The notes beneath the pieces are model-generated. The model saw nothing but the letters and a program-made list of their open reading frames with translations. It made no database searches and was not told where the DNA came from. From a virus (taxonomy: Duplodnaviria; Caudoviricetes), in IMG/VR virus record IMGVR_UViG_3300033153_009271, positions 1-52,549 of that record: a DNA stretch of 52,549 nt; one strand, written 5' to 3'. The first letter of the stretch is position 1. Each line of letters opens with the position of its first letter. The position numbers and the translations under genes were made by a program. Shown here one piece after another: positions 1-52,549 of this stretch.

Positions 1-114
1 ACTATCGCAGCTCTGTAAGATGCCGCCAGTGGGAGTGATCAAAGTCACATACTTTTCTCCGAATACTCCAGTCATAACAGATTTACAATGGTTCCGAAGG
101 ATCATCCCGAGAAT
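1..114. repeat. Terminal direct repeat, copy 1 (identical to 52436-52549); circular assembly overlap
   Basis: 114 nt from actatcgcag to cccgagaat are identical at both ends, and the Ro60 frame continues across the join. Confidence 0.97.
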
Positions 115-1164
115 GAGACCAACCTCACGTGTGCAAATCTTAGAGTGAGGAGAGATAGTACCTCTCATAGAGCCAGAGACGTCATTAGCGATCAAGACAC
201 GTGTATCACGATCGAACCCTGTAACGTTAGCAGCGGAGGCCTTCACGGCCTCTTCCAGAGCGTCGACAACCATCGCAGAGTCAGGAGAGGTAAGCTCTTT
301 AATTTCATTGTAGGCGGAGAGGAAACGGAATGGAAACTGCTTGGACTTGCGGACCTTCTCAGGATCAGCAAGCTGCTCACAGACAAGAGCAAGGTGCGTA
401 TGGTCTACCCCAGCTTCGATGAAGTTACGAAGATTCCGGAGGGTCGCCATGTAGCCCATCTTCCCTGAGTGGATCATATCTACCCAAGCCTTGAGCTTGG
501 CGGCCTCCTTCTCTTCGGGGGTCTTAACATCCTGACCTGCTTTAGAGAGCTTAGTCTCCCATGTCTCAGGAGTCTTAAGACCATCATCAACGATCTTATC
601 GAAGAGTGACTGGTTGGCATCTCCCTCAGGAGAAGGATGAACAAGAAACAGCGCATCACGGAGAGTGATGTCCCCCTTCCGGTTATACTTAGCGAACTGA
701 TATTCATCGAACTTATTGAATACACGAGCCAACCCCTTCTGTATTTGCTTTGAGAGAGGCTTAATCCGCCCATTCAGGTTCTGATAGTACGCCAGTATCT
801 CCATAATCTCATCAGGACGTTGTACAACACGTGAGAGAACCTTCTGGACCAGCTGATCACCACTATGTCGTCCAGCCAGCTCAACAACCAGCGCTATGGG
901 GACAGAACGGAGATACATCTTCTCACGTGCATAGACAGCAAGCTGTCCAATGAACTGAGAATCATCACGATCACAGAGTTCTGTGATCAAGGTACGGATA
1001 CGTGCGACACGATCATCACTGGACTCGTAGAACTTATCCTGAAATAGAAATGTTGCTACTGCAGAATACAACTCTACATCTTTAGGCATAGTATATGCCT
1101 CACCACCCTCATAGTTGGTGGTCTTGGTAGAAGGACGTCGGGAACGGGAAACGAAGGTTGCCAT
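1..1164 (-). CDS. Ro60/TROVE-domain RNA-binding protein, N-terminal part (continues at 52435-52067; about 510 aa in total)
   Basis: Manual translation from ATG 1164: MATFVSRSRRPSTKTTNYEGGEAY..DKFYES..YAREKMYLRSVP..VQRPDEIMEILAYYQ..FNKFDEYQFAKYNR..LRDALFLVHP..MGYMATLRNLRN..DVSGSM (vWA MIDAS); in frame with ORF 52067..52540. Confidence 0.93.
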   Translation of the reverse strand, partial: MATFVSRSRRPSTKTTNYEGGEAYTMPKDVELYSAVATFLFQDKFYESSDDRVARIRTLITELCDRDDSQFIGQLAVYAREKMYLRSVPIALVVELAGRHSGDQLVQKVLSRVVQRPDEIMEILAYYQNLNGRIKPLSKQIQKGLARVFNKFDEYQFAKYNRKGDITLRDALFLVHPSPEGDANQSLFDKIVDDGLKTPETWETKLSKAGQDVKTPEEKEAAKLKAWVDMIHSGKMGYMATLRNLRNFIEAGVDHTHLALVCEQLADPEKVRKSKQFPFRFLSAYNEIKELTSPDSAMVVDALEEAVKASAANVTGFDRDTRVLIANDVSGSMRGTISPHSKICTREVGLILGMILRNHCKSVMTGVFGEKYVTLITPTGGILQSCDS

Positions 1165-1190
1165 AGTGGTAGGAGGTAACGATGCTCTGC

Positions 1191-1218
1191 ATTATACGCT
1201 GATAAAAATAATTTGCTA
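1191..1218 (-). promoter_or_regulatory. Putative sigma70-type promoter of the Ro60 gene
   Basis: Minus strand TAGCAA-16 nt-TATAAT; the -10 box ends 26 nt upstream of the ATG. Confidence 0.5.
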
Positions 1219-1231
1219 GTAAAAGAAATAA

Positions 1232-1378
1232 TTACTTGCGGGTCTGGATGGATATCCCAAATCCAAGTAGTCCGAACTCAACGACTAACATGTCATCAAG
1301 TGAATATATAAGTGGGAGAGCACACCATGTCACTGTGCGTGAGTCACCGCTCCAATTTGAATAGAGGTATATTGTCAT
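1232..1378 (-). CDS. Small hypothetical protein (48 aa)
   Basis: ATG at 1378 directly after the upstream stop; hydrophobic C-terminus. Confidence 0.45.
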   Translation of the reverse strand: MTIYLYSNWSGDSRTVTWCALPLIYSLDDMLVVEFGLLGFGISIQTRK

Positions 1379-1379
1379 A

Positions 1380-1718
1380 TTAATCATTAGAAATAACAGA
1401 AGAGAGATATTCAAGTACCTCCTTTTGAAACGCGTCGAGTTCATCTGACTTTAAGGATGCAGCTTTATGTAGAAGGACTAGATGTGTTCCGACATCCTCC
1501 ATGAGAATACGAGCCATTTCCAGCAGCAATGGCATGTCCTTACCTATTAGTTGACCTATCTGCTGACTGAACGCTTCTTGATGCTCAGTTGGGATCGTGA
1601 GAGCCTCAGCTCTATTGTCCTTCTGTAACAGCTTTATGAATGTACGGAATGCCTTGTGTCTACCAGTGATTTGCTGGAGTTCAACTATGCCAGTGATTTT
1701 CTCAGTAGTATTACTCAT
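1380..1718 (-). CDS. Hypothetical protein
   Basis: 112-aa ORF coupled by ATGA overlap to the upstream gene. Confidence 0.7.
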   Translation of the reverse strand: MSNTTEKITGIVELQQITGRHKAFRTFIKLLQKDNRAEALTIPTEHQEAFSQQIGQLIGKDMPLLLEMARILMEDVGTHLVLLHKAASLKSDELDAFQKEVLEYLSSVISND

Positions 1719-2464
1719 AGTGCATCGATGCGATTTTTCCTCATACGAAAGTTATATGCATCTTGGAATTGAAGTAAATAATCTCTGTAGACTGGCTTCC
1801 GATGTAATTTCAAACCATACTTTTGAATCTTCTCAATGAGCCTTGTTTGCTTCATTCCTAATGCATTCATGCGTACGAGCGCACGAATAAAATCACTCTT
1901 ACCGATAAGTGGCCCTTCACAGTATTGCTGTAATTCCTTCAATTGTTTTGCCAGCGATGTAGCTTCATCCAAAGCGGTAATTTTAAAGTCACCACTCCGT
2001 ATAGCATACGGTACTCCATGAACGCTGCAAGCACCTGAAACAGAGTGAGGTGTAAGCCTTACCCCAGCAAGTAGATATGCCGAGATAGATAATGGGATGG
2101 AGAAGTTGTCCGAGAACTCCAATAGTGTACTGTAATTTTTATTACCAACCTTTGCATAGCTTTCTACAAAATCACGTAGGTTCCACACTTTCATGTTTGC
2201 ATTAAGCATTTGAATATCATTCAATTTGAGTTCCGGAACAATCGTATAATAAATAGGGATATCCAGTTTCTTTGCTGCTTCTATACGGTGTTGTCCATCA
2301 ATGATGAACATATCCCTAGTCACGATGACTGGTTGGTAGGGTAACAAGTTCTTTTCGAGAATGCTCTTCGATAGTTTTTCTACGTGACGATTCTTTATAA
2401 ATCTATTGCCGGTGACGGATTTAAACTTGCCATAGTCCGTAGTTTGCTTGACTTCTAATTTCAT
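1715..2464 (-). CDS. ParB/Srx-like N-terminal domain protein
   Basis: GNR..HVEKLSKSI..PVIV..IIDGQHRIEAAKKL motif. Confidence 0.8.
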   Translation of the reverse strand: MKLEVKQTTDYGKFKSVTGNRFIKNRHVEKLSKSILEKNLLPYQPVIVTRDMFIIDGQHRIEAAKKLDIPIYYTIVPELKLNDIQMLNANMKVWNLRDFVESYAKVGNKNYSTLLEFSDNFSIPLSISAYLLAGVRLTPHSVSGACSVHGVPYAIRSGDFKITALDEATSLAKQLKELQQYCEGPLIGKSDFIRALVRMNALGMKQTRLIEKIQKYGLKLHRKPVYRDYLLQFQDAYNFRMRKNRIDAL

Positions 2465-2490
2465 GATGGTAGGAGTGTAGAGAAGTAGAA

Positions 2491-3045
2491 CTAAAATACG
2501 TCCGAGACCATTTCTGCAGCAGTCAGTTCACCTGCAGACTTATTTGTCCACTCAGCGAGATCTCGTGCGTCACGCTTAATGGCTAATACATCAGTCACAC
2601 CACTCTCGATAAGAGACTTCACATAGGCGCAGATAAGGACACGGTTATCCTTACGCTCCCACTTGGAGTCTTCATTTGTAGGAACCGATGCATCATTCTG
2701 TAGAGGCATATCTGTCCTATCTGACAGTACTGGAGCGGGCTGCTGTTCGGTCTGCCCTGGAACTCTCGGTCCAACGCCAACACTCTCGATAGCGTAATAT
2801 GTCCTACTAGGATCATTAGGTGATTTATTCTTTGAGACTTTAATCTTGTCTCCGGCATCGAGCCCTGCCGGAAAGAGTTCATCGAACCGCTGAGGCTTGA
2901 GCCACCAATCTAACTCAACACCTTGATAGAGAACCTTAACAACGTGCTGCGCCCCATATTGAGACTGCACATTATAGTTCACTGTAGCGATCGTGAAGGA
3001 GTACGGAACTCCTAGTTGCGCGAATGCGTCTGCGAATTTCGCCAT
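2491..3045 (-). CDS. Hypothetical protein, possibly ssDNA-binding
   Basis: Beta-rich N-terminal domain, P/Q linker, C-terminus ending SDVF; replication context; function inferred only. Confidence 0.5.
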   Translation of the reverse strand: MAKFADAFAQLGVPYSFTIATVNYNVQSQYGAQHVVKVLYQGVELDWWLKPQRFDELFPAGLDAGDKIKVSKNKSPNDPSRTYYAIESVGVGPRVPGQTEQQPAPVLSDRTDMPLQNDASVPTNEDSKWERKDNRVLICAYVKSLIESGVTDVLAIKRDARDLAEWTNKSAGELTAAEMVSDVF

Positions 3046-3067
3046 AGGAATATAAAGGGGGGAAAAA

Positions 3068-3847
3068 TTAGGGAGAAACACCCATGTAGACCTTCACGAT
3101 CTCTGCACCGTCACAGCGACCGAAATTGTCATTAGGGTCAAGTTTAAAAATATCAGCATGGAGATAATGCCGTGCATTCATAGTATCCATCACCTTATAC
3201 ACACCCTTGCACCAGATATTATCATGATTCACTTGCACGTAGTCCCCATACTTGAATGGCTTGTACTTTGCTCTGCCAACCAGCTCCTGTGAGAGTGCAA
3301 TTATCTTCACCCCGTCACGTGCCAGCTCACATAGATCTTGCCCTGATGCTCCTATACATGGAGAGCCATCTGTTTGCCCCGGTACAGGGTTATAATTAGT
3401 AACCGTTACCGTGTACGTACGACCAACAACAAGCGGACTACCTAGCTTCTCAAAGCCGAGAGGCTCAGCCTCTATTACTATTTCCTCAATCTCTGGACAA
3501 TAAAGCGTGGCTCCTTCTGCGCATAGAATACTGCGCGTAGTTTCTGCCATCTGATGAGTATAATCTAGTTCTTTATCCATAAATGCGACCTGACGTTCTT
3601 TTTCCTGAGTAATACGCTCAAACTGAGCTTTCAAATCGTTTTCTAAATTCTGTAGTTTACTGATAACACGCCTATCTATTGATTCGCTTTTCGCTCCATA
3701 TGCTGGCTCAGCTATACAGATGATTGCCACACCAATGAGAACGATGAGAGAGAATGCAAATACCATCTTATAAAGGAGAGGTATTTTTTCAATCTTGTGG
3801 AATTTGAAGCGAGAGTTCATGATTCTGCATGTAAATAAATAAATCAT
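3068..3847 (-). CDS. Membrane-anchored 3D-domain (MltA-like lytic transglycosylase fold) protein
   Basis: N-terminal TM helix, coiled coil, then TNYNPVPGQTDGSPCIGASG..IIALSQEL..VMDTMNAR..ADIF; alternative start at 3820. Confidence 0.78.
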   Translation of the reverse strand: MIYLFTCRIMNSRFKFHKIEKIPLLYKMVFAFSLIVLIGVAIICIAEPAYGAKSESIDRRVISKLQNLENDLKAQFERITQEKERQVAFMDKELDYTHQMAETTRSILCAEGATLYCPEIEEIVIEAEPLGFEKLGSPLVVGRTYTVTVTNYNPVPGQTDGSPCIGASGQDLCELARDGVKIIALSQELVGRAKYKPFKYGDYVQVNHDNIWCKGVYKVMDTMNARHYLHADIFKLDPNDNFGRCDGAEIVKVYMGVSP

Positions 3848-4176
3848 TAAACCTTTTCTGGATCGAGCGTCTCTGTGAGGAACTCTGGGAAGACGTTCGG
3901 CGGTAGCTCAGCTGTCTTACCAAATGGTAGAACTGTTCCTCTTGGGAAGAGGAAATGCCTGCGGACCGGACTGGAACTGGGGGACATTTCGATGTACCCC
4001 TTTTGCTTGAGTCCTCTGACGAGTTCATTTGCCATGGCTGGCGAGAACCCGAGGATCTTCGAGATATATCTCTGTGTTGGCGAGTAACGTTTTTCATACT
4101 GGAATGTACGTATAAGATATAAGGCTTGCTTCTCACGTTCAGTGAGCTTTTTGCCAGCTTTAGACTTCTTGACCAT
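3847..4176 (-). CDS. LexA-type winged-HTH repressor lacking the peptidase domain
   Basis: LTEREKQALYLI..YSPTQRYISKILG..LKQKGYI resembles the LexA DNA-binding domain. Confidence 0.8.
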   Translation of the reverse strand: MVKKSKAGKKLTEREKQALYLIRTFQYEKRYSPTQRYISKILGFSPAMANELVRGLKQKGYIEMSPSSSPVRRHFLFPRGTVLPFGKTAELPPNVFPEFLTETLDPEKV

Positions 4177-4184
4177 ACCCCCTC

Positions 4185-4213
4185 AGTATACACTATAGAA
4201 AAAGTTTTTTCAA
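4185..4213 (-). promoter_or_regulatory. Repressor promoter, likely giving a leaderless transcript
   Basis: TTGAAA-17-TATACT, then 8 nt to the ATG. Confidence 0.65.
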
Positions 4214-4240
4214 GTTATTTAATGTTGACACACTGCCATT

Positions 4241-4302
4241 GGAATACTCTAGCCACTCCTACCACCAGAGTAGCGCTTACACGCTAGGAACCAGAGTACT
4301 CC
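4241..4302 (-). other. Branched RNA hairpin in the 3' UTR of the small basic protein gene
   Basis: GGAGUACUCUGG/CUAGAGUAUUCC 12-bp stem that is fully paired, via G-U pairs, only on the minus strand; inner stems UUCCUA/UAGGAG and UAGCG/CGCUA. Confidence 0.55.
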
Positions 4303-4318
4303 AAACCTACGCCTATGG

Positions 4319-4471
4319 TTAAGCACGCCGTCTCCGGCGGGTTGTTCTCTTCCCCGAGGTCTTCCGCTCAGGAAGATGCTTCCCTTTTGGGGTTTTCCTT
4401 GCAAATCGCTTCGCTATACGCGGGTAATTTGCGAACAGGAATTTGCGCTGAGCTTTAGACTTAAAAGGCAT
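4319..4471 (-). CDS. Small basic phage protein (50 aa, not in the ORF track)
   Basis: MPFKSKAQRKFLFANYPRIAKRFARKTPKGKHLPERKTSGKRTTRRRRRA; resembles MPFKSKAQR-type small phage proteins. Confidence 0.8.
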   Translation of the reverse strand: MPFKSKAQRKFLFANYPRIAKRFARKTPKGKHLPERKTSGKRTTRRRRRA

Positions 4472-4486
4472 AGGTTGTCTAACATT

Positions 4487-6460
4487 CTACCACGAAGATG
4501 CAACATTTGCCACTTTCTGTTCTATCGATTGCTGCATAATGAAGTTCCCATGCTTGAAGTCGCACAGTAATGAGAACTCTGATGGGGATTTGTACTTATG
4601 TTTGCGTATTTCCACATGCATAAGATTAGCTTCCATTGGATCATATTTATGGCGCTTTAGTATTCCCGCGATATCTGCGGACGAATACAAATGGCCCGAC
4701 CCCTTCATAGAAATAAACCCATAGCTACCCAACTCATCCTTGATAGAGTCATTCGCTATCTGTGAGAGATCAATGATGGCTATGTTGTGCTTCTGTGCTA
4801 ACTTCTGGACTTGAATAGCGTACCGTGACATCTGCTCATACTCACCCTTAAAGAAACCGTCAGGTTCCACAGCTTGACAGAAATCTATAATGATGAAATC
4901 TAATCCAGGGCTCTTCTCAACAACTTGTTCATACTTCTTGAGCGAGTTCCCTGTCTGGGTCACGTCGTATATTTGGAGAGGCTTTAATACCTCTAAATCA
5001 TCAGGAGTAATCGATACATTCTTGCGGATGATATCCCAAAACCCTACACCCTTGATGATGCACAACATATGCGCAAGGACGAGGGAGCGCTGAACCTCTG
5101 TAGAGAAGATGATGCCTTTCTGATCATTACAAAGCATTTGATGCGCAAGGAAGTATGCTAGCTTTGACTTACCAATATTGGAAAACGCAGCAAGCCTCGT
5201 TACAGCCCCACGAATGATGATCTCATGTTCATTAATATCCTCATTCACATTAAGATGTTCAAAATTCACATTTCTCAATTCATCAAGGATGGTACTTATT
5301 CCTGTTATCTCTACCTCATCCGTCTGTTCCTCTGCCGCATTGATTTTCCCCGATTTGACATATTCATCTTTTGATAACTCTCTAATATGTGGGTATCGGT
5401 CCTTGAACCACTGGAAGATTTCACCGTTGTTGTTACCAGTAACAACTTGCACAAGATCCCATGGCTTGTAACCGTTATACTTATTAGAAATATGAGACGT
5501 ACCACCATGGATCAGGAGTGAATCTGACTCATCTGAGATGAAACACGCAGCCTTTATAGAAGACCCTGGCTCGAAGAAGTGTTTCCCCCTCTGCTCCCAT
5601 CCCAACAGGGTGCACACCACAGGGCCTATAGGAAGCTCCTGAATCGCTTTAAAGGTATCCTGCTTACTTGGATACTTACCCTGTGTCGCAACAGCTTTCT
5701 GACGGGTTTCCTCCTCAATGCGTTGATGCTCTGATTCACCGATAGCCTCCAACGACTTGATCATATCAGAATAGACATCTTGGAAATGTAATATCTCAAC
5801 CTTCTTTGGCGGATCAGACTTATAATTACTACTTCCCGGCACCCTTGCAATACGCGAAACGTTCACACACGATTTGTCTACTTCCACGCCACACAACTTT
5901 TCAATCGCCTCGCATTTCTTAATCATTCCTAATTTCCAATATGTTTTATTATATACAGTAATAGGCTCATCTGAGAAAAAGTATATATGAATACCATTTC
6001 CTGTAAAAACAATGTATCTCCAGGGACTATTTTTGAGTGGTCCGTCAATACATTTTTTAGCAAATTCCTTTATTTCTTCATCTGAAATCTCTAACTTTTC
6101 CTCGCGCGCGTTAATTAAATTATTATTCTTAGAATTAGAATTTAACGCATGTTTAGACTTCGTAGGAGCGTACTGCTTATCGTTCTGCTTTATTTTTTTA
6201 AGATTATTGATATTAGATTTTCTAATATCTAAGTCAAAGTATACATAATTTTTCTTGTTAATATCTTCATCGGCAGCACGATGGTTTTTAGCAGAACGCT
6301 CCACCCCCCCAAGGAAGTACAAATCACTTGGATGCTTGGCTATCGTCGCCTCGATATCTTCCCATGTCTCCGTCAACGCCAGTACTTTGTTGACTGCGCC
6401 GACTTGAGTTGTGCAGCCGCCAAGCTGGAGGTCAGTGAAAAATTGTTGATAAGTGTTCAT
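4487..6460 (-). CDS. Primase-helicase fusion (AEP-like primase plus DnaB/SF4-like helicase)
   Basis: YFDLD, FTGNGIHIY, SRIARVPGS (primase); AAFSNIGKS Walker A, FSTE, IIIDF, LSQ, GSG..SADI (helicase). Confidence 0.85.
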   Translation of the reverse strand: MNTYQQFFTDLQLGGCTTQVGAVNKVLALTETWEDIEATIAKHPSDLYFLGGVERSAKNHRAADEDINKKNYVYFDLDIRKSNINNLKKIKQNDKQYAPTKSKHALNSNSKNNNLINAREEKLEISDEEIKEFAKKCIDGPLKNSPWRYIVFTGNGIHIYFFSDEPITVYNKTYWKLGMIKKCEAIEKLCGVEVDKSCVNVSRIARVPGSSNYKSDPPKKVEILHFQDVYSDMIKSLEAIGESEHQRIEEETRQKAVATQGKYPSKQDTFKAIQELPIGPVVCTLLGWEQRGKHFFEPGSSIKAACFISDESDSLLIHGGTSHISNKYNGYKPWDLVQVVTGNNNGEIFQWFKDRYPHIRELSKDEYVKSGKINAAEEQTDEVEITGISTILDELRNVNFEHLNVNEDINEHEIIIRGAVTRLAAFSNIGKSKLAYFLAHQMLCNDQKGIIFSTEVQRSLVLAHMLCIIKGVGFWDIIRKNVSITPDDLEVLKPLQIYDVTQTGNSLKKYEQVVEKSPGLDFIIIDFCQAVEPDGFFKGEYEQMSRYAIQVQKLAQKHNIAIIDLSQIANDSIKDELGSYGFISMKGSGHLYSSADIAGILKRHKYDPMEANLMHVEIRKHKYKSPSEFSLLCDFKHGNFIMQQSIEQKVANVASSW

Positions 6461-6569
6461 AAATAGCGTTCGGTAGGGACAATCGTGGATGCTACAGGTG
6501 CTGAGTTTCCCATGCAAAGAATTGGGATTGCCTGGTACCGATATGTAGTTTGATATAAATATTTTCCTC

Positions 6570-6598
6570 TTGCTTAAGAATTTTCACTGATGTATAAT
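6570..6598 (+). promoter_or_regulatory. Rightward early promoter
   Basis: TTGCTT-17-TATAAT. Confidence 0.7.
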
Positions 6599-6626
6599 GG
6601 AGGCAAGTCCATTTCCCCAAACTCCT

Positions 6627-6914
6627 ATGCCACAGAAAAACAATGGACGAAACGCTAAATTAGACGGTATTGGCCGTCGTATACAAGTATATAGATTTGA
6701 GAATAAGATCAAGCAGCGAGCCTTCGCTAAGAAGCTCGGGATTTCTTCGACGTGGTTAAGTCTTGTCGAGCACGAACACCGTGCGCCGTCATTTGAATTT
6801 CTAAACCGTGTCAAACAGTATGTACCAGTTACTGATGAAGAGCTTATGGTGGCTGCAGAGTCTTCGACAGATAATAAAGTTCTAGCCTTCTTACGATCTA
6901 AAATTGATGACTGA
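6627..6914 (+). CDS. Cro/CI-type HTH (XRE) transcriptional regulator
   Basis: IGRRIQVYR..QRAFAKKLGISSTWLSLVE..PS; start placed downstream of the promoter. Confidence 0.85.
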   Translation: MPQKNNGRNAKLDGIGRRIQVYRFENKIKQRAFAKKLGISSTWLSLVEHEHRAPSFEFLNRVKQYVPVTDEELMVAAESSTDNKVLAFLRSKIDD

Positions 6915-7713
6915 TATCCTACCGACAATTCAGAAGAGATATACAGAAGACAAACGGTTCTACCGGATTACTGAGCAAGGACTCAAGGAACCAATGTTTA
7001 TTCCATCAGTCACAACAATTCTCAAATCAGTAAAGATCAATTCTTTCCTTGATAACTGGAAGGAAGAGGAAGCTGAAAAGGTTGGTGTTCTCGGTAGTAG
7101 GCTCAACTTGTTCTTAGCAGCAGAGCGTGGAACAAATGTGCATAACGCTATTGAGGATTATAACTTAAGACACATCCAGCAGGATGGTGAGCCTATCGGA
7201 TGGAATATTTTCACCGACACAGAATGGAAATGTATCAACCGATATCACCATTGGTTCCACATACGGAATCCTCGTGTCCTTTCTGTCGAGTCCAATGTGT
7301 ATTCAAAGAAGCGTTGGTACGCAGGACAACTTGATGCTGTTATGGAAATCCAACCTCCAAAGAAAAAGAAGTCAGACCCAGACATGCAAACTGGCAAATA
7401 CGTCGTGGACTTCAAAACCAGCAAAGACATCTATGACGGTTCCGAGGAACAGGTCTCAGCATACATGGTTGCTTATGAAGAGATGCACAATGTGAAATTA
7501 GATGGTTGTCTGATCCTTGCTCTGCGCGTACAGACTCAGAAGGGATGGAAGGAACGATATATGACACGCGATGAAGCGTTGCACAAGTTCGAAGGATTCT
7601 TGCTTCGAAAACATGTATTTGAATTCTACAATCCTGACTTCCAACCACGGCGTGACCTCATGCCGGAAGAGATTTATCCGCTTGTTTCCCCAGAGGAAAT
7701 CATTACCCCATAA
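6907..7713 (+). CDS. PD-(D/E)XK (Cas4-like) exonuclease
   Basis: PSVTTIL, AAERGTNVH, YAGQLD, VVDFKTS, QVSAY. Confidence 0.85.
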   Translation: MTDILPTIQKRYTEDKRFYRITEQGLKEPMFIPSVTTILKSVKINSFLDNWKEEEAEKVGVLGSRLNLFLAAERGTNVHNAIEDYNLRHIQQDGEPIGWNIFTDTEWKCINRYHHWFHIRNPRVLSVESNVYSKKRWYAGQLDAVMEIQPPKKKKSDPDMQTGKYVVDFKTSKDIYDGSEEQVSAYMVAYEEMHNVKLDGCLILALRVQTQKGWKERYMTRDEALHKFEGFLLRKHVFEFYNPDFQPRRDLMPEEIYPLVSPEEIITP

Positions 7714-7718
7714 TTATT

Positions 7719-7928
7719 ATGCGTACTTTTACAGTACTTACATCATCGGCATTTGTATTCATGTTCTGGTGGACATTTGTGCCAAACGCAGAACGTGATT
7801 GTGCGAAAGCCAATTGGCAGTTTGCTCATATTGGTTACTCGCAAGAGGAAAAGCTTGAAGCGGTACAGAAATGCAGAGATGACTTTTGTGAGCATGTGAA
7901 GCAGCACCCCCGCCCATCACGGAGATAA
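7719..7928 (+). CDS. Small membrane or secreted hypothetical protein
   Basis: N-terminal hydrophobic segment; packed in operon. Confidence 0.55.
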   Translation: MRTFTVLTSSAFVFMFWWTFVPNAERDCAKANWQFAHIGYSQEEKLEAVQKCRDDFCEHVKQHPRPSRR

Positions 7929-7957
7929 CCTATTCCTGAAAGTGCAATCTAAAGTTA

Positions 7958-7986
7958 TTGTATTGTTCTTTAACATCATGTAAAAT
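7958..7986 (+). promoter_or_regulatory. Promoter giving a probable leaderless mRNA
   Basis: TTGTAT-17-TAAAAT, 6 nt before ATG 7993. Confidence 0.55.
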
Positions 7987-7992
7987 ACAGGC

Positions 7993-8496
7993 ATGAACAC
8001 TTGGATAATCACCGATACCCACTTCAACGATCCTAAGTTGATTAAGAAGGGATTCAGGCCGCCTGACTATCAAGACCAGATCATGAATCACTGGAGGAAG
8101 ATGGTGGCCGAGGATGACCTAGTTATCCACTGTGGAGATGTCATCATACAGAGCGCGAGCGGACTGCCTAAAATTATGAGCGAACTGCCAGGTCGTAAGA
8201 TACTCGTCTGTGGTAATCATGATAAAAAGCCAGACTGGTACATGAAGAATGGAACCTTCGACTTCGCTTGCTACGCGCTGGAATATGGTCATGTGTACTT
8301 TACCCATCAGCCCGCTCAGCATCTACCTGCCGGTTGTAATTGGAATATTCATGGACACTGGCATGATGATGATCACCGCAAGGATACTGATGATCTGATT
8401 TACTCGAAGTGGAACCGCCTCTTTGCGATTGAGAGCACTGGGTATAAACCAGTACTTCTACAAAACCTTATCGAACAATATGAAAATAATTCTTAA
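7993..8496 (+). CDS. Calcineurin-like metallophosphoesterase
   Basis: TDTH, HCGD, GNHD, FTH, HGHWH motifs. Confidence 0.88.
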   Translation: MNTWIITDTHFNDPKLIKKGFRPPDYQDQIMNHWRKMVAEDDLVIHCGDVIIQSASGLPKIMSELPGRKILVCGNHDKKPDWYMKNGTFDFACYALEYGHVYFTHQPAQHLPAGCNWNIHGHWHDDDHRKDTDDLIYSKWNRLFAIESTGYKPVLLQNLIEQYENNS

Positions 8497-8508
8497 TTCT
8501 CTCTTGTT

Positions 8509-8874
8509 ATGTATAACCTAATAATTCCATCAATGGCATTATTCACAGCAGTCAGCTTCGGCTCCGAAGATATCTGGGATGCGCAGAACTGGACTGCGGT
8601 CGAACAAGAAGCACAGGCAATTATGGAGCAGGTTCCCTACACGTTTCCGTATCACTACAATACGATCTTCGCACATTCTCACCATCACTTCTCCGGACTT
8701 AATAGTATTGAGGTAGGAGATCTTGTGATCTACAACCGTTCACGTTTTCGGGTAAAGTATTTCAGGTTCGTCAAAGAATGGGAGACTGATATTCTGAAAC
8801 AGAATCCTGACGGGGTTACCTTAATTACATGCACGAACAACCCCCATGTGCGTTTAGCTGTTATTGCGAAATGA
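8509..8874 (+). CDS. Minimal sortase-family protein
   Basis: N-terminal hydrophobic stretch; FAH (His), F..L..IEVGD.V, TLITC (Cys), downstream RLAVIAK (Arg). Confidence 0.72.
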   Translation: MYNLIIPSMALFTAVSFGSEDIWDAQNWTAVEQEAQAIMEQVPYTFPYHYNTIFAHSHHHFSGLNSIEVGDLVIYNRSRFRVKYFRFVKEWETDILKQNPDGVTLITCTNNPHVRLAVIAK

Positions 8875-9491
8875 AACCACTCTTCATCACCGGCTGTCAC
8901 TGTAGCGGGACTACGTTCATGCAGAAGATGTTAGATCACTGGCGTAAAGAGCGCGATATATCTATAACAAATGAGCATGGTTACATTGGTATATGGGAAG
9001 CAGTAACGCGTAGTATTAAGGCAATAGATGATTCTTCTGATAAATTTGCTATCACGTCAATACCTACACATCATGTCGGGGAGACAAGACGATATATGAA
9101 CGTGGGGTTACGTGCTGCATATAAGCGCTTTCATCAAGATCGTAAGCCTGGTTGTAAGTACTATGGTGAGAAGAAGCCGAACATCTTATTGATGATTAAT
9201 TGGGTACGCAGACAATTCCCAGAAGCGAAGTTTATCATCATGGAACGTAATCCAGATGCGATAATGGAGTCATTGAAGACTCGTGACCTGCCGGAGTTCA
9301 CTGATGAAACACTGGAGTCCACAATGAAGGTATACCTTGATATCATTAAAAATCAGAAGGGTAAGGAAGACTGCCTGTTCGTTGATCTACATAGAATCCA
9401 AGGAGGAGAAAAGTTTGCTGTATTCAAGGAAGTTGCTAACTTCTTAGAAGTACCATTTGATTTTGACCTTTCCAAAGTACGGAACCAATGA
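8871..9491 (+). CDS. PAPS-dependent sulfotransferase family protein
   Basis: PLFITGCHCSGTT (5'-PSB loop), GEKKP, FPEAKFIIMERNP..IMES (3'-PB). Confidence 0.82.
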   Translation: MKPLFITGCHCSGTTFMQKMLDHWRKERDISITNEHGYIGIWEAVTRSIKAIDDSSDKFAITSIPTHHVGETRRYMNVGLRAAYKRFHQDRKPGCKYYGEKKPNILLMINWVRRQFPEAKFIIMERNPDAIMESLKTRDLPEFTDETLESTMKVYLDIIKNQKGKEDCLFVDLHRIQGGEKFAVFKEVANFLEVPFDFDLSKVRNQ

Positions 9492-9955
9492 TTAAACGTT
9501 ATGAACAATTCATGCTGGCGAGTAATACTATTGAGGGAGAACCCCGCACGTATCCTGCAGATGTTCCTGCCGTTGAACATGTTGTTGATGGCTGTAATGA
9601 TGCGCGTGACCCTACACAAGAGGACTTGTTGATACTACATGCTATGTTGAGTAAAGATCGTACGCTTATATACAAGGGTGAATGGAGGAAGTGCAATGTA
9701 ACCGTAGGGAATCAAATATGCCCGCCGTGGAGGGAAGTACCGGCACTTATGGATAAATACTTTGAATTTTGGCATTCTTATGGCGCGTGGAAGGCTCACA
9801 ATGATTTTGAGAAGATCCACCCCTTCGAAGACTTAAACGGCCGTGTGGGGCGGTTACTGTGGCTTTGGAAGATGATCAGAGAATACGGTGAGAGTACTGC
9901 ATTCCAATTACCATTTCTCCATAGGTATTATTATCAGACCCTTACCCATATGTGA
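9488..9955 (+). CDS. Fic-domain protein with N-terminal inhibitory motif
   Basis: HPFEDLNGRVGR; SNTIEG matches (S/T)xxxE(G/N). Confidence 0.88.
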   Translation: MIKRYEQFMLASNTIEGEPRTYPADVPAVEHVVDGCNDARDPTQEDLLILHAMLSKDRTLIYKGEWRKCNVTVGNQICPPWREVPALMDKYFEFWHSYGAWKAHNDFEKIHPFEDLNGRVGRLLWLWKMIREYGESTAFQLPFLHRYYYQTLTHM

Positions 9956-9970
9956 TTAATCTCCTCCCCC

Positions 9971-10453
9971 ATGACTAAGAACACCCTCTACCCCCTCAAG
10001 CCAAACTACACAGGCAAGAAGTCAAGCTGGAGCGGCTTTCCCTGGCATCAAGAACCCATTGCGTATGTGGAGGATATTCCCTATAGGGCAGAGGAGATAG
10101 TGCGGGAGAAGCCTGAGTCTGAACTTCCCGTAAGAGCCGAGCATTTCGTGGTAATCCCCGATGAACTTGTACCAAAATATTTGAAGAAGGCGGAGGAGGT
10201 AGAAAAGAGGGCATGGAAGGCACGGGAGAAGGCACGGGAGAAGACACGGAAGGCACGGGAGATATGGGAGAAGGCGCGGGAGAAGGCGCGGGAGGAATGG
10301 GAGAAGACACGGAAGGCACAGAAGGAGGCGCGGGAGGAATGGGAGAAGGTGAGAAAGAAAGCCTCCCGCAACCCCCGTATCATCAAATACCTCAAAGAAC
10401 ACACCCCCTACCAGTGGGACGGTAAAACTCTTATTTTCCCCCCAAGCCCGTGA
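9971..10453 (+). CDS. Hypothetical protein with AREK/WEK coiled-coil repeats
   Basis: 160-aa ORF with a C-rich leader and an internal repeat tract. Confidence 0.75.
   Translation: MTKNTLYPLKPNYTGKKSSWSGFPWHQEPIAYVEDIPYRAEEIVREKPESELPVRAEHFVVIPDELVPKYLKKAEEVEKRAWKAREKAREKTRKAREIWEKAREKAREEWEKTRKAQKEAREEWEKVRKKASRNPRIIKYLKEHTPYQWDGKTLIFPPSP
10215..10350 (+). repeat. Imperfect coding tandem repeat (GAAGGCACGGGA-like units)
   Basis: Repeated gaaggcacggga/gaaggcgcggga/gaagacacgg units. Confidence 0.85.
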
Positions 10454-10878
10454 TTAAAGACTCTATAGAAAAAACCTACTGGGAGCGTGTTGGCAAACTG
10501 CAACTAGACCTTGTTATGCAATACTATTGCAGGAAGCGTCTATGGTGGCAGTTTTGGAAGCCCAAATATTCCCCTCTTTCCCCTCCTACACCATCGGCAG
10601 AAGAGATAGAAAAATTCTGTGCTGTTAAAGGATGTAGGAAGCCATCAATCGTAAAAGGAATGTGCTGTATGCACTACACAAGATTAAGAAGAGGTGGGAG
10701 TGTTGGAGAGCCACAAGAGAGGGTGCATCACAATAAAAGAGCATTCCCAAAGTGCGAACATTTACCCAAAGCCTACAATAGCAAATGTTGTCTTCGATGC
10801 TATAACAAACATGCAAAACGAGCGGAAAGGAAACGCAAAATAACTGTTCTACATCATACTCACCACACAGATGTCTGA
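10450..10878 (+). CDS. Protein with CxxxxC..CxxHY zinc-binding module (homing-endonuclease-associated; no nuclease motif seen)
   Basis: CAVKGCRKPSIVKGMCCMHYTRLRRGG resembles the N-termini of ORFs 22361 and 34704. Confidence 0.6.
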   Translation: MIKDSIEKTYWERVGKLQLDLVMQYYCRKRLWWQFWKPKYSPLSPPTPSAEEIEKFCAVKGCRKPSIVKGMCCMHYTRLRRGGSVGEPQERVHHNKRAFPKCEHLPKAYNSKCCLRCYNKHAKRAERKRKITVLHHTHHTDV

Positions 10879-11143
10879 TACTGAAATAATTGAGAAATTA
10901 GCGGAATTCATAGGGTGGGAAGATGGTACACAGGGGGCATACTGGAATCCTATGGAAGATTGGAATGATTTTCGCATGGTGGAGGAGAGGATGATGGAAG
11001 ATGAGGAATTGTGGGAGGAGTATTGGAGAATACTAAACCATGAAGATATTAGTGATCTTACCAATGGTTATGGTGCTAAAGCTGACCTTCCCACGCGCTG
11101 CAAAGCTCTTGTTTCGATTCTCGATTCCCAATCAACCCCATGA
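10871..11143 (+). CDS. Hypothetical protein
   Basis: Coupled ORF; LAEFIGW..WNP..DWND pattern. Confidence 0.7.
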   Translation: MSDTEIIEKLAEFIGWEDGTQGAYWNPMEDWNDFRMVEERMMEDEELWEEYWRILNHEDISDLTNGYGAKADLPTRCKALVSILDSQSTP

Positions 11144-11403
11144 CAACTAAGAAAACAGCACAGGCAAAGGTGTTTCATCTTATAAGGGATGAAGATGAAA
11201 CTGGTATTAGTGGGACTGGAATCGTGGCTGATGGGTGTGTTTTTCCATGTGGTACATGCGTACTTCGATGGAGGCAGGACACTAACGTAAAAGCGCAGTC
11301 TACTGGTGTATATGAATCGGTAGAGCATGTCGAACTTATACATGGACACAATGGGAAGACTAGAATGGTATTCCCTTCATCCCCATCTCATGACAACTCC
11401 TAA
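11140..11403 (+). CDS. Hypothetical phage protein
   Basis: FHLIRDEDETGISGTGIVADG..LRW..IHGHNG motif, familiar from phage proteins. Confidence 0.8.
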   Translation: MTTKKTAQAKVFHLIRDEDETGISGTGIVADGCVFPCGTCVLRWRQDTNVKAQSTGVYESVEHVELIHGHNGKTRMVFPSSPSHDNS

Positions 11404-12016
11404 CTCCATCACCATTACAGAAGACAAAGAAAAGATAGTTTTGGACTTGTGCGGCGGTACAGGGTCATGGAGCGAACCATACAAAAATGCCGGATATGAT
11501 GTGCGACTCATCACGTTACCAATGTATGATGTTACCACTTATGTGCCACCAGACGGGGTTTATGGGATTCTCGCCGCTCCTCCTTGTACACATTTCTCTC
11601 TGGCCAGAACAACTGCAAAAATACCGAGGAATTTTAAGGAGGGACTTGTGCTTGTTGATGCGTGTCTTCATATCATCCGCCAGTGCAGGTTGGGAGAATC
11701 GTTAAAATTTTGGGCGCTTGAAAATCCTGTTGGATATTTACGACAATTTCTTGGAAAACCACCTCTCACATGGCAGCCGTGTGATTATGGCGACCCATAC
11801 ACAAAAAAAACCGATTTGTGGGGATATTACAAAGAGCCGAGGAAAACCCCAGTTACCATGACACAAGAGCAAATCGCCGCTTGTTCGATCAATAACAGAG
11901 AGCTACCTAAGCTCCCCGAATGGTACAAAGAAATTTGTCCCGAGAAGTTGCAAGCAGCCAGAAGGGCAATGACCCCACAAGGATTTGCCAAAGCCTTTTT
12001 TAAAGCTAACCCCTAA
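11390..12016 (+). CDS. DNA cytosine-C5 methyltransferase-like protein
   Basis: VLDLCGGTGSWS (motif I), AAPPCTHFS (motif IV), ALENPVG (motif VI). Confidence 0.85.
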   Translation: MTTPNSITITEDKEKIVLDLCGGTGSWSEPYKNAGYDVRLITLPMYDVTTYVPPDGVYGILAAPPCTHFSLARTTAKIPRNFKEGLVLVDACLHIIRQCRLGESLKFWALENPVGYLRQFLGKPPLTWQPCDYGDPYTKKTDLWGYYKEPRKTPVTMTQEQIAACSINNRELPKLPEWYKEICPEKLQAARRAMTPQGFAKAFFKANP

Positions 12017-12019
12017 TTT

Positions 12020-12274
12020 ATGAATATTCCCAACTCCATCACTATTACAGAAGAGCAAGACCTCTCGCAGATCCCCCTTGCTGACGTAACCGTTCTCGAC
12101 TTCTCAGAAGTCAGATGGATTACTTCCGTTAGGATGGGAGAATTTATCGCTCTCTTCAATCGAGCGAAAGATAAGGTGATCCGCATTGAAAATATGAGCG
12201 AAGAAGTCCGTGCGCTCTTTACGCAACTGGGGATAATTGAAGTTTATAAGCATACTGTTCCTTTACCCCAATGA
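12020..12274 (+). CDS. STAS-domain (anti-sigma-factor antagonist-like) protein
   Basis: VLDFSEVRWITSVRMGEFI..IRIENMSEEVRALFTQLGI fits the SpoIIAA/RsbV pattern. Confidence 0.7.
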   Translation: MNIPNSITITEEQDLSQIPLADVTVLDFSEVRWITSVRMGEFIALFNRAKDKVIRIENMSEEVRALFTQLGIIEVYKHTVPLPQ

Positions 12275-12456
12275 AAGAACTCCTCTCCACCATCCTTGAC
12301 GGCATAGCAATAGAGCGCGAGGGTGCTCCCGAGCACTGCTGGCCTTCACTGGCAGAACGATGGCGGTACGACATTGCTTGTTGCCTTCAAGACGATTCAC
12401 TCACCCAGGAAGAGGCCGAGGAAGCGGAGAGAGCTTTAGATTCTAATCCGTCCTAA
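12271..12456 (+). CDS. Hypothetical protein
   Basis: ATGA-coupled 61-aa ORF. Confidence 0.6.
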   Translation: MKELLSTILDGIAIEREGAPEHCWPSLAERWRYDIACCLQDDSLTQEEAEEAERALDSNPS

Positions 12457-12632
12457 CCCACACAGTATTCAATGCGACTGTGCTCAATGAGAAGTTTATA
12501 CAAACGTTCCCGCGCTTGCGCATCTACAACATTACGGATCTCATCATGAATTACTTGATCTATCCACCATCCAGCCTCTACCGGAGCATAATGCAATATC
12601 ATATTACTGATATCTTCCTCGCTGGTATCCAT
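12453..12632 (-). CDS. Small hypothetical protein (59 aa) with its own promoter, opposite to its neighbours
   Basis: MDTSEEDISNMILHYAPVEAGWWIDQVIHDEIRNVVDAQARERLYKLLIEHSRIEYCVG; TATAAT 10 nt upstream. Confidence 0.6.
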   Translation of the reverse strand: MDTSEEDISNMILHYAPVEAGWWIDQVIHDEIRNVVDAQARERLYKLLIEHSRIEYCVG

Positions 12633-12715
12633 ATGGCTGCTTATTATACAGTATCACTACCGATAAGCATGGAGCGGACTGATATCGAACTGCTCAGTAT
12701 TTAACACCACTACCT

Positions 12716-13042
12716 ATGCCTAAATTATTTGCCTACGGAACGTTACAAAGTCCACGACTACAAAAAATATTCTTTGGAAAGACAATCAAAGGGCAGTCCG
12801 CTCGCTTGCACGGTGTGAAACATGTAGGTGGGGACTATGACAAGGGAGAGATTCCTATGATCGCCACTACCTCAGTCAAAGGCAGTTATGTGGACGGTAA
12901 GGTGTATGAGGTTCCGAAGGACGTAGTACCGCGTTTAGACTCGTATGAAGGTAACGGGTATCGGCGTGTGAGCATGGCAGCTAGTTATGTGGATGGGACT
13001 CCTATGGACACGGTGTACGTCTATGTACGCAATGATTTTTGA
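12716..13042 (+). CDS. Gamma-glutamylcyclotransferase (AIG2-like)
   Basis: LFAYGTL..VDGKVYEV..LDSYEG..YRR..VYVY. Confidence 0.9.
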   Translation: MPKLFAYGTLQSPRLQKIFFGKTIKGQSARLHGVKHVGGDYDKGEIPMIATTSVKGSYVDGKVYEVPKDVVPRLDSYEGNGYRRVSMAASYVDGTPMDTVYVYVRNDF

Positions 13043-13099
13043 CGCGCCACTATCTAAGAACAGTGCCACTATGAATTAGTGATGCGCCACTACCGATGC

Positions 13100-13125
13100 A
13101 AAAAAACCTGAGAATAGGTTTTTTT
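13100..13125. terminator. Possible bidirectional intrinsic terminator
   Basis: AAAAAAACCT-GAGAAT-AGGTTTTTTT. Confidence 0.55.
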
Positions 13126-13163
13126 ATTATGACATGATTCTCTTTCTTCGCTTCCTTAATGAT

Positions 13164-13192
13164 TTGTAATTTTCCTTAATCAAGAGTATAAA
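13164..13192 (+). promoter_or_regulatory. Putative promoter of the amidoligase operon
   Basis: TTGTAA-17-TATAAA; TTCCTTAAT direct repeat at 13152 and 13172. Confidence 0.5.
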
Positions 13193-13228
13193 GGGGGTGA
13201 ACTTTTATTTCCACTTCTACCATTATAT

Positions 13229-13399
13229 ATGATCCGTGTATCTGAACCACTATTCAATGTGAGGAGGAGGTATGGTGTGTTATTTGGTGATCATCCGGCA
13301 GAGGACGCACTAGAAGAAATGCTAGAATCTTCCTATTATACAGGAATTAGATACAAGAATCAAGATTTTACCCTTCCCTCTTACTTCTCTCATGTCTAA
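13229..13399 (+). CDS. Small hypothetical protein (56 aa)
   Basis: MIRVSEPLFNVRRRYGVLFGDH..; C/T-rich leader; overlaps the next start. Confidence 0.45.
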   Translation: MIRVSEPLFNVRRRYGVLFGDHPAEDALEEMLESSYYTGIRYKNQDFTLPSYFSHV

Positions 13400-15437
13400 T
13401 TGTTACTATAACTACCATATAGACAGTGGAACCATTGAGGATGCAAAGCGTAAATGTGTCTATATAAAATATCATATTAGTGGTATAAGAGAGGAGGGGA
13501 AGACGTACAGAATTGATAATGTGTATATACATTTTCCTGTGATTGATGGGGTGCAGATTGAACCGGTTAAACTGCCTTCTTTCTATGCAGAAAATATATA
13601 CTGGGGTGAGACGCAAAGGTATCAAGTAGGGGTATGTTCTGATGTAAAAACACGCGGGGTGATTGAGCGAGATGTTTACGTGATCCCGTCAAGCCCGGAT
13701 GGAGTCAATTATATATTTAATGCAATTTTTCGATCGTACCGATGGCGTGAGGCTGATATTAGGTATGGTGAGAAGGTAAGATATGGTCAAAAGCGTCCAA
13801 TATTGAGTCAAGATTTGTGCCCGTATCTGCACATTCCTACAGATACCAAGCTCAAGTGTTACTACTCGGGAGAGGAGATGAGTGCTCCGCACTCTCTTGC
13901 CACTAAGATGGGAGCACCTAGACGTTGCGCACCTTATAGAATGCAGCAGATACTTACGCCGAAAGGAAAGCAATATGCAATATGGGAGAGAGAAATACGG
14001 AAGAATTGTTATTTTTGCGAGTCGCTAGGTGTGTATGTAGATAAGGAGTGCGTAGCGCACAAACAGGGGAAGAAGCATCCGAAGTGTTTAGGCTATTGTC
14101 TCTCAAAGAGAGCTGTAGCTAAACTGGGGATTGCGATATGTGGACGTTGCGGAAAAAACGCAATTACAAAGGAAAGGAAGCATAAGGTGAAAAAACAATA
14201 TCTGTGTGACGATTGCAGAAGAAAGATGAGTATGTGGGATAGTCGGGGCATTAGTTATACACCTATTGTTAAAAAGAATGGTGTGCGGACGTATGGTATA
14301 GAATTTGAGTTCAATGACATTGTTGCGCGTGGAGAAATGAAGAAAGATATAGTCGCATTGAACATTGATGGTGTGAAGTTTGGGGTTTGGGGGGATGGCA
14401 GCGTACACAATGGGTACGAGGTTGTATCACAGCCTAGTGATAGGAGAACGATTACAAAGGCAACGCGTGCCCTTTGTGCTGTAGTGAACGGATACCCCCA
14501 TACCTACAACGCCAGTGGGATTCACGTACACGTACAGGATAAGAATATAGCAGCAGAACAAGTGTTTAAGGTGTGGCTTATATTGGAGAAATTTGCTTAC
14601 TCCATGCTACCAAGGGAGAGGAGAGACGAAACTCATGTTCGTTTATTCTGTGAAGAGAGTTTTAGGAAAATACTAGACGTGACGAAAAACCTAACCGAAG
14701 CATTGAAGTATCAGAGACACATAGACGATAAGTACACTTCCATGAACCTAACCCCTATGATGCAAGGGGAAGCGAGGATTAACTGGGATAGTTTCTGGTG
14801 CAATAGGTGTGGAACAGGTGAGCCCGAAGAGTGCCAGTGTGGGTACGTTGCAGAATATGAGGAGGAAAACACCCGTCCGAATACAGGTGGAACAGTAGAA
14901 GTAAGAGCGCACCATGCGACTGCAGACGCGAGAGCGATAGTACACTGGCTCAAGTTCATTGATGCTATCTGGGATCTTGCAAAGACCGCTACAGACAGGG
15001 ACTGCAAGAAGTTGTACACGTTTTGTAAAAAGCCCATTGGACATTCTGACAAGATATGTAAGATGCTGAAACTTAACAAAGGGACTGTAAAATTTATTCA
15101 GGAAAAGCAAAGATTGTACTCCATGCCATATGAGGAGCGTATACCCTTATTGAATAAGTGGGAGCGTATTTACTACCATATTACGAATGAGGACGCGCAA
15201 GCGCGGGAGCTAAGCATCCAACAAGCACATGATGAGGCGGCTGCAATAAACGAAGAATCTTCTATGGAGATTGATGATGAAGACCCTACTCCAAGTAGAC
15301 TCAGAGTTGGAAACCAGGAGTCTGCATTCAGGTTTACGGAAGCTAATGGGTATATCTTGACGGTGGAAGAAACTAGAGAATGGAACAACCCCGTGGCGGA
15401 TTTTACAGCTGAAAACCCTATACCAGAAATCTTCTAA
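13392..15437 (+). CDS. Putative amidoligase (COOH-NH2 ligase, Amidoligase_2-like) with Cys-rich N-terminal region
   Basis: YGIEFE, GDGSV, GYEVVS, SGIHVHV, KYTSMN, TVEVR motifs; several CxxC. Confidence 0.82.
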   Translation: MSNCYYNYHIDSGTIEDAKRKCVYIKYHISGIREEGKTYRIDNVYIHFPVIDGVQIEPVKLPSFYAENIYWGETQRYQVGVCSDVKTRGVIERDVYVIPSSPDGVNYIFNAIFRSYRWREADIRYGEKVRYGQKRPILSQDLCPYLHIPTDTKLKCYYSGEEMSAPHSLATKMGAPRRCAPYRMQQILTPKGKQYAIWEREIRKNCYFCESLGVYVDKECVAHKQGKKHPKCLGYCLSKRAVAKLGIAICGRCGKNAITKERKHKVKKQYLCDDCRRKMSMWDSRGISYTPIVKKNGVRTYGIEFEFNDIVARGEMKKDIVALNIDGVKFGVWGDGSVHNGYEVVSQPSDRRTITKATRALCAVVNGYPHTYNASGIHVHVQDKNIAAEQVFKVWLILEKFAYSMLPRERRDETHVRLFCEESFRKILDVTKNLTEALKYQRHIDDKYTSMNLTPMMQGEARINWDSFWCNRCGTGEPEECQCGYVAEYEEENTRPNTGGTVEVRAHHATADARAIVHWLKFIDAIWDLAKTATDRDCKKLYTFCKKPIGHSDKICKMLKLNKGTVKFIQEKQRLYSMPYEERIPLLNKWERIYYHITNEDAQARELSIQQAHDEAAAINEESSMEIDDEDPTPSRLRVGNQESAFRFTEANGYILTVEETREWNNPVADFTAENPIPEIF

Positions 15438-15458
15438 TCCTTTTCTCCATTTTACAAT

Positions 15459-16733
15459 ATGTGTGGTTTAGTCACTTTATACAATCGGAAGCAGAACGTT
15501 GACCCCAGTTCATTGGTTCAGCTATATAATAACCAACGGTTACGTGGGGTTGAGGGTTTTGGATTTTCCTATCTAACGAGAGGAGGGCTAGTGAAGACAC
15601 GCAGATTTAAAACAGAAGCGGAGTGTTTTTATGCAGTATCACGGCTTCGTACTCAGTTGATACAATTCCATCACCGGACACCCACAAGCACAGAAAACGT
15701 GGAATTTCAGAATCACCCGATTTGCGATAGTAAATACCATCAGAGGACGTATGCACTAACGCATAACGGTATTATATGGAATAATGATATACTCAAGAAG
15801 GAGCATTATAAGGACGGTATCAAGTACACCACCAAGGACGGGAAAGGTAAGTACAACGATAGTGAGACGCTATTGCATGAACTCGCACGGTATATTGAGG
15901 ATGGAAAAACTGTAAACTGTAACGGTAGTATTGCCTTTGTGCTCCTAGAGATTGATACTGAAACACATAAACTCATAAATGTACATTACGGAAGGAACAA
16001 TCAGAACCCTTTGCATAGCTGGACATACGGGGATGATGTTGTAATAAGTAGTGAGTGTGGGTACAAGATCGAGGACAAGAAAGGTAAAGAGATAGATACT
16101 GAGTTACCAGCACTAACGCTACATACGCTACATTGGAAGAATGGGAAGGTGGATACTGATGATATTAAGTTTCGAGCATTCCCAAGTAGCTATTCCTCTT
16201 CTGTGAACAATGGAAATTATGGATATAGTGGATATGGGTATGACAGGTACGGTGGGTACGGTGAAAAGGGATGGGATGAATGGGAGGATGACGGTAGCGG
16301 ATTTTTGACACCAAGTACAAAAAAGAGTTCTATCATAAGTAAGAATAAAAACGCAGAGGAAGTATTAAGGATATTCGAGGAAGGAGAAAGTAATGATCCA
16401 ATAGTAAAGGGAAAAGCTGCAATAGACGTTCAGAACACGGCGAAAAACTTATATGCTGATAATAAAGGGCTTACAGAATTAGTGGAGGATATGCTGAGGC
16501 AAGAAGTTTGTAATGATGTGGAGGTACACAGGTTGTTATCTGATATTGATTTACAAATAAGTCTTTTAGTAAAACTCAATACGAGGAGAGCGAGAAGAAT
16601 GAGAAAGGGAATGTACCGGTTAAGGGTTACATTGTTGAACTGGGCTGATGAAGTACCTAAGTTGGGGGAGGGAAGCAGGGCTATATTGCCGCTCGAAGAG
16701 GTAGAGGGTGAAGTTTTAGGTTTAGGGAGGTAA
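15459..16733 (+). CDS. Class II (Ntn) glutamine amidotransferase
   Basis: MCG start, RG..GFG, HHRTPT, NHP, HNGIIWN, DSE. Confidence 0.88.
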   Translation: MCGLVTLYNRKQNVDPSSLVQLYNNQRLRGVEGFGFSYLTRGGLVKTRRFKTEAECFYAVSRLRTQLIQFHHRTPTSTENVEFQNHPICDSKYHQRTYALTHNGIIWNNDILKKEHYKDGIKYTTKDGKGKYNDSETLLHELARYIEDGKTVNCNGSIAFVLLEIDTETHKLINVHYGRNNQNPLHSWTYGDDVVISSECGYKIEDKKGKEIDTELPALTLHTLHWKNGKVDTDDIKFRAFPSSYSSSVNNGNYGYSGYGYDRYGGYGEKGWDEWEDDGSGFLTPSTKKSSIISKNKNAEEVLRIFEEGESNDPIVKGKAAIDVQNTAKNLYADNKGLTELVEDMLRQEVCNDVEVHRLLSDIDLQISLLVKLNTRRARRMRKGMYRLRVTLLNWADEVPKLGEGSRAILPLEEVEGEVLGLGR

Positions 16734-16820
16734 GAACTCCCCTTTCGATCTTTCACAACACAGGAAGTCAACGTGTATACGATGCTACTCTCTCCGTAAG
16801 ATAAGTTCCCCTTTAGAACT

Positions 16821-17081
16821 ATGTTTCAACACATTCCCCCTTTAGCCATGTCTGGTTCATCCCCACTTTCACGTTTTGTTCATCATCTTTTCGGGGCTGA
16901 TGAAGATACAAAACTTATCGTCGAACACTGCATTGACAGTGAAGGCAGACTTAGAATGTACAACCCCGAAGTCCAAGCAGCACTCTTAGAGTGTGACGAC
17001 TTCCGTAACCTTCTCGTTAAGAAGCTCCATGAGCGATATGATGAGAAGGAGGAAAAGAAAAATAGAGAAGTAGGAAGCTAG
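16821..17081 (+). CDS. Hypothetical protein
   Basis: ORF with C/T-rich leader; alternative start at 16848. Confidence 0.6.
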   Translation: MFQHIPPLAMSGSSPLSRFVHHLFGADEDTKLIVEHCIDSEGRLRMYNPEVQAALLECDDFRNLLVKKLHERYDEKEEKKNREVGS

Positions 17082-17158
17082 TAGACCCTCTCCTGCTAGC
17101 TATCCTGCGCAGGATCAACAAGAGAGTAGCATTGTGTACATTTTTTCCCCTCCACAAT

Positions 17159-17416
17159 ATGAGTACGCGCAACCCCTATATAATGGATGACCTACGAGAC
17201 AAGCCAGAAGCTACCCACGCCGTTCTATACATTCTTACAATGGAGGATGCTCAATATTACATTGAAAGACATCTAGGGCGAGAACCTACACGCAAGGAGC
17301 TAGACGAAATGGAGAGCAGCATCCGCAAGGGCGTAGAGAGTGGGTTAGAGTGTTGGGATGAAGTAATGAATACCGCATGTGAAATTGCAGTAGATAATTT
17401 GTTGAAGGCCAATTAG
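17159..17416 (+). CDS. Hypothetical protein
   Basis: ORF with C/T-rich leader. Confidence 0.65.
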   Translation: MSTRNPYIMDDLRDKPEATHAVLYILTMEDAQYYIERHLGREPTRKELDEMESSIRKGVESGLECWDEVMNTACEIAVDNLLKAN

Positions 17417-17756
17417 GTACTAAACTACCTAGAAAACTTTTTACGAGCTTAGAACGCATTGAGAGAAGCCGAATTTGCCACTTTACCCCTCAGCGTAGCA
17501 ATGTGCCGGGGAGGCTGGAGCGATCTGCTTCCGTGCTTAGAGCACGGTATCGTACTGCCCAGTGTTTATAGCTCAAAGAGTACGGAAAAGAAAAGCACAA
17601 GTGCTCCTCCCCATACGATCATATGTTGCAACGTTTGCATGAGTCAGGGGAGTAAAGGGCACAAGTGCATTTAATTTCTTTGATCTTGCGTACACGTTTC
17701 CCGGCAGTACGCTCCATGACTTCACTTACACTTAGGGGGAGCTTGAGGGTGCGTTG

Positions 17757-17793
17757 TAGTGGTTGTGGTGCTGCAAGAGACATAGGGAGCTAT
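17757..17793. repeat. Direct repeat B, copy 1 (37 bp)
   Basis: tagtggttgtggtgctgcaagagacatagggagctat, identical to 18113-18149. Confidence 0.95.
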
Positions 17794-17808
17794 GTGTGAA
17801 TAGACTCC

Positions 17809-18057
17809 TCACGTGGTGAACTTCTTGTAAGTGGCAAGAGAACAGGAGGCGCCATGATCTTCTAGTACACCTATTGTGACAGTGGGTATACCTTTCTCAG
17901 TAGGGGGATTTCCTTTCCAGTACATTTCTGTGTGAGGGTTTTTATTGGATACATCTTCGACACATGAGCCATCTTCATAGGCTCGTACGATTACTACAGC
18001 ATCAGGGCTTTCTTTTGTAAGCTTCTTAATAAGCTCTTTAACTAGCAATGGGGACAT
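17809..18057 (-). CDS. Hypothetical protein in a repeat-bounded cassette
   Basis: LVKELIKKL....PDAVV N-terminus typical of small phage proteins. Confidence 0.7.
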   Translation of the reverse strand: MSPLLVKELIKKLTKESPDAVVIVRAYEDGSCVEDVSNKNPHTEMYWKGNPPTEKGIPTVTIGVLEDHGASCSLATYKKFTT

Positions 18058-18076
18058 AAGAGTAGATGTAGTAGGA

Positions 18077-18114
18077 AGTAAAGAGAGTATAAAGATATTT
18101 TACTGCTGTTAATA
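18077..18114. repeat. Direct repeat A, copy 1 (38 bp; minus-strand promoter-like)
   Basis: agtaaagagagtataaagatattttactgctgttaata, identical to 18413-18450; contains TATACT on the minus strand. Confidence 0.95.
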
Positions 18115-18149
18115 GTGGTTGTGGTGCTGCAAGAGACATAGGGAGCTAT
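18113..18149. repeat. Direct repeat B, copy 2
   Basis: Identical to 17757-17793. Confidence 0.95.
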
Positions 18150-18161
18150 ACGTACGGTCAC

Positions 18162-18395
18162 TTAACCAGGACATATAAATGCGGACGGTGTAGTGTGGAC
18201 GGTGAATTGGTCAGGTGGAAAGGAGTTCATTGAGTGATTAGCCTCAGCTCTGATGAGCTTGAGCGCTTGTTCTAAGCTGGTGGCAAGGACACAGATCATC
18301 CCAGTAGAAGAACAATCTGGTAGCACACCCTCGCCTTCCCAGACGTAGAGCTTTAGTTTGGGAGGCGATAGTTTAGCTATGGCGTTCTTTATCAT
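18162..18395 (-). CDS. Hypothetical protein in a repeat-bounded cassette
   Basis: Start MIKNA at 18395 just downstream of repeat A. Confidence 0.68.
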   Translation of the reverse strand: MIKNAIAKLSPPKLKLYVWEGEGVLPDCSSTGMICVLATSLEQALKLIRAEANHSMNSFPPDQFTVHTTPSAFICPG

Positions 18396-18412
18396 AGAGT
18401 GTGTGGGGTATG

Positions 18413-18450
18413 AGTAAAGAGAGTATAAAGATATTTTACTGCTGTTAATA
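18413..18450. repeat. Direct repeat A, copy 2
   Basis: Identical to 18077-18114. Confidence 0.95.
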
Positions 18451-18498
18451 ATGGAATACACTTGCGTTTGAGTATGAGAGTGGTGTAGCTTTAGGAAC

Positions 18499-18951
18499 AT
18501 GCCAAGAAAGAACGCATTAGGCAAGAAACAAAGGATTTTTGCAATGGAAAGTTTGAAAGGTAGCAATGCTGGGGTGATAGCAAAGACTAAAGGGAGTGGA
18601 TTTGAGCATAGGTCAAGTAGAGACATGAAAGTCATGTTGCCGGTGAATCAGGCTATGAGGGCAAAGATAAGGCAATTGGATTTGATATTGGAGGAGCTTG
18701 AGGCTTTAGCTAAGGAGCCGTGGAATCTAGGAGAGAAGATGCGGAACAGTGACAAGATCAAGGTCATTGAGTTGTTGATGAAGTATCATGGAGTGTTGGG
18801 AGGCGATGCAGTAGCAAACATCACACAGAACATTTTAAACGTGAATACCAAGGAACAAGGTGAGGATGAACTAGTCCAAGCACTAGAAGCCTTGCGGACT
18901 AAGCGTAAGGCAATAGAACACAATGATGATGTTAAGTCAAGCGCATCGTAG
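18499..18951 (+). CDS. Probable terminase small subunit
   Basis: Basic N-terminus, SDKIKVIELLMKYHG motif, position upstream of TerL. Confidence 0.6.
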   Translation: MPRKNALGKKQRIFAMESLKGSNAGVIAKTKGSGFEHRSSRDMKVMLPVNQAMRAKIRQLDLILEELEALAKEPWNLGEKMRNSDKIKVIELLMKYHGVLGGDAVANITQNILNVNTKEQGEDELVQALEALRTKRKAIEHNDDVKSSAS

Positions 18952-19231
18952 GCAGGAGGGTGGGAGAGTGAGACTACCGCACAGGAGCAGTAGGAACGAT
19001 CTGCACCCGTCCGTAGCGGACGGTATATAAGAGTCCTCCTTATTATTCTATTGTTGTCTGTTATGCTCTGGGGAGAGAACAAGGGACTCAAGGAAGTAGC
19101 TCCATCCTCTCCTACATACCCCTAAAATACTTTCCCTTGCGCCACTATCGATAATGTTTTATAGTATTATTGCATGGTTATAGGATATTACCACCCACCC
19201 ATCTACTTACCCACTTTACCCACCTACTATC

Positions 19232-19474
19232 ATGCCTTTACAGCCTAATCTACCAGAGACAGCATTTATCGTAATTGTCAAGGACATAACTATATCGTCT
19301 GCAGAAAAAAATCCTCCACCTTCTCACTACTTCCTGTTCGCTAACAGCAAAGCGGACGCTCTTCAGACAATACAGGAATATATTGAAGGGGATCATGTGC
19401 TCACTTCATATCAATATACCGTGCGCTCGGCACCCGTTTGTGGTGGCAGCGCTATGACCATTTACGCTATCTAA
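19232..19474 (+). CDS. Hypothetical protein
   Basis: ORF with C-rich leader. Confidence 0.6.
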   Translation: MPLQPNLPETAFIVIVKDITISSAEKNPPPSHYFLFANSKADALQTIQEYIEGDHVLTSYQYTVRSAPVCGGSAMTIYAI

Positions 19475-19585
19475 CAAGGGTGGGCCCCCCGCAAATTATC
19501 ATATATACTTCATACGTGCTTCGGAGGCATAGCTAGCCCTGATGCATGAGTACGATTTATACTTACCCCCCTCTCCAGCTAAGTG

Positions 19586-19744
19586 ATGAGCAGCAGACGT
19601 CTTAAGAAATGGCCGGGTAAAAAGGTCCACCGAGGAAAGTGGAACCGTATTGATAGCTGGTCTGGCAAGCTGGACACTGAAGAGGAGCGTACTGCTGATG
19701 AAATAAAAGAATACTTTAATGTTGAACCTGCTGGCATAATCTGA
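19586..19744 (+). CDS. Small hypothetical protein (52 aa)
   Basis: MSSRRLKKWPGKKVHRGKWNRIDSW..; C-rich leader. Confidence 0.45.
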   Translation: MSSRRLKKWPGKKVHRGKWNRIDSWSGKLDTEEERTADEIKEYFNVEPAGII

Positions 19745-19789
19745 TGAGAGCCTTATAATGGTTATGTTATATTTTTCCCCATTTTTCTT

Positions 19790-19888
19790 ATGTTTGCTGA
19801 TGAAGAAACCCCGGTGGAGGCACCTGCGCAGGACACTCCGGAGAGAGCTCCGGGGGATGCGGTTGCCAAAGAGCCCAGTAAGGAATAA
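19790..19888 (+). CDS. Small acidic, Pro-rich peptide (32 aa)
   Basis: MFADEETPVEAPAQDTPERAPGDAVAKEPSKE; pyrimidine leader with TATAAT upstream. Confidence 0.5.
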   Translation: MFADEETPVEAPAQDTPERAPGDAVAKEPSKE

Positions 19889-19976
19889 AGTCTAAGAGCC
19901 CTGACTGGTAGGTAACAGTCTTGGTGTAGCTTGGTGATTCAGCTTGGTGGAGCACGGGGTCTGCAACCCCAGAGAG

Positions 19977-20002
19977 GCCCGGATTTTCCTCCGGGCTTTT
20001 TC
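19977..20002 (+). terminator. Intrinsic terminator
   Basis: GCCCGGA-TTTTCC-TCCGGGC-TTTTT. Confidence 0.8.
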
Positions 20003-20039
20003 TGTATGGTGGAATGAGGGACGGCGGAGGGAAGGAGCA

Positions 20040-20390
20040 ACTGACGCTTAAGGAAGGCCCTCTAGATGGGGGGGTGGAGCGTTCTGATTAATTTTTATCG
20101 TTCTGCTTATTTTTTTAAAAATGTAAACTTGATTTATTATTATATTTAGTGTAGTTTTCCAGCGAGCGCGAGGCGACGCGTCGCTCGTCCTCGTCACTCC
20201 GGAGTCTCCTACACTCCTCGTTCCTCGCTCCGCTACGCCTCCCCCACGGAAGTGGGGGGCGCTAGGCTGACAGCGGCGCAAACCGAAGCGCGAGCTGGAA
20301 TAATAATATTAAAATTTTAAAGTGTTTGACAAAAAAAGAAAATATTATAAGAAGAGATTGTAAGAAAAGCAGTACGCTCGTACTCTGTAT
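20040..20390. other. Non-coding origin-like region
   Basis: GC-rich palindromic core 20157-20300 bounded by TTCCAGC/GCTGGAA, AT-rich flanks, three CGTWCTG(C/A)TT motifs. Confidence 0.45.
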
Positions 20391-20417
20391 GGTGTGTATT
20401 TCCTACCAACACTCATT

Positions 20418-20672
20418 ATGAAATTGAAGAATGTCGTCCTGAATCCTAACGAAGAATATGACGATGAATGCAGCTTCGAAGTTGTAGGTAAGGCTGAGAT
20501 AGATAAGGATGGTGTTGCGAGAGTTGTTATCAGGACTCTCCCGCTCTTGGAACATGAGAAAAAGCTCCGTGCGGCCTATGAATGGAGAGAGAGCCTACGA
20601 AGCTTTGTAGAAGGGGCTGAGAAGAATAAAGAGGATCGTGTGTCTATTAAGTTATTACATTCGCTATTATGA
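20418..20672 (+). CDS. Hypothetical protein
   Basis: ORF coupled to the next gene. Confidence 0.65.
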   Translation: MKLKNVVLNPNEEYDDECSFEVVGKAEIDKDGVARVVIRTLPLLEHEKKLRAAYEWRESLRSFVEGAEKNKEDRVSIKLLHSLL

Positions 20673-20920
20673 GAAAATGGTGTAAAGGCATCAAAACACT
20701 GAGTGGGGCATTTCGGGTGTACTCATGTGAGACATGCGGCAGGAAGTTTTGGAGTCGTCCTACAAGCCCAAGAACGAAACATTACTGCCGGAAGCATTAC
20801 AGTGGAGTAGGGGTGGCGCCGTATCGTGAGTACACCGAGCAAGATGAGAGAAATAGGCTGGAGAGGCTTGCAAGGCAAGGGGTGAAGGTGTTTAATGTGA
20901 ATGTACCTTTGACAGTATAA
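20669..20920 (+). CDS. Small zinc-finger-like protein
   Basis: CETCG..YCRKH. Confidence 0.6.
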   Translation: MRKWCKGIKTLSGAFRVYSCETCGRKFWSRPTSPRTKHYCRKHYSGVGVAPYREYTEQDERNRLERLARQGVKVFNVNVPLTV

Positions 20921-21075
20921 CCGTTTTAAAGACGGATGATCTTACCAATAGATCAGCTCCTCCACCAATCCCTGTACAGATATGTCGAACTTACCTCTCC
21001 AATCGTTATAGTCCTTGGCTCGACCGCGAATTGTTAAGTAGCATAAAAAGTGGATAAATGATACAATGCCCGGCA

Positions 21076-21351
21076 ATGAGGTTCCCAACTGATGTCATTT
21101 GGACCGCTTTAGCCGCTGCTGGTGGAATTGCGAAGCAATTGCATATCTATGTGCGGACTGGAGAATTCAGCTGGCCTCTTTTGATTGCCAGGGCAGTCAG
21201 CTCAGGGTTCTCAGGATACATGGTGGCTTCTGCTATGAGCATCGTGCGGCCTGAATATGCAATGGTTGCGGCTGGTGTTGGCGGGTATATAGGAGCGGAG
21301 GCTATGGATTTTCTCTACTCAGGTGTCAAAGCCTACTTCTCCAGGAATTAA
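21076..21351 (+). CDS. Holin-like membrane protein (LydA-like)
   Basis: Three hydrophobic segments; AAAGGIAK..SGFSG..AGVGGYIG; extended -10 TGATACAAT 8 nt upstream. Confidence 0.7.
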   Translation: MRFPTDVIWTALAAAGGIAKQLHIYVRTGEFSWPLLIARAVSSGFSGYMVASAMSIVRPEYAMVAAGVGGYIGAEAMDFLYSGVKAYFSRN

Positions 21352-21425
21352 AGTCCTTATCCTCGTACACCTAGTGTTAATAGGGATATTGTGTGTTACA
21401 CTCGTAATCAGCCTACCATGAACTT

Positions 21426-23798
21426 ATGTCAATTCAACACGTCGCTAAGAACCTTAATGCACAGACTGCGGAGCATAAAATCCTTGAAATTGAAGAAGAA
21501 CTTACCCGCATCAAGCTTGGAAGGCTTAAACTTCGGTACTTTATCGAGTACTGTTTCTCTCAATATCAGCACGCAAAGCATCACTCTATCCTCTGTGAGC
21601 ATCTTGAAGGACTCGAAAGGTATGTAGCGAGTGATGGGAAGGAGGGTATCGGTAGACTTATTGTCACGTTGCCGCCCCGGCACGGGAAGAGTTTGCACGT
21701 GTCTTGGTTCTTTCCAGCTTGGTTTTTAGGGCGTAATCCAGATAAACGTGTTATGATCTGTAGCCATGGAGCAGAACTTGCCGAAGGTTTTTCTGGGAAA
21801 GTGCGTAGTCTCGTTGAGACCACCGAATATCAAAAGCTCTTCGGTAAGATGGCGACGAAGAATAACATCCCGCACCCCATCACCCTCGATCCTGACACAC
21901 GCAGCAAACAAGCATGGGATATCGCTGGAAGATATGGAGGAGTGTTTGCTGCTGGAGTTGGAGGCCCTATTACAGGACGCGGTGCAGACATCCTTATCAT
22001 TGACGACCCGATCAAGAACAGAGAGGAGGCAGATTCTGAGACTGTTAGATCAAATATTAAGGATTGGTTTACGTCAACAGCATTCACAAGACTCCAACCG
22101 GGAGCAGCAGTAATTATTATGATGTGTATGACGGGGGATACGCCTGTTTTGATGTGGGACGGAACAGAGAAGCCATTGAAGAATATCAAGGTTGGGGACT
22201 ATGTTGCGACTCACGACAACGGGCGCATCACAACAGCTCGGATTATGAATTGGAAGAATCAAGGTCTTGATTTATGCTATGAAATCAAGATGAGTTCTGG
22301 TATAACTGTTAAAGCAAACAAGAGACATCCGTTTCTCGTTCGGCGTAACGGTAAACAAGAATGGGTACGACTAAAGAATCTCAAGATAGGCGACAACATC
22401 CTGCGGGCTATTGGGGCAAGTGGAAAGGTAAATTATGCTCAGCAGAAGGCTGTGATAAGCCAGCAAAATGTAAGGGATACTGCGATTCACACTATAACAA
22501 GCAGCGGTGGAAAGATGGTGTTCGTCCACCTTCGAACAATCCCCGTTCGAATCGCGAGGCACGTTTGCGATACCGTTATGGTATTGGCGTCGACGAGTAC
22601 GAAGCAATGGTCGAGGTTCAGGGGGGGCGTTGCGCAATTTGCAACAAGCTTCCCGATACCCAGGCCAAAGTGTACAGGAATCGACGACTCTTTGTTGACC
22701 ACTGTCATAACACAAAACAGGTTAGAGGGTTGCTCTGCAACAATTGCAACCTCGTCATTGGATATGGTAAAACAGAAGCTAATCTGCTTGCAGCCGCTCG
22801 ATACTTACGAGATCGTTCCTGATACTATTGCATCAATAAAACCTGTTGGTAGAGAGGATGTATTTGATATTCAGGTAGATAGAACAGAAAACTTTATTGC
22901 TAACGGATTGATTAGCCACAATACTCGATGGCACGAAGATGATCTCATTGGATGGCTTCTTTCTGAGAAAAATGAGAACAATACGTGGAAGTTGTTAAAT
23001 TTCCCCGCAATTGCTGAGGATAATGATGCCTTTAGGGCGCCTGGGGAGGCTTTGTGGCCTGAGTGGTTTTCACTTGAATATCTGGAACAGAACTACAAGA
23101 CGCTTCTCCCGCCGCGGGACTGGAATGCGATGTACCAACAACGTCCTACCAGTGATGAAGGAGAAGTGTTTATTAGAGATTGGTTCGTGTACGGCAACCT
23201 TCCTGAAAAGGATGAAATCAGCTACGCCCTGCAGGTCTGGGATTGTGCTCTTACAGAGAAGGATGAGGGAGATTATAGTGCTGGAGTAACTATGTTCGTT
23301 ACGAAGAGCGGAGTGTTTGTAGCAGATGTAGTCCGTGGACACTGGAACTTCCCAACTTTGAAACAGAAAATGTTCGAACAATATGAATATTGGTCAAGAC
23401 ATCACCGTGTCTCCAGAGTGTGTATTGAGAATAGGGTAGCAGGACAGTCTATGATCCAATCATTGAAGAAAGAGTCAAGTCTTCCTATTATCCCAATGGA
23501 ACCTGAATCTCGGCTGGGAAGATCCAAACGTCTACGAGCTGAAGCGGTAGCAGGTTATGTACAGTCTGGACGTGTGATCTTTCGAAAGAACGCTCCGTTC
23601 CTGCATGACTTCGAACATGAACTTCTGAGCTTTCCCCATGGAAAACACGACGATATGGTGGATGCATTTGTTTATGGTTTAATACAAGTTCAGGGTGGCG
23701 GAAGAGCGACACGTAGTGTTGTTCAAAAACACAAGAACCGTATGATGAATATGGGTGGTAGAAGGGATCGACTCTCGTTGTTAGTTGGAGGACTTTGA
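21426..23798 (+). CDS. terL: Terminase large subunit containing an intein
   Basis: LPPRHGKS Walker A, ITGRGADILIIDDP Walker B, TRWHEDD, C-terminal nuclease with HDDMVDA. Confidence 0.95.
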   Translation: MSIQHVAKNLNAQTAEHKILEIEEELTRIKLGRLKLRYFIEYCFSQYQHAKHHSILCEHLEGLERYVASDGKEGIGRLIVTLPPRHGKSLHVSWFFPAWFLGRNPDKRVMICSHGAELAEGFSGKVRSLVETTEYQKLFGKMATKNNIPHPITLDPDTRSKQAWDIAGRYGGVFAAGVGGPITGRGADILIIDDPIKNREEADSETVRSNIKDWFTSTAFTRLQPGAAVIIMMCMTGDTPVLMWDGTEKPLKNIKVGDYVATHDNGRITTARIMNWKNQGLDLCYEIKMSSGITVKANKRHPFLVRRNGKQEWVRLKNLKIGDNILRAIGASGKVNYAQQKAVISQQNVRDTAIHTITSSGGKMVFVHLRTIPVRIARHVCDTVMVLASTSTKQWSRFRGGVAQFATSFPIPRPKCTGIDDSLLTTVITQNRLEGCSATIATSSLDMVKQKLICLQPLDTYEIVPDTIASIKPVGREDVFDIQVDRTENFIANGLISHNTRWHEDDLIGWLLSEKNENNTWKLLNFPAIAEDNDAFRAPGEALWPEWFSLEYLEQNYKTLLPPRDWNAMYQQRPTSDEGEVFIRDWFVYGNLPEKDEISYALQVWDCALTEKDEGDYSAGVTMFVTKSGVFVADVVRGHWNFPTLKQKMFEQYEYWSRHHRVSRVCIENRVAGQSMIQSLKKESSLPIIPMEPESRLGRSKRLRAEAVAGYVQSGRVIFRKNAPFLHDFEHELLSFPHGKHDDMVDAFVYGLIQVQGGGRATRSVVQKHKNRMMNMGGRRDRLSLLVGGL
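22125..22922 (+). mobile_element. Intein (266 aa) in TerL
   Basis: CMTGDTPV block A, ANKRHPF block B, VFDIQV..ENFIANGLISHN/T blocks F-G; splits the M-TRW motif. Confidence 0.93.
22361..22822 (+). CDS. Endonuclease VII-type homing endonuclease overprinted inside the intein in another frame
   Basis: YGI..EYEAM...QGGRCAIC..LFVDHCH...VRGLLCNNCN..IG..AARYL; N-terminal CSAEGC..GYCDSHY. Confidence 0.88.
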   Translation: MGTTKESQDRRQHPAGYWGKWKGKLCSAEGCDKPAKCKGYCDSHYNKQRWKDGVRPPSNNPRSNREARLRYRYGIGVDEYEAMVEVQGGRCAICNKLPDTQAKVYRNRRLFVDHCHNTKQVRGLLCNNCNLVIGYGKTEANLLAAARYLRDRS

Positions 23799-23835
23799 TT
23801 GTAAGATTGGACAGGATATGCTATAGAGTAAAGTA

Positions 23836-25932
23836 ATGGCTGAACAAGATATCACATTCAAGGCTGGTTCCCCACTTCCTGATGCAGAAGATCAGCTTAA
23901 TAAGAATGTGGGAGTATGGCCAGCCACCGAAGAAGAGAAAAAAAAGGTTATCCGAATAGTCAACAGAATCGAACAGGAAATGATACCAGCCCGCTCTGAC
24001 TTTGAGGATGAATGGGATGATGCCAGACAGACGTATGAGGCATACATCGCCCCGGTACAAAACCGACCGAACCTACGATTCCCACTGTCATATATGGTGA
24101 TTGATGCAGCGATGGCCGAGGAGGTCGATGCCTTCCCGGACATTGAGTTCGAGCCCGTTGAGGAGGATGACAAAGCGAAAATGCCTATTATAAATGCACT
24201 TAAGAAGCATATGCTCGACAGAACAAATTGGGAAAAAATCAAGATGAAAGCTCGAAGGTTGTGTCGGATCTATGGATGGTGTGTCATCAGGATTCATTAC
24301 TCAAAGGAAACACGGTGGATTAGTGAGCGTGTTCCGATGAAAGGAGATGAAGGAATCCAGATTGGTCTTAAAAAGAAGCTGGATCACCCAAAGGATGATG
24401 TGATGATAGAAGTTATTGATGATCCGCACCGATTTATGATCGATGATACGGCAACCGAACTGGATGAGGATACTGAGGATTGTGCTCTTATCACGAAGAT
24501 CAGGTGGAATAAGTTCAAGCAGAAGGTGCAGAACGATAAGCGATACAAGAATCTGAAGTATGTGAAGCCCGGTGTAACCTATAGTGTGGATTATACAAAG
24601 GGCGAGGTTGTTCCTCCTTCACAGGACATTGAAGCAGATGAGACTCAGAAGGTAGAGATGGTCGAGTACTGGAATAAGTTCACAGATGAGTACGTGATGA
24701 TTGTTAATGGTGTCATCATTAGAGATGTTCCTCTGGTAGATGACCACAAGGAGCTGCCATTTGCAGCCTTGCACATGTACCGCAGGCCACACTCCTTCTA
24801 TTCGAAGGGTGTACCGAAGCTGATTGAGTCTGTTGAGGCGGCGTATGACAAACTGCTTAACTCAGCTGTGCAAGCAACTGGTCTGGCATTCCCGATGCTC
24901 TTTACCGCAGAGGATTCCGGTATTGACCCGTATGCTCTGGCCCCATATCCCGGTGTTGTTCTTGAGAATGCGATGGGGAAGGCGGAACTGGGGCAGCTTA
25001 CTCAGGTACCACAGGAGGTATGGCAGCTCAAGCAGGAGCTTGAGACTATGCTCATCTGGCTAACCGGAGTGAACTACCAGCAAATATTCTCTCCAGAAGG
25101 AGAATCTGATCGTGTGGGTATTGAGGCACTTAAGAAGGAATCTATGCTGGGCAGGGTGAACTTTAACCTGCGGGAGAATGAATCTGATTTCATCGTGCGC
25201 ACCGGGCAATTGCTTATTCAGGATGGCCAACAGTATTATTCCACACCGTTTGTTCGTGCGATCACTGACGATCTTGATATTAAGAGCATCTCTAAGAATG
25301 ACCTGATTATTAATGATGATGGAGAGCCTGTAGGATTCTTCGAATATAGGAAGATCCCCGTTGATGCCGGTATGAAATTTGAAGAACAATTCAATAATGA
25401 CACTGGCATCTTCACTCTTGAACCGAAGATATCTGATGAGAAGAGCTACCTCCTTGCGCGTCCTGAATACATTCGTACCCATGGACGATTGAATGCCCGT
25501 CCTGTCAGACCATCTGCAATGGGAGCAAGCAAGGAGGCGAAGAAATTGTTGTTTGCTGAGGTACTGAATGTAGCACTTGATGTGAATGGAGCGGCGCGAG
25601 AAATGAATGCACAGACCGATCCAAATACAGGAGTCGTAACTCCGGGAGGGGCCATCTGGGATATACAACAACTTTCTAAGATGTACGCTGAAATCAATGA
25701 GCTTTCTGTCAAGAAAGTTATTGTCGCTGAGCAGGATGATAAACGTACAGCCGCGCAGGACGCTGCTCGCAGGATCTCGCAGTCTGTGATCCAGCCATTC
25801 AGGGATCAAAGTGCAAAACAAATGGAAATCATGAATTTTGCAAGTCAACAGAATCCATTTGCAGCAGAGCTGGGGGCGGGTACTATATCTCCTGATCAAG
25901 CTCAAGATCTTACTGCCCAATCTACCGGATGA
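23836..25932 (+). CDS. Portal protein (P22-like)
   Basis: 698 aa immediately after TerL; ELPF..SFYSKG pattern. Confidence 0.82.
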   Translation: MAEQDITFKAGSPLPDAEDQLNKNVGVWPATEEEKKKVIRIVNRIEQEMIPARSDFEDEWDDARQTYEAYIAPVQNRPNLRFPLSYMVIDAAMAEEVDAFPDIEFEPVEEDDKAKMPIINALKKHMLDRTNWEKIKMKARRLCRIYGWCVIRIHYSKETRWISERVPMKGDEGIQIGLKKKLDHPKDDVMIEVIDDPHRFMIDDTATELDEDTEDCALITKIRWNKFKQKVQNDKRYKNLKYVKPGVTYSVDYTKGEVVPPSQDIEADETQKVEMVEYWNKFTDEYVMIVNGVIIRDVPLVDDHKELPFAALHMYRRPHSFYSKGVPKLIESVEAAYDKLLNSAVQATGLAFPMLFTAEDSGIDPYALAPYPGVVLENAMGKAELGQLTQVPQEVWQLKQELETMLIWLTGVNYQQIFSPEGESDRVGIEALKKESMLGRVNFNLRENESDFIVRTGQLLIQDGQQYYSTPFVRAITDDLDIKSISKNDLIINDDGEPVGFFEYRKIPVDAGMKFEEQFNNDTGIFTLEPKISDEKSYLLARPEYIRTHGRLNARPVRPSAMGASKEAKKLLFAEVLNVALDVNGAAREMNAQTDPNTGVVTPGGAIWDIQQLSKMYAEINELSVKKVIVAEQDDKRTAAQDAARRISQSVIQPFRDQSAKQMEIMNFASQQNPFAAELGAGTISPDQAQDLTAQSTG

Positions 25933-26321
25933 TATTGATCGACTTCATAAAGCGATTACTACCGACCAAGACTATCTACGTATCAGAGACCGTGGAGATA
26001 GAACGGAAGCCCGGCTTCACAGTGGAGAAGAAGAAGCAGTTCGTGAATCTTACCAAATCAAAGCAGTTCCAGATCTTCTGGGAATACATTGCCTATAAGA
26101 TTGATTTCTTCACACGTGAGGCAATGCAGTGTGAGGATGATAGTGAGACACACGACTGGAAAACGCGGTGTCGTGCGATGGGGAAGATTATCCTCGACAA
26201 TGAGAACTACAAACGTGATATTGCACAGTCGGAGCGACCTGCGGGGATTTCTGTGCCAGAGAAGAAGAAGCGTAAGCGTTTGTTTGAATTGCCAGAGGGA
26301 ATTAATGTCAAAGAAGAATAG
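25929..26321 (+). CDS. Hypothetical protein, head module
   Basis: ATGA-coupled to the portal gene. Confidence 0.7.
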   Translation: MILIDFIKRLLPTKTIYVSETVEIERKPGFTVEKKKQFVNLTKSKQFQIFWEYIAYKIDFFTREAMQCEDDSETHDWKTRCRAMGKIILDNENYKRDIAQSERPAGISVPEKKKRKRLFELPEGINVKEE

Positions 26322-26700
26322 TCGCTTTCGGCCAGAGTTGTATAAGTTCTTTGATCATATAGAACGTTCCACGCACCCTTGTCAAAAGTGCAGCAAGGTA
26401 ACTGGGTTCCGAATGCCTGGTGATGTCTTTGTGCAGAACGTTAATTCTGTAATGTCCATAGATGGGGAAAAGGCGTATCGTGTGTACTTTGTATGTGAGA
26501 GATGTAAGAACATAAATTTTGTCGGGTATACAAAGCCGGTGGATTTTGAGAAGAATCTTGGAAAGTATGAAGTAGGAGATGATCTACCTGATTATGATGC
26601 ATCAGAAGAAGTATGGGAGGATTGGGCGCGGGAACAACAGCGACAAGATTTGGGTAATAATCCAAAAGTGCCAGGTAGTGGTCTAATCTTGACTATCTGA
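26305..26700 (+). CDS. Hypothetical Zn-ribbon protein
   Basis: CQKC..CERC; start MSKKNS. Confidence 0.65.
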   Translation: MSKKNSRFRPELYKFFDHIERSTHPCQKCSKVTGFRMPGDVFVQNVNSVMSIDGEKAYRVYFVCERCKNINFVGYTKPVDFEKNLGKYEVGDDLPDYDASEEVWEDWAREQQRQDLGNNPKVPGSGLILTI

Positions 26701-26829
26701 TAGAGTTAGTGTATGTATTAGGGGAACGTTCTTTCTAATCATTGCACGTCATGTCGATGGCTGCGTTATGGGACCCTACCACCCTATGCCGGAGCCATTG
26801 GCTTCTACTATTTTTTTCTCATCTCACCA

Positions 26830-27705
26830 ATGCCCAATGCGCAAGGTTCTGGGGATTCGCAAGGACAGCCCCAGACGGCAGACCCAGCCGGAACAGGTCA
26901 CGCAGTTCTTGATGAACCGGAAGCAGGTACTCCTAATGATCCAGGTGTGTTTGGTGAAATCGCTCCAAGAGTTGACTACACCACCCCACCACCCGATAAG
27001 AAGGAACCAGCACCTCAATCGGCGGTACCACCGCCAGCTCCGGTCTCAACACCGCCGCCATCGCCTAAAGATGAGCGACACGCTCAAACGAAGATCAACG
27101 ATCTTGTTGATCAGAAGATTGCAGTAGCAGAGAAGTTAATAGAGAAGGATGCAGATGCTATCTATGAGATAGCAGAAAGCGATCCGGATCTTGCAGTATC
27201 ATTGCTAAAGCGACATTCTGAATATGAGACTAACAATGTTGAAGATCTCCTTGCTCGCAAGGAGGCTGGAACAGTAGATCTCGAAGGAGTCGCTGGAAAA
27301 GTACAAGCAACATCCAAAGAGGTTAAAGAACTTCGTAATGAGCTGATGGAGTCGCGCATCAGCGAGATGAGAACTAAACACCCTGACCTCAAGGGTGAGC
27401 TGGAGCAGAAATTCCGTGAGATGTACAACGATCCGAGGTTTAAGGATTACGGTCCTGACAAACTCTATAAGGTCGTCAAGGCTCTACACGGGAAAGAGCA
27501 ACAGCCGTCTATGGCTAACGACGTGGGCCTAGACATCCTCAAGCAGCAAGAGGGTGCTACCGTTCATATCCGTGGTGGGGAAGAGCCTCAGAAGAAGAGC
27601 AAGCTAACGCCTGATCAGCGTAAAGTGATGGAAGGATTCGATCATTCTGAGAAAGACCTTGAAACGTTCCTGCCAGAGAATATTGACGAGATACTGAACG
27701 AATAG
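26830..27705 (+). CDS. Capsid scaffolding protein (probable)
   Basis: Acidic/Pro-rich N-terminus, helical core, position before the capsid genes. Confidence 0.7.
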   Translation: MPNAQGSGDSQGQPQTADPAGTGHAVLDEPEAGTPNDPGVFGEIAPRVDYTTPPPDKKEPAPQSAVPPPAPVSTPPPSPKDERHAQTKINDLVDQKIAVAEKLIEKDADAIYEIAESDPDLAVSLLKRHSEYETNNVEDLLARKEAGTVDLEGVAGKVQATSKEVKELRNELMESRISEMRTKHPDLKGELEQKFREMYNDPRFKDYGPDKLYKVVKALHGKEQQPSMANDVGLDILKQQEGATVHIRGGEEPQKKSKLTPDQRKVMEGFDHSEKDLETFLPENIDEILNE

Positions 27706-27725
27706 TACGACATTTGTTTCCTGCA

Positions 27726-27756
27726 AGAGGGCGAGTCGAAAGGCTCACCCTTTTTT
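27726..27756 (+). terminator. Hairpin plus U-tract (terminator or attenuator)
   Basis: AGGGCGAGTC-GAAA-GGCTCACCCT-TTTTT. Confidence 0.6.
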
Positions 27757-27780
27757 ATATCGCTTTTCTCTTTAATTATT

Positions 27781-28212
27781 ATGCCTACACGACCTGGCTT
27801 TCAGCCTTACGGAGGCGCTCGTCTCAGGACGACACGTGGAAAGATGGTCGCATCAGAGGCTAAGAGTATTGGTGATGTGCTAGTTCACACTTCTGGTGCG
27901 AACACCTTTGAACTCGGCGCAACAGACGGAGTATTCGCCGCTGTCTATCATGATGCAGATCGCTCTGCGGCTCTGACGGACACTCCATACAAGACCATTA
28001 TCCCTATCACTCCAGACATGGAGTGGTACGCGCCTATCGAATCTGGCACTGGTGCAACTACGCTCGTTGGTACATATGTTGATCTTAATTCAGCAGATGG
28101 ACTTGACGTTGGTACTTCCACCAAAGATGACTTCATAATCACGAAGCACATCTCTACAACACTTTGTGTTGGCAGATTCAACTCCACGACAGCTACGCTG
28201 CCTGGAGCATAG
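27781..28212 (+). CDS. Capsid decoration/cement protein (probable)
   Basis: 143 aa, beta-rich, between scaffold and major capsid genes. Confidence 0.6.
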   Translation: MPTRPGFQPYGGARLRTTRGKMVASEAKSIGDVLVHTSGANTFELGATDGVFAAVYHDADRSAALTDTPYKTIIPITPDMEWYAPIESGTGATTLVGTYVDLNSADGLDVGTSTKDDFIITKHISTTLCVGRFNSTTATLPGA

Positions 28213-28240
28213 TTTTATTCGCTTTTCTCTTTTTTAACTC

Positions 28241-29224
28241 ATGCCTGCACCGTTATCCAATCCGTTTACCGGTGGTCAAATCAATGACATTCGAAAGAAT
28301 GGCCTTGTGTCGTGGCATAAAGGAGCACAAGTGAATATGGCTAAGATTCAGGGTATTCGTAGTCTTTTCTGGGAGAAAGGAGCGGCTGAATATACTGAGG
28401 AGCACAGCTCATTCGATGAGTCTGGCTTCGGTTCAAAGACCGGAGACGGTGAAGATTATAAGTTGACTCAAGATACCCAGGGAGATACGCAGAACTTCAC
28501 ACAGCAGAAGCGCACGGCGCGAAAGAAGATCACTGAGGATCTTTTGGAATTTTCCAAATATCCAGAGGTTGATCGAAAACTACGCGCGGTGGGTGGAAAA
28601 CTGTGGAGAGGTTACGCTCTCGATTTAGCACATCGTTTTACTTTTGCTTTTGACACGACTTACGATGACCGCGATGGAGAAGCCGTCGCAACAACCGGTG
28701 GTGATGCTGCTGCACTCTGTGCAGACACGCACACCCTTAACTCTGGAGATAGCTTCGACAACAAAATCACTGCACGCCTTTCAGAGGGTGCTTCTGAGTC
28801 TGCCGAAGATCTATTCGACGCAGTTATAAATCATAATGGTGATCTCGTTCATCCATCCGCTGACACTCTTGTCACTGGTACGCACGCGGCGACGCGTCAC
28901 GTTGCAATGAGGCTCACCAAGCAACCAATGCAGTTGGATACTGATTTTAATAACATCAGTGTCTATGCTGGCGAATTGCGCCATGTCGTTGTTCCGTATC
29001 TGGCCACGACAGCAGATGGTGCGAAGAACACAGCCAAGAGCCGTTTTTGGTTCTTGATTGATTCTTCACTCAAGGACAATCTTATGTCTGTTGTCCGCAG
29101 GTTCCCCAACCCGGAACGCCCAACTGTTGACCCTGATAACAACTCGGTACAGTTCAAGGCGAAGATGTGGTACGACATTGGTCATTTGGACGCGACGTTT
29201 ATTGTCGGTTCAAATGCTACTTAA
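28241..29224 (+). CDS. Major capsid protein
   Basis: 327 aa; ITEDL, GD..AL..DTH, WFL and terminal GSNAT patterns of Mu-gpT-like capsids; position. Confidence 0.82.
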   Translation: MPAPLSNPFTGGQINDIRKNGLVSWHKGAQVNMAKIQGIRSLFWEKGAAEYTEEHSSFDESGFGSKTGDGEDYKLTQDTQGDTQNFTQQKRTARKKITEDLLEFSKYPEVDRKLRAVGGKLWRGYALDLAHRFTFAFDTTYDDRDGEAVATTGGDAAALCADTHTLNSGDSFDNKITARLSEGASESAEDLFDAVINHNGDLVHPSADTLVTGTHAATRHVAMRLTKQPMQLDTDFNNISVYAGELRHVVVPYLATTADGAKNTAKSRFWFLIDSSLKDNLMSVVRRFPNPERPTVDPDNNSVQFKAKMWYDIGHLDATFIVGSNAT

Positions 29225-29229
29225 AACTC

Positions 29230-29256
29230 GGGGGGTGAAGTGCCCCCCTCTATTTC
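29230..29256 (+). terminator. Putative terminator after the capsid gene
   Basis: GGGGGG-TGAAGTG-CCCCCC followed by a T-rich tract. Confidence 0.55.
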
Positions 29257-29272
29257 TTTCCATTTCTGACCT

Positions 29273-30811
29273 ATGCCACCCAATGCATATAACCTGAAAT
29301 CCTCAAACCTTAAGGGACAAATCCCAGAAGTCACTGGAGAGGTCTACTTCGTGAATAACACGAATGGCAACTCTAATGCTGATGGTAGTCTTCATAATCC
29401 TTTCTCTTCGATCGAGAACGCGTTCAATGTCGCCGGTCTTTCGTCAGGTGATGCAATCATCTGTACAGAGGGACATGCGGAAACTGTCTCTGGTGCCGCC
29501 GGAATTGTCGCCGACGTCGCCGGTGTTCGCGTTATTGGTATTGGAGAGGGGGCAGCAACTCCAACGATTACTTTCTCAGCGACAGCATCCACAATCACTG
29601 CCACTGCTGCGAGTATTACGTTCGAGAACTTCATTATTATACCGAGTATCGACTCGGTTGTGAGTCCATTTGTCGTTTCGGCGGCAGATGTGACTATTGG
29701 GACTAAGGAACGTCCCGTTCAATTCCGCGATGCTTCTTCAACCGTGGAAATGGTACGAGGCATCCTTACAACCGCTGCAGCAGACAACTTTAATGCAAAC
29801 ATCATTTATAAAGGCTACACAGGAGGAGATGCTGGCGTGAATGCAATCCGACTTGTCGGTTGCGACAACGCGAACATTAATGTGGACTACTACGGAGTGG
29901 TAACTACCGGTGTAGTTGAATTCCACACAACCCCATGTACCAACGTGCATGTTACCGGACGGTTCTATGTTCACGGTACAACTGACCTCTCGTTGAATGT
30001 TGTTGACACTGTTACCGGTTCAACATGGTCTGTCGATGCCTTTGATGCAACTGCGGATGTTGAATTCTCTGGAGGTGATGCGGCGGCCGTTGCGTCTGAT
30101 GACGTAGCGACCATCCTCACTGAAATTGGAGGAGACGACGCTACAACGACTGACAGTCTTAATGGTAAGATCGGTACTGACACCGAAATGGCTGACAATT
30201 CGCTCTATGATCTGCTTGGCTCTGGATCGAAGACTCTCGACCTATCGGCAGCGATTGGCTCATCAGTAGACGGAGCCACAACGGATACCCTTCATGGGAA
30301 GGTTGGAACCGATACTGAAATGGCTGACCACTCCCTATATGATCTTACAACTGGCGCAGACGGCTACTTTGTACCCGGTCTTGGTTTCAAAGTAACTAAG
30401 ACTCAGGATGCCACAGCGGCAACCGATGACCTCTTTGATGTCACTGGAAAGGTAGCTATTACACTCTGGATCGGCGAAGTGATCGCGGCAATTACTAATG
30501 ATTCAATTGATCTTGACCTTCGTGTCAAGACATCAAATGAGCCACTTGTTGCTCAGACGGTCATTGATAATGATGGTGTCGGAACTCACTACCTTGTTGA
30601 TGGTGATGTGGGTTCGACCCTGAATGCTGGAGATGCTCCTACAACAGATGTTGCTTGGAGTGCCACCGGGGCAAACTCTCCGATTATTATCAACGGAACT
30701 AACACCATTGAGAGCGCTATTACAGGTACCCCAACTGGCTCTGATGCAATTCTTTGGGAACTGTGGTATCTCCCACTTGAATCTGGTGCTTCCGTAGCTG
30801 CAGCCGCCTAG
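29273..30811 (+). CDS. Virion structural protein (beta-helix-like N-terminus, internal duplication)
   Basis: VYFVNN..G..ADGS..NPFSSI..A..GDAI; repeat TTDSLNGKIGTDTEMADNSLYDL / TTDTLHGKVGTDTEMADHSLYDL. Confidence 0.7.
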   Translation: MPPNAYNLKSSNLKGQIPEVTGEVYFVNNTNGNSNADGSLHNPFSSIENAFNVAGLSSGDAIICTEGHAETVSGAAGIVADVAGVRVIGIGEGAATPTITFSATASTITATAASITFENFIIIPSIDSVVSPFVVSAADVTIGTKERPVQFRDASSTVEMVRGILTTAAADNFNANIIYKGYTGGDAGVNAIRLVGCDNANINVDYYGVVTTGVVEFHTTPCTNVHVTGRFYVHGTTDLSLNVVDTVTGSTWSVDAFDATADVEFSGGDAAAVASDDVATILTEIGGDDATTTDSLNGKIGTDTEMADNSLYDLLGSGSKTLDLSAAIGSSVDGATTDTLHGKVGTDTEMADHSLYDLTTGADGYFVPGLGFKVTKTQDATAATDDLFDVTGKVAITLWIGEVIAAITNDSIDLDLRVKTSNEPLVAQTVIDNDGVGTHYLVDGDVGSTLNAGDAPTTDVAWSATGANSPIIINGTNTIESAITGTPTGSDAILWELWYLPLESGASVAAAA

Positions 30812-30823
30812 TTTGAGGCTCCA

Positions 30824-30849
30824 CTCAGTCCCGCTTCTGCGGGATTGAG
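30824..30849 (+). other. Intergenic stem-loop
   Basis: CTCAGTCCCGC-TTCT-GCGGGATTGAG. Confidence 0.55.
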
Positions 30850-30894
30850 ATGGGGTCTCACCCCAATCTCCTATCACTTACCCCCTTTACTCTC

Positions 30895-31665
30895 ATGGCA
30901 GAGCTAAAAATGAAGCAGTATCGTAAGCTGCAATCTCTAGGCGCAGAACCAATACCGCGTCCGAGTGATATTAATTTCGCTGATAACCTATCATTACAAA
31001 AGACTCCTGGCAGACATCATAGGCCAGAATTTAGAGAGTGTGGTACATATCTACACCCAAATCTAATTGCGTATCGCTTGCGCGTCGCTAAGGATAGAAT
31101 CAAGAGATTCGATGCAATGATCGCTACAGATACAGAGATGAAGAAGTATTCATCAAACCGTACAATTTTAGAAGATAACGTGAGAACTGAGCAGAAGAAT
31201 CTACGTGAAACTATTAATGGTAAGACACCGATTGGAAAAATCCTACGCTCAGAAGAGCGTGATTACCCATACCGTATTGTTGGTATGGACTACGTATCTA
31301 TCCTTGAAGACTTTGAAGAGGCAGAAGCAGAGGATCACGATGTTCAGGTAACGATACAGAAGCCCGAGATTGTTGATGAGACAGTAGAGGAGCGTACTGT
31401 TATCGATGTGACAGATTCTCCGGTGAATCCAAATGCATCTTGGGAGGAGGTTCAGGCGATGAGTGATAGAGATATGCGAGAGTTTTGTAGAGCTATAGAC
31501 CTTGATGTTCATCACGCCACAGGAAGAGACAAGCGTTTGGAAGCCATCCGTGAAAAACTGTTAGGTGCTGAGCCTGTAAATCCGAACGAACCTGATGATG
31601 TCGCAAAAGCTGCTGCTGCAGCAACTTCTACTCCGAGAGAGGATCTATCTTCTGATGATGAATAA
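30895..31665 (+). CDS. Hypothetical protein
   Basis: Start MAELK; small C-terminal helical domain. Confidence 0.7.
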   Translation: MAELKMKQYRKLQSLGAEPIPRPSDINFADNLSLQKTPGRHHRPEFRECGTYLHPNLIAYRLRVAKDRIKRFDAMIATDTEMKKYSSNRTILEDNVRTEQKNLRETINGKTPIGKILRSEERDYPYRIVGMDYVSILEDFEEAEAEDHDVQVTIQKPEIVDETVEERTVIDVTDSPVNPNASWEEVQAMSDRDMREFCRAIDLDVHHATGRDKRLEAIREKLLGAEPVNPNEPDDVAKAAAAATSTPREDLSSDDE

Positions 31666-31679
31666 TCTTTGTTTCTCCT

Positions 31680-32477
31680 ATGACTGATTATAACTTCAAT
31701 ACATTCGGCGATGTAGTAACAGAAGCATATAATGAGATGTCTCTTAATAGCTCGAATCCAGTCGCCGGTCTTGGGCAATCAGACATGGAAAAGTGGGCTA
31801 ACAGATTTAGTAAAATATTTATCGAGAAGACTCGACTGAAGACGCAGGACGCCACGTGGACTTTCCGCACGGTTGCGGATACTACTCTGGCGTCCGACGC
31901 GGCTTCTGGTGCTACATCACTTTCAATGACATCGGCGACTGGTTTTCCAACTACTGGTGGGCTTGTGTTGCTTGACAATATCCCTTATGTGTATACTGCT
32001 ATTGTTGGTACTACAATGACGGTCTCGGCCATTGCTAGAGGATTTGATGCTGGAGATAGTATGCAACTTGGGTATGCGCTACCAACTAACTTTGGGAAAC
32101 CTCGATCATTCTTCGTTGATGGTGCTCTTTATAGGTATGCGAAATGGGGTGTGGAAGAGAATGTAGAAGCAAGGTTCTTCTCTATCTTCTCGACATATAT
32201 AGTATTGCCGCCTTCGATGGGTGCGGGTAGTGATGTGACTGTGAGTTATTACAAGAAGGCAACGAATACTCTTACGAGTACTAGCACGATGGAAATCTAT
32301 CAAATGTGGGATGCTTATGTGATTTATCGTTTGGCCGCGCGGGGGTATCGCAAACTCTATGATTCAGGTAAGGCTTCCGAATATGAAGCTCTTGCTAGAG
32401 AGATGCTTAATGCAGCTCGCTCCCAGATTGCGACTGAGGATGATTCTGTACATCGTTCCTTTTCACCAGGTTGGTAA
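31680..32477 (+). CDS. Head-tail adaptor (tail tubular A-like), probable
   Basis: Helical N- and C-termini typical of adaptors; position. Confidence 0.65.
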   Translation: MTDYNFNTFGDVVTEAYNEMSLNSSNPVAGLGQSDMEKWANRFSKIFIEKTRLKTQDATWTFRTVADTTLASDAASGATSLSMTSATGFPTTGGLVLLDNIPYVYTAIVGTTMTVSAIARGFDAGDSMQLGYALPTNFGKPRSFFVDGALYRYAKWGVEENVEARFFSIFSTYIVLPPSMGAGSDVTVSYYKKATNTLTSTSTMEIYQMWDAYVIYRLAARGYRKLYDSGKASEYEALAREMLNAARSQIATEDDSVHRSFSPGW

Positions 32478-34216
32478 TGCCTAGAGAGAAGTTACTCGTC
32501 GGCGAACATATGGCGGGTGGTCTGAACCTAGCCGCGGGAGAGAAGAATGTGGGAGAAGAACAGAATATTGAGTCTCGTCATATGTCGTATTCTCCTGATG
32601 GAGCTGTAGTTGCGAGTCTTGGGTATTCAATGCCGTCTGCTTGGACAGTAGCGGAGACTGGGGAGGGGATTGATGGTCTCTATGAGATGGGAGAATACCC
32701 GCTTGTGTTCAAAGCTGTAAACGGCAAGATTCTCTATACGAATGCGACGACAGTGGATTGGATGGAGGCGGATACAGGAATATCCTTGACGAAGGATAAC
32801 CCTGTGTTCTTCACCGAGTTCCGTGGGAATATCTACTACTGCAATGGTGTGGAAGATGCAGGTGTGATTGCTGTAGGAAGACTGGACACTGCTATAACAG
32901 TTGCTTCTACTACGATTGAACTTGCAGATGATAATGGATTCAGATTTAACAATGGTGTAGATAAGGTTTATATTGAAGGAGACGAGATTGATTATACTGC
33001 TGTATCGACTGATGATCTTACGACTGTAACGAATATCACTGCCTCTCACGATGCGGATACATATGTCACACAGGCGCGGACTATCACTGCTCCAGCGAGT
33101 ACCTCATTAAAATGCAAGACTATGGCGATGTGGCAGAGCACTCTTTGGCTTGGTGGCCTTTCTGATTTTCCGGGTGCTATTCCATATAGTAAAAGCACTA
33201 CAAATATTGGGAATGTAGACAATGTGAAGGATTTTACGGATGACAATAACTATCTGCTACGCAAGGGTGCGGTAACAGCATTGCTTCCTACGCGTGATCG
33301 TCTCTACGTCTTCTCTGAAAAGGAGGTGTATTATATTACGATTGAGATTACCTCCAATGGTTTGCGTGTTTTCTCTGAGATTCGTCTCTTCACACCGAAT
33401 TATGGAACCCCTAATGCATTTACAGTGGAGGAGATGGAGGATGTCGTGACGTTTTATACTGGAGATCGCTTCATTCGTATTGGATATGATCCAGATATTG
33501 ATCAACTCCTTCCTGATGAAAAATTTGATGAAGAGGTTTATCCTATCCTTGATATATCACGTCGATACCCGCAAACTGCAGCACGTCTTAAATATATTCC
33601 TCACGAAAAGAAAAATAGGCTTACTCTGAATATTGATGGCAAACTAAAAACTATCACCTATGATAATAGGCTTGATGAGTATAGCTATCCAGATGAACAA
33701 GATGTGGCATTTTATGTCGCGTTCGATGGTTTCACGTACTTTGGAAATCCAGATGATGACAAGGTATATAGGGTTGGAGGTGACTATGAAGCGGACGGTC
33801 TTGCAGTTCCTCATTCTTATACTACAGGCCGATATGATCTTGGAGATCGTAATTCGAAGTTTTTTAGAGATGGAGTGATTGAGGGATTTATTGGCGCGAA
33901 CACTACAATCAATTTTGAAGTGCTTATAAATGATGTGGTAGTCGGTGGGATACGAACGATTACCGGTCAGACTCATGGAGACTTAGCTTCTAATGCTAAA
34001 GCGATAGGAGATCTTCTTGTTGGATCTGGTACGGAGGTTGGTGGTGGTGGTGATACAACAGCTTTGTATCCTTTCAGATATCCGTTCGTTATTGCCGGAC
34101 GAGGCGAAGATATCAAGTTACGTTTCTCTTCTTTTACAGAAGGTTCAACATGGGCCATCGATAAGTGGCAAGTCAGTGTTGTTCTCTTCGATGATGTACC
34201 AGACACCGCATATTAA
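32477..34216 (+). CDS. Tail nozzle (tubular B / P22 gp10-like), probable
   Basis: GGLN start motif, beta-propeller-like composition, follows the adaptor. Confidence 0.7.
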   Translation: MPREKLLVGEHMAGGLNLAAGEKNVGEEQNIESRHMSYSPDGAVVASLGYSMPSAWTVAETGEGIDGLYEMGEYPLVFKAVNGKILYTNATTVDWMEADTGISLTKDNPVFFTEFRGNIYYCNGVEDAGVIAVGRLDTAITVASTTIELADDNGFRFNNGVDKVYIEGDEIDYTAVSTDDLTTVTNITASHDADTYVTQARTITAPASTSLKCKTMAMWQSTLWLGGLSDFPGAIPYSKSTTNIGNVDNVKDFTDDNNYLLRKGAVTALLPTRDRLYVFSEKEVYYITIEITSNGLRVFSEIRLFTPNYGTPNAFTVEEMEDVVTFYTGDRFIRIGYDPDIDQLLPDEKFDEEVYPILDISRRYPQTAARLKYIPHEKKNRLTLNIDGKLKTITYDNRLDEYSYPDEQDVAFYVAFDGFTYFGNPDDDKVYRVGGDYEADGLAVPHSYTTGRYDLGDRNSKFFRDGVIEGFIGANTTINFEVLINDVVVGGIRTITGQTHGDLASNAKAIGDLLVGSGTEVGGGGDTTALYPFRYPFVIAGRGEDIKLRFSSFTEGSTWAIDKWQVSVVLFDDVPDTAY

Positions 34217-34704
34217 TGCTTAATCTTATCTCTATATATCTGGCAACAATCATGACACCAATCTTGGTGGGTATCTCCTCTATATACGGAATGATCACGT
34301 TTCCTCCAATAAAAATTGCTTCTTGGGAGGGTATTTTTACAATGATGGCATTGTTTGTCAGTGCTTCCATAGTAGTATCTCGCGTGCGCACGTTGATGTT
34401 TGGTATGATTAGTTACCTCAAGGTTCTCAATATTGTTATTAAGAATATTGCCATCAATATGATGAACGTATTCCTTCCGCGTCAACTTTCTCCCAAGGTG
34501 ATCTTCCATGATCTTCCTGTGAAGAAGTTTTCTCTTCTTGCCTACTTTAATACAAAGATATCCTTGCTCATTAGGCCATCCTTCGCCTGGCATACGATTT
34601 ATTCTGTCCAATCTGCCGTAGAGACGTTTTCTGTCATAATGAATGCTGCAATATCCTTTTGCCAAGACCTCTTTGGGGCAGTTATCAACAGAACACGTAT
34701 TCAT
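34213..34704 (-). CDS. HNH homing endonuclease, antisense within the late operon
   Basis: LHRKIMEDHLGRKL...EYVHHIDGNILNNNIENLEV..H...H; N-terminal CSVDNC..GYCSIHY. Confidence 0.9.
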   Translation of the reverse strand: MNTCSVDNCPKEVLAKGYCSIHYDRKRLYGRLDRINRMPGEGWPNEQGYLCIKVGKKRKLLHRKIMEDHLGRKLTRKEYVHHIDGNILNNNIENLEVTNHTKHQRAHARYYYGSTDKQCHHCKNTLPRSNFYWRKRDHSVYRGDTHQDWCHDCCQIYRDKIKH

Positions 34705-34742
34705 ACGGTGATGTTACCTTCTATTCATTACTAAAGTCAATT

Positions 34743-36065
34743 ATGGCTAATATTACTACACCACAGGATGTTAAATCTGGCGACAAGACAACGTTGGCCG
34801 TGAATATTACTGCTACTCAAACGTCAGGGATTAAATTTTCTGCTATTACACGCAATGGAACAACAACGAACTGGCAAACGGAATCTGGTATTGCCGAGAT
34901 TAGAGAGGTTGTTGGTGGTGATGAGAAAGTTGAGTGGATGAGCTTTAACGGATTGACAGTCAATTCAGATAGTTCTATTACGCTAACCGCTGCTGGCGTT
35001 GGTCGTGGGCTTGATCCTACGGCAGACAACCTTACCGCGTCTGGTACTGGTCAGGCATTCTCCAAGAATGCTGAGGTGAGGCTTGTTGTCTATCATCACT
35101 CATTGAACCAGAAAGCAGATGTGGATCGGGCAAATACTTTCTCTAAGGATCAGACATTCACAGAGGATATTGACATGGCAGCCAACAAGGAGTTGCGATT
35201 TGATACTCAGGAGAAAATCTACTCTGATGGAGTTGATCTTATACTTGCTTCTAGGACCACAGCAGCAACATCGCTGGAAGATCTTGCCGCTGCCGCAGGA
35301 ACAGATGAGAAAAGTAAGGTATCATCTAATGATACCAATACAGGATATCTTTCTGAGAAGATTACTGGTGGGGATGGTATTACTGTGACGGAGATCAATG
35401 ATGCAGGGGATGAAGATTTGGATATTGATGTGGAACTTGCTACGGACTCTGGGCTGGAATTTTCCAGCAACAAGTTGAGGGCAAAAGTGAAAACTAATGG
35501 TGGAGTTACGAGAGACAGTGATGGATTATCTGTTGATCTCAGTAATGAAGTTCTTGTCATTCCGAAGTATTCAAATACTGCCGATTCAACAACCGTTGTC
35601 AGCACTACATCGGAGACGGATTTGGATAAGTATTACACAATTCCAGCGAATGATCTTGCCATTGGTGATGTGTATAGAATGAAAGCCAGTCTAATAATCA
35701 GCACAGCAAGCGGCGGTTCTGGTCACATGACACTACGTTTGAAATTCGGAAGCACAACACTCGCCACATGGGTAGATTATCAGGATACAAGTACCCCGGG
35801 AGATGATGTTCTTGAAATTGAAGCGTGCTTCATTTGCAGGACAATAGGTGGGACAGGAACGATAAGCCCTGTCATGAAAATGATTTTGGAGGGTTCTGTG
35901 AACTGGCAGCTTGGAAATACTTTCTTCTCTTCTCCGACACCTGTCACTGTAGATACTACAGCGAATGCAGCATTCAAACTCACTGCTCAACCTGAAAACA
36001 ACAGTGTAAACGATTCTGCGATTTTGCGGAACATTATTATTGAAAAGGTTATTAACCCTAATTAG
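34743..36065 (+). CDS. Tail or virion structural protein
   Basis: T/S/D-rich; KVSSNDT..GYL.EKI fibre-type motif. Confidence 0.65.
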   Translation: MANITTPQDVKSGDKTTLAVNITATQTSGIKFSAITRNGTTTNWQTESGIAEIREVVGGDEKVEWMSFNGLTVNSDSSITLTAAGVGRGLDPTADNLTASGTGQAFSKNAEVRLVVYHHSLNQKADVDRANTFSKDQTFTEDIDMAANKELRFDTQEKIYSDGVDLILASRTTAATSLEDLAAAAGTDEKSKVSSNDTNTGYLSEKITGGDGITVTEINDAGDEDLDIDVELATDSGLEFSSNKLRAKVKTNGGVTRDSDGLSVDLSNEVLVIPKYSNTADSTTVVSTTSETDLDKYYTIPANDLAIGDVYRMKASLIISTASGGSGHMTLRLKFGSTTLATWVDYQDTSTPGDDVLEIEACFICRTIGGTGTISPVMKMILEGSVNWQLGNTFFSSPTPVTVDTTANAAFKLTAQPENNSVNDSAILRNIIIEKVINPN

Positions 36066-36067
36066 TT

Positions 36068-39040
36068 ATGGCTACTGGACTTACACCGGCTGAACGAAGA
36101 GGTCTGGATAGAGCTCGTAGGAATATAGCGTCCGGTACAGCAAACCAGGCGGCCAGAGATCTAGTGGCTCGTGCGGATGCTTTGGCACAGCAAAGCTTGC
36201 CTAGTAGAACTCCAACTGTGCCGATTCAACAATCGATTGGCCCTATACGAACCCCAGATCCGACTCTGACTCCACAGCAGAAAGCTGATTTGGTTGCGGC
36301 TGGTGTACCACCAAGTATCGATCCAAGTAATCTACTGAGTGGTGGTAGGAGTGGTCGTAGGGCTGCACAGGAAGATGTCACAAGACAACGACAGCAGCGG
36401 CCAGATGTGGGAATACGGCCCGGGCAATTCGGAGAGATCGATGAAGCAGCGGGAGAGCGTGTTGTGTTTAAAGTTGTTGATCCTAAAAATCCGGCCGCAG
36501 GGACAAGAGCATATGTGGAAGATGCAGAAGGGAACATATTGAGAGATGCAGGTCCAGTGTTCTCACCAGGACAGCGAACCGCTGAGACGCAGCAACCGGC
36601 AGGGGCACCATTACAGAGTCCTATTGCAAGGGCTGGTGGTGCACCAGGATTCAGCTTTACCCAAGGGCGATTCACAGAGCAAGATTATGCAGATCTGCAG
36701 CAGCAGCGTCAGCAGGATATCAATGCCATTAATATTAGGAAATTGGTACCATTCACTAATAAGGAAGGTGTTACGGTATGGAGAAACGTCGATGATCCTG
36801 GTGAGACTGAAAAGCAAAGGAATGCTCTTAGGATTCAACATAGCCAGGAGGACATCGCACGTGGGGAAGCAAAGAGAGAATCGATGCGTGATAATCCACC
36901 AACTCCTTCTATTGAGACTATGATTAGTGGTCTGCCAGAGGATCAACAAGGACAGGCCTCATCTCTTTATCAGCCAATCTTTGATTATCTGGATCAAGCA
37001 GAAGCATCTGCATTTCAGCAGTATGGAAACTCCGCGAGGGCTATAGAAGTAGGAGATGCGATGCTTGAAAAGTATATCAATGAGACAAGTGACAGGCTTG
37101 CTACTTTTGCTGCACGCCATGATGTGTTTAATCAGACTATTCTGCAGAATCAACTTGATGCGTCTGAGAGACTACGTGATAACGAGAATGCAATAGTAAA
37201 CCGCAACTACGATAGAGCAGATAGTCTGCTTGAGAGACAGATTAGGGATCAGCAGGTTAAGAATGAGCGTGACCGTAAAGATCTCATGCTTGATCTGGCT
37301 ATTGGTAGTAGCAGTGCGGAATCCTCTGCGCATGTAGGGCGTGTATATGAAGCTCTAAAAGCCGGAGACCGTATACTCTCTGATCTTGTATCTGATAGGG
37401 CGTTCTTGAGCCGTGAAGCCTCAGAGAAGTCTCAGGAGGTTGAAAGGAACTTCTTGACTAATGAGAGTAATGCTTATGATAACTACAGAGCATCTGCTAT
37501 GCAGTTGGAGGATAAGATGTTCGACCGTGCGTTAGAGATCGATAAGACTGTGTTTAATTACACAAAGGACAGGAATGATGCGATCACGAAGATGGAGAAC
37601 GATTACTTGAAAGCATTCAGTGAGATAGCTGGCAAGCGTGCGGATGCCGCTGTGGAGAACAATAAGTTCGTGCAGACACAGATGCTTGAGATTGCTAAGT
37701 TCGAGCACAAGAAGGATAATGATAAGTTTAACCAAGTAATTGACCTTGAACGCCTTGATATTAGTCAGGGGAATCTGCAGGTCGCTCAGAGTAGGTACTC
37801 GCTTGATGTAGCGAAGTGGAATAAGACGTTTGATAAAGTCGACCTGAAATTGTCTGAGGCGATGGGTGGGCTCATGGTCAATGAGTATGGAGAGACTGTC
37901 CTTATTGATGGTTATCCGGGGTATATGCCGGGGGCTGGTGGCAGCTACTTTGATGACCCGAGGCTGGATAGCTTGTTCTTCTCTCCGGAAGATTTGTACT
38001 CACGTACGGCTGTGACATTCGGCAAGTGGTCTGGCACCATAGGTACGGGGGATATAATAAGCGGATCGCCAAATCATACTGGTGTGGATAAATATGCGAT
38101 TGATATCGATGGAATGGTTAATGATAAGATTACTCCATTCGTCAATGGATATGTGCAGGAGATTAATGCTCCGGGCTTTGCTAACTATGACCCAAACAGC
38201 CCATACGGGAACTTTGTTACTGCCGTTGACAATAATCGGAATGTCCATCTATACGCACACTTAGATAGGGTTAATTGTAATGAAGGTGATGAATTAAAGC
38301 GTGGCGTCCCGTTTGCTACCATGGGAGCAACTGGCAATGTTATTGACCTTGGTGGTGGCGGTTCGCATTTGCACTATAGGGTGACAGATATCGATGGCAA
38401 TCCTGTCCAGCTAGATAAGTTCATTCCTGCTAGCTCAGATACAGCCATTCCTCTCTCTGGGAAGAGTCCGTATGTGGACAACTTGTGGAATCAGATCACA
38501 GCGCAGAATCCGGGCTTATCAGCCCAGCGCAAAGCTGAGGAGATTATCTCTCGCGCCAACCTTGAAAGTGGTGGCAATCAGAAATTTGTGAATGCTGTCA
38601 AACAGCAGTTGGTTTACGAGTATGGGCAGGGGGATCTCTCAATCTTAGAGCCGTCATCAGAGAGCCGTGTTGCGGGCCTAACGCAGAAGAGGCAAGACGA
38701 AGTGGCTAGGAGTCTGATTGACTTCGAAGAGCGTCTTAGGATGGCAAGGACGAGTAAAGAAGCTGTCTCTATCGGAAAGGAAATTATGAAAGAGAATCGA
38801 GATATTCCTGTCGATCAAATCTATGCTCTCTATGAAACTCAGGGGTACTTCTTCTCTAATAAAACTGGTATGCCAATGCTTCTCAACTTGATACAGTCAC
38901 CATTCCTGGCTCCTTTGCTCGGCAAGGGGCAACAGGCTAGCACAGATATAATCCGCAACCTACGTGTACCGCGATTTGATCCAACAATCACATTGGGAGC
39001 CCAGTCAGGGCTGACCTCTCTTCCGCCTAACTTTAGATAG
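36068..39040 (+). CDS. Internal virion/ejection protein with M23 peptidase domain
   Basis: Long coiled coil, then HTGVDKYAIDID, YGNFV, YAHL, GATG, HLHY. Confidence 0.8.
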   Translation: MATGLTPAERRGLDRARRNIASGTANQAARDLVARADALAQQSLPSRTPTVPIQQSIGPIRTPDPTLTPQQKADLVAAGVPPSIDPSNLLSGGRSGRRAAQEDVTRQRQQRPDVGIRPGQFGEIDEAAGERVVFKVVDPKNPAAGTRAYVEDAEGNILRDAGPVFSPGQRTAETQQPAGAPLQSPIARAGGAPGFSFTQGRFTEQDYADLQQQRQQDINAINIRKLVPFTNKEGVTVWRNVDDPGETEKQRNALRIQHSQEDIARGEAKRESMRDNPPTPSIETMISGLPEDQQGQASSLYQPIFDYLDQAEASAFQQYGNSARAIEVGDAMLEKYINETSDRLATFAARHDVFNQTILQNQLDASERLRDNENAIVNRNYDRADSLLERQIRDQQVKNERDRKDLMLDLAIGSSSAESSAHVGRVYEALKAGDRILSDLVSDRAFLSREASEKSQEVERNFLTNESNAYDNYRASAMQLEDKMFDRALEIDKTVFNYTKDRNDAITKMENDYLKAFSEIAGKRADAAVENNKFVQTQMLEIAKFEHKKDNDKFNQVIDLERLDISQGNLQVAQSRYSLDVAKWNKTFDKVDLKLSEAMGGLMVNEYGETVLIDGYPGYMPGAGGSYFDDPRLDSLFFSPEDLYSRTAVTFGKWSGTIGTGDIISGSPNHTGVDKYAIDIDGMVNDKITPFVNGYVQEINAPGFANYDPNSPYGNFVTAVDNNRNVHLYAHLDRVNCNEGDELKRGVPFATMGATGNVIDLGGGGSHLHYRVTDIDGNPVQLDKFIPASSDTAIPLSGKSPYVDNLWNQITAQNPGLSAQRKAEEIISRANLESGGNQKFVNAVKQQLVYEYGQGDLSILEPSSESRVAGLTQKRQDEVARSLIDFEERLRMARTSKEAVSIGKEIMKENRDIPVDQIYALYETQGYFFSNKTGMPMLLNLIQSPFLAPLLGKGQQASTDIIRNLRVPRFDPTITLGAQSGLTSLPPNFR

Positions 39041-39042
39041 CT

Positions 39043-42000
39043 ATGGCTAACCAGCTTATGACACCGGCTCAGAACATGACTCCGGTAGGCGGGATGACTC
39101 CTGCACCACGTATCCCAAGTACGACTATCAATCCACAGTTTGCTGAGGCGATCAGAGCAGTTGAGAGCGTTGGAGTGCAGAATATGTCTTCTGTGGATGC
39201 TCGCATACCATCACCGACAATTAGCTCGGCATTCCGTAGAAATCTCCCGTGGGGCAATCCTGTGAAGAACGCATTGGAGGTCTCAGATCGTGAAAATCTA
39301 CGCAACTTCCAACAGAAGAAGCTTAATGATACGTACAACAATTGGGTCAAAAGATGGACTGGGCGCGGCAGGGAACTTGAAGTTGATACCTTACTCGATG
39401 AGAGAGGTAGACTGCAGTATCTCAATAGAGCAACTGGGATCATGTCTGATCTCAAGAGTGTGTATGACAACCTTGATACGTGGGCAGAAGAACTCCAAGG
39501 GCAACTGAATATCCTTGATTACTCAAGGGACATGGAGAGTGCATTTGATAAAACCCTCACGCCTGACTTCCGGAATGTCAGCGGGGATATGGAGGCGTTC
39601 TTCAATCGGGAGAAGCAAAGGTTGAATATCAACAGACCACTTAAGCGTAGTGAGCGCAATGCTTTGGCAACTAAATATATGAATCGTATTGCTAAAGGGG
39701 TAGATCCTCAGACAGGAGACTTCTTCGAGAGACTTGCAGATTCTCATCTCCCTGCTATTGATATCTCTGCCAAGATTTCAAATACTTTGATGGGCATCGC
39801 ACAGAGGGCTGGTAGAGGAGCAGCAGAACTAAAGAGGCTTTCTCCGGAAGACAGGGCAGGAGTCGTTCCTGCCTTCACAAAGAGCACGGTGCAGGGGGCA
39901 TTCGATGCCATCCCTTTGCTTAATAAGCTTACGCAGAAGAAAGTGGGAGATCTGGTGGTGAGAGGTGACGCACTATACTACGACGGATTCTACGTTGGGA
40001 ATCTGAATATGACGGAAGGAGAAAGGATTGGTACGCGCGGTGGACAGGTCACTGGTGGTCTACTCGGCAACATTGCTCTTTATACAGCCTTGTCTCCTAT
40101 TCTGGAGGCGCAAATACTCAGAAGTAGTGCATTTATAGGTAAATACCTACGCACACCCGTTAAACTTGCCGCAATCCGTGGCTCAAAGATTGAGCAGAGG
40201 GTACTAAAGGCCATTGATACAACCACAGCTTCAGGTCTACACAAATGGGCGAAGCAAAACCCTCTAGCTTTCAGAATGTCTCTTGTGAATCTCGCCGAGG
40301 AAACTGTTCAAGCCACTACAAGCAAGTTGTCTGGATATGAATACACAAAGGATGACTTTTATATGGGTATGCTGCTTGGCGGCGCATTCGAGGTAGTTTT
40401 CTCATCCATGCGCGGTCGCCCAAAGTTCAAGAACTTCGATAGCCCTAACGTCAAGAATGTCGCAATGAGGGAATTGGAGCAACATGTATCTGATTACTAT
40501 GACGCCACTGGATCGTTTAGAAATGTGAGACAATTCAGTCACTTCATGGGGGATACAGAGATTGGACGGACCGGTAGGACGTGGAATGATCTCTTCCAAG
40601 AGCACCGACTAATCTACTACAACGATCCTAACCTCCGCAGGAAAGCTCAATTACCGGAAGACCCAGAAGTTAGGTTCTGGAGTGCCATCGGTGACAGTGA
40701 TGGAAACTTCTCACGATTCGAACCTCGCCCACAGGCAAGACGTGTGAAGGCTATTACAGACGTAGATGCATTCTCATATAAAGGAGACGACGGAAGATGG
40801 CATGTAGTAGAGGAGCGGTCTGGTGTCGGACTGACGACACGTGGTGGATTTGATACTAAAGGTGCAGCCATTGTTGATGCGCAGGCTAATATAGCAAGGC
40901 TCAAGGCAGAAGGTGGTGATGTTAGATCTTCTATCCAAAAGAAGATTGATGCGCATGGTACTACTCCTGCATTCAAAAGGATAGACAAGACTCTTCCAAA
41001 AGGAGATCCTGAGACACCAAAACAATTTAATGACTTTCTTGACGATATTCGACAAAGGATTCCTGTTACTAAATATCCTGAGAAACCAAGCATCCGTGAT
41101 GCTGATGCTGTGCAACATTCTTTGGAGATGACAGGAGATGACCTTGCTTATCGTCCTGTTGGTGGAGATGAGGGTAAGAATCTGCCGGATACCGTAAAGA
41201 AAGTCGATGAATCACCAGAATCAGATATCGAAAGATTGTCAAAGAAGCATAACGGTGACATACGTAAAATTAAGCGAGAGCTGGAGCGCAAGCATGGCGT
41301 TGAGATGCGTCCGGAGAGAGAATTACTGTTAATGACCAGCGAGGCACGCCGTGCTCTCCCTGCGGACTTTAAAGGCTCTATAGAACAGGTCAGAGGAGAC
41401 CTTAAGAAGAAAGGTATCTCAGATGAAGCTATTGATCAATTAATGATGGATGGTTACTCACTGCGTGACAATATAAGGATGGATGAGAGTGGACGCATGA
41501 AGGTAGATGAAGAGGTATGGACGCAACTAAGAACCTTGAAAGATAATGGAGGAATCGTAGAACCGCCAGATCCGAGAGAGTTACCAGATGACTTCTGGGG
41601 AAAGATGCGTGGTGGGTTTACTAGCGTGATGCAGTCGCTTATGCCAACAGAGGTTTATGCCAATATGGTTGATAAGGGGAAATTAACGTATGATGGGCCG
41701 TTTATGAGGATGATGATATGGCCTGTCCAGGATGCTGCGACAAAAGCCGCTCGAAGGACGCACGCATGGAGTCTCGAACATAGTAAGATGCGTGGTGACC
41801 TGACACCTGATCAGATCCGTGATACAGATCTATGGGGTCTTACTCAGATGGACCCACCGGCGGAGAGTGCGTTTCGTAGTATGCGGGAGTATGTACAAGT
41901 TCAGCTTGCTAAGGCTAACGCGGAGATGCGCAAGGCTAATCCAGAACATGTTGATATTGTTATTCCAGAAAAGCCCTCACCGGCGCAGCAGAAGATATAT

Positions 42001-43386
42001 GATTACTGGAGGAATTCTATGGATGATATCCATCCGGAACTTAAGCAGGCCGCTCTGGATTCAACTGGTGAGGACATTGGATTCATTGAGAGATATCTCC
42101 CAATCCAACTTGATCGTGATGAGCTTATCAATGCTGGGATCATCGACAAGAATAATCAGATTAGCCATTTCATACGCAGGCGCACGCCAGATATGTCGAA
42201 TCTAAAGGAGAGGAGACTTTCTGACATTTTGATTAAGATGGATGCCTATGAGTTGATGGAAAGGTATATGGAGAAGGCTCACTACTTCATAGAGATGGGA
42301 CCGCTTTGTGCACGCATAAAGCATTTTGTAGAGCAGCCTGAATTTGGGGATATCTATGGTGCGGGAGCCCAAAAGTATTTCCGAGATGACTGGATTCAAG
42401 ATGTGTTGCGCGGTAATAAAACTGTGTCCTCCCCAGCGTGGAAGGCTGTAGCGATGCTCCGTACGAACCTAAGTAGGTTCGCTCTCTCATTCCGTGGTAC
42501 GTCTATTGCAAAGCAGGCGATTGCTGCGCTTAATACGTCTGCGAAGATCGATTTGGTTTCTGGGAAGCCCGGAACAGGTCTTAGTTATCTGCAGTCAAAC
42601 ATAGGTAAACTTAGGGACCCGAATGTCCGGAAACTCCATCTGGACAACTCACAGCATCTTATGAGAAGGCTACCAGATATCGCATTTGAGAGGATCGAGA
42701 AGCCAAAGGCCGGCTCTCTTGCAGGTAGAGCTGAAGAGATTTCTGAGATTGGTCTTAAGCCACTGAAGGTAATTGACTTTGAGGCAGCAATGTTGGGGCA
42801 TATTGCAGCAAAAGAATTTGCGGTGCGGGAACTTGGCATGAGCTTCGATGATGCTATGAGATTCGCAGACTCGACCGTGCGCACGACTCAAGGATCTACA
42901 GAGCTTGAGAACCTGCCAAAGGCGTTCAAAAATGACATGGGTCTTGTATTCTTGCAATTTAATACGTTTGTAAATGCTAACTTTAACTTTGTCAAGCAGG
43001 ATTTGCTAAGGGCTGGTTTGATAGAGAAAGGTGCACCACCTTCAGCGGTAGCCTCGGCATTCTCAACGGTGATGGTAGGAGTGATGATGGAGAAGGCTAT
43101 CTCTGACGAGTACTACAAGCTTAAGACAGGAATGGCACCACGTTTCTCTGGGAATATGTTTAGCTACAAATACTTCTCTACACTCGCAACAGACTTCGTA
43201 CCTGGTCTGAGTGCAACAGCAGAGGGATCACCAATTGGACGATCATTCGGGAACCTACTTACAAGCTTTGAAGCTGGCCCAGGTGCTCGACAAGGAATTC
43301 GAGCGGCAAAGGGTGGAGCCGCACTGTTCGGTGTGCCAGGTGGTGCGCAGATGATAGATCTATTTGAATTCGGAATACGGCAGTAA
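39043..43386 (+). CDS. Large internal virion/DNA-ejection protein (probable)
   Basis: 1447 aa; ADSTVRTTQG..FLQF pattern in C-terminal region; podovirus context. Confidence 0.65.
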   Translation: MANQLMTPAQNMTPVGGMTPAPRIPSTTINPQFAEAIRAVESVGVQNMSSVDARIPSPTISSAFRRNLPWGNPVKNALEVSDRENLRNFQQKKLNDTYNNWVKRWTGRGRELEVDTLLDERGRLQYLNRATGIMSDLKSVYDNLDTWAEELQGQLNILDYSRDMESAFDKTLTPDFRNVSGDMEAFFNREKQRLNINRPLKRSERNALATKYMNRIAKGVDPQTGDFFERLADSHLPAIDISAKISNTLMGIAQRAGRGAAELKRLSPEDRAGVVPAFTKSTVQGAFDAIPLLNKLTQKKVGDLVVRGDALYYDGFYVGNLNMTEGERIGTRGGQVTGGLLGNIALYTALSPILEAQILRSSAFIGKYLRTPVKLAAIRGSKIEQRVLKAIDTTTASGLHKWAKQNPLAFRMSLVNLAEETVQATTSKLSGYEYTKDDFYMGMLLGGAFEVVFSSMRGRPKFKNFDSPNVKNVAMRELEQHVSDYYDATGSFRNVRQFSHFMGDTEIGRTGRTWNDLFQEHRLIYYNDPNLRRKAQLPEDPEVRFWSAIGDSDGNFSRFEPRPQARRVKAITDVDAFSYKGDDGRWHVVEERSGVGLTTRGGFDTKGAAIVDAQANIARLKAEGGDVRSSIQKKIDAHGTTPAFKRIDKTLPKGDPETPKQFNDFLDDIRQRIPVTKYPEKPSIRDADAVQHSLEMTGDDLAYRPVGGDEGKNLPDTVKKVDESPESDIERLSKKHNGDIRKIKRELERKHGVEMRPERELLLMTSEARRALPADFKGSIEQVRGDLKKKGISDEAIDQLMMDGYSLRDNIRMDESGRMKVDEEVWTQLRTLKDNGGIVEPPDPRELPDDFWGKMRGGFTSVMQSLMPTEVYANMVDKGKLTYDGPFMRMMIWPVQDAATKAARRTHAWSLEHSKMRGDLTPDQIRDTDLWGLTQMDPPAESAFRSMREYVQVQLAKANAEMRKANPEHVDIVIPEKPSPAQQKIYDYWRNSMDDIHPELKQAALDSTGEDIGFIERYLPIQLDRDELINAGIIDKNNQISHFIRRRTPDMSNLKERRLSDILIKMDAYELMERYMEKAHYFIEMGPLCARIKHFVEQPEFGDIYGAGAQKYFRDDWIQDVLRGNKTVSSPAWKAVAMLRTNLSRFALSFRGTSIAKQAIAALNTSAKIDLVSGKPGTGLSYLQSNIGKLRDPNVRKLHLDNSQHLMRRLPDIAFERIEKPKAGSLAGRAEEISEIGLKPLKVIDFEAAMLGHIAAKEFAVRELGMSFDDAMRFADSTVRTTQGSTELENLPKAFKNDMGLVFLQFNTFVNANFNFVKQDLLRAGLIEKGAPPSAVASAFSTVMVGVMMEKAISDEYYKLKTGMAPRFSGNMFSYKYFSTLATDFVPGLSATAEGSPIGRSFGNLLTSFEAGPGARQGIRAAKGGAALFGVPGGAQMIDLFEFGIRQ

Positions 43387-43422
43387 TGCTATACTATATT
43401 TGTTATCTTTACCCCCATTCTC

Positions 43423-43812
43423 ATGTCTTCTACAAGAGGATATCCAGTCCCCAAGCCAGAATCAATACCGGGCCTCAGCACATTATTCGATGCTGATGGA
43501 GACAATACTGCCCAAGTGTGTTCTACGACTGCAGGTAAGTTGTATGCACTCAGTGTGTCAAATATCAACGCAGCAGACGCATTTATTCAGCTACACGATG
43601 TAGTTGCCGGTAGTGTTGTAGTTGGTACTACGACACCGTTGTGTTCAATACACATCCCAAAGGGGGATGCCACAGATGCTGCGAATACAACAATAGTATT
43701 CCCGATACCTATTGATTTCGGTACAGCAATCACGTACGTCTGTACTACAACTGCTGCAGGCAGTACTGACCCAGCAGCTGGGCTAGTAGTGAATCTGTTC
43801 TATGCAAACTGA
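43423..43812 (+). CDS. Virion protein, paralog 1
   Basis: LYAL..N.NAADAFIQLHD..VVVGTTTP; similar to 44318..44698. Confidence 0.72.
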   Translation: MSSTRGYPVPKPESIPGLSTLFDADGDNTAQVCSTTAGKLYALSVSNINAADAFIQLHDVVAGSVVVGTTTPLCSIHIPKGDATDAANTTIVFPIPIDFGTAITYVCTTTAAGSTDPAAGLVVNLFYAN

Positions 43813-44402
43813 TGCCTCTCATTTATCCGCCGAAGACTAAGGTGTTTCTACACCGCTTGGAAATCAAGCTGGACGAAACTCGTAAAGTATTCAATGAGGT
43901 CAAAGATAGTCAGGGTGGTGAAGTACAATGTCATTATTTCATTGAACAAGACGGTACTGTCGTACAATCGAAAAATGAATGGTATCCAGTGAAGTATCCT
44001 GATAAGCGCATTGATCGATACACAGTATTGAGTATCTGGCTTGCTGGATCTCAGACTTCCCAACACCAGTTAGTATCTCTCCTGCGTCTACTGGACATGG
44101 CTAAGAGACGCTACCGTATTAAACTCTCGCGTGTATATGACAATACGAAGAATGCAGATATTCTGAGAGCGCTAATTACATATTTCAACGATGAGCAGAT
44201 TAGTCGTCGGTGGATACTTGAGTTGTCAAAAAGTAAGAGCTCTCATCGGAGCGATCTGCTATCGATCTGCCGGGATAATCTTAAAAATACGAATCTTAAA
44301 TCTTTTACCTCTCAATCATGCCCGAGTATTCGTACATCGCAGCGCATAATGCCGCAGATGGATGCGAGACCCACTTCAATGCAAGCGCGGCAGCTGGCTT
44401 AG
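43812..44402 (+). CDS. Degenerate amidase_2-like protein
   Basis: FLH..HYFIEQDG..SIWLAG..QL.SL..L....RRYRI..VY aligns with the endolysin; distal His/Cys ligands not seen. Confidence 0.6.
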   Translation: MPLIYPPKTKVFLHRLEIKLDETRKVFNEVKDSQGGEVQCHYFIEQDGTVVQSKNEWYPVKYPDKRIDRYTVLSIWLAGSQTSQHQLVSLLRLLDMAKRRYRIKLSRVYDNTKNADILRALITYFNDEQISRRWILELSKSKSSHRSDLLSICRDNLKNTNLKSFTSQSCPSIRTSQRIMPQMDARPTSMQARQLA

Positions 44403-44698
44403 TTGCTGTCACAACATACGAGGTTAATCTCTATGGAATTGTATCTTACAATTCCAATGCTGTTGATGCGTTTCTACAGATATTCGATGCGATTGCTGCT
44501 GATATTACGCTCGGGACTACAACACCGACCTTAAGTCTGCCTATACCGGCAGGTGGAAGTTCTACTGGAGGAGGTATGGATAATATTCTTGTCGTCCCTA
44601 CACATTTTAGTACAGCGATGACATATGCTGTTACAACTACTGCTACTGGATCTACACCACTTGGAGCGAATCTTATAGTCAATATTCTCTTCAAATAA
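44318..44698 (+). CDS. Virion protein, paralog 2
   Basis: LYGI..N.NAVDAFLQIFD..ITLGTTTP. Confidence 0.72.
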   Translation: MPEYSYIAAHNAADGCETHFNASAAAGLVAVTTYEVNLYGIVSYNSNAVDAFLQIFDAIAADITLGTTTPTLSLPIPAGGSSTGGGMDNILVVPTHFSTAMTYAVTTTATGSTPLGANLIVNILFK

Positions 44699-44699
44699 A

Positions 44700-47600
44700 A
44701 TGGGACATTTTACGCCAGAGTATACGGATGAAGAAGCCCAAGATTCGATTGGCGGTATTCTTGATGATGGGACTATTGGTAATATTGTTTTCACTTATGA
44801 TGATGCAGGAAATACCATATCGGCAGTAACACAAGATGGTGAGATTGATCATGATCAATTGATGAATTTCGTTGCTAATGAACATATTGATTGGACCAAT
44901 ACTTCATCTGATATTTCCACAACTGGTACTGGATCATCATTTGGTGGGATCACAGACACCTCGATTACAAATCACCATGTGGTTTTTTCTAAGAGTGGCG
45001 TACTTTCTGGTGAAGCTAGAATGACGTATGACGATGATACAGATATATTAGAAGTTTGGATTGTCAAAACAACCGCGCTAGGAGTTAGTGGATGGACCAC
45101 CAATTCTATTCCCTTCATGGCTGCTACCGATTATTTTACAGAAGATACAGATTTTAACTTTGTATCTGCTACAGATACGTTATATGTACCAAACATCATC
45201 AACACAATGGCTGCTGATGATACTTATGCAATTTATATAGATGGTGTTACTAATGCTAATACCGTAGCAGGTACTACATATGGAATTCATACAGAACTAG
45301 AGAATAGTTCTGCTAGCGGTACTCATATTGGGCATAAAATAGGTTTGGATCTACTTACTACCGCTGGTGCTTCGACAATCGGATATGGAATATGGTCTGA
45401 TGTATCGAGAGAGGCTACAGGTTCTTATTCTAATACTACAGGTATTGGTAAAATGGTAGCTGTAATTGGTAATGTTACTTCAAACCCCGTTGCTTATGAA
45501 AATACTGGAGCTGTGAATAGAACAATTGTGAATGATGGTGTTACTGGTGCAGTTACTGTCGGTGGGGTTATGACTCAAAGTGGAGCAGGCACGATAAAAC
45601 AATTGGCTAGAGGTGGTGTTTTTACGGCCGTCGGCCTTGCATCTGGAGATGTTATATCAGATACGATTGGACTACGAACAAGCGCACAAGGATCTGCTGC
45701 TGGCACAAGTACTACTTATGGTGTGTATGCTGAAGCTTCCGGTGCTGATACTAATTATACCTTCTATAACGCTTCTGTTGCCGTTGATTATGCTTTCTAT
45801 TCTCTTGGTGGCGATGTAGAGCTTACAGGAGGCAACCTTACAACTACAGGGCTTGGGACGTTTGCTGATGTCGATCTTACAGATATGAAATATAGCACTC
45901 CGACATATACTTCACTGCACGACTGGGCTTCTATCACGCAATCATCAGGACTTATTTCAGGCGGAGTGATATCTGATGCCACTGGTGGGAATATAAATGT
46001 AACTGCAGGTTGTGGAATAGCTAAAACTGGAGCAGCCGAAATTGACCCTGCTGTATTTGTAGATTTTGATGCAAGAAACGGCATAGCGATAGCTTCTGGC
46101 ACAAAGCATACGGTTTATGTTGATTATGATGCTTCTCCTCAAGTTGCGGTTACTACAACCCCCTCTGTTGACATAGATCACACGACTAAGTTCTCAATAG
46201 GTTCTGTCTTCTATGATGGGACTACAATGCACATTTTGAATGAAGCAGGAATGCGAATTTATAACCTTGCGAGACGTGTTCATCATAGGGCAAAACAATT
46301 AAGAAGATTTGAGAGAGCTTCAGGTTTAGTAATCAGCGACAAAGGAACAAGACATTTCGCAATAACTAGTGGTGTGATATACGCTGGATTGAATTCAATA
46401 AGTATCACAGGAGTAGACACCACCACGCCTACTGATTATATTTCCTGGTATTATGATGCTGATGCTGGACCCGCTGCTTGGGTTACCGATACTACAAATA
46501 CCCAACTGGATAATGTTTACTACAATGACCCTGAAACAGGAGCAGGTGATGCCTTATTAGCATTAGGCACTAACAGATATGGAGTCCATTGGATATATAT
46601 GGATGTGGATAACCATTGCAATGTAATTTACGGACAAGGGAGTTATACGCTTACACAAGCACAAAACTCTACACCACCTGCTTTTATCCCGCCTTTGTTA
46701 GACCAGTTTGCTATTTTGATAGCAAGAGTCATTGTCCAAGAGGGCGAAGCTGAAATTATTGAACTATCAACTGCTTTTGATAAATTGTTTGCGGTATCTA
46801 CCCCTACCCAACATGATGAGTTGGGGACATTGGCTTGGACTTCTGCCGGACACACGGGGACAGTTTCAACTCTAGCGGGGTTTGACGGAGCAGGAGCAGC
46901 AACTAATTATACAGAGGCAAATTATATTTTAGCAGACGGATCAAGACCAATGACTGCTAATTGGAATGTTGGGAACTTTAATCTGACAACAGCTGGAGAT
47001 ATAACAGGGGACAAAGTAAATATAAATGGATTAGTTGGTGAAATTGGGGGAATAGTTTTTATCGGCTCTGCAAATGGAGAACTTCAAGCAGATAATGAAG
47101 CTCTAAAATGGGACAACAATAATTACAAGCTGATCAGAGGGACATTAGAATTAACAAGTGGAGAGATAACTGATACGAGCGGTGCTATAAGTTTTGGAGA
47201 TGAAAATTTATCTACAACAGGGGCAGGAACTTTTGGTGGTGGAGCTAATGCTGTTCAACTAACAGTTACAGGCAACGCTTCACAGACAGCAGATCTGGTA
47301 TATGTAGAGAATAGTGCTTCCGACCCGTTGCTTGTTGTAACTTCCACAGGGCAACTTGGAGTAGGGGCTTCTCCCACCGCTAACTATCGAGCACATATCG
47401 TTATGGCAAGCACAGACACAACAGGCTTGTATGTTGATGGTTATACAAATGGTTTTACAACCTCCGCCACAGATACCAAAACCATGAATGTATTGAGCAA
47501 AATAGATTTGGGTGCTGGCGGTATAATTGCAAACCATACAGCTTTTCAGGGAACTCTTGCATTTACAAACGATTCAATAGAAGTACCTGTTTATAAAACT

Positions 47601-48413
47601 TGCAGAGCATTATTTTTCAAACTTGCAACTGGCGCGCCAACAATTACTTGGACGGAGGCAACTCCTGTAAATCTTTATTTTATGTCAAGCGACACTGTTT
47701 TAGATGTTGACGCGACTTTTGATTCCTCAGCGGCGGGTGCCGCGCAGGTTACCCTTGCAGGAGCTAGGAGTAAGGTAGATGTAGACTGTACTTTTACAGA
47801 TACAGGAGGGAACACACCTGCGAGTACACTTACTACTTATGGCTCTTGGATACAGTTGTTTAGTACTCCAACATTAACAAGTGGTTCTCTTACTGTTGAA
47901 AATAGAGGTCTCAATATTGATATTGCAGGTAATAGTGCAGGGAATTCTACTAATTATGGAATCTATTTTTACAGAGTCCGCAGTGCAGATATCAACTGGG
48001 GGATCTATGACGCAGAGGGATTAGACCACTATTTCGATGGAAAGATAGTTCTGGCGCAGACCGATAAGAACGAGTTCATAGCCAGCCTGAATGACGGCTA
48101 TATAGATATAGGAGCAACCACCGCCATACGGCTGCTTCAAGATACAAACATCACTGGCAATTTATTCTTATCAGAAAATTACTCGGTACAATTCAGGGAT
48201 GCACTGCTCTATGTGAACTCTGATGCTGATGGGTATTTGGATTTACATGCGGATACAGCTGTTAGGATAAATACAGGGCTTATCATTCCGAGTGGGACAA
48301 CACCTACTCCTGCTGTAGAAGGAGCACTCTACTTAGATACAGATGCTGGAACCAATGGAACATTAGTTTGCTATAGTAATGGTGCATGGAGAACTGTTCA
48401 GGCATTATTCTAA
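44700..48413 (+). CDS. Tail fibre / receptor-binding protein
   Basis: 1237 aa, G/T/S-rich mosaic; IDHDQL.NF..NEHIDW, YILADGSRPMTANW and terminal GALY.DT...Y.NGAW motifs. Confidence 0.8.
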   Translation: MGHFTPEYTDEEAQDSIGGILDDGTIGNIVFTYDDAGNTISAVTQDGEIDHDQLMNFVANEHIDWTNTSSDISTTGTGSSFGGITDTSITNHHVVFSKSGVLSGEARMTYDDDTDILEVWIVKTTALGVSGWTTNSIPFMAATDYFTEDTDFNFVSATDTLYVPNIINTMAADDTYAIYIDGVTNANTVAGTTYGIHTELENSSASGTHIGHKIGLDLLTTAGASTIGYGIWSDVSREATGSYSNTTGIGKMVAVIGNVTSNPVAYENTGAVNRTIVNDGVTGAVTVGGVMTQSGAGTIKQLARGGVFTAVGLASGDVISDTIGLRTSAQGSAAGTSTTYGVYAEASGADTNYTFYNASVAVDYAFYSLGGDVELTGGNLTTTGLGTFADVDLTDMKYSTPTYTSLHDWASITQSSGLISGGVISDATGGNINVTAGCGIAKTGAAEIDPAVFVDFDARNGIAIASGTKHTVYVDYDASPQVAVTTTPSVDIDHTTKFSIGSVFYDGTTMHILNEAGMRIYNLARRVHHRAKQLRRFERASGLVISDKGTRHFAITSGVIYAGLNSISITGVDTTTPTDYISWYYDADAGPAAWVTDTTNTQLDNVYYNDPETGAGDALLALGTNRYGVHWIYMDVDNHCNVIYGQGSYTLTQAQNSTPPAFIPPLLDQFAILIARVIVQEGEAEIIELSTAFDKLFAVSTPTQHDELGTLAWTSAGHTGTVSTLAGFDGAGAATNYTEANYILADGSRPMTANWNVGNFNLTTAGDITGDKVNINGLVGEIGGIVFIGSANGELQADNEALKWDNNNYKLIRGTLELTSGEITDTSGAISFGDENLSTTGAGTFGGGANAVQLTVTGNASQTADLVYVENSASDPLLVVTSTGQLGVGASPTANYRAHIVMASTDTTGLYVDGYTNGFTTSATDTKTMNVLSKIDLGAGGIIANHTAFQGTLAFTNDSIEVPVYKTCRALFFKLATGAPTITWTEATPVNLYFMSSDTVLDVDATFDSSAAGAAQVTLAGARSKVDVDCTFTDTGGNTPASTLTTYGSWIQLFSTPTLTSGSLTVENRGLNIDIAGNSAGNSTNYGIYFYRVRSADINWGIYDAEGLDHYFDGKIVLAQTDKNEFIASLNDGYIDIGATTAIRLLQDTNITGNLFLSENYSVQFRDALLYVNSDADGYLDLHADTAVRINTGLIIPSGTTPTPAVEGALYLDTDAGTNGTLVCYSNGAWRTVQALF

Positions 48414-48491
48414 TCATTTTCCAGCCAATAGAAGATAATACCCGCCAGAGACTTGCATTACTCTTAATAATAATTATATAATCTAAATACT

Positions 48492-48860
48492 ATGAATAAG
48501 AAAATTGATATTTCTCAACCAATGAACACCTTAGAAGGCGTCCAAATGAATATGATAATTGATGGTACAAATGACACGAAAGCTATCACACTGAAAGACA
48601 TTCTTATGAGGTATATCGTGAATGCTAATTCAATGAATATTACAGATAGTGATAGAGAACCATTGTATTCTGCTGGTATCGCATTGGCCACCGCGACAAA
48701 AGAGCTGATCTTAGATCCTGCACAATACAATGTTATTAAAAAACTATGTGATCACGGGAAGGTCAGTATACAAGATAAGGAAATAAATCTATGGAACTTC
48801 ATTGCAACTGAGCAAGCACGACAAATGGTAGATGAAGCTGAAAATGTTAAGGAGAAATAA
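48492..48860 (+). CDS. Hypothetical protein, possible fibre chaperone
   Basis: Follows the fibre gene; own TTGCAT-18-TATAAT promoter. Confidence 0.6.
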   Translation: MNKKIDISQPMNTLEGVQMNMIIDGTNDTKAITLKDILMRYIVNANSMNITDSDREPLYSAGIALATATKELILDPAQYNVIKKLCDHGKVSIQDKEINLWNFIATEQARQMVDEAENVKEK

Positions 48861-48871
48861 CCATCACTCTT

Positions 48872-49423
48872 ATGTCCAAAAAGCGACAGATCATCTTACA
48901 CCACACAGCGATTAAGCAGTCGGAATTTGGTAGACAATTTGACATTATAAATGCTGTACATAAAAGGAGATGGAACTTCCGCAGTTCGCTCGGGTACTAT
49001 GGCGGATATCATTACTTCATCGAGAAGAGTGGAGAACTAAAGCGGTATAGAGTTGAGTCGGAGCGAGCTGCCCATTGTGTTGTGCCAGGATTTGATTATA
49101 ATAATACTTCAATAGGAATTTGCCTTGCTGGCAATCTGGTTTTGGAGAAGCCTACAAGAGAACAAATAGAGACAATGACAAGCTTAGTCCTTGATGTGCA
49201 ACGTAGATATGGGATACCGAGTACAAAGGTCTACCATCACTGGGATCTAAAAGCCACGCAGTGTCCTGGTGTTGACCTGAGAGCGTTGATAGAGGAGCAA
49301 CAGATAAAAGACCTTAAGAGTAGGCTGGGACGCGCACAAGCCTATTTACCACGCGCTAAGGGGGCACGTAAGAGGAGAGTACAGAGACTCATTCGTCGCA
49401 TTCTCTCTATCATTGGAGTATAA
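48872..49423 (+). CDS. Endolysin, N-acetylmuramoyl-L-alanine amidase (amidase_2)
   Basis: ILHHTA, GYHYFI, AAHC, N..SIGICLAGN, HWD..ATQCPG; basic C-terminal helix. Confidence 0.92.
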   Translation: MSKKRQIILHHTAIKQSEFGRQFDIINAVHKRRWNFRSSLGYYGGYHYFIEKSGELKRYRVESERAAHCVVPGFDYNNTSIGICLAGNLVLEKPTREQIETMTSLVLDVQRRYGIPSTKVYHHWDLKATQCPGVDLRALIEEQQIKDLKSRLGRAQAYLPRAKGARKRRVQRLIRRILSIIGV

Positions 49424-49449
49424 TTCCCAACAACTTTCCCCTTTTATCT

Positions 49450-49725
49450 ATGGATGCACTTTCACCTGAGACACTAACGCTTCTAACCGTCCTTGTGGGT
49501 GGTATCATCTCCGGTATTACACAGATATTAAAGAAATGGTCACCCATTCAATTCCATCCCATGCTTATCGTTGCCATTCTGTCAATAGCAGGAGGTATCG
49601 GTTATGCGTTCCTTGTAGAACAGGGTATTTGGGTTGCAATCTTCCAGCGTTCCACCGTCGCATTCACGGGTGCCGTAGCAATCTACGAGCTTGTGAAGAA
49701 TAGCGGCGTTCGGGATGACAATTAA
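49450..49725 (+). CDS. Holin (probable)
   Basis: 91 aa with 2-3 TM segments, next to the endolysin. Confidence 0.7.
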   Translation: MDALSPETLTLLTVLVGGIISGITQILKKWSPIQFHPMLIVAILSIAGGIGYAFLVEQGIWVAIFQRSTVAFTGAVAIYELVKNSGVRDDN

Positions 49726-49745
49726 TTCTTTCCCTTATTTCTATC

Positions 49746-50219
49746 ATGCCCCCTAAAAAGCGCTCAGCTACTAATAAAAAGGTAGGTACAAAGAAGGCTA
49801 CTCAGAAGAGGCAAGCCGCAAGAAAACTGACGCCGAAGAAGAAGCCAATGAGAGACTATACGAAAGGTCACGTAGGTCCAAAACGGAGGAAGCCACCCAT
49901 TAAAGTTACTGTCACTCCAGAGCCTCAGCTTGCTCCTGACGTACCGAAGACATACTTCGCTACTATTAGAGAAGTAAAACAGATTCGTGCTCTTGTTAGG
50001 AATGAGGGTCCGGTTCTTGTAGACGTAGTTTCCGTCTGTGATATACCTGAGTTAGGCCTCTTTGAGGACCTCTATGTTCTACTCGTTCAGTTCTCTGGTA
50101 AGTACTACGTAGATACTGTCACTGTAAACGAGAAAATCGAACCGAGCGACAGCTGCCGCATTTCTATGCAGGGTGGGCATTCATTCCCGCACGCGGTAAA
50201 GTATGAGCAAGCTTCTTGA
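49746..50219 (+). CDS. Hypothetical protein with Lys-rich N-terminus
   Basis: ORF with C/T-rich leader. Confidence 0.7.
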   Translation: MPPKKRSATNKKVGTKKATQKRQAARKLTPKKKPMRDYTKGHVGPKRRKPPIKVTVTPEPQLAPDVPKTYFATIREVKQIRALVRNEGPVLVDVVSVCDIPELGLFEDLYVLLVQFSGKYYVDTVTVNEKIEPSDSCRISMQGGHSFPHAVKYEQAS

Positions 50220-50243
50220 CTACTCGATAATAATCTTATAGGT

Positions 50244-50534
50244 TTAATTCGCCTTTATAGGCGACGACATTAGCGTTTCGTCATTAGGGATAACCCGGCA
50301 GGAATGTCGGGTTTTTCTTCTACGTTTTCTAATCTCTGTGACGTCGATGTGGTGAGGTGGCTTTGTTACATGCCTCCTAGTTCCTATATGCCATTTGAAA
50401 CACATCTCACACTTGTAGGCATGTGCGTTCTTGAACTTCTTTCCATGTTTACCGCAGGCTCGCATCGCATGATGGGCTTTAGCTCTTGAGCTGAATGAAG
50501 ACTTCCCAGCACATCCTGTATCAGAATATTCCAT
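50244..50534 (-). CDS. Hypothetical protein (C..K..F..YKC..C..WHI type)
   Basis: CAGKSSF..AYKCEMCFKWHIG. Confidence 0.65.
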   Translation of the reverse strand: MEYSDTGCAGKSSFSSRAKAHHAMRACGKHGKKFKNAHAYKCEMCFKWHIGTRRHVTKPPHHIDVTEIRKRRRKTRHSCRVIPNDETLMSSPIKAN

Positions 50535-50682
50535 TATATTAATAGGTAACCTTACCGGAACGTCTTCGTCTCTTGTGTCGCTGTCCAATCTTCTTCACAC
50601 CCATCCTTGCCCTCTTTGTTGGGGCATTCCTTCTGCGTGCGCTGCGGTTTGGAGTACGGAAGTTTGCCATAGGAATATGATA

Positions 50683-51159
50683 CTATTTTGCATCAGTATT
50701 GTCATGAATATCTTTCTTCTTGGCAGGAAAGTCATGATATGAAATATGAATAGTCAGCATCGGGTCCACTGAGTAGAACTTCTCACAACTAACAGCAATC
50801 ACCTGAGAATCATCTTTGAAGGCAATACCATTCAGTGCATCCAAAACAATCTTCACAATATTGTCAATATCTGGTTTAGATACTTTTGGGATAACGCCTT
50901 TCTCCACGGCCTCCTTCCACCACTTAGGCTTACTCTTTGGAATAGTAAAACCAGCCTGTAGTTTGATCACAACAGCACAATCTTCCTCTGCTATAGCACC
51001 AGCTTCCTTGGCACACACTTGGATCTTATGCTCATACTCAGCAGTAGCATCTGGTGTATACGTGGAGACAAAGTTCCCCCTGCGTGCGAAGCGTGGTCTA
51101 CCTTTACCACGTGGTTCACCAGGAACTACGATGTAGAACATATCATTTGAAGGTGGCAT
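50683..51159 (-). CDS. rusA: RusA-family Holliday junction resolvase
   Basis: PRGKGRPRF..YTP..KPDIDNIVKIVLDALNGIAFKDDSQV. Confidence 0.92.
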   Translation of the reverse strand: MPPSNDMFYIVVPGEPRGKGRPRFARRGNFVSTYTPDATAEYEHKIQVCAKEAGAIAEEDCAVVIKLQAGFTIPKSKPKWWKEAVEKGVIPKVSKPDIDNIVKIVLDALNGIAFKDDSQVIAVSCEKFYSVDPMLTIHISYHDFPAKKKDIHDNTDAK

Positions 51160-51180
51160 CCTTCTCTTACCCTATAGTAG

Positions 51181-51393
51181 TTAAGAATTAAGTTCAATAA
51201 GTCTCTGCAGGAAATACTCTGCCTTTCTAAGATCTTCTACACCACCCTTGCGAGACCATCGTGAAAGGTACTTGAGTATGTTTCCCTCGTGGTATGTCAG
51301 GTTCCAGTCTTCTATGATTGTAAGCGGTTCAATCATTCGCCCCTCGGTATAGTGCGCGGGTCTTGCGATGTTGTCTGGTTTTACTTCTTTCAT
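51181..51393 (-). CDS. DUF3310-family protein
   Basis: D..RPAHY..IE..GNILKYL.R...KGGVEDLRKA. Confidence 0.88.
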   Translation of the reverse strand: MKEVKPDNIARPAHYTEGRMIEPLTIIEDWNLTYHEGNILKYLSRWSRKGGVEDLRKAEYFLQRLIELNS

Positions 51394-51574
51394 TGGTGGT
51401 ATTGAATCCGATAGAAGGTTTAGATTTCTTTGATTTGTCAGTATCCTCTTTCTTCATTAGAACTAGATATGCAGCTCCGGTAGACCGCTCCAGTATCGAT
51501 GTCTGATGAATCTGCCACCCATCGGGAACCTTAATTTGTTTACCTCTGGTGACGAGTTCGCATCGCAGCTTCAT
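51329..51574 (-). CDS. Hypothetical protein
   Basis: ORF with TATACT 7 nt upstream of the ATG. Confidence 0.55.
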   Translation of the reverse strand: MKLRCELVTRGKQIKVPDGWQIHQTSILERSTGAAYLVLMKKEDTDKSKKSKPSIGFNTTNERSKTRQHRKTRALYRGAND

Positions 51575-51591
51575 AGAGATAAGTATAGATT

Positions 51592-51774
51592 ATCCGAGGC
51601 AATAACTGCAAAGGGTAGGTGATATCGTCTCACGCACGCGACGTCGGAAGATTTAGCGACCGAACGAGCTGGGTCTTTCTCCCAGCTACAAATCAGAAGT
51701 CAGCCTTGTGAGGCTGTATTCAGGAGGCTTATGCATAAGATAAGCGAAGGAACCCTGTGCACCGGCACTCGGAT
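51592..51774 (-). ncRNA. Y RNA-like element D (long, multi-hairpin insert)
   Basis: AUCCGAG-UGCCGG-UGCACAGGGU-UCCUUCG...ACCCUUUGCA-GUUAUUGC-CUCGGAU closing helices; same motifs as element B. Confidence 0.7.
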
Positions 51775-51813
51775 TATTGGGATGTTACCACCCACCTTAT
51801 GGTGGACCTAATC

Positions 51814-51870
51814 GGTTAAACGTCTGAGAGGGCATTAAGAGGCGAAGCAACTCTTCTCTACTGGCACCTC
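51814..51870 (-). ncRNA. Y RNA-like element C (short, degenerate)
   Basis: GAGGUGCCAGUAGAGAAGAGUUGCUUCG resembles the 5' half of element B; weaker closing helix. Confidence 0.5.
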
Positions 51871-51896
51871 AATGTGGATTCCTAACCAATTGAATA

Positions 51897-51988
51897 TTGG
51901 AGGTAACAAGCGAGTAAAGGTAGGTAGGGGACTTGCACCCCTAAGTCGTTTTTCAAAGCGAAGTAACTTTACTCTAACGACACTCCAA
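51897..51988 (-). ncRNA. Y RNA (YrlA-like) element B with tRNA-like arms
   Basis: UUGGAG-UGUCGUUA-GAGUAAAG-UUACUUCG..UAGGGG-UGCAAGU-CCCCUA..CUUUACUC-GCUUGUUAC-CUCCAA; about 80 nt downstream of the Ro60 stop. Confidence 0.8.
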
Positions 51989-52023
51989 GGAGGGGGTAAC
52001 GGTGTGAAGGAACAATTTAGGAT

Positions 52024-52072
52024 CTGTGAGGCTATAACTGGGGAGGGTTCTCAATCCCTACGGCACTCACAG
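52024..52072 (-). ncRNA. Minimal Y-RNA-like helix (element A) overlapping the Ro60 stop codon
   Basis: CUGUGAG-UGCCGUA-GGGA...UCCC-CAGUUAUAGC-CUCACAG. Confidence 0.6.
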
Positions 52073-52549
52073 CTTGATCCTGCGAATCTCCTCAATAGCG
52101 CTTGAGCCATTTTCAATTGCATCGAGGACATCGAAGACTTTATCAGACCAGCCGGCGACATAGTACACGTCTGGTGCCATGATGGAAACAGGGGTATTCC
52201 CATAGCCTGCCACATCAATGATGTAGAGCTTGGCCTCTGGTGAGATATTCTTCTTGTAATCACTCCAAGCAGCCTTGAGAGCATCGGCATTTCCACCTCC
52301 CCACATGTAACTATCGCTATTCCATAGCTGAGTATCAGTGATAAGAAAGACCTTATCGAAGACATCCTTTTCCATCTCGTGGGCACGGAGCACGAGGTGT
52401 CCGTTGGTAGAATGCCCCACATTAGGAGTATTCATACTATCGCAGCTCTGTAAGATGCCGCCAGTGGGAGTGATCAAAGTCACATACTTTTCTCCGAATA
52501 CTCCAGTCATAACAGATTTACAATGGTTCCGAAGGATCATCCCGAGAAT
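52067..52549 (-). CDS. Ro60/TROVE protein, C-terminal vWA part (continuation of 1164..1)
   Basis: GHSTNG..FDKVFLITDTQLW..W..YK..PEAKLYIIDVAGYGNTP..VAGWSDKVF. Confidence 0.92.
   Translation of the reverse strand: MLGMILRNHCKSVMTGVFGEKYVTLITPTGGILQSCDSMNTPNVGHSTNGHLVLRAHEMEKDVFDKVFLITDTQLWNSDSYMWGGGNADALKAAWSDYKKNISPEAKLYIIDVAGYGNTPVSIMAPDVYYVAGWSDKVFDVLDAIENGSSAIEEIRRIKL
52436..52549. repeat. Terminal direct repeat, copy 2
   Basis: Identical to 1-114. Confidence 0.97.

Follow-up and report, generated by a model that had tools for sequence, protein, structure and literature searches.

An endonuclease VII-like gene nested out of frame in a terL mini-intein of an uncultured, low-GC phage

Inteins that carry a nuclease gene out of frame have already been described. 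In homologous TerL inteins of actinobacteriophages, Gosselin et al. (bioRxiv 10.1101/2025.01.02.630785) report the same architecture that we describe here for the window, which is the whole 52,549-nucleotide stretch of viral DNA analysed (IMG/VR record IMGVR_UViG_3300033153_009271). As set out there, their members share with the window the host gene, the insertion site (between a hydrophobic strand and TRWHxxD), the intein family, the position of the nuclease in frame 3 and an unstructured in-frame loop; in both cases the proposed origin is the invasion of an intein by a free-standing nuclease. For the nuclease of the window, identity to its counterpart in Gordonia phage Angelicage, which the preprint names, was 55%, within a range of 47-55% over the Gordonia and Mycobacterium phages. 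Together with the insertion site and the splicing blocks, these identities make the window homologous to the published members. An earlier note on this DNA had made novelty subject to a literature check; the hope of it was not borne out, because the architecture is in that preprint. The window adds one member to this known kind, from an uncultured phage of low GC content that is largely without Shine-Dalgarno motifs, and since the kind has been reported it opens no new question. The survey of Gosselin et al. covers PhagesDB actinophages only, whereas the window has a GC content of 0.45, comes from an uncultured phage and is mostly devoid of Shine-Dalgarno sequences. In contrast to the inteins as they describe them, the nuclease ORF of the window begins inside the structured N-terminal splicing region. 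The main text of the preprint mentions neither the start codon nor metagenomic sequences, and what the present analysis adds to that main text is a wider spread, an invariant frame relation with a start on a Trp codon, purifying selection, and use of the frame with the fewest stops.

Three other systems come close. In a cyanobacterial dnaX intein, a LAGLIDADG homing endonuclease lies out of frame (Phillips, DeSimone & Gogarten, bioRxiv 10.64898/2026.09.14.751524). According to that preprint the intein resembles the window in being contiguous, with the nuclease in an overlapping frame, and in having intein-free alleles alongside intein-containing ones, and it resembles the terL relatives in its dN/dS, low for the nuclease frame and inflated for that of the host gene. 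It differs in its LAGLIDADG nuclease, dnaX host gene, cellular setting and non-homologous intein. An insertion with a ShiLan domain in phage DNA methylase genes conceals an HNH endonuclease that is out of frame (Arsenault et al., Genes 2025, PMC11855218); as in the window, the nuclease ORF is nested out of frame while the frame of the host gene stays open throughout, and the authors propose that the nuclease is translated without a recognisable ribosome-binding site. By their account the splicing domain is absent and the host protein keeps the additional peptide, whereas in the window a Hint domain would remove it. In fractured genes, split inteins have a free-standing VSR-like endonuclease gene between their halves (Dassa et al. 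2009, as cited by Gosselin et al.), so that, as in the window, a free-standing nuclease gene replaces the endonuclease domain of the intein. Such host genes are described as lying in two ORFs joined by trans-splicing, whereas the terL frame of the window is continuous. For the nested protein itself the best structural match was T4 endonuclease VII (gp49; PDB 1e7d, 1en7, 2qnc), with which it shares the Pfam family, the zinc cysteines and the residues D40/H41/H43/N62 of the T4 enzyme.

The layout of the locus is given in Table 1. Pfam searches with the terL precursor found Terminase_6N (E 2.7e-10), Terminase_6C (E 5.2e-13) and Intein_splicing (E 4.6e-18). The earlier note had placed a TerL intein at 22125-22922 and a complete endonuclease VII of 153 aa in a shifted frame at 22361-22822. 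Both placements were exact: the intein runs from Cys1 to SHN and is followed by Thr+1, and the shifted frame matched Pfam Endonuclease_7 (E 4.5e-20) with its zinc cysteines and catalytic residues kept. The HMM check of both frames that it had suggested returned Intein_splicing in the terL frame and Endonuclease_7 in the shifted frame. The overlap is indeed stop-free in both of these frames, and the remaining frame has 12 stops. The nuclease ORF has an offset of 2 from terL and lies in the -1 frame of terL. As had also been claimed, the in-frame reading of the intein contained no nuclease family (Pfam, E up to 0.1), and its centre was predicted to be disordered. A split intein or fractured gene was ruled out, since a single terL ORF of 790 aa spans the intein.

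Table 1. Features of the terL locus and of the nested ORF (positions in the window)
Feature	Position	Strand	Description
terL precursor ORF	21426..23798	+	790 aa, intein included; single ORF through the intein (ORF list)
N-extein	21426..22124	+	233 aa, ends ...AAVIIMM
Intein	22125..22922	+	266 aa, Cys1 (CMTGDTPVL...) to His-Asn (...NGLISHN), then Thr+1
Intein N-terminal splicing region, residues 1-98	22125..22418	+	AlphaFold2, all beta strands
In-frame 'filler' loop, intein residues 99-221	22419..22787	+	overprinted by the nuclease gene; AlphaFold2 pLDDT <50
Intein C-terminal splicing region, residues 222-266, ...VFDIQVDRTENFIANGLISHN	22788..22922	+	AlphaFold2, invariant residues, Foldseek
Nested endonuclease VII-like ORF	22361..22822	+	153 aa plus stop; frame 3 relative to terL
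Nuclease ATG (22361-22363) overlapping the intein Trp80 codon TGG (22362-22364)	22361..22364	+	
Nuclease N-terminal Cys/His motif, residues 26-45, C..GC...C..HY	22436..22495	+	invariant residues, PHROG
Endonuclease VII catalytic domain, nuclease residues 67-150	22559..22810	+	Pfam match range
C-extein	22923..23798	+	291 aa plus stop, starts TRWHEDDL

The intein alone matched Intein_splicing with an E value of 2.4e-19 and 70.1 bits (cut-off 35.8). AlphaFold2 modelled both splicing regions with confidence: as means over blocks of 10 residues, pLDDT was 89-96 for residues 1-90 and 76 for residues 91-100, and at the other end 70 for residues 221-230 and 87-96 for residues 231-266. Residues 99-221 fell below 50 and had no secondary structure. 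The best Foldseek matches of the model were mini-inteins (Ssp DnaB, E 2.1e-9; TM to target 0.77-0.88), indicating a Hint fold. Among 20 aligned inteins, the Cys1 nucleophile and H68 of the RHPF block (...ANKRHPF) were invariant, as was TENFIAN..SHN, including S264, H265 and N266; the intein ends in His-Asn and is followed by a Thr+1 nucleophile. In the block B motif a Thr usually stands three residues before the His; here H68 is the block B histidine and Asn65 occupies that position. By these motifs and its modelled fold, the product of the terL frame is a class-1 mini-intein with a loop of about 123 residues that is predicted to be disordered. It presumably splices out of the TerL precursor, because terL is essential and the source genome, a metagenome-assembled viral genome with terminal repeats, is complete.

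The nested ORF matched Pfam Endonuclease_7 (PF02945) over 81 of the 82 profile positions with 71.8 bits (cut-off 23.6), and its PHROG matches were endonuclease VII families (best E 4.1e-28). Its residues C91, C94, C126 and C129, invariant in 25 sequences, align with C23, C26, C58 and C61 of T4 endonuclease VII, which we take to be the zinc-binding cysteines of that enzyme. D113, H114, H116 and N130 align with D40, H41, H43 and N62, presumably the catalytic Asp-His-x-His and Asn; in the same 25 sequences D113, H114 and N130 were invariant and H116 nearly so. Glu65 of the T4 enzyme, perhaps a defining residue of the endonuclease VII family, has no equivalent, as Ile133 aligns there and the relatives carry V, I, L or A. 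The AlphaFold2 model of the nuclease had a mean pLDDT of 79.9, and its best Foldseek match, T4 endonuclease VII, was found with a probability of 1.00, a weak E value (5.9e-3) and a TM of about 0.3; Hpy99I was also among the best matches, at similarly weak E and a TM of about 0.3. Unlike T4 endonuclease VII, a junction resolvase that stands free, the nested protein lies within an intein, carries an additional N-terminal Cys/His module and aligns in sequence with the T4 enzyme over residues 78-140 only. C26, C31, C41, H44 and Y45 of this motif were invariant in the 25 sequences, and the motif matched the PHROG HNH-endonuclease families 1271 and 5351, suggesting that it is likely a zinc-binding module, which may bind DNA. 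The nested protein is presumably of the endonuclease VII type (His-Me finger) with an N-terminal zinc-finger-like module; that it is active, and on a specific target, we infer. A run of seven G (22620-22626) lies inside the nested ORF.

In L048, the closest relative, nothing interrupts terL: ...VIIMM and TRWHEDDL are contiguous, showing that the intein of the window is a precise insertion. The exteins of the window were 78% (N-extein) and 82% (C-extein) identical in amino acids to this intein-less protein, whose N-extein also has 233 aa. One precise site is therefore occupied in the window and empty in L048, the presence/absence polymorphism expected of homing. Compared with other loci, the splicing blocks were 45-72% identical and the exteins 28-47%; against cultured phages the C-extein reached at most 36.5%. 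T4 endonuclease VII and HNH proteins have been linked to packaging, and the nested protein might accordingly serve the phage as a packaging-linked branch resolvase or an HNH-type terminase helper co-expressed from the terL mRNA. Its membership of the endonuclease VII family and its location inside a packaging gene, by which it would be transcribed with terL, would fit. However, the whole insert, nuclease included, is absent from the site in L048, the nuclease always accompanies the intein at one insertion site, and conservation is higher in the intein than in the exteins; all three fit a selfish element, and we consider a service to the phage very unlikely. The GC content of the intein (0.454) is close to that of the genome (0.448), which gives no hint of a recent arrival. 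Recent transfer from a high-GC donor was rejected on the same values.

The nested layout recurs. In IMG/VR, all 31 full-length relatives have the nuclease nested in a long terL-frame ORF with an identical offset. Among 18 long matches in bacterial assemblies the same offset was found in 17, and 16 were intact and nested; the GenBank phages Angelicage, Phlyer and AlanGrant (cultured Gordonia and Mycobacterium phages) all have the same nesting and offset 2. The IMG/VR relatives came from an alignment-based scan (a scan with the single nuclease sequence gave only 3 distant loci), and the counts cover neither L042-L047 nor 22 of the 52 genome-contig loci, whose matches were weak or partial. Carriers of the element include uncultured phages as well as assemblies whose labels name at least eight bacterial phyla. 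The earlier note had named a sequencing indel as a finding that would overturn its reading, and an assembly or sequencing error that shifted an ordinary in-frame nuclease domain deserves mention, as the genome is assembled from a metagenome and contains the G run described above. Two compensating indels would be required, however, the nuclease frame possesses a start of its own, with a stop upstream, and 9 longer proteins that carry the domain included no in-frame version. The identical offset across IMG/VR, the assemblies and the three finished GenBank phages excludes such an error for practical purposes, and we give it next to no probability.

The same comparison bears on the origin of the element. 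None of the 12 relatives examined that share only the catalytic domain was nested, and no intein or terminase Pfam family was detected in the 9 longer proteins with an endonuclease VII domain, which is weak evidence. Together with the matches to PHROG endonuclease VII families, these results support the earlier proposal that a free-standing endonuclease invaded a mini-intein.

Frame-specific dN/dS across homologs, another check suggested beforehand, was run among related loci. The median NG86 dN/dS was 0.09 in the nuclease frame (23 pairs) and 1.6 in the terL frame (26 pairs), and the nuclease frame had the lower value in all 23 pairs computable both ways out of 27 examined; these pairs have taxa in common and lack independence, and overlapping genes bias NG86. 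Variation was concentrated at third positions of the nuclease codons (nucleotide entropy 0.82/0.75/1.44 for positions 1/2/3), and the mean pairwise amino acid identity over 300 pairs was 0.56 in the nuclease frame vs 0.32 in the terL frame. By these estimates strong purifying selection acts on the nuclease frame among the relatives. The nucleotide identity of the window to its relatives is 0.63 or less, too low for dN/dS, so that what has been shown is selection in the family, not in this copy. Individual copies can be dead: in L061 the nuclease frame contains a stop and the terL frame is still open, and L062 carries a frameshift as well as a stop. These decayed copies, the GC content of the intein, fully matched to that of the genome, and the lack of a computable selection estimate for the window alone would all suit a nested ORF that in this phage is an open but functionless relic, with the intein persisting only since terL needs splicing. 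Against this, the ORF is complete, with start, stop, the four zinc cysteines and D113/H114/H116/N130, and it retains its strong Pfam match at 44-60% amino acid identity to the relatives. Furthermore, an unselected frame at GC 0.45 would gain stops fast, as the third frame, with its 12, illustrates. We regard a relic as unlikely.

How the nuclease would be translated was judged from start codons, upstream stops and frameshift signals. In all 30 sequences with the region present, the nuclease start (28 ATG, 2 GTG) falls on a Trp codon, and the ATG/GTG-on-TGG overlap was also found in 16 of 17 nested loci of the bacterial assemblies and in the three GenBank phages. Because the nuclease is read in the -1 frame relative to terL, ribosomal frameshifting could in principle produce a fusion of the N-extein, a partial Hint domain and the nuclease, and 6 of 25 unique relatives (L013-L017, L019) have a canonical A_AAA_AAG heptamer in the terL frame just past the start. 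These six are, however, closely related (nucleotide identity 0.72-0.84), and 15 of the 25 unique sequences lack an X_XXY_YYZ heptamer in the permitted region, the window among them. In 17 of the 25 an in-frame stop, 0-5 codons ahead of the start, closes the nuclease frame (2 codons in the window). With the start codon conserved throughout, frameshifting appears highly improbable, and internal initiation is favoured. A Shine-Dalgarno core precedes only 1 of 35 long ORFs in the genome of the window, so its absence before the nested ATG is normal here. A scan for sigma-70-like promoters over 21300-23900 gave 3 sites vs 4.5 expected, none of them upstream of 22361, and the RNA fold of 22321-22400 was unremarkable (z = +1.06; 176 of 200 shuffles folded at least as well). 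Neither blastn of terL against cultured phages nor tblastn of the portal protein against phages gave a match, and no relative of the portal protein was found in bacterial genome contigs. The GC content of 0.45, the scarcity of Shine-Dalgarno cores and the missing nucleotide and portal matches to cultured phages argue against an actinophage, short of proof.

We consider it very probable that a two-gene mobile element occupies the essential terL gene, namely a mini-intein and an overprinted, internally initiated endonuclease VII that serves homing. The in silico support consists of both ORFs, both predicted folds, the conservation of layout and start, the purifying selection on the nuclease frame in relatives and the empty-site allele. 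The intein would excise itself together with the loop from the TerL precursor by protein splicing, and the loop, being removed, would be free to vary in sequence. From the same DNA, shifted one base earlier into frame 3, a separate 153-aa nuclease would be read; its translation most likely starts internally on the terL mRNA, at an ATG that overlaps the conserved Trp codon. The nuclease most likely acts as a homing endonuclease that cuts intein-less terL alleles during co-infection, and repair of the cut allele would copy in the intein plus the nuclease. A bolder reading, which we think quite unlikely, starts from T4 endonuclease VII being a branch resolvase linked to packaging: the nested endonuclease VII, tied to the terL mRNA and with its start held on the Trp codon of the intein, would have been co-opted, and terminase would be produced jointly with a nuclease for DNA clearing or end processing. 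If true, the intein would benefit the phage, and this could be the reason why it has spread to phages of many bacterial phyla. The milder and less bold form is that of one ancient composite element of single origin, with Shine-Dalgarno-independent internal initiation, found well beyond actinophages. Inteins with out-of-frame nucleases speak for an origin of inteins as splicing elements that acquired free-standing nucleases later, and they are also a reminder that gene callers miss real genes nested within essential genes. The spread, the invariant start, the selection and the frame statistics make internal initiation in terL directly testable in culturable members.

The frame statistics were obtained by holding the nuclease protein constant and redrawing its codons by the genome's own usage. 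With the protein fixed, 3.2 stops were expected in the terL frame, and the probability of finding none was 0.022 (20,000 draws), so that one open overlap is only mildly unlikely; the case for the nesting draws its weight from the recurrence of the same layout in every full-length relative examined. The frame relation in use is the one with the fewest possible stops, as the other frame would be expected to carry 19.5 in the window.

The window is a complete viral genome (52,549 bp, direct terminal repeats, GC about 0.45), in which the terminase large subunit gene, terL, had been claimed to hold an intein without an in-frame nuclease. Exactly the same intein stretch was recovered (Table), and its centre, read in the terL frame, matched no nuclease family in Pfam at E values up to 0.1. 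AlphaFold2 modelling from an alignment of 20 homologues predicted confident beta structure for residues 1-98 and 222-266, and disorder for residues 99-221 (pLDDT about 30, secondary structure absent), in keeping with the description of the centre as filler. The closest structures in Foldseek were mini-inteins, namely Ssp DnaB, Npu DnaB and the Mtu RecA splicing domain (E down to 2.1e-9, TM to target 0.77-0.88). In silico, the terL-frame product is thus a class-1 mini-intein whose loop, about 123 residues long, is disordered and disposable.

Table. Positions of terL, its intein, the nested nuclease gene and other nuclease-like genes in the window
Feature	Position	Strand	Length	Characteristics
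terL ORF	21426..23798		790 aa	Pfam Terminase_6N, Terminase_6C and intein splicing domain
Intein in terL	22125..22922		266 residues	First residue Cys, last His-Asn, then Thr
Nested ORF	22361..22822		153 aa	Offset 2 from terL (frame 3); Endonuclease_7
Free-standing HNH endonuclease gene	34213-34704	minus	163 aa	Pfam HNH_3, E 2.1e-9
ORF with Cys/His motif twice	10450-10878	plus	142 aa	

The complete endonuclease VII that the earlier note had placed in the shifted frame was found there. HMM searches of both frames matched the nested frame to Pfam Endonuclease_7 (E 4.5e-20, 71.8 bits against a cut-off of 23.6) and to PHROG endonuclease VII families (E 4.1e-28), and gave no nuclease match in the terL-frame intein centre. 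The model of the nested protein, built with 25 homologues, had a mean pLDDT of 79.9, and only residues 1-17 were poorly defined. Among known structures, T4 endonuclease VII ranked first (probability 1.00, E 5.9e-3); another leading match was Hpy99I, a beta-beta-alpha-Me enzyme. In a sequence alignment with T4 endonuclease VII, C91, C94, C126 and C129 fell on its zinc cysteines, and D113, H114, H116 and N130 on D40, H41, H43 and N62, whereas Glu65 is replaced by Ile133. In silico, the intein loop is overprinted by an entire endonuclease VII-type gene that has a start and a stop of its own.

Constraint is split unevenly between the two products. According to the models, the floppy nuclease N-terminus overprints about 19 codons of the structured intein and the last nuclease helix about 12 in the C-terminal splicing region, and the remainder lies over the disordered loop. 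In the relatives L003, L032, L035, L037, L038 and L039 the nuclease has a second Cys-rich repeat at its N-terminus and is longer by about 40-50 residues; their inteins are extended to match (about 300 aa).

We then considered whether the overlap could be due to chance or to an artefact. No stop interrupts either frame within the overlap, as claimed, and the third frame has 12. When the nuclease protein was held fixed and its codons were redrawn from genome usage (20,000 draws), 3.2 stops were expected in the terL frame, which was open in 2.2% of draws, so that one open overlap by itself is not very improbable. In the other frame 19.5 stops were expected, and therefore only the observed frame relation could realistically accommodate an insert of this kind. 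As judged from sequence comparison, the main weight against chance or artefact comes from the relatives. A sequencing indel behind the frame shift, named in the earlier note as the refuting case, is excluded because the same nested frame recurs in cultured phages, IMG/VR and bacterial contigs.

Among cultured phages, the best tblastn matches of the nested protein lay under terL of Gordonia and Mycobacterium phages (47-55% identity), and Angelicage, Phlyer and AlanGrant each have an intact ORF of 151-194 aa at the same offset 2 within an annotated intein. The window itself is unlikely to be an actinophage. An alignment-based IMG/VR scan returned 38 loci, of which L010-L041 were counted for nesting and L042-L047 left out: in 31/31 full-length loci (L010-L040) the nuclease ORF lay, with unchanged offset, inside a long ORF of the terL frame, and in the weaker match L041 it was not nested. 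A scan of bacterial genome contigs gave 52 loci, 30 of which were examined; 16 of the 18 long matches (L049-L066) were intact and nested, as were 0 of the 12 catalytic-domain-only matches. The frame was the same in all 47 further intact nested loci, and we regard the intein-nested endonuclease VII as confirmed to be real and conserved.

The assemblies with members are labelled Firmicutes, Alpha-, Beta- and Gammaproteobacteria, Actinobacteria, Chloroflexota, Verrucomicrobiota, Saccharimonadales, Geobacteraceae and Vulcanimicrobiota; many are MAGs, in which a phage contig may be mis-binned. Two long matches have decayed. In L061, which is nested, the terL frame is open and the nuclease frame is interrupted by a stop. 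In L062, carried by an alphaproteobacterial MAG contig of 911 kb, a stop interrupts the N-terminal splicing region and a frameshift disrupts the nuclease. L049 and L050 (GC 0.64) agree in match coordinates, open frames and splice-block motifs, that is, in every aspect examined, which looks odd; the two isolates belong to one project and carry the names Oribacterium sp. and Dysosmobacter sp. Residence in two hosts seems a less likely explanation than cross-contamination or a phage that the isolates share.

To assess selection, 25 unique sequences were aligned by codon. Positions 1, 2 and 3 of the nuclease codons had nucleotide entropies of 0.82, 0.75 and 1.44, indicating that variation falls on the wobble base of the nuclease, the second codon position in the terL frame. 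Over 300 pairs, amino-acid identity averaged 0.56 when read in the nuclease frame, against 0.32 in the terL frame. The frame-specific dN/dS comparison that had been proposed was made on 27 pairs of relatives with nucleotide identity of at least 0.72, the window being too diverged for this set. The median NG86 dN/dS, from pairs that share taxa and by a method biased for overlapping genes, was 0.09 for the nuclease reading (23 pairs) versus 1.6 for the terL reading (26 pairs), and in 23/23 pairs computable in both frames the nuclease value was the lower. Among the relatives, the nuclease gene is under purifying selection.

The first start of the nuclease frame overlaps the TGG of the intein's invariant Trp80 in all 30 sequences holding the region (ATG in 28, GTG in 2), which are the window and 29 IMG/VR loci, L020 and L023 being cut by contig ends. 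It also lies on the Trp codon in 16/17 nested genome-contig loci and 3/3 GenBank phages. Because a stop closes the nuclease frame 0-5 codons upstream of the start in 17 of the 25 unique sequences (2 codons in the window), the sequences favour independent initiation at this codon. Upstream of the nuclease start, a strict Shine-Dalgarno core is present in 13/25 sequences but absent from the window, which is not unusual for this genome, since only 1 of its 35 long ORFs has such a core. Pyrimidine-rich stretches, such as ccttccctcttacttctctc, instead precede many long ORFs (e.g. 13392, 15459, 28241, 29273 and 49746), and this hints at a host that initiates without dependence on Shine-Dalgarno pairing. 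In 15 of the unique sequences, the window among them, the permitted region contains no -1 slippery heptamer. A_AAA_AAG, slippery in the terL frame and encoding LKKG in the intein, lies about 21 nt downstream of the nuclease start in six closely related sequences of the 25 (L013-L017 and L019), and could yield a fusion product in this sub-clade.

The closest relative of the window terL, L048, is intein-less (N-extein 78%, C-extein 82% amino-acid identity) and reads uninterrupted through the insertion point (...VIIMM|TRWHEDDL). All nested loci with both junctions located share this site; compared with the window, they show 45-72% identity in the splicing blocks but only 28-47% in the exteins. 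Recent arrival from a high-GC donor is ruled out because the GC of the intein (0.454) equals that of the genome (0.448). The interpretation in the earlier note is supported. The intein would splice from the TerL precursor, since terL is essential; the nuclease is most likely translated from terL mRNA by internal initiation and most likely cuts terL alleles that lack the intein, which would then receive a copy of the composite element.

The architecture itself is not novel. A 2025 preprint (Gosselin et al., bioRxiv 10.1101/2025.01.02.630785) already describes it as a previously unreported type, gives TerL as one of four host proteins of such non-canonical inteins, names Angelicage, Affeca, Keitabear and Sedona, and proposes that a free-standing nuclease invaded an intein. 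Hidden out-of-frame nucleases are also described, by the same laboratory, as LAGLIDADG type in a cyanobacterial dnaX intein (bioRxiv 10.64898/2026.09.14.751524) and as HNH type in ShiLan (Genes 2025, PMC11855218). The window is a further member of this known kind, from an uncultured low-GC phage largely without Shine-Dalgarno motifs. The start on a Trp codon within the structured splicing region, the invariant frame across the 47 further loci, and members in assemblies of many bacterial labels appear to be additions to the preprint's main text.

The window has two other nuclease-like genes (Table). The minus-strand HNH gene sits among plus-strand structural genes, and its product, which shares the N-terminal C..C..KG.C..HY motif of the nested endonuclease VII, is probably a second homing-type nuclease of this genome. 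The 142-aa ORF, in which the same Cys/His motif occurs twice, had no Pfam match and only weak PHROG HNH-endonuclease matches across the motif region (E about 7e-5); it could encode a DNA-binding protein or be what is left of a nuclease.

What the first reader, a model, noticed from the sequence alone, without database searches (positions are those of the whole stretch)
51814..51988. Anticodon-loop-like and T-arm-like payloads in the Y-RNA elements: possible tRNA decoys
Seen: after CUUCG, element B has a short arm with loop UUGAAAA (Phe-GAA-like; Ser-UGA-like UUUGAAA in the other register), then a 6-bp stem with the 7-nt loop UGCAAGU, like a T arm. At the same position element C has CUCUUAA, the canonical Lys-CUU anticodon loop, but its stem is weak and an alternative fold exists. 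Established: YrlA RNAs mimic tRNA, and several anti-phage nucleases such as PrrC cut tRNA-Lys anticodons. Inference (speculative): Ro60-stabilised decoys for anticodon nucleases or tRNA-modifying enzymes.
Basis: partly seen in the sequence, partly recalled or inferred. Interest (0 to 1): 0.7.

Follow-up and report, generated by a model that had tools for sequence, protein, structure and literature searches.

The report
Phage Y RNAs beside Ro60 gene
The flagged stretch holds two small RNA genes of a known kind (Y RNAs, partners of the Ro60 protein) in a phage genome; one carries a real tRNA-like T arm, but the supposed anticodon loops are not there.

Summary
The window is a circular phage contig. 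Its Ro60 (TROVE) gene runs across the window ends on the minus strand. Four Y-RNA-like elements follow it on the same strand.

Element B (51986-51899) is a sound Y RNA. A covariance model built only from 11 bacterial "T-arm-only" Y RNAs finds it full length (46.8 bits, E 1e-8), with its T arm on AGGGG-UGCAAGU-CCCCU. So the T-arm observation holds.

The anticodon-loop observation does not hold:
- No Y-U-NNN-R-N heptamer in 51814-51988 is closed by 3 or more pairs.
- B's linker is unpaired in the centroid fold and is not conserved among the homologs.
- C (51870-51828) aligns as a Y hairpin without payload. Its CUCUUAA is largely the 3' strand of the stem.

Neither element matches Rfam YrlA, and ARAGORN finds no tRNA.

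The decoy idea is already in print as speculation for YrlA (PMC7790460) and gains no support for B or C. One related phage contig does carry whole anticodon arms inside Y RNAs.

Verdict: new members of a known kind, of modest interest.

The parts
52067..52549 (-). 3' part of the phage Ro60 (TROVE + vWA) gene, with its TGA stop at 52069-52067. The gene continues from window 1164..1 across the 114-nt terminal repeat.
   Evidence: PF05731 hits at 289-1020. Open frame 1..1164. 114-nt direct terminal repeat. phrog_850 positions 1-322 and 313-469 on the two halves.
1..1164 (-). 5' part of the same Ro60 gene (388 codons).
   Evidence: 74% identical to the Ro60 of L012 and 50-54% to Bacteroidota Ro60.
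52026..52070 (-). Element A: small Y-like hairpin overlapping the Ro60 stop codon. It has helix GUGAG/CUCAC, a U bulge, a GC/GC pair and the 5' motif GUGCCGUAG, but no UUACUUCG junction.
   Evidence: Fold -13.3 kcal/mol, z -2.4. Weak model hits: R1 at E 1, R2 at 14.9 bits, E 0.41. Aligns with L012 E1.
51899..51986 (-). Element B: complete Y RNA of the T-arm-only type (88 nt).
   Evidence: R2 full-length hit, 46.8 bits, E 1.1e-8. R1 hit on the 5' module, E 1.4e-5. Fold. Covarying helix 1 in the alignment with 11 homologs.
51959..51986 (-). B 5' module: helix 1 (GGAG), bulged U, GU, the motif GUCGUUAG, the helix-2 5' strand GAGUAAAG, and the junction UUACUUCG.
   Evidence: Consensus of 137 bacterial modules is aGGUGUCGUAGAaaAGaGUUACUUCG.
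51944..51958 (-). No stable arm forms here. It occupies the position of the YrlA variable (V) region.
   Evidence: Unpaired in the centroid fold. No closing stem. Not conserved among homologs.
51925..51943 (-). B T-arm homolog: UAGGGG / UGCAAGU / CCCCUA.
   Evidence: The same loop variant GGUGCAAGUCC occurs in L153 and L158, and GGUGCAA in 21 non-window elements in all. It resembles the T arm of the Rfam Tymo_tRNA-like consensus (16.2 bits, E 1.2, below threshold).
51899..51919 (-). B 3' strand: CUUUACUC (helix 2), GCUUGUU (internal loop), AC and CUCC (helix 1).
51828..51870 (-). Element C: short, deviant Y hairpin without payload. It has GAGG-U-GC ... GC-CCUC, AAGAG/CUCUU, and the apical loop UUGCUUCGC.
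   Evidence: R2 hit at 26.2 bits, E 8.5e-4, with 51 model positions replaced by 9 nt. R1 partial hit, E 0.006. Folds.
51595..51771 (-). Element D: about 177-nt Y-like RNA outside the flagged range. It has a 5' GAGUGCCGGUG, a 3' CAGUUAUUGCCUCG, and a local hairpin CUUAU-CUUAUGC-AUAAG at 51744-51728.
   Evidence: Fold z -2.4. R2 hit on the 5' part at 16.3 bits, E 0.19. Ends align with L012 E5.

Best explanation
The flagged stretch encodes two of four Y RNAs that a phage, probably of a Bacteroidota host, carries directly downstream of its own Ro60 gene on the same strand.

Element B:
- Its 5' and 3' ends pair into the bulged Ro60-binding stem: 4 pairs, a bulged U, a G-Y/R-C pair, the motif GYCGUAG, then a 7-8-pair second helix.
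- That stem closes a loop that opens with the family-wide junction UUACUUCG.
- The loop holds a short unstructured linker and a single T-arm mimic.
- B therefore belongs with the T-arm-only Y RNAs.

Element C is a shortened, deviant copy. The two strands of the stem are joined by a 9-nt pyrimidine-rich loop, so CUCUUAA is mostly the 3' strand of the stem and not a loop.

Inferred, not shown: phage Ro60 binds the stems. B's T arm, a tRNA-elbow mimic, serves as the effector-binding module that tethers the Ro60 ring to a host RNA-handling protein, most likely PNPase or another tRNA-elbow binder. This follows the RYPER complex and the phiLo phage Ro60-Yrl-PNPase complex. C acts as a payload-free gate on Ro60 or is decaying.
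For: Context:
- The Ro60 gene is adjacent on the same strand.
- The strict 5'-module pattern occurs 360 times on the Ro60 strand and 34 times on the other strand, across 169 related loci plus the window. The window's own two, B and C, are among the 34 because its Ro60 is on the minus strand.

Model hits:
- Sequence model R1 of 137 bacterial modules hits B (E 1.4e-5) and C (E 0.006) in 58.7 kb.
- Covariance model R2, built from 11 bacterial T-arm-only Y RNAs with no window sequence, hits B full length (46.8 bits, E 1.1e-8) and C (26.2 bits, E 8.5e-4). A and D are its next best window hits.

Structure:
- In the 12-sequence alignment, 9 of 15 predicted pairs show double changes, including 5 of the 6 pairs of helix 1 (with its G-Y/R-C pair) and 4 of the 5 T-arm pairs.
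- For helix 2, 221 of 349 elements have a perfect 7-pair partner, against 80 for shuffled heptamers, with 170 distinct heptamers.
- The fold of B gives helix 1, helix 2 and the T hairpin.

Literature:
- phiLo phage Ro60 binds two phage Y-like RNAs and host PNPase (PMC12135203, abstract and passages).
Against: - No expression or binding data exist for this phage.
- B's fold energy is not better than shuffles (z -1.0), and nor is C's (z -0.9).
- R1's training set was picked by a regex, so part of its conservation is by construction.
- R2 rests on 11 sequences that I chose by eye, with an effective number of 2.95.
- B's motif reads GUCGUUAG, not the literal GNCGAA of the YrlA paper.
- B's T loop has G where tRNA has U55, and no D loop is there to pair with it, so elbow mimicry is incomplete.
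- C deviates at two of the most conserved places: an extra A in GCCaGUAG, and UUGC for UUAC. It may be non-functional.
- Only one close relative (L012) exists, and its middle elements do not align one-to-one with B and C.
Confidence: 0.72

Rival explanations
1. One reading: B and C display anticodon-loop mimics (Phe/Ser-like, Lys-like) plus a T arm. As Ro60-stabilised decoys, they soak up anticodon nucleases or tRNA-modifying enzymes of the host.
For: - Y RNAs of this family do mimic tRNA (PMC4201824).
- A competitive-inhibitor role of YrlA against an anticodon nuclease has been floated (PMC7790460).
- In the one close relative, L012, two Y elements hold full anticodon arms with 7-nt loops CUUAUAA and CUUAUAC. 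The Rfam tRNA model matches them at 41.3 and 31.1 bits over model positions 10-63 and 9-63, and ARAGORN calls one tRNA-Ile(UAU).
- Window element D has CUUAU-CUUAUGC-AUAAG.
- In 77 of 175 canonical Bacteroidota elements, the hairpin after CUUCG can have a 7-nt loop, with U at position 2 in 55 of the 77 and a purine at position 6 in 59 of the 77.
Against: - In B and C themselves no such loop is closed by 3 or more pairs.
- B's linker is unpaired in the centroid, and C's CUCUUAA is paired in the stem.
- Linkers of the 11 T-arm-only homologs are unrelated in sequence and length.
- The L012 ortholog of D has a 5-nt UUUUU loop at that place.
- Loops of 9 or 10 nt are about as feasible as 7 in the canonical set: 76 and 64 elements against 77.
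- ARAGORN sees embedded tRNAs in only 3 Y elements, with three different anticodons.
- S. Typhimurium YrlA 'lacks the anticodon loop' (10.1101/312249, passage).
Confidence: 0.06
2. A T-arm-only decoy or competitor. B's T arm, held on Ro60, competes with tRNA for an elbow-binding host factor (for example a T-loop modifying enzyme, RNase P or a defence protein). It does not tether Ro60 to a nuclease.
For: - The T arm is the only conserved payload of B.
- YrlA T loops are recognised by TruB in vivo (PMC4201824).
- The structural paper expects an elbow-binding effector (10.1101/312249, discussion passage).
Against: - G replaces U55, so the TruB target base is absent.
- Nothing here separates tethering from competition.
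- Both phage and bacterial precedents are tethers to PNPase (PMC12135203, PMC4201824).
Confidence: 0.12
3. B and C are decaying relics of fuller tRNA-like Y RNAs and no longer work. Only A or D, or none, serve the phage Ro60.
For: - L012 keeps canonical GGUUCGAUUCC T loops plus D and anticodon arms where the window has reduced payloads.
- C has lost its payload and deviates in conserved motifs.
- The window has no match to YrlA RF02553 at E up to 10.
Against: - B keeps every part of the stem, the bulged U, the junction and a perfect 6-pair T arm, and it scores E 1e-8 against bacterial homologs.
- T-arm-only and hairpin-only Y RNAs are normal members of bacterial arrays.
Confidence: 0.1
4. The region is protein-coding on the plus strand (ORF 51872..52105, 77 aa) and not RNA genes.
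For: An open frame of 77 codons exists.
Against: - It has no PHROG match.
- It runs against all neighbouring genes and overlaps the Ro60 3' end.
- The RNA models explain the sequence on the other strand.
Confidence: 0.01

Closest known systems
M. smegmatis YrlB and similar T-arm-only Y RNAs (Chen et al. 2014, PMC4201824); here also 11 Bacteroidota examples (L027, L167, L045, L077, L080, L168, L092, L093, L112, L014, L156)
   Same: They share the Ro60-adjacent position on the same strand and a bulged terminal stem. The payload is reduced to a T arm with no acceptor-like stem or D arm. B aligns full length to the model of the 11.
   Different: B's T loop is UGCAAGU, with G at the U55 place, against UUCGAAU in all 11. 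The host genome is a phage. B's 17-nt stretch between UUACUUC and the T arm has no GG that could stand in for a D loop.
YrlA (Rfam RF02553; S. Typhimurium structure, 10.1101/312249)
   Same: Both have a 5' Ro60 motif, a conserved YUAY about 22 nt from the 5' end (UUAC at nt 21-24 of B), a V region and then a T arm. tRNA mimicry is established for this family.
   Different: B and C lack the acceptor-like stem-loop and the D arm. The window has no RF02553 match at E up to 10. True Bacteroidota YrlAs score 35-49 bits.
Small hairpin Y RNAs with a pyrimidine-rich loop (S. Typhimurium YrlB, D. radiodurans Yrn2; PMC4201824, passage)
   Same: C is predicted as a stem with a 9-nt loop UUGCUUCGC.
   Different: C is much shorter (43 nt). 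Its 3' internal loop is cut to AAU, and its conserved motifs deviate.
Thermus phage phiLo Ro60 with Yrl1 and Yrl2 (PMC12135203)
   Same: A phage-encoded Ro60 has phage-encoded Y-like RNAs next to it. That paper proposes hijacking of host PNPase.
   Different: The phiLo RNAs lie upstream of the gene and were found through a CGAA motif. Here four elements lie downstream and carry the Bacteroidota-type module. No binding data exist here.
D. radiodurans Yrn1 (D arm-like, 'anticodon arm', T arm in tRNA order; PMC4201824)
   Same: It is the closest known precedent for an anticodon-arm-like hairpin inside a Y RNA. L012 E3 has this order.
   Different: B and C have no such arm. The Yrn1 loop has 6 nt.

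Membership tests
Bacterial/phage Y RNA (Ro60-associated) | Encoded within about 4 kb of a Ro60/TROVE gene, on the same strand. | tested here: met
   B starts 81 nt and C 197 nt downstream of the Ro60 stop, on the minus strand.
Bacterial/phage Y RNA (Ro60-associated) | 5' motif GNCGAAN0-1G, the putative Ro60 contact. | tested here: inconclusive
   The literal motif is not met: B has GUCGUUAG and C has GCCAGUAG. The consensus of 137 Bacteroidota-type modules is GYCGUAG, and B fits it.
Bacterial/phage Y RNA (Ro60-associated) | 5' and 3' ends pair into a bulged stem, supported by covariation. | tested here: met
   Helix 1 pairs change on both sides in 4-8 of 12 sequences, with the bulged U invariant. 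Helix 2 has partners in 221 of 349 elements against 80 in the shuffled control.
Bacterial/phage Y RNA (Ro60-associated) | Bound and stabilised by Ro60. | not testable with these tools
   No RNA or binding data. No sequencing run was listed.
YrlA (RF02553) | Permuted tRNA-like domain: T arm, acceptor-like stem-loop and D arm. The Rfam model has a gathering score of 69 bits. | tested here: not met
   0 matches at E up to 10 in the whole window. B has only a T arm and C has none.
T-arm-only Y RNA | The stem closes a loop with the UUACUUCG junction, a short linker, one T arm, and 5-7 nt before the 3' strand. | tested here: met
   B scores 46.8 bits, E 1.1e-8, full length, against a model made without it. 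C does not meet it, as it has no T arm.
tRNA or anticodon-arm mimic | 5-pair stem closing a 7-nt loop with U33 and a purine at position 37. | tested here: not met
   No Y-U-NNN-R-N heptamer in 51814-51988 has 3 or more closing pairs. ARAGORN finds 0 tRNAs in the window. The only Rfam match in 51300-52300 that points to a tRNA-like structure is Tymo_tRNA-like at E 1.2; the three others are miRNA families at E 7-9.
tRNA T arm | 5-pair stem and 7-nt loop U54-U55-C56-R57-A58-N-Y60, with a G53-C61 closing pair. | tested here: inconclusive
   B has the stem, U54, C56, A57, A58, U60 and a G-C closing pair, but G at position 55. The same variant occurs in other Y RNAs. The numbering and consensus are recalled tRNA knowledge.

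The most novel reading that the evidence does not exclude
Phage and Bacteroidota Ro60 loci use one conserved Ro60-binding scaffold (stem plus the UUACUUCG junction) as a display stand for interchangeable mimics of translation RNAs. These include T arms (window B), anticodon-arm hairpins (window D; L012 E3 and E4, both with UAU), whole tRNAs and even a 23S rRNA segment. In phages these Ro60-protected mimics would act as competitive inhibitors of host RNA-targeting defence nucleases or modification enzymes. On this reading the window's array is a trimmed counter-defence kit, not a PNPase tether.
Probability: 0.1. Interest if true: 0.75.

Novelty: new member of a known kind. Interest (0 to 1): 0.3.

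Why it matters
Y RNAs next to phage Ro60 genes have been known since 2014, so this is mainly a correct annotation of RNA genes that no standard tool catches. Rfam and ARAGORN both return nothing here.

It adds a phage example in which none of four Y RNAs has the full tRNA-like domain, and a T-loop variant with G at the U55 place. It also shows that the junction UUACUUCG belongs to the scaffold and not to the payload.

If the decoy idea were true, it would link phage Ro60 to evasion of tRNA-targeting defences. The evidence for that lies in relatives, not in the two flagged elements.

Tried and rejected
- Rfam at gathering threshold over the whole window gave 0 matches.
- Rfam at E up to 10 over 51300-52300 gave four weak matches, none of them a Y RNA or tRNA family.
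- ARAGORN on the window found 0 tRNAs.
- Plus-strand reading: the plus strand shows RGCGAAG, which looks like the YrlA motif GNCGAAG. I rejected it because that motif would then sit near the 3' end, and all model hits and homologs lie on the Ro60 strand.
- Closer relatives. GenBank phages by DNA gave no match. By protein the best was 38%. IMG/VR with the W+L012 profile gave none. A D-type 3'-end pattern in IMG/VR gave 0. Only L012, at 74% Ro60 identity, was found.
- The pairwise alignment of the window and L012 intergenic regions aligned only the first and last elements.
- Sequencing runs: none was listed and no RNA holder was listed.
- Promoter scan (sigma-70 type) found 0 sites. The 'terminator' at 51925-51943 on the plus strand is the T arm read backwards.
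- Earlier findings by place: nothing on this genome.
- Reviews PMC10870794 and PMC6047535 are not held.
- Supplements of PMC4201824 (the Y RNA lists for 22 phages) were not seen and may already hold similar phage RNAs.
- cmscan did not itself report LSU rRNA for the rRNA-like Y payloads.

Full report
**Setting**

The window is a circular phage contig with a 114-nt terminal repeat (IMG/VR virus record). A Ro60/TROVE gene lies on the minus strand and runs across the window ends, from 1164..1 and then 52435..52067. The evidence:
- PF05731 hits at 289-1020.
- Open frames on both sides.
- phrog_850 positions 1-322 on one half and 313-469 on the other.

The gene sits in a leftward replication/early block: a DnaB-like helicase, a LexA/DnaD-like protein, then after the RNA region DUF3310 and RusA. 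Its closest protein relatives are a metagenome phage contig, L012 (74%), and Bacteroidota Ro60s (50-54%). So the host is probably a member of Bacteroidota.

**What lies downstream of Ro60**

Read on the minus strand, the 490 nt between the Ro60 stop and the next gene (ATG at 51574) hold four elements:

| Element | Coordinates | Note |
|---|---|---|
| A | 52070-52026 | overlaps the Ro60 stop codon |
| B | 51986-51899 | inside the flagged range |
| C | 51870-51828 | inside the flagged range |
| D | 51771-51595 | outside the flagged range |

The finding (51814-51988) covers B, the spacer after it, and C. Rfam at gathering threshold and ARAGORN return nothing in the window.

**The family**

Chen et al. 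2014 (PMC4201824; parts 1-2 read in full, further passages) describe YrlA in this order:
- a 5' motif GNCGAAN0-1G;
- a conserved YUAY at nt 22-25;
- a V region, a T arm, an acceptor-like stem-loop and a D arm;
- the 3' strand.

I fetched 169 loci around relatives of the Ro60. A strict pattern for the 5' module occurs 360 times on the Ro60 strand and 34 times on the other. The window's B and C are among the 34, because its Ro60 is on the minus strand.

An alignment of 137 of these modules gives the consensus aGGUGUCGUAGAaaAGaGUUACUUCG. The set was picked by regex, so part of the invariance is by construction.

Its UUAC is the YUAY of the literature (nt 21-24 in B). The structural paper places the conserved UA of that motif at a kink or in the variable loop (10.1101/312249, passage).

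The same scaffold carries very different payloads in bacteria: full YrlA-type domains, T arm only, plain hairpins and others.

**Element B**

A sequence model of the 137 modules (R1) hits B at E 1.4e-5 in 58.7 kb searched on both strands.

I then built a covariance model, R2, from 11 bacterial or metagenomic Y RNAs whose payload is a T arm only. It contains no window sequence, and only helix 1 and the T arm are given as pairs. The 11 were chosen by eye. Three of them are near-identical, and the effective number is 2.95.

R2 finds B full length at 46.8 bits, E 1.1e-8, with the model's T arm on AGGGG-UGCAAGU-CCCCU.

In the 12-sequence alignment, 9 of 15 predicted pairs change on both sides while staying paired. 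These include 5 of the 6 pairs of helix 1 (with its G-Y/R-C pair) and 4 of the 5 T-arm pairs. The bulged U is invariant.

The second helix (GAGUAAAG/CUUUACUC in B) is supported family-wide. Of 349 elements, 221 have a perfect 7-pair partner within 150 nt, against 80 for shuffled heptamers, with 170 different heptamers.

RNAfold gives helix 1, helix 2 and the 6-pair T hairpin. The total energy is no better than shuffles, at z -1.0.

The T-like hairpin is the only one with 6 pairs in the window. Seven with 4 or more pairs occur in 105 kb.

Its loop has G where tRNAs have U55. The same GGUGCAAGUCC occurs in two Chryseobacterium Y RNAs (L153, L158), and GGUGCAA in 21 non-window elements in all. 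It also resembles the T arm of the Rfam Tymo_tRNA-like consensus, though the match (16.2 bits, E 1.2) is far below threshold.

**The 'anticodon-like' arm of B**

The stretch between CUUCG and the T arm (CUUUGAAAAACGACU) is unpaired in the centroid fold. In the MFE it forms only a 3-pair UUC/GAA hairpin with a 5-nt loop.

Across 51814-51988, 14 heptamers fit Y-U-NNN-R-N, against a background of 12 per 175 nt. None is closed by 3 or more pairs, where the background is 0.68 per 175 nt and shuffles average 0.7.

In the 11 homologs the equivalent linker is 13-26 nt long and unrelated in sequence. Where a hairpin exists it has a GAAA tetraloop (L093 and L112, with compensating stem changes), a 5-nt loop (L092) or a 4-nt loop (L014).

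**Element C**

R1 matches only GUAGAGAAGAGUUGCUUCG (E 0.006).

R2 aligns C end to end (26.2 bits, E 8.5e-4). GAGG-U-GC at the 5' end pairs with GC-CCUC at the 3' end, and 51 model positions are replaced by 9 nt.

Both predicted folds pair most of CUCUUAA. It pairs either with the GAG of the 5' motif or, in the longer context, as CUCU with AGAG. In the canonical register, AAGAG pairs with CUCUU around the 9-nt loop UUGCUUCGC.

C is thus a payload-free, pyrimidine-loop hairpin of the kind described for YrlB/Yrn2 (PMC4201824, passage). It is short and deviant, with an extra A in GCCaGUAG and UUGC in place of UUAC.

The string CUCUUAAUGCC does resemble the hairpin after CUUCG in some canonical YrlAs. 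Examples are CGA-CUCUUAA-UCG in L016 and GCA-CUUCUAA-UGC in L167. I cannot exclude descent from such a hairpin, but no stem is left.

**Does any Y RNA here carry an anticodon arm?**

Not B or C, but relatives do.
- In L012, element E3 holds a D arm, an anticodon arm (CCAAC-CUUAUAA-GUUGA) and a T arm in normal tRNA order inside the Y loop. The Rfam tRNA model scores 41.3 bits over model positions 10-63, and ARAGORN calls tRNA-Ile(UAU).
- L012 E4 has UCAGA-CUUAUAC-UCUGA plus a T arm (31.1 bits).
- Window D has CUUAU-CUUAUGC-AUAAG right after its CUUCG. The L012 ortholog of D has GAUGA-UUUUU-UCAUC there, and the MFE of D does not use the local hairpin.
- ARAGORN finds embedded tRNAs in only 3 Y elements of all loci, with anticodons UAU, GUA and AGG.
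- Among 175 canonical elements, 77 can form a hairpin of 3 or more pairs with a 7-nt loop after CUUCG. U is at loop position 2 in 55 of the 77 and a purine at position 6 in 59 of the 77. Loops of 9 nt (76 elements) and 10 nt (64 elements) are about as feasible.

This fits a tRNA origin of these RNAs (the dimeric-tRNA model cited in 10.1101/312249) better than selection for a given anticodon.

**Membership**

- B meets the general Y-RNA features that can be tested, and it meets the T-arm-only subclass.
- It fails YrlA proper. RF02553 gives no match at E up to 10 in the window. Genuine Bacteroidota YrlAs score 35-49 bits, below the 69-bit gathering score.
- The accession RF02553 came to me from earlier notes of this scan, and I checked it.

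**Function**

Nothing here tests function. By analogy I take two precedents:
- RYPER in D. radiodurans (PMC4201824, introduction).
- The phiLo phage Ro60-Yrl-PNPase complexes (PMC12135203, abstract and passages).

On that basis, B most likely binds phage Ro60 through the stem and uses the T arm to engage a host protein. C is a gate-type RNA or a decaying copy.

The decoy idea is not new. Hughes et al. 2020 suggest that the YrlA tRNA-like domain may act as a competitive inhibitor of an anticodon nuclease (PMC7790460, passage). It remains possible for the T arm, but there is no support for anticodon-specific decoys in B or C.

**Verdict**

- These are new members of a known kind.
- This scan has noted Y RNA arrays and orphan YrlA-like RNAs on other DNA before.

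Noticed in passing
L140 about 5689-5760; L028 about 1134-1200; L104 about 1832-1900: Some bacterial Y RNAs carry, right after the UUACUUC junction, a copy of a 23S rRNA segment. L140 has a 33-nt exact blastn match (E 7e-14) to L180, which Rfam calls LSU_rRNA_bacteria (1589 bits). L028 has 27 nt at 96% and L104 has 23 nt at 96%. A paper search listed no title or abstract on rRNA-mimicking Y RNAs.
   Followed up: partly
L012 4255-4370 (E3) and about 4430-4522 (E4): In the closest relative of the window's phage, two Y RNAs hold tRNA cores in normal (not permuted) order. Both have anticodon arms with a UAU loop, although their stems and T arms differ. ARAGORN calls E3 tRNA-Ile(UAU). E4 may also have a 7-pair acceptor-like pairing ending in GCCA, seen by eye only.
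   Followed up: partly
window 51728-51744 (-), inside element D: The hairpin CUUAU-CUUAUGC-AUAAG (5 pairs, 7-nt loop, U at position 2, UAU, G at position 6) lies directly after D's CUUCG. The L012 ortholog has a 5-nt UUUUU loop there, and the MFE of D pairs this stretch elsewhere.
   Followed up: partly
L003-L011 and many of L012-L171: In related phages and bacteria the Ro60 gene sits among arrays of real tRNA genes: 37 tRNA hits in 9 viral loci. The window has none.
   Followed up: no
e.g. L014 4070, L027 5851, L146 2206, L167 5354; and L016 4148, L050 4083, L125 4186: Two further recurrent payload types sit on the same scaffold. One reads GGGGAGGAAU...AUCCGGUUCGACUCCGG...GCCCCG. The other reads ...GAGGUGCAAAUCCUC-AGCUUGACAGCG.... 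Neither was identified.
   Followed up: no
canonical elements in L013, L014, L016, L043, L109 and others: In many Bacteroidota YrlA-type RNAs the hairpin between CUUCG and the T arm looks like an anticodon stem-loop followed by AGGUC, for example CGA-CUGUUAA-UCG. That is, it looks like the 3' half of a tRNA.
   Followed up: partly
window 51881-51891 with 51810-51820 (-): A predicted 11-pair stem (AAUUGGUUAGG / UUUAACCGAUU) brackets element C in the centroid fold. It was not tested by comparison.
   Followed up: no
window 7993-9955 (+): The phage also encodes a metallophosphoesterase, a sulfotransferase-family protein and a Fic/DOC protein in a row.
   Followed up: no
window 1-114 and 52436-52549: A 114-nt exact terminal repeat shows the contig is circularly permuted. 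The window ends cut the Ro60 gene.
   Followed up: yes
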